DNA of 15,728 nucleotides. It comes from an uncultured Dehalococcoidia bacterium. GTDB taxonomy: Bacteria > Chloroflexota > Dehalococcoidia > Lucifugimonadales > UBA3495. The DNA lies in NCBI GenBank assembly GCA_950072105.1, contig CATMOE010000069.1:1-15728 (forward strand), written 5' to 3'. The position numbers and the translations under genes are program-made. The notes under the pieces are model-generated. The model did no database searches. It was given only the letters and a program-made list of their open reading frames with translations, and was not told where the DNA came from. Below, piece after piece: positions 1-15,728 of this stretch (within the stretch, counting starts at the first letter, position 1; each line of letters opens with the position of its first letter).

Positions 1-179
1 TTCCCGACTCCGCCAGGGACTCGCGACGAAGTCGGAGCCTCGCCGCCCTTCCGCCGAAGGGCTGGTGTCGGAATGACAATGTGCGCGGCCAAAGGTTGGC
101 AATTATATTTTCGGAGCAATGACTTTAGTCACCCGCGCATGAAAAATATAGACGTCAATATGCGCAATCGCAGACATAA

Positions 180-565
180 TTGCACCAAGCTACGTACGTT
201 CGCTTATATTCGGACGAGAATGGCGATTCTCATTTCGAAGATCTAGAGATTCCTCTGACGCCCGTGGATTTTGCCCCCCTGCCGCTCCTCTGAACATTGC
301 CCAGTTTCTGCCTGCCACCCAAACCGTCTGGGTAGGAGCTCCCGTAGGGTGGGCGGGAGATGCACCGCATCCAAGGGCAGGAAGACAGATTTTTTGTACC
401 ATGCAGGGCGAGTACGAGGTAACTGCCAGTGACGGTACGATACGTGCCTTCCCCGTCGGAAGCGTCATTTTACTCGAAGATACCACCGGGAAAAGACACT
501 CCACCCGTGTCACGAGCCAAGGTGACGCTCTGATCTTCGCTGTCGTTTTGGCGGACCCTGACTGA
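180..565 (+). pseudogene. Cupin-fold protein, frameshifted (pseudogene or sequencing indel)
   Basis: Manual translation. From TTG180 it reads MHQATYVRLYSDENGDSHFEDLEIPLTPVDFAP. After a -1 shift in the C6 run (274-279) it continues AAPLNIAQFLPATQTVWVGAPVGWAGDAPHPRAGRQIFCTMQGEYEVTASDG...LLEDTTGKRHSTRV to TGA563-565. The motifs YxDxxGxSHFED, HP..RQ and EDTTGKGH are typical of a small cupin family. Confidence 0.8.
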
Positions 566-584
566 GGTCCCGGACAGCAGAAAG

Positions 585-1481
585 CTAGGCGGGAATCGGC
601 AAGTCTATGTCGTAGTTCGACAGCACGTCGCGAATCTTCTCAGCCGACTTGTCGTCCGGGGGCACTAGAGGGAGCCTCATCGGACCTACGTTGAATCCCA
701 CGTGATTCAACGAGTACTTGAGAGGGATGGGGTTGGAGACGATAAACATCACTTTAAACAATGGCAGTAATCTGCGGTGCTCGGCCGCGGCCTTCTCCAG
801 GTCCCCCTCCAGCAGGTATCCCATCATCTGTTTGATCTGGTTCCCCACCAGATGGGAGAGTACGCTCACCACACCGTAGCCACCGGTGGCCATGATGGAG
901 AAGGTCTCGTCGTCGTTGCCACTCCAGACCCGAAAGCCATCACCGGCCCCATCGATGATCCGCGTGATCTGGTTCAGGTCGCTCCCGGCTTCTTTCACGC
1001 CGACGATGTTATCGATGTGACTCAGCCGGATGGTGGTCTCGTCGGTCATGTTCAGGCTGGTGCGGCTGGTAACGTTGTAGAGAAGGCAGGGTAAACTGGT
1101 GCTCTCCGCGATGGCTTTGAAGTGCTGGTAAAGGCCTTCCTGAGGCGGCTTGTTGTAAGCGGGCACCGTCAGTAACAGCGCATCGACGCCGACCGCTTCT
1201 GCCTCCGCGCTCAGTTCGATGCTTTTCGCCGTATCGTTGTCGGTGGTGCCGGCGATGACCGCGCCCCGGGAACCGATGGCTTCTTTCACCTCGGCGTAAA
1301 GCCGGATCTTTTCCTCGGAGCTGAGGGTCGGGCCTTCTCCGGTGGTGCCGGTGATCACCAACCCGTCGCTGCCCGAGTCGAGAAGGGCATTGGCCAGGCG
1401 CTTGGCTTGATCGTAGTCCACCGCTCCCTTCTCATCGAATGGAGTGACCATCGCCGTTATTAGCCTGCCTATCTCTGTCAT
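585..1481 (-). CDS. dapA: 4-hydroxy-tetrahydrodipicolinate synthase
   Basis: TAMVTPF, GTTGE, PAYNKP, LYNV, Schiff-base Lys in GVKEA, SGND and NPIPLK; clustered with asd and dapB. Confidence 0.96.
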   Translation of the reverse strand: MTEIGRLITAMVTPFDEKGAVDYDQAKRLANALLDSGSDGLVITGTTGEGPTLSSEEKIRLYAEVKEAIGSRGAVIAGTTDNDTAKSIELSAEAEAVGVDALLLTVPAYNKPPQEGLYQHFKAIAESTSLPCLLYNVTSRTSLNMTDETTIRLSHIDNIVGVKEAGSDLNQITRIIDGAGDGFRVWSGNDDETFSIMATGGYGVVSVLSHLVGNQIKQMMGYLLEGDLEKAAAEHRRLLPLFKVMFIVSNPIPLKYSLNHVGFNVGPMRLPLVPPDDKSAEKIRDVLSNYDIDLPIPA

Positions 1482-1534
1482 GATCTGGCTCCTGAGCTAT
1501 CGGATAGATTCCCGGATCTGACCAGCGGCGGCGG

Positions 1535-2581
1535 CTAGCGGGCCGCGCTGCTTGGTTGCCGAGGCTCGATGCGTCTTCTTGCCACCAATTCCTCGGCGAT
1601 CTGTATCGAGTTAAGGGCCGCGCCCTTGCGCAAGTTGTCCGACACCACCCACATAACCAGCCCGTTGGGGTGGGACACGTCCCGGCGGATACGGCCGACG
1701 AAAACATCGTCGGTTCCGGTCACATCATAAGGCATCGGATATTCTGATTTGGCGGGATCGTCCAGCACGGTAACCCCGGGAGCAGCCTCCAGCACCTCTC
1801 GGGCTTCTCCCGGCGACATGGGGCGCTCAAACTCAATGTGCACCGCGGCGCTGTGGGATACGTAAACTGGAACGCGCACGCAAGTGGCCGATATGGCGAT
1901 GTCCGGCGCGTGCATGATTTTCCGGGATTCCTGCATCATTTTCCGTTCCTCGTTGGTATAGCCATCATCGAGGAAACGATCGATGTGTGGGATGACATTG
2001 AAGCCTATCTGCTGGTTTATCGCTTCCGCCTGAACTTTAGCCTTGCCGTCCAGCAACTCCCGGCTTTGCTGTTCAAGCTCCACGATACCAGCGGCGCCGG
2101 CGCCGGAGACCGACTGATAGGTGTCGGCGACGATACGTACAATGGGGTTATGCTTCCGCAGGGGATGGCACAACATAACCAATGGGGTTGTGGAGCAGTT
2201 AGGATTGGCGATGAGCCCGTTATGCCACTCCACGTCTTGGCCGTTGACCTCCGGAACCACCAAGGGAACGGATTCGTCCATGCGAAAAGCGGAGCTGTCG
2301 TCGATCACCACCGCTCCCTCAGCCACGGCTTGAGGCGCCAGTTTCCGGCTCACCTCCGTAGGCACGCGGATGAACGCGATGTCCACATCCCGAAAGGAAC
2401 CTTCCGTGGTTTCCTGCACGACGATCTCTCGGCCGCCCACCGTAATCACCTTACCAGCTGAGCGGCTGGAGGCCAGCAACTTGATGTTGGGCAGCTTCTC
2501 GTAACGTTTCTCGAGAATACTCAGGAATTGTGTGCCCACCGCTCCGGTGGCCCCTACAACCGCTATGGTAAGTTCGTGCAC
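1535..2581 (-). CDS. asd: Aspartate-semialdehyde dehydrogenase
   Basis: VGATGAVG Rossmann motif, DSSAFRM, catalytic NPNCST, TYQSVSGAG, ATCVRVPV and DNLRKGAALN. Start moved to GTG2581 because the extension to 2626 lies within a repeat element. Confidence 0.96.
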   Translation of the reverse strand: MHELTIAVVGATGAVGTQFLSILEKRYEKLPNIKLLASSRSAGKVITVGGREIVVQETTEGSFRDVDIAFIRVPTEVSRKLAPQAVAEGAVVIDDSSAFRMDESVPLVVPEVNGQDVEWHNGLIANPNCSTTPLVMLCHPLRKHNPIVRIVADTYQSVSGAGAAGIVELEQQSRELLDGKAKVQAEAINQQIGFNVIPHIDRFLDDGYTNEERKMMQESRKIMHAPDIAISATCVRVPVYVSHSAAVHIEFERPMSPGEAREVLEAAPGVTVLDDPAKSEYPMPYDVTGTDDVFVGRIRRDVSHPNGLVMWVVSDNLRKGAALNSIQIAEELVARRRIEPRQPSSAAR

Positions 2582-2604
2582 CGTTGACTCTCTTGGATGA
2601 AAAT

Positions 2605-2668
2605 GGTTCGACAAGTTGGCCACCAACGGAGAAATCTCCTCTTCCGTTCGTCCTGAGCCTGTCGAAGG
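2605..2668. repeat. REP-like imperfect palindromic intergenic repeat
   Basis: Arms GGTTCGACAAGTTGGCCACCAACGGA (2605-2630) and TCCGTTCGTCCTGAGCCTGTCGAAGG (2643-2668); related arms occur at 7283-7294 and 7323-7348. Confidence 0.7.
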
Positions 2669-2723
2669 ACCCGTGGATACACATCTGGAGATGGCCGGAA
2701 TCCGGGATTTCTCTAGGCCTTGG

Positions 2724-3512
2724 CTAGAGGCCCAAAATGTTTTCCAAGCCTACCACAAGACCTCGCCGGTTCACAACTTCACGGATGCAGCGCACCACGC
2801 CGGGCATATAGCAGTCCCGGCCAAGAGTATCGTGGCGCAGGGTTAATGTTTGGCCCAGAGCGCCCAAAATAACCTCGTGATGGGCGCTCCGGCCGGGCAT
2901 GCGGATGCTATGGATTGTGACACCGTTGTATTCGCCGCCCCTGGTGCCGGGTAGGTTTTCCCGCTCGGTGACGTTCCGGGTGAACTGCTTTTTGTCCCCG
3001 ATGCTTTTGGCTAGATTCATGGCGAATCCCGAAGGGGCATCGATCTTGGCTTCGTGGTGGGATTCCACGATATCCACATAGTCGAAATACTCAACCGCCT
3101 GTTCAACCAACCTCTTCAAGACAACCGCGCCCAGGGCGAAATTGGGCGCGGCGATCACGCCGATGTTGTTGTCGTTCGCCACCGCGTCTAGCTGCCGAAG
3201 GTTGTCGTCGGTCAACCCGCTTGCTCCCAACACCAGATGCACGGACCGCCCTGCCGCCATCAGTGACGCCTCCATGGAGGCTGTGGCATTCGTGAAATCC
3301 ACCAATACGTCGGGGGTTGTCTCGTGCAGCAATTCTTCCAGGTCGGTTGAGAGAGGCACGTCGGACCCGTCGGACAGGCGCAAGCTGGACCCTCTGGGGG
3401 TGTGGCAAGCCGCGCCGACCAGGGTCAGGTCTTCCTCACGGCAGACCGCCGAGACGGTTTCCATACCCATCTTTCCGGTAGCGCCATTTACTAACACTCG
3501 AATCGGCGCCAT
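2724..3512 (-). CDS. dapB: 4-hydroxy-tetrahydrodipicolinate reductase
   Basis: GATGKMG, VDFT, APNFALG, substrate motif ESHHEAKIDAPSG, IHSIR and GQTLTLRHD. Confidence 0.95.
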   Translation of the reverse strand: MAPIRVLVNGATGKMGMETVSAVCREEDLTLVGAACHTPRGSSLRLSDGSDVPLSTDLEELLHETTPDVLVDFTNATASMEASLMAAGRSVHLVLGASGLTDDNLRQLDAVANDNNIGVIAAPNFALGAVVLKRLVEQAVEYFDYVDIVESHHEAKIDAPSGFAMNLAKSIGDKKQFTRNVTERENLPGTRGGEYNGVTIHSIRMPGRSAHHEVILGALGQTLTLRHDTLGRDCYMPGVVRCIREVVNRRGLVVGLENILGL

Positions 3513-3577
3513 GACGCCCCCTAAGGAAACATGATTAGGACCAAGCTAATTCGATGTTAACACGGTCCGGAAATCAG

Positions 3578-3618
3578 GAAAAGCAAGACCCAGCTCCGAT
3601 TGCATCAGGGCCGGGTCT
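3578..3618 (-). terminator. Probable intrinsic terminator after pnp
   Basis: Minus strand AGACCCGGCCCTGAT-GCA-ATCGGAGCTGGGTCT, a long stem with G-U pairs and one mismatch, followed by TGCTTTTC. Confidence 0.6.
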
Positions 3619-3667
3619 ATAAAACTCGAATCGTTTTGGACCGGACTTTCCTAGGCCGGTAACGTCC

Positions 3668-5947
3668 CTATCGGGCTGGGCTGCCGCCCGGCCTGGGTCC
3701 ACGGCCAGAACCTCCTGGTCCGCCAGGGCCGCTAGGGCCGCTAGGGCCGCCAGGTCGCCGGTTCCGGTCTTGCGGACCACGGCCGCCGCCGCCGCCGAAG
3801 CCTCCTGGCCGGCGCGGGCCTCGGTCGAACCCGCCGGATTGCACCGGTTGCCGCGGGGGAGGCGTAATGGGGCTGCCGTCGTCGCCAAACAAGGCGCGGC
3901 GGGAGAGGTTTATCCTGCCTTGAGAGTCGATCTCCTGAATCATTACCGTGATCTCTTGGCCAACTTCAGCTTCGTTCTCAACGTCGCCCATGTCGCCGGA
4001 CCGGACAAGACCGTCACGTCCGGGCAACAACTCGACAAACACTCCGAAGCTGGTTAGCCTGACGATCTTCCCGGTGAAGATATCCCCAATCTGCAACTCC
4101 CGGGTAAGACTGTCCACCTTGGCGCGGGCCTGCTGCAGCATAGCGCTGTCGGACCCGCCGATGGTAACTGAGCCGTCGTCCTGCACGTCGATAGACGTTC
4201 CGGTCTCCTCGGAGATGCCCCGGATGATTCTGCCACCGGGACCGATGAGGGCTCCGATCTTTTCGACTGGAATCTTCAGCCGGACCATCTTGGGCGCGAA
4301 GTCACTGACGTCGTCCCTGGACTCGGTCATGACTTCGTTCATCTTGTCTAGGATGTGAAGCCGGCCTACCCGGGCCTGTTCCAATGCTTGGCTCAACATG
4401 TCCACGGTCAAACCTTTGATCTTGACGTCCATCTGTAGCGCGTTGACACCGTCTGCCGAGCCCGCCACTTTGAAGTCCATGTCGCCGAGGAAGTCTTCTA
4501 CGCCCTGAATATCGCTTAGGATGGCTTGCTGACCATTCTCGCCAACCACCAGTCCCATAGCGATGCCGGCCACGCTTTTCTTTATGGGCACACCGGCATC
4601 CATCAGGGCCAGAATCGTTCCGCAGACGCTGGCCATGGAGGTGCTGCCGTTGGAACTGAGCACCTCGGATACCACCCTGATGGTGTAGGGGAAGTCTTCC
4701 TCAGAGGGCAGAACCGGTAGAACGGCCCGCTCCGCCAGGGCTCCGTGTCCGATCTCCCGTCGTCCCGGCGAGCCGACTCGCCTGGCCTCACCGGTGGAGA
4801 ACGAGGGGAAGTTGTAATGGTGCATGAAACGTTTCTTATCGTCGGGGCCAACCGTGTCCAAAACCTGCTTCATGCTCAGTGACCCAAGGGTAACGATGGA
4901 CAGGACCTGGGTTATCCCCCGGGTGAAAAGGCCAGTGCCGTGGGTGCGAGGGAGCAGGCCTACCTCACAGGAGATCGGCCTGATCTCGGCGGTGGTGCGG
5001 CCGTCGGGCCGAATACCCTGCTCCAAGATGCGGCGGCGCACTTCATACTTCAGCACTGCCTTGAAGCCTTCTTTTATCTTCTGCGAAGTGAAATCTTCAC
5101 CCAGTTGTTCCAGCACTTCGCCTTCGATGCGGTTCTCCCCTTCTTCCAGGACCATCTTGTCCGGGTTGCCCTCCAGCAAAGAGGCCAACCGGCCATCCAC
5201 GATAGACTGGATCCGGGTCTCCAATTGCTGGGCGTCATCAGTATCAACCTTGGCCTCAACCTTGGTGTTCCCAGCGCGGCTAACCAACTCATTTATCATG
5301 CCGATGGTTTCTTGGTTGGCGTCGTTAGCCCTGCGGATGCATTCCAGAATCGTCTCCTCCGAAACTTCATCGGAGCCCGCCTCAATCATCATGATGGCGT
5401 CCGGGGTACTGGATAGGATCAGGCTTAGCTGGCTGTCTTTACTCTCCTGATAGGTCGGGTTGACGATGTAATCTCCGTCTTTAAAGGCGACCCTGGAGGA
5501 GCCTACGGGTCCCGCGAACGGAATCTTGGACATGGACAATGCCGCGGAGGCCCCAACCATGGCCAATATGTCCTGAGGATGCTCGGGGTCCGCCGACAGA
5601 ACGGTTACGGTTATCTGAATGTCGTTATAGAGGCCTTTGGGGAACAACGGGCGTATCGACCGGTCGATCAGGCGAGAAGTGAGGATGCCTTCCTGTCCGG
5701 GGCGTCCCTCCCGGCGGAAAAAGCTGCCCGGAATCTTGCCTGCGGAGTAAAGTCTTTCTTCAAAATCGACGGTCAACGGCAGAAAGTCCATTTCAGCCGA
5801 ACGGGGATTTTCGGACATCACCGCAGTGACAAGTACGATGGAGTCGCCGTATCGGACCGTGACTGATCCGTGAGCTTGACCGGCAAGTTTACCGGTTTCG
5901 ATGATTAATTTTTCACGCCCTATGGCGCGTTCGAGTGTTGTGGGCAT
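3668..5947 (-). CDS. pnp: Polyribonucleotide nucleotidyltransferase (PNPase)
   Basis: [62 protein letters not shown] domain (IGPGG) and S1 domain; downstream of rpsO. Confidence 0.98.
3725..3751. repeat. 9-bp tandem repeat x3 in the pnp 3' end
   Basis: AGGGCCGCT AGGGCCGCT AGGGCCGCC; encodes the GPSGPSGP part of the Gly/Pro/Arg tail. Confidence 0.8.
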
Positions 5948-5992
5948 AATAATAGTTAAAAGACCTCGCTTAATTGAGTAAGGACGGTGACC

Positions 5993-6026
5993 AAATAAGA
6001 AACAGCACCCTGGGGAGGGTATTGTT
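5993..6026 (-). terminator. Hairpin/terminator-like element between rpsO and pnp
   Basis: Minus strand AACAATACCCT-CCCC-AGGGTGCTGTT followed by TCTTATTT. Confidence 0.5.
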
Positions 6027-6039
6027 GAGAGCGAGTTTT

Positions 6040-6306
6040 TTAGCGGCGCAACCCTAGACGGGCTATCAGCGATTGGTAACGTCCGACGTCTTCTTTGGTG
6101 AGATAGTTCAGGAGACGGCGGCGCTTGGACACCATAGTAACCAATCCGCGCCGGGAATGAACGTCCTTTTTGTGGACACGCAGATGGCCGGTAATCTGAT
6201 GGATTCTCGTGGTGAGTATCGCGATCTGTAGTTCTGTGGAGCCGGTGTCTTTTTGGTGGAGTTGGTACTCTTGAGTTACCTGCGCTCTAGTTTCACCGTC
6301 AAGCAT
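6040..6306 (-). CDS. rpsO: 30S ribosomal protein S15
   Basis: [40 protein letters not shown] and LGLRR; ATG6306 gives the canonical length of about 88 aa. Confidence 0.97.
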
Positions 6307-6348
6307 TCGCTTTGTATGACCTTCGTCCTTCTCTTCTTGTTGCCAAAA

Positions 6349-6378
6349 ATTATAGCACGGCGGCAACTATTGCCGCAA
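6349..6378 (-). promoter_or_regulatory. Sigma70-type promoter of rpsO-pnp
   Basis: Minus strand TTGCGG-N18-TATAAT with extended -10 (TGCTATAAT), overlapped by the inverted repeat GCGGCAA-CTA-TTGCCGC (6360-6376). Confidence 0.65.
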
Positions 6379-6414
6379 CGCAGGCACCCCCCCGATGACG
6401 CACCGGTAAGCTCT

Positions 6415-6493
6415 CGTCATTCGGGCAAAGGCCGGGATCCGCTGAGCCCTGTTATCGTCTGATGTTACGCGCCCAGATTCAGCCTCCATGACG
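6415..6493. repeat. Degenerate REP-like element (GTCATTCC..GGCCGGAATCC type)
   Basis: CGTCATTCGGGCAAAGGCCGGGATCC ... GATTCAGCCTCCATGACG with terminal CGTCAT/ATGACG; related fragments are GGCCGGAATCC (2693-2703) and CGGAATGAC (70-78). Confidence 0.5.
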
Positions 6494-6504
6494 GAGGGGC
6501 TTAC

Positions 6505-6513
6505 TGCTACAAT
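6505..6513 (+). promoter_or_regulatory. Extended -10 element
   Basis: TGCTACAAT about 30 nt upstream of the cyclo-ligase start. Confidence 0.45.
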
Positions 6514-6542
6514 ACGCACCACCTACGCCAAGGGTGTTGAAG

Positions 6543-7259
6543 ATGCGAGACAAGGATACGATCCGCCAAGAAGTCTGGTCCGCAATGCTGGCGGAAGGCG
6601 CGTACAAAGGGGGGCGGAGTATATATGACCGGATCCCCGACTTTCACGGTGCCCAGGAGGCAGCGGACCGAGTGTTCGAGTTGCAGGCATGGCAAGCGGC
6701 CCGAGTGGTGAAGAGCAACCCGGACCTGCCGCAACGTCCATTGCGCCGGAGGGCATTGGAAGAGGGGAAGATAGTCTACATGGCGGTGCCCCGGCTTCGT
6801 GAGGAGGAGTGCTTCGTCGAACTGGACCCGGCGGCGCTGCAGGTATCTCCCGCCGGCGCATCCACGATTGCCGGAGCATTTCGCCACGGCAGGCTGGTGA
6901 CCATCGAGGCGATGCGCCCGGTGGACTTGGTGATATCCGGATCGGTGGCCGTGAACCGGAGCGGCACCCGAATCGGCAAGGGCGGCGGGTATGCCGATTT
7001 AGAATACGGACTGGCGGCCGCCGCAGGTATCGTTGGCCCAGACACGCCGGTGGTCACCACCGTCCACGCCATGCAATTACTGGATGAAGAACTACCCTGG
7101 ACCCACCACGACGTACCGCTAAGCTACGTGGCGACGCCCCAGGAAATCATCCGCTGCGAAGGTGAGTTACCGCGTCCGTCCGGCATCTATTGGGAAGACC
7201 TGGATCAGTCCAAGATCGACGAGATTCCCGTGCTAATTAAGCTTCAGGCCCAGCGGTAG
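6543..7259 (+). CDS. 5-formyltetrahydrofolate cyclo-ligase family protein (MTHFSD-like subtype)
   Basis: KDTIRQEVW, RIPDFHGA, KSNPDLPQ, VPRL, ATP-binding RIGKGGGYADLEYG and HDVP; ATG6543 follows an SD-like AAGGGTG. Confidence 0.9.
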   Translation: MRDKDTIRQEVWSAMLAEGAYKGGRSIYDRIPDFHGAQEAADRVFELQAWQAARVVKSNPDLPQRPLRRRALEEGKIVYMAVPRLREEECFVELDPAALQVSPAGASTIAGAFRHGRLVTIEAMRPVDLVISGSVAVNRSGTRIGKGGGYADLEYGLAAAAGIVGPDTPVVTTVHAMQLLDEELPWTHHDVPLSYVATPQEIIRCEGELPRPSGIYWEDLDQSKIDEIPVLIKLQAQR

Positions 7260-7282
7260 AGCGCCCTTTTCTGGTGACGAAT

Positions 7283-7348
7283 AGCTTGTCGAACCGCATC
7301 ATGCCGTGGCAGCGGCACTTCTTTCCGTTCGTGGTGAGCTTGTCGAAC
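7283..7348. repeat. REP-like repeat arms between convergent genes
   Basis: AGCTTGTCGAAC at 7283-7294 and 7337-7348; TTCCGTTCGTGGTGAGCTTGTCGAAC resembles both arms of the 2605-2668 element. Confidence 0.65.
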
Positions 7349-7376
7349 AACAAACCCGCGCCTACGCAGCTATTTC

Positions 7377-8264
7377 CTACCCCGACGCCCTGCCGCCAAA
7401 TATCTCAGTAAATTCATGAACCCTGTCGGCGCACTGCTGCTTGAAACCGTCTGACCTGTTAGAGGTCAAGAACTCCAGGTGACTGGTTAGGTCAACAAGC
7501 TGGGCACGCTTTGCCCAGTCGTCGGGCAGTCTCATCCCGCCCGATTCCAATCCTGACTGAATCAGGCCGTGGTATTCCGCCGGTGTATGCCGGAGAAGAT
7601 TGCCGATGTCCATGTAGGGCGTGCCTGAATGGCAGTACTCCCAGTCTAAGACACCGCTAACCGCTCCATTGCTGATCAAAATATTGGTGGGATTGAAGTC
7701 CCCGTGGACCAGCCCGCACTCGGATTCCAGTTCTTCCAACCGCCCGGATTCCACTTTCACTATCTGCTCGATCCGGACCACGTATTCCTCGCCGATCCAT
7801 GCTCGCACGCCGGCCTTGTCTAGACATTCGGCAATGAACCCTCGCACCCCACCGAACGGGAAAGGAGAAACAGACCCGTCCGAATCGATCCAACCCGGCT
7901 TTTGGAACACGGTTGAGGATAACCTGGCCAGCGCATCAGCCGCCGCACCGGAATGTTGGGGCAACCTTTCCAACAGCTCCCCGTCCATGAAGGAAAACAC
8001 TGACCAGTTTTCTCCCCGGTGAATCTCTTGGGGGACCGGAACTAGATCACGGGCCAAGCCCATCACGTAGACTTCACGCTGGGCATCGCCGTGACTGTAG
8101 AGACGCAGGACGAATCGCTGGCCGTCGCCAAGTATCAGCTTATAATTTGTGTTGGACTTACCGGCTGCCAAGAGTTCTACCGATGAGAGCTCTCTGCCTT
8201 GCAGGAAGCTCTCTATAAGGGACCGGTCGAAGGGCTTATGAGGATTGCGCCTGTCCGCCGCCAT
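7377..8264 (-). CDS. Aminoglycoside phosphotransferase-like (APH/choline kinase family) kinase
   Basis: GKSNTNY P-loop, VLRLY, Brenner motif HGDFNPTNIL, VLDWE and DIGNLLR; substrate unknown. Confidence 0.85.
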   Translation of the reverse strand: MAADRRNPHKPFDRSLIESFLQGRELSSVELLAAGKSNTNYKLILGDGQRFVLRLYSHGDAQREVYVMGLARDLVPVPQEIHRGENWSVFSFMDGELLERLPQHSGAAADALARLSSTVFQKPGWIDSDGSVSPFPFGGVRGFIAECLDKAGVRAWIGEEYVVRIEQIVKVESGRLEELESECGLVHGDFNPTNILISNGAVSGVLDWEYCHSGTPYMDIGNLLRHTPAEYHGLIQSGLESGGMRLPDDWAKRAQLVDLTSHLEFLTSNRSDGFKQQCADRVHEFTEIFGGRASG

Positions 8265-8273
8265 GGCGTTGGC

Positions 8274-8795
8274 TCAGCGCCAACCCAAACCGGTTACCAT
8301 GCCTCGAAGATAACTAACCTGTCCGATGTGTTGTCCCGAGTCGCTCAAAACGCTGACCAACGCGCTCCATGCAGGGCGCTCGTCCTGGATGTAGCCAACC
8401 GGCTGGTCGAACTGATCTTGGGTGAGACCGGAAACCCGCTTCACGGTGGTCTCATGCACCGCTTCGGCGTATCCCAGAAGCAGATCACGGTCTACCCGGA
8501 AGGCTTCAACCTGCTCAGGCGTGTCGCCAAGTCCGGTACGTTCGGCTTCGATGCCAAACTTCTCTGCCCAGCCCCCGGACACCCAAATCTCGTCCTCAAC
8601 ACAGATCCTTGAACCGATGCGGTCCCGCCAACGGCTTAGATGCCATATCAGCCAAGCGATCGAATTGGAATCGGCGGTAGGACGGTAATGCAGCTGGTCG
8701 TCGGATAATCCGTCGGTCGCTGTTTTGATCCAGCGGCTCTGCCCTTCAAATTGGGCCACGATAAATCCGTTAAGGTCGATGTGGCTGGTAGTCAT
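8274..8795 (-). CDS. DinB/YfiT family protein
   Basis: GLSDDQL..RP...NSIAWLIWHL and C-terminal QHIGQVSYLRG; SD GGAGG. Confidence 0.85.
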   Translation of the reverse strand: MTTSHIDLNGFIVAQFEGQSRWIKTATDGLSDDQLHYRPTADSNSIAWLIWHLSRWRDRIGSRICVEDEIWVSGGWAEKFGIEAERTGLGDTPEQVEAFRVDRDLLLGYAEAVHETTVKRVSGLTQDQFDQPVGYIQDERPAWSALVSVLSDSGQHIGQVSYLRGMVTGLGWR

Positions 8796-8860
8796 GTTTC
8801 CTCCATCGTGAAGACCTATTTCATGTCATGTAGTGCAACCTGGAACGCCAGCAGACTAGA

Positions 8861-9478
8861 TCAGCCAACCAAGTTAAACCCTTCCGGCAGTGATCTGCGG
8901 CCCGTGACGGCTAGAATCAAGTCCGCCGGCTTACCCGACTCCAATGCCAGGTCCGACAGCAAGTGAAGGGTTACCTCTGTAGGAGCCCTGGGAGGCTCAT
9001 TCGCGACACCGATGACCGACGCCAGGTCCAGCCCATGAATCACCAATTCGAATATACGGGTCGGCAAGTAGTCGATGAGGCGCATACCGCCTACCGGCAA
9101 GGCCAGAACCAAGTCGTCGGACACCTGCTCCAATCCAACCAAGACCCTTCCGGCAATCTCGCGCACCGTTTCGGCCGGATCTGGCCCTAAGTCTTGGCCC
9201 GATTGGCGTCTCCGTTCCGCCACGTCTTCGGGATTCGCTATCGATTCCATGGCCCGCAGGAAATACGACACCGGTGTCTCGACTTCCACCTGCTCGCCGG
9301 GCTGGTTGCAGTATCTTTCCAATGTGGTCATCGCCCGGCTGGTGTGGCCCACTAAGTCTCTAACCGTCCAAACGCCCAGACCGGCAGACTCCCAGCCATC
9401 AACCGGGACTTGATCGACCAAGAACAGATAATAGTCAACTGCCTGGCGAAAAACCGTTCGCATTGGGTTCGCTTTCAT
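8861..9478 (-). CDS. Maleylpyruvate isomerase N-terminal (MDMPI_N, DinB superfamily) protein
   Basis: LGVWTVRDLVGH, RIFELVIHGLDLA and TGR; typical His ligands present. Confidence 0.85.
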   Translation of the reverse strand: MKANPMRTVFRQAVDYYLFLVDQVPVDGWESAGLGVWTVRDLVGHTSRAMTTLERYCNQPGEQVEVETPVSYFLRAMESIANPEDVAERRRQSGQDLGPDPAETVREIAGRVLVGLEQVSDDLVLALPVGGMRLIDYLPTRIFELVIHGLDLASVIGVANEPPRAPTEVTLHLLSDLALESGKPADLILAVTGRRSLPEGFNLVG

Positions 9479-9530
9479 ATGCTTTAAAGGATTAAGTCAG
9501 AGTCTTTCTATCGCCGTCTCGACCAACGGC

Positions 9531-9830
9531 TTAAGAGACCCGCCCACGCCATTTGGCTGGATCGCGGGCGGTGTGTAACACTCCGTATATTGTCGCCACG
9601 CCTCTGGAATATTCATAGAAGACCGCATAAGGGAAGCGGCGCACTAAGGCACGCCGATAGCTTTCATGCACCGCACCATACAATTGGGGTCTGCGGACAA
9701 TCGTTTCAATACAGGCGTCCACGCATCCCAAAAACTCCGCTCCCAAGCCAGGTCTCAAATCCTCGTACCAGGCGTATGCTTCTACCAGGTCTAGTTCTGT
9801 ATCCGGCGCTAACACTAACTCAGTGGTCAA
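9531..9830 (-). CDS. Type II TA toxin, RelE/ParE family
   Basis: DLVEAYAWYE...GLGAEF, RRALVRRFPYAVFY and VLHTARDP; overlaps the upstream antitoxin. Confidence 0.9.
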   Translation of the reverse strand: MTTELVLAPDTELDLVEAYAWYEDLRPGLGAEFLGCVDACIETIVRRPQLYGAVHESYRRALVRRFPYAVFYEYSRGVATIYGVLHTARDPAKWRGRVS

Positions 9831-10044
9831 AGCGCCTTTCGACCTTTCGTTTGACCGCTTCCCAGGTAAGTCCGGCGGCTGGATTCTTGCTTAAATTGGC
9901 CTTCCGGCGCGCTAGCTCTTCCTTTTGCCAGTCGTGGACGGGTACCCCTTCAACGCTCGTTGCAAGGTCGTCCCATAGATCCTCGACCAGTTGGAGTTTT
10001 TCTGAAGGGCTCAGATCGAAAATCGATGTGTCTCCCGTGTCCAT
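9820..10044 (-). CDS. Addiction module antitoxin component (TIGR02574-like)
   Basis: LSPSEKLQLVEDLWDDL...WQKEELARR...TWEAVK; SD GGAGG; directly upstream of the RelE/ParE toxin. Confidence 0.9.
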   Translation of the reverse strand: MDTGDTSIFDLSPSEKLQLVEDLWDDLATSVEGVPVHDWQKEELARRKANLSKNPAAGLTWEAVKRKVERRFDH

Positions 10045-10096
10045 CTAAACCTCCCTGAATCCTCTTCAAAGTCCACTAAACAGTAAAACCGACTCG

Positions 10097-11152
10097 CTAT
10101 GACGGCTGCCCCACTGCATCTATTACACCTAACTCTTCCATCATCGTAGTGATCTGCTGCCAGGTTTCCTCTTCCACGTCGATACCGTCTCTACGCCGGG
10201 TCTGCTCCGTGCGGTACTCCGGCTCGCCGGGATACATGACCTCGGAGAACCCGGCAGCAGGCGGCGAGGTTTTGACGAACTCGGCGAATTCCTTGACCTC
10301 TTTCTTGAACTCGGCCAACGGCCTGAAGTGCTCCACGTTGTACACCGTGATGAAGCAACCGTCATTGTGCCGGGCAAGGGGGTCTAGGCCGAACCCAAGG
10401 CCCGTAAGCAGGCCTGAGAAAACCTCCACCATGAAGGATAGCCCGTACCCTTTGTGGCCCTGGTCCGCGCCCACGGGCAGGATGGCTCCACCGGCCCGGT
10501 AGTCTTCAGGGTCAGTGGTGGGGTTGCCATCCTTGTCGATGATCCAACCCTCAGGCACAGGCTCCCGCCGGTTGCGGGCCAGGGCGATCTTACCGGCCGC
10601 CACGGCACTGGTGGCCATGTCCAGCAGCACCGGGCCCTCCAGGTCGCTGGGAATGCCGATGCAGATGGGGTTAGTCCCCAGCCTACGGGCCCGTCCGCCA
10701 AAGGGCGCCACCGCCTTGGGGCCGGCCCCGGAATCCGCGGTGACCATCGCGATCATTCCTTCCTGTATCGCCATGGTTGGGTAGTCTCCGAGACGCCCTA
10801 TATGGCTCTGGTAATGGACGGTGATGGAGGCCACTCCGTTCACCTTGGCCTTCTCAATGGCCATGCGCATGGCCTTTTCGGTGACCACGAATCCGAATCC
10901 CCAGTTACCGTTTATCACGGCGGTGCAGGGAGCCTCCTTTTCCACGACGAAGGGAGCGCCGGGAACGATATGCCCCTTGTTGATACGCTCCACGTACTCG
11001 GCAATATGGATGACGCCATGAGAGTCGTGGCCCACCAGATTAGCCTTGACTTGGTGGGTGGCCACCACCTCGGCCTCCTCGTGGGAAACTCCCTTGGCCC
11101 TATAGATGTGATAGGCCACCTTGTGCAGATATTCGGGCGTGAATACAGGCAT
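10097..11152 (-). CDS. Ldh_2 family (malate/L-lactate/L-sulfolactate dehydrogenase-like) oxidoreductase
   Basis: ANLVGHDSHG, HIGRLG, LGTNP, LDMATS, HKGYGL and YPGEPE; SD AAGGAGG. Confidence 0.92.
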   Translation of the reverse strand: MPVFTPEYLHKVAYHIYRAKGVSHEEAEVVATHQVKANLVGHDSHGVIHIAEYVERINKGHIVPGAPFVVEKEAPCTAVINGNWGFGFVVTEKAMRMAIEKAKVNGVASITVHYQSHIGRLGDYPTMAIQEGMIAMVTADSGAGPKAVAPFGGRARRLGTNPICIGIPSDLEGPVLLDMATSAVAAGKIALARNRREPVPEGWIIDKDGNPTTDPEDYRAGGAILPVGADQGHKGYGLSFMVEVFSGLLTGLGFGLDPLARHNDGCFITVYNVEHFRPLAEFKKEVKEFAEFVKTSPPAAGFSEVMYPGEPEYRTEQTRRRDGIDVEEETWQQITTMMEELGVIDAVGQPS

Positions 11153-11361
11153 GGGGGATACCTCCTTGCTGGATGTGGGAGATGTTAGGACTGCTCACCG
11201 CAGAGGCCACAGAAAGCGCGGGGTTATTTTTTGTTTCCGTCACCGATGCGGTTATTTGGATGGCTTATAAGTTAGGTGGTAGTCTATCGCCGGGCTGTAG
11301 GCTTGTCTACTTTGGCGTCGTGACAGCCGCCTCCGGCCTCAAGTGGCAACGCGGCGTCAAC

Positions 11362-11390
11362 TTGTTGGCCCGGTCCGCCCATGATATTCT
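11362..11390 (+). promoter_or_regulatory. Promoter of the tRNA pair
   Basis: TTGTTG-N17-TATTCT with extended TG, 11 nt before tRNA-Arg. Confidence 0.5.
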
Positions 11391-11401
11391 TACTTGTGCA
11401 A

Positions 11402-11476
11402 GCCCCTGTAGCTCAGTGGATAGAGTGCTGGCCTCCGGAGCCAGAGACGAGAGTTCGACCCTCTCCGGGGGTACCA
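11402..11476 (+). tRNA. tRNA-Arg (anticodon CCG)
   Basis: Cloverleaf: acceptor GCCCCTG/CGGGGGT, D-arm GCTC/GAGT, anticodon arm CTGGC-CTCCGGA-GCCAG, T-loop TTCGACC, encoded CCA. Confidence 0.95.
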
Positions 11477-11573
11477 TCGGACACCACTCCAAATCGCCCA
11501 TCCGTCTTTCTACACGGAAGGCAGGGTGATTTCCTCCCCAGGAGAGGACCGTTCCCATCCTGGTGATACAAGT

Positions 11574-11648
11574 CGGGGCGTGGCCCAGCGGCAGGGCGCC
11601 TGGTTTGGGACCAGGAGGTCGGCAGTTCAAATCTGCCCGCCCCGACCA
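11574..11648 (+). tRNA. tRNA-Pro (anticodon TGG)
   Basis: Acceptor CGGGGCG/CGCCCCG, anticodon arm CCTGG-TTTGGGA-CCAGG, T-loop TTCAAAT, encoded CCA. Confidence 0.95.
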
Positions 11649-11760
11649 GATATAACTCAGGCGTGAATTGGTTTCCGCTGTTTTCCACGATAAACCAACT
11701 ATTGCCGCAATTGCTGCAGCAACCGGGTGAAATAGCCCCTCGTTACATTCTTGGTAACCG

Positions 11761-11943
11761 TCATCGCTTCGCCACTTGGTCCCACCGCACCCTAAGCATT
11801 CTCTCGCCGTCCAGCACCACATGATAGCCAGCGGCATACTCGTTGGGATGGTCCACGGTCTTCTGGAACACAGCACTGTACCTAGAGCGCGATTCCAGTA
11901 GTATGCGAGCCAAAGGAGTGCTTGAAAGCGCGCAGGTGAACAT
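11761..11943 (-). CDS. Possible small hypothetical protein or gene fragment
   Basis: 60-aa ORF 30 nt downstream of, and co-directional with, the HTH gene; no recognisable motif. Confidence 0.25.
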   Translation of the reverse strand: MFTCALSSTPLARILLESRSRYSAVFQKTVDHPNEYAAGYHVVLDGERMLRVRWDQVAKR

Positions 11944-11972
11944 GGTCCAAGGGGGGAATTAGATGATGATGG

Positions 11973-12293
11973 CTATGTACGCGGGTGTGCAAGGAATCGC
12001 AACGGGTCCGTGTTTGATTCACTGACGGCAGTTTGCGCCAATAACCTATGTAATTCCCCTATTTGCCTGTCTTTCTCTTTCAGTTGATCCCGTAGGACTT
12101 CCAGCAGGGCGTTGTCGCCGTTGCCGTTGGGCCGCGAAAGATTTTGCTGATTGTCAGGGATGTCGATTAGCCAGCGGTATCCCTGCGCTGTCTTCTGTTT
12201 CGTACCTTGGATTAATCCTTTAGCTAACCGTCGTCTAACCGTTTGGGTAGATATGTGTAGGGCGTCAGAGGCTTCGTTGATTGACACTCGCAT
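11973..12293 (-). CDS. Helix-turn-helix (excisionase/MerR-like) protein with C-terminal coiled coil
   Basis: VSINEASDALHISTQTVRRRLAKGLIQG...RWLIDI (winged HTH) followed by the heptad-like LLEVLRDQLKEKDRQIGELHRLL. Confidence 0.75.
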   Translation of the reverse strand: MRVSINEASDALHISTQTVRRRLAKGLIQGTKQKTAQGYRWLIDIPDNQQNLSRPNGNGDNALLEVLRDQLKEKDRQIGELHRLLAQTAVSESNTDPLRFLAHPRT

Positions 12294-12878
12294 GGTTGCA
12301 AGTTTACCTGGTTGGGTAACCAGTCGAGTACCTGGCGGCTATGCGGTGTTTATCGGGTTTCAACCTAGTATGTCCGTGGTTAGCGCCGACAGGTAGCGGC
12401 TCTATGCGACAACATACCTCTGCCATGGCGCGCCGGTTGGAGACCCAGGTTACTCCCCCAAACCGGCATGGATTAGGCATCTTGGTGTCCTAGTGATTGG
12501 TCGTCGCCAACGTTTTGGAACTGAACCTCTGTGCTGACTGGTGATTGGGGCTAAATGCGATAATCAGGACGGACAGCCCTACACATTGAGGGATTGCCGA
12601 TGAGTGATAACAACGGCGGTAGCAGCATGGAAATGGCGCTGCCTGCCGGAGCCGCCCAAATAACCGCCAAAGAGGAACATTCCGCTTAACTTTTAGCCCT
12701 GTAAAGACTCAATCAATCAGCAGCATACCGGGAGTCCCCCACCGTTTCGCCTAACAGCAGCCCGGCTACTACTTGGATTAACGCTTCCTGACTTGTTGCT
12801 AAGGTAGCACCAAGGATTCCTGAGCTAAGCCCAACGGTTTGATTTCTACCCCCTCCGCATACATCCTAAACTTGCCCC

Positions 12879-12908
12879 TTGGAAAATCCTGCTCCCGACT
12901 GCTATGCT
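12879..12908 (+). promoter_or_regulatory. Possible promoter of the NUDIX-exonuclease unit
   Basis: TTGGAA-N18-TATGCT with extended TG; SD AGGGAGG at 12956-12962. Confidence 0.4.
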
Positions 12909-12973
12909 TTCGGCATATGCCCACTGGGCACCGGGCCTGCTGGAATTGATCCGGTAGGGAGGCATCGCCAGAC

Positions 12974-13435
12974 TTGCTGATTTATGGTGACAGGATAGGT
13001 AAACTGGGGAGAATAGTCACCGCGTGTGACGCTGTCATATTCGACTCTCCGGGGGAGAAGGTGTTGCTTACCCGCCGCACGGACAACGGCCGATGGTGTT
13101 TGCCCGGGGGAGCCATGGACCCCGGCGAAAGCGCATCCGAGTGTTGTGCCCGGGAGGTCCTGGAGGAGACTGGATTGGTTGTCACTGTCGGCAGGTTGAT
13201 CGGTGTTTACTCCACTCCACACCGGATCACCGAATACGCCGACGGGAATCGAAAACAGGCGCTAGACTTAGTTTTTGAGGCGGTGCGGATCAGCGGGGAG
13301 CTCAGTGTCTCTGATGAAACGACGAAACTCGGATACTTCTCACCAGAGCAGATGAAGTCCATGGATGTGATGGAATTGTTCCACGAGAGGGTCAATGACG
13401 CTTTCGCAAGACAGGGGCAGGCGTTCCTACGCTGA
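12974..13435 (+). CDS. NUDIX hydrolase
   Basis: Nudix box GGAMDPGESASECCAREVLEETG, LLTRRTDNGRW and LIGVYS; TTG start uncertain. Confidence 0.92.
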   Translation: MLIYGDRIGKLGRIVTACDAVIFDSPGEKVLLTRRTDNGRWCLPGGAMDPGESASECCAREVLEETGLVVTVGRLIGVYSTPHRITEYADGNRKQALDLVFEAVRISGELSVSDETTKLGYFSPEQMKSMDVMELFHERVNDAFARQGQAFLR

Positions 13436-13459
13436 TCTGGGCATAATCAGAAGAGGGGC

Positions 13460-14044
13460 TTGAACATCGTGACTACGTATAAGCCTACAAATGCCAGGTA
13501 TTGGTGCGTTACCGACTTAGAATGTACCGGCCTTGATCCCGAACGGCATGAAATCATCCAGGTTGCCCGAGTCGTGATAGACACGGTCGACGGGCAGATA
13601 ATCCCCGATCTGACGATGTCCGAGTACATCCAACCCACCCGATGGGATCAGCGCGACAACGTGGCAATGAAAGTCAACGGACTGACTCTGGGAAAGCTTC
13701 AAGCCGAGGGAATCTCGGCAAAGCTGGCGTTGGAAGACTTTGGCCGTGGTGTGAACTGGAATGAAACCGTGCTGGCCGCTTGGGGCGCGGATTTCGAGAC
13801 TAAGTTCCTCTGGGATGCATTCCGGCGGATCGACCGAATCGTGCCGTTCAACTTTAAGGTGATCGACGTACGAAGCCTGGGGCACTTTCCACGGGCTAAG
13901 CAGGGTTTCACCGAATACCTGGGTCTTGGGGAATCATGCGATTATTACAGCGTTCCCTTCGATAGCGGCAAGGCCCACGATGCCCTGTATGACGCCACCA
14001 AGACTGCGGAATTGGCCCTGGCGTTGCTGAAGTTGGACGAGTGA
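13460..14044 (+). CDS. DEDDh-family 3'-5' exonuclease (DnaQ-like)
   Basis: ExoI TDLECTGLD, ExoII region GADFETKFL and ExoIII HDALYDA; start is TTG13460 or GTG13469. Confidence 0.88.
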   Translation: MNIVTTYKPTNARYWCVTDLECTGLDPERHEIIQVARVVIDTVDGQIIPDLTMSEYIQPTRWDQRDNVAMKVNGLTLGKLQAEGISAKLALEDFGRGVNWNETVLAAWGADFETKFLWDAFRRIDRIVPFNFKVIDVRSLGHFPRAKQGFTEYLGLGESCDYYSVPFDSGKAHDALYDATKTAELALALLKLDE

Positions 14045-14375
14045 TATTCCCTTGCCTCGGCCCGACCGGCTACAGAGAAGCCAGCCCTGGACAACCAAGG
14101 GCGATAATCTTATGGTTCGGGATCAAGAGTTGGCGATTCATGTCTGCCCGTACCGGCCAGATGGAACCTCTAGGTATGGTTTGTCAGCGGCTAATCCTGT
14201 CCATCTTTGGCCAACAACCACTTATACAGGAGCCGAGAATCTCCAAAGCTACTCCCACCGGCTGCTGGGTCGCGCCGGTTCAAGGAAGAGCGCTTAGGGA
14301 GTCGACAAGGCGTGTCGGAAATAGACTAGGCCGGGGCGTGAAACAACCAAACACCAACAGCCATGAGGTATTGCC

Positions 14376-14660
14376 ATGACCACCAAGCGAAAGTCGTTCA
14401 CCTATTCTTGGGGTAGCGGGTACGTCGCCGAAGAAGCCAGGGTGGAAGGCGAGTATCACGTCCCCACGCTGCAACTACTGAAGTACACCGAAGGTGAGGC
14501 CGCCGGCAATTTGAGCGTTAGGTTCTGCCACTACGGCCACGCCGGCAACTTCCGGCGGTCGCCGCTGATGATGTCACCTGACGAAATAGACATGATGCGG
14601 GAAGCACTGCACGAGACGCCGGAGCTGCGGGAGTTGCTACGCAGGTTGGTTGGGGATTAG
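14376..14660 (+). CDS. Hypothetical protein (small beta-rich domain plus C-terminal helices)
   Basis: SD GAGG, GC3-rich codon usage and protein-like composition; family not recognised. Confidence 0.75.
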   Translation: MTTKRKSFTYSWGSGYVAEEARVEGEYHVPTLQLLKYTEGEAAGNLSVRFCHYGHAGNFRRSPLMMSPDEIDMMREALHETPELRELLRRLVGD

Positions 14661-15152
14661 GCGAGTACTCGGCGCCATCGGTAACCGGGCCGTCCTACGT
14701 CTTGGAGACGCTTAGATTTCATCCTCATTAATCTGGGTTTGAGCGATTTCTTGGAAGTTTTGAAAATCCAGTTTCCCACCATCCGCATATGCCACGGCGA
14801 TCAGCAGGTTAGGGTTCATCTTTTTCAAGACTATGTGCAGATTCCTTTGACTGGTGGGCAGGTCACAACATCCCCCTACTCTTCCCGATACCCAGCCGTT
14901 ACGACCTGCCCAGTCTACTTTTCCCAACGCGCTCATCTGCCTGCCGCCCGTGATTCATCTAGGCCTGCCATCACATCTTGAGGAGCGGATCGGCTCCCAC
15001 TACCCGGTTTCTCACCCCACGTCTCGTCGAAGGGATCCACTTTCTGGTGCTTACGTTCCAGCGGCACGGCCGATGGGCCAAGACCCTTATCTAAAGTATC
15101 CAGCGTTTGGCAGGGGTAGCTTTCCATCACACACATTATGTTAAGTTCGCTA

Positions 15153-15181
15153 TTTACTAATACCATCTTATATGGTATAAA
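15153..15181 (+). promoter_or_regulatory. Promoter with palindromic operator for the Cro/XRE-like gene
   Basis: TTTACT-N17-TATAAA (extended TG); inverted repeat ATACCAT-N5-ATGGTAT at 15160-15178. Confidence 0.65.
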
Positions 15182-15190
15182 GTCCGTTGA

Positions 15191-15409
15191 ATGAACGATG
15201 TTCAAGTATTGGTTGCCAAACTTCAAGGCAAAGGCTGGACTTTGACCGCCATTGCCGATGAATTCGAGATTAGCCGCAACGCAGTGGATTCTTGGCGGTC
15301 AGGGAAACATCAACCGCGACAGTCTCTTATTGTGAAGCGTGAACTGGAACGGCTGTTGGACCGCAGGCGAATACCTAAAAGGCGCAGGATGGTCAGAAAA
15401 TCCAGTTAG
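15191..15409 (+). CDS. Cro/XRE-like helix-turn-helix protein
   Basis: KGWTLTAIADEFEISRNAVDSWRSGKHQP matches the HTH_XRE pattern; basic C-terminal tail. Confidence 0.8.
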   Translation: MNDVQVLVAKLQGKGWTLTAIADEFEISRNAVDSWRSGKHQPRQSLIVKRELERLLDRRRIPKRRRMVRKSS

Positions 15410-15440
15410 AACCGGTAACAAGCGATCAGCAACAGTCAGA

Positions 15441-15458
15441 CATGGTGCTAGCACCATG
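15441..15458. promoter_or_regulatory. Perfect 18-bp palindrome (candidate operator)
   Basis: CATGGTGCTAGCACCATG equals its own reverse complement; lies between the HTH gene and the archaellin gene. Confidence 0.5.
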
Positions 15459-15585
15459 GTGAAAACCCGGTCCGAAGATTAGGCGACCTCTATTTTGCAA
15501 TGGCATGATGTTTGGTAATCTTAAGTTGGGTGGACGTGCGGATGCGAAAAACACACCGGATTGGTGTTCACAAGGAGGACACAGA

Positions 15586-15728
15586 ATGTTTGCCAAGACC
15601 CTCATAAGAGACCAAAGATGAATCACCGGTCTTGAAACGGCCATCGTACTAATCGCTTTCGTAGTGGTGGCTTCGGTGTTTGCTTTCGCCGTTCTGAGCA
15701 CCGGATTGCTCAGCTCGGAAAAGAGCAA
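15586..15728 (+). pseudogene. arlB: Archaellin (archaeal flagellin, ArlB/FlaB type), 5' part; in-frame TGA at codon 12; runs off the window
   Basis: SD AAGGAGG then ATG15586: [46 protein letters not shown]. This matches the archaellin N-terminal signature [KR]G/xxGxxTxIxxIAFVxVAxVxAxxxLxxG. The stop (15619-15621) may be real or a base-call error. Confidence 0.9.

What the first reader, a model, noticed from the sequence alone, without database searches (positions are those of the whole stretch)
15586..15728. Archaellin (archaeal flagellum filament) gene in a bacterial chromosome, missed by the ORF track
Seen: a strong bacterial SD, a short basic leader, then [28 protein letters not shown]. 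This is the archaellin N-terminal helix rather than the bacterial type IV pilin G/FTLIE motif. It is on the same sequence as clearly bacterial rpsO, pnp and dap genes. Known: archaella are type IV filament-derived, ATP-driven rotary motors of Archaea, and arl clusters have been reported in some Chloroflexota, including SAR202-type lineages. It is therefore rare cross-domain biology rather than wholly unprecedented. Inference: this is the first gene of an arl locus, or an orphan archaellin, continuing beyond the window.
Basis: partly seen in the sequence, partly recalled or inferred. Interest (0 to 1): 0.88.

Follow-up and report, generated by a model that had tools for sequence, protein, structure and literature searches.

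The report
Broken archaellin gene in SAR202 bacterium
This is a real gene for the filament subunit of the archaeal swimming motor in a marine bacterium of a group already known to carry such genes, but this copy is switched off by a stop codon and the genome appears to have lost the motor itself, so it is most likely a leftover.

Summary
The archaellin-like sequence is real (PF01917 over cut-off) and belongs to a SAR202/Dehalococcoidia-type bacterium; it is not a chimera. The stop is natural: unchanged in 4 of 4 sequencing runs and 6 of 6 metagenome contigs. Recoding as selenocysteine or glycine is unsupported. The gene does not start an arl operon: msrB and a probable IS element follow. It is one of 11 scattered arlB copies, 4 visibly broken. 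No ArlI, ArlJ, ArlG or prepilin peptidase was found in this 92%-complete genome. The motor cluster is cleanly deleted at a syntenic site in all three genomes of the genus. Archaella in SAR202, with scattered extra arlB copies, are published, and this scan noted SAR202 archaellins before on other DNA. Verdict: a pseudogene in a recently orphaned archaellin family. Residual interest: archaellins outliving their motor (13 of 23 arlB-positive family genomes lacked an ArlJ match).

The parts
15573..15578 (+). Shine-Dalgarno-like AGGAGG, 7 nt before the ATG
   Evidence: read from the sequence
15586..15618 (+). 11-codon class III leader MFAKTLIRDQR; as the gene stands, the only in-frame product from this ATG
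   Evidence: intact relatives P0108 and P0121 have the leader MLAK(S/N)LIRDQRG
15619..15621 (+). TGA nonsense codon at the Gly(-1) position of the prepilin-peptidase site
   Evidence: unchanged in contigs of 4 of 4 runs and in 6 of 6 metagenome contigs; Gly in 117 of 120 homologues
15618..15635 (+). out-of-frame ATG overlapping the stop (ATGA), opening only a 5-codon frame MNHRS*; a likely trap for re-initiating ribosomes
   Evidence: read from the sequence; its role is inference
15622..15728 (+). start of the mature archaellin frame (hydrophobic N-terminal helix), cut by the contig end; metagenome contigs show 194 codons in all, otherwise open
   Evidence: (TIGR02537 over cut-off)
15191..15409 (+). 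72-aa helix-turn-helix ORF, duplicated together with the archaellin at the end of contig C26 (HTH + arlB module, 74% nucleotide identity over 600 columns)
   Evidence: HTH_23 and HTH_3, below cut-off
15652..15728 (+). start of a 461-nt stretch shared between this copy and another (probably the C26 copy); cause of the assembly break
   Evidence: records 16 and 24, depth 76.5 vs 56.6 and 80.5 vs 53.1

Best explanation
A nonsense-inactivated archaellin (arlB) paralogue. SHOWN: a GGA-to-TGA-type stop at the last leader codon; otherwise a complete 194-codon ArlB frame; no motor genes beside it; no ArlI, ArlJ, ArlG or peptidase found in the assembly; the motor cluster deleted at a syntenic site. INFERRED: ribosomes loaded at the strong SD make an 11-residue peptide and stop, so no archaellin is made from this copy. 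The lineage inherited an archaellum and scattered its arlB gene into about 11 copies. It lost the motor, the type IVa pilus machine and the peptidase recently, and its orphaned subunit genes are now collecting stops and frameshifts one by one (birth-and-death decay).
For: Stop is natural and common. TGA is an ordinary stop here: it ends 561 of 2013 long frames, and the only UCA tRNA among 80 is tRNA-Sec. 4 of 11 copies broken by different lesions; relatives G001, G002 and G010 carry other lesions. Motor not found: NF058587 in 0 of 3 genus genomes against 2 full hits in G010; an HMM of 120 ArlJ proteins finds nothing in six frames with filters off; tblastn with family ArlI, ArlJ, ArlG and ArlCDE-position proteins gives no hit; no PF01478. 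Synteny: about 8.9 kb holding arlB-CDE-G-F-H-I-J in G010 is 1.0, 1.4 and 0.7 kb in G000, G001 and G002, and G001 keeps a frameshifted arlJ tail. dN/dS of arlB pairs between G000 and G001 is raised, 0.157 against 0.098 in eight neighbours (Fisher p 0.0075), but the N:S ratio equals the neighbours' at the deeper split. Alleles of the TGA copy vary at the conserved E and T of ITGLET, and the copy sits on a long branch (0.11).
Against: dN/dS 0.157 is far below 1, so arlB copies were under purifying selection for most of the G000-G001 divergence. 7 of 11 copies show no stop or frameshift in what is assembled. The rest of this frame is open and near-identical to another copy. The genome is 92% complete and 6% contaminated, and G010 has a second arl cluster whose syntenic site in G000 could not be fully closed, because several flank orthologues lie at contig ends. 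The lesions in the other copies were not checked against reads. Contigs drop rare alleles, so a minority GGA allele is not excluded.
Confidence: 0.8

Rival explanations
1. This copy is dead, but the species still builds an archaellum: a second motor cluster and a peptidase exist and were missed by assembly or binning, or are present only in some strains.
For: The MAG is 92% complete; arlB repeats break assemblies here. G010 has two clusters, and only one syntenic site is shown deleted. arlB dN/dS is low. G001's arlJ scar is 84-89% identical to intact ArlJ tails, so the loss is recent and could still be polymorphic.
Against: 3 of 3 genus genomes (85-95% complete) lack ArlI and ArlJ. PilB and PilC are missing too while many pilins remain. 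The gene next to G010's second cluster (sthA-like, label recalled) lies mid-contig in G000 with unrelated neighbours.
Confidence: 0.15
2. The orphan archaellins have a new, motor-independent job (for example uncleaved membrane-anchored surface proteins), and the TGA copy is a silent cassette exchanging sequence with an expressed copy by gene conversion.
For: The C69 and C26 copies differ by about 26% upstream but by only 2 synonymous bases after the stop in the 107 bases held, and share a 461-nt stretch in two runs. dN/dS is low. 13 of 23 arlB-positive family genomes had no ArlJ match. Pilins are kept without their machine as well.
Against: Recent loss explains the low dN/dS without a new function, and the ratio is rising in the recent interval. 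Broken copies accumulate independently. Conversion between close paralogues needs no function. Many of the 13 genomes are fragmented MAGs. No expression evidence was obtained.
Confidence: 0.1
3. The TGA is read through as selenocysteine (or glycine), giving a full-length prearchaellin.
For: The genome has SelA, SelB, SelD with an in-frame TGA, and tRNA-Sec. A hairpin of -17.9 kcal/mol follows the UGA. The stop is widespread and the rest of the frame is open.
Against: The hairpin's loop lacks the G of the bacterial SECIS consensus (rule from PMC13188914, passages). It fails a test that the genome's own selD passes and that 114 of 250 random TGA triplets also pass. The -1 residue is Gly in 117 of 120 homologues and never Cys (3 did not match the motif). 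The same downstream sequence follows GGA in the C26 copy. TGA is a normal stop, and there is no Gly or Trp UCA tRNA.
Confidence: 0.03
4. Ribosomes re-initiate at the ATC right after the stop and make a 'pre-cut' archaellin beginning at Ile+1, bypassing the missing peptidase.
For: The stop falls exactly at the cut site, and no peptidase was found in the genome.
Against: ATC is a very weak start (recalled). An ATG overlapping the stop leads into a 5-codon dead frame. GGA-to-TGA is a single-base change with no need for design. There is no assembly machine to use the product.
Confidence: 0.02
5. Assembly error or archaeal contamination at a contig end.
For: The feature lies in the last 143 bases of a contig of a MAG with 6% contamination.
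Against: Metagenome contig L032 matches window 9599-15728 at 99.8% in one piece and continues through the gene. Single records bridge 13957-15681 in run X13 and 14546-15681 in run X11 with one difference each, elsewhere. Closest named homologues of a paralogue are Dehalococcoidia, Chloroflexi and SAR202 proteins.
Confidence: 0.01

Closest known systems
SAR202 'Ca. Lucifugimonas marina' archaellum genes (Lim et al. 2023, PMC10444878; passages read)
   Same: SAR202-type host with about a dozen flaB/arlB copies, six of them scattered over the genome; no filaments were seen by microscopy.
   Different: That genome has six tandem flaB followed by flaGFHIJ and a FlaK candidate. Here no motor or peptidase was found, and this copy carries a stop.
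Chloroflexota archaellum, Litorilinea aerophila ArlB (Sivabalasarma et al. 2025, PMC12488501; first of nine parts and passages read)
   Same: Same family and class III signal peptide with mature start at Ile. The best PDB match, 9i5h 'Flagellin' (E 1.6e-24), begins at the Ile that aligns with residue 13.
   Different: There it is a complete, expressed, rotating system (243 of 3780 Chloroflexota genomes). Here it is an isolated, interrupted gene without a machine.
arl clusters of same-family genomes G010 and G008
   Same: G010's arlB proteins are up to about 79% identical to G000's over the mature part; G010's C83 cluster occupies a site whose flanks are conserved in G000. G010 also has broken arlB copies.
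   Different: They keep arlCDE-G-F-H-I-J (for G010; ArlI and ArlJ matches for G008); G000, G001 and G002 have the site deleted.
Silent pilin cassettes (Neisseria pilS; recalled, no call)
   Same: A non-expressed subunit copy near-identical to another copy, with signs of sequence exchange.
   Different: pilS copies lack promoter and 5' end and feed a functional pilus. This copy keeps its SD and leader, and no filament machine was found.

Membership tests
Archaellin (ArlB/FlaB, PF01917) | Profile match to the archaellin family | tested here: met
   PF01917 32.5 bits against cut-off 29.5; TIGR02537 26 against 20; PRK08541 E 1.7e-11 but below its cut-off; 7 of 7 PDB matches are named flagellin or archaellin
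Archaellin (ArlB/FlaB, PF01917) | Class III signal peptide: short basic leader, Gly/Ala at -1, hydrophobic helix with Glu at +5 | tested here: not met
   Leader, helix and Glu+5 are present, but the -1 codon is TGA; Gly in 10 of 10 paralogues and 117 of 120 homologues
Archaellin (ArlB/FlaB, PF01917) | Uninterrupted reading frame of about 200 codons with C-terminal globular domain | tested here: not met
   194 codons with one stop at codon 12 in 5 of 5 complete metagenome copies; the globular part aligns to 9i5h over 13-191; no fold was predicted
Functional archaellum system | ArlI ATPase | tested here: not met
   NF058587 no match in G000, G001 or G002; two full matches in G010; PF00437 none over cut-off; genomes are 85-95% complete
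Functional archaellum system | ArlJ platform protein | tested here: not met
   No match with a family-member query or a 120-sequence HMM. The PF00482 blank is weak, since most Chloroflexota ArlJ lack that annotation
Functional archaellum system | ArlH, ArlF and ArlG in a cluster with arlB | tested here: not met
   ArlG no hit; two isolated ArlF-like genes (C10, C63); ArlH-like matches are a response-regulator fusion below cut-off and a split KaiC-like gene; none beside an arlB
Functional archaellum system | Class III prepilin peptidase (PibD/ArlK/PilD) | tested here: not met
   PF01478 no match at E 0.1 in G000. Caveat: G104, which has ArlJ, also had no match, so the test can miss; PF06847 was not searched
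Functional archaellum system | Filament assembly and rotation | not testable with these tools
   uncultured organism; needs microscopy or proteomics
Bacterial selenoprotein | Sec machinery in the genome | tested here: met
   SelA, SelB, SelD and tRNA-Sec
Bacterial selenoprotein | SECIS hairpin with G in the first two loop positions, 16-37 nt after the UGA | tested here: not met
   No such hairpin within 2 kcal/mol of the minimum; selD control passes. Some SECIS elements do not fit the consensus (PMC13188914, passages)
Bacterial selenoprotein | Cys at the same position in homologues | tested here: not met
   0 of 120 have Cys; 117 have Gly, 3 unmatched
Horizontally acquired from Archaea (Chloroflexota arl clade) | Nested with Chloroflexota ArlB, sister to archaeal archaellins | tested here: inconclusive
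   The tree held only Chloroflexota-type rows; the copy groups with G000 paralogues and metagenome relatives. No archaeal rows were included; the transfer itself is taken from PMC10444878 and PMC12488501

The most novel reading that the evidence does not exclude
In this SAR202 genus, archaellins (and type IVa pilins) have outlived their motors and peptidase because they were re-used as uncleaved, membrane-anchored surface proteins. The intact copies would still be expressed and selected, and stopped copies such as this one would act as silent donors for gene conversion. That would be an archaeal motility subunit repurposed inside bacteria.
Probability: 0.1. Interest if true: 0.65.

Novelty: new member of a known kind. 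Interest (0 to 1): 0.2.

Why it matters
For the finding itself, little: archaellins in SAR202 are published and this copy is most likely dead. Two practical points remain. First, arlB (K07325/PF01917) alone is a poor marker of motility in SAR202: 13 of 23 arlB-positive genomes of this family had no ArlJ match. Second, the genus gives a datable case of a horizontally acquired archaellum being lost, with deletion scars at a conserved site and subunit genes decaying afterwards. This could test how long orphan filament genes persist and whether any were re-used. I did not find this loss described in three paper searches on the subject.

Tried and rejected
Alternative genetic code (TGA as Gly or Trp): rejected; TGA ends 561 of 2013 long frames and the only UCA tRNA is tRNA-Sec. 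Selenocysteine: tested with a positive control and a background, not supported. A motif hunt for other selenoproteins gave only 4 unconvincing candidates among those printed (4 of 147 printed) and was dropped. Expression: RNA run X14 has a contig over 15219-15728 carrying the TGA, but that run covers 24 of 30 bins of the stretch and contigs cannot show strand or level, so it is not counted as evidence of transcription. Promoter scan of 14900-15728: 0 sigma-70 sites against 0.8 expected; 2 terminator-like sites on the minus strand only. Repeat search of 11300-15728 found no convincing attachment site or terminal repeat, so an integrated island after tRNA-Pro is not shown. Linking the gene to pnp/rpsO on the full record behind L032 was not possible; linkage rests on contig C69, on L032 (9599-15728) and on overlapping run contigs from about 6400 onward. 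Polymorphism in the TGA copy (5 nonsynonymous and 3 synonymous codons outside the probably recombined 3' end of L035) is too sparse to prove neutrality. No structure prediction, complex prediction or archaeal-rooted tree was run. Tree rows left out: G000 C31, C26 and C69, G002 C119, G010 C83 (frameshifted or too short), four of six metagenome alleles, and copies the motif did not catch (G001 C48, C20). Earlier-finding look-ups by place and by words gave nothing.

Full report
OBSERVATION. The sequence reads AGGAGG (15573-15578), ATG at 15586 and [46 protein letters not shown] to the end of the window. The archaellin helix is real: PF01917 scores 32.5 bits (cut-off 29.5) for the read-through fragment and 32.7 bits for the part behind the stop alone. 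The same scan confirms dapA, asd, dapB, pnp and rpsO on the contig. The closest relatives of the PNPase are Dehalococcoidia and SAR202 MAGs at 67-73% identity. This is the -1 position of the class III signal peptide. It is Gly in 10 of 10 other copies in the genome and in 117 of 120 homologues, 3 not matching the motif. The best PDB match (9i5h, E 1.6e-24) starts at the Ile that follows it.

IS THE STOP REAL, AND IS THE CONTIG SOUND? The window is all of contig C69. I laid 4 of 23 listed runs. Records spanning the codon have 0 differences (X1, possibly the source), 1 at 15218 (X11, X13) or 1 at 15637 (X14), so all four carry the TGA. A metagenome scan with a wildcard at the first base of the codon gave 6 contigs, all with T; alleles with other changes in those 31 bases would have been missed, and contigs drop rare variants. 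L032 matches window 9599-15728 at 99.8% and runs on through the gene, so there is no chimeric joint. The break is a collapsed repeat: C26 ends at the same base of a near-identical archaellin, and a 461-nt record starting at 15652 has 1.35-1.5 times the flanking depth.

THE WHOLE GENE AND ITS NEIGHBOURS. Five of the six contigs give the full frame: 194 codons, open except for codon 12. Downstream in L031 lie a 65-aa ORF resembling the N-terminus of the protein found between arlB and arlG in G010 (13 of 28 identical, pairwise E 9e-6), msrB on the other strand and a multi-copy transposase pair (IS3-like by recall). There are no motor genes. Upstream is a 72-aa HTH ORF; HTH and arlB are duplicated together at the end of C26, 74% identical overall but differing at only two synonymous bases behind the stop.

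THE GENOME. PF01917 gives 14 matches: 11 arlB copies with the signal motif (one split in two) and two ArlF-like genes. Four of the 11 are broken: this TGA, a TAA in one C67 copy, and frameshifts in C31 and C33; two run off contig ends, and one has Glu in the hydrophobic helix. Only this lesion was checked against other assemblies. The machine was not found: no ArlI, no ArlJ with a family-member query or with an HMM of 120 relatives run without filters, no ArlG, no PF01478 peptidase. ArlH-like matches are a response-regulator fusion below cut-off and a split KaiC-like gene. Type IVa pilins remain in several places, but PilB and PilC queries find nothing. The genome is 92% complete and 6% contaminated.

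LOSS, NOT ONLY A GAP. In family member G010 a cluster arlB-CDE-G-F-H-I-J ('CDE' named by position) fills about 8.9 kb between a coxG-like gene and glmS (both labels recalled). The flanking gene order is conserved in G000, G001 and G002, where the same interval is 1.0, 1.4 and 0.7 kb inside contigs. G001 keeps a frameshifted arlJ tail, 84-89% identical over its last 43-45 residues to the best intact ArlJ proteins. G000 and G001 each keep a piece the other lost, so at least the last deletions were independent and recent. G010's second cluster could not be placed as firmly: one flank gene lies mid-contig in G000 with other neighbours, but others sit at contig ends. Across 151 family genomes at least 80% complete, 23 had arlB (E up to 1e-8), 11 had ArlJ, 10 had both and 13 had arlB only; 19 had PF01478. 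Many are fragmented MAGs and kin are not independent.

SELECTION. Five arlB pairs between G000 and G001 have dN/dS 0.08-0.23, pooled 0.157, against 0.098 for eight genes around the deleted site (Fisher p 0.0075 on rounded counts). Against the more distant G002 the N:S ratios are equal (p 1.0). Pairs were chosen by best match; the tree supports two of the five firmly and did not hold the others' partners or resolve them. This cuts both ways. The copies were constrained for most of the time since the split, which is against old decay. The excess in the recent interval fits recent relaxation after motor loss. G010, which has motors, also has broken copies, so turnover of spare arlB genes is normal in this family.

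MECHANISM. Most likely (0.8) translation from the strong SD ends after 11 residues and no archaellin comes from this copy; it is a pseudogene in an orphaned, decaying family. Recoding was tested because the genome has SelA, SelB, SelD and tRNA-Sec. The selD UGA is followed by a hairpin with a GGU loop 27 nt away; the arlB UGA fails the same rule, which 114 of 250 random TGA triplets pass (rule from PMC13188914). Re-initiation at the ATC behind the stop would give a pre-cut archaellin, but an ATG overlapping the stop leads into a five-codon dead frame and there is no machine to use the product. A missed or strain-variable motor (0.15) and re-use of motorless archaellins (0.1) remain open.

WHAT IS KNOWN. 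Lim et al. 2023 (PMC10444878; passages) report six tandem and six scattered flaB copies with flaGFHIJ in cultured SAR202, and no visible filaments. Sivabalasarma et al. 2025 (PMC12488501; first of nine parts and passages) report complete systems in 243 of 3780 Chloroflexota genomes and a working archaellum in Litorilinea. I also saw passages of 10.64898/2026.05.11.724246, PMC13705601, PMC13319060 and PMC13188914; all other papers only as search listings. No supplement was opened; the source data of PMC12488501 may list arlB-only genomes. Three searches showed no paper on motor loss with surviving arlB copies in SAR202.

VERDICT. It works like nothing at present: an archaellin-family pseudogene, not a member of a functional archaellum. 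New member of a known kind; interest 0.2, carried by the genus-level loss rather than by the gene.

Noticed in passing
G000:C35:35100-36105 (L057); G001:C15:51620-53053; G002:C22:9126-9808: Deletion scar of the arl motor cluster in three sister genomes, with different breakpoints; G001 keeps a little-decayed, frameshifted arlJ tail.
   Followed up: yes
G000 contigs C79, C22, C19, C121, C25, C40, C7, C18: Many type IVa pilin-like genes remain although PilB, PilC and a prepilin peptidase were not found; one C79 pilin looks frameshifted.
   Followed up: partly
G000:C26:47688-48230 and window 15134-15728: HTH + arlB module duplicated; upstream part diverged but coding part behind codon 12 almost identical, suggesting gene conversion. 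A 65-aa ORF like the one downstream of the window copy also lies upstream of the C26 module.
   Followed up: partly
G000:C60:2148-3071, C17:4277-5359, C10:43609-45465, C5:40412-40508: Complete selenocysteine machinery; selD has an in-frame TGA with a SECIS-like hairpin. The rest of the selenoproteome was not established.
   Followed up: partly
G000:C18:20916-22145: Response-regulator receiver domain fused to an ArlH/KaiC-like ATPase (NF004723 128 bits, below cut-off), near orphan pilin genes.
   Followed up: no
G000:C10:69500-69997 and C63:1415-2395 region: Two isolated ArlF-like genes, up to 54% identical to an ArlF-like gene in G010, far from any arlB.
   Followed up: no
window 11402-11648 and 11973-14660: tRNA-Arg and tRNA-Pro followed by a small HTH ORF, a NUDIX hydrolase, a 3'-5' exonuclease and a 94-aa unknown ORF; island-like, but no attachment repeat was found.
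   Followed up: partly
window 9531-9830: 99-aa ORF that looks like a RelE/ParE-type toxin by recall, with no Pfam match at E 0.01; a short upstream partner was not examined.
   Followed up: no
G010:C238 and G010:C83: One family member carries two arl clusters with full-length ArlI and ArlJ; the arlB of the C83 cluster is frameshifted in the assembly.
   Followed up: partly
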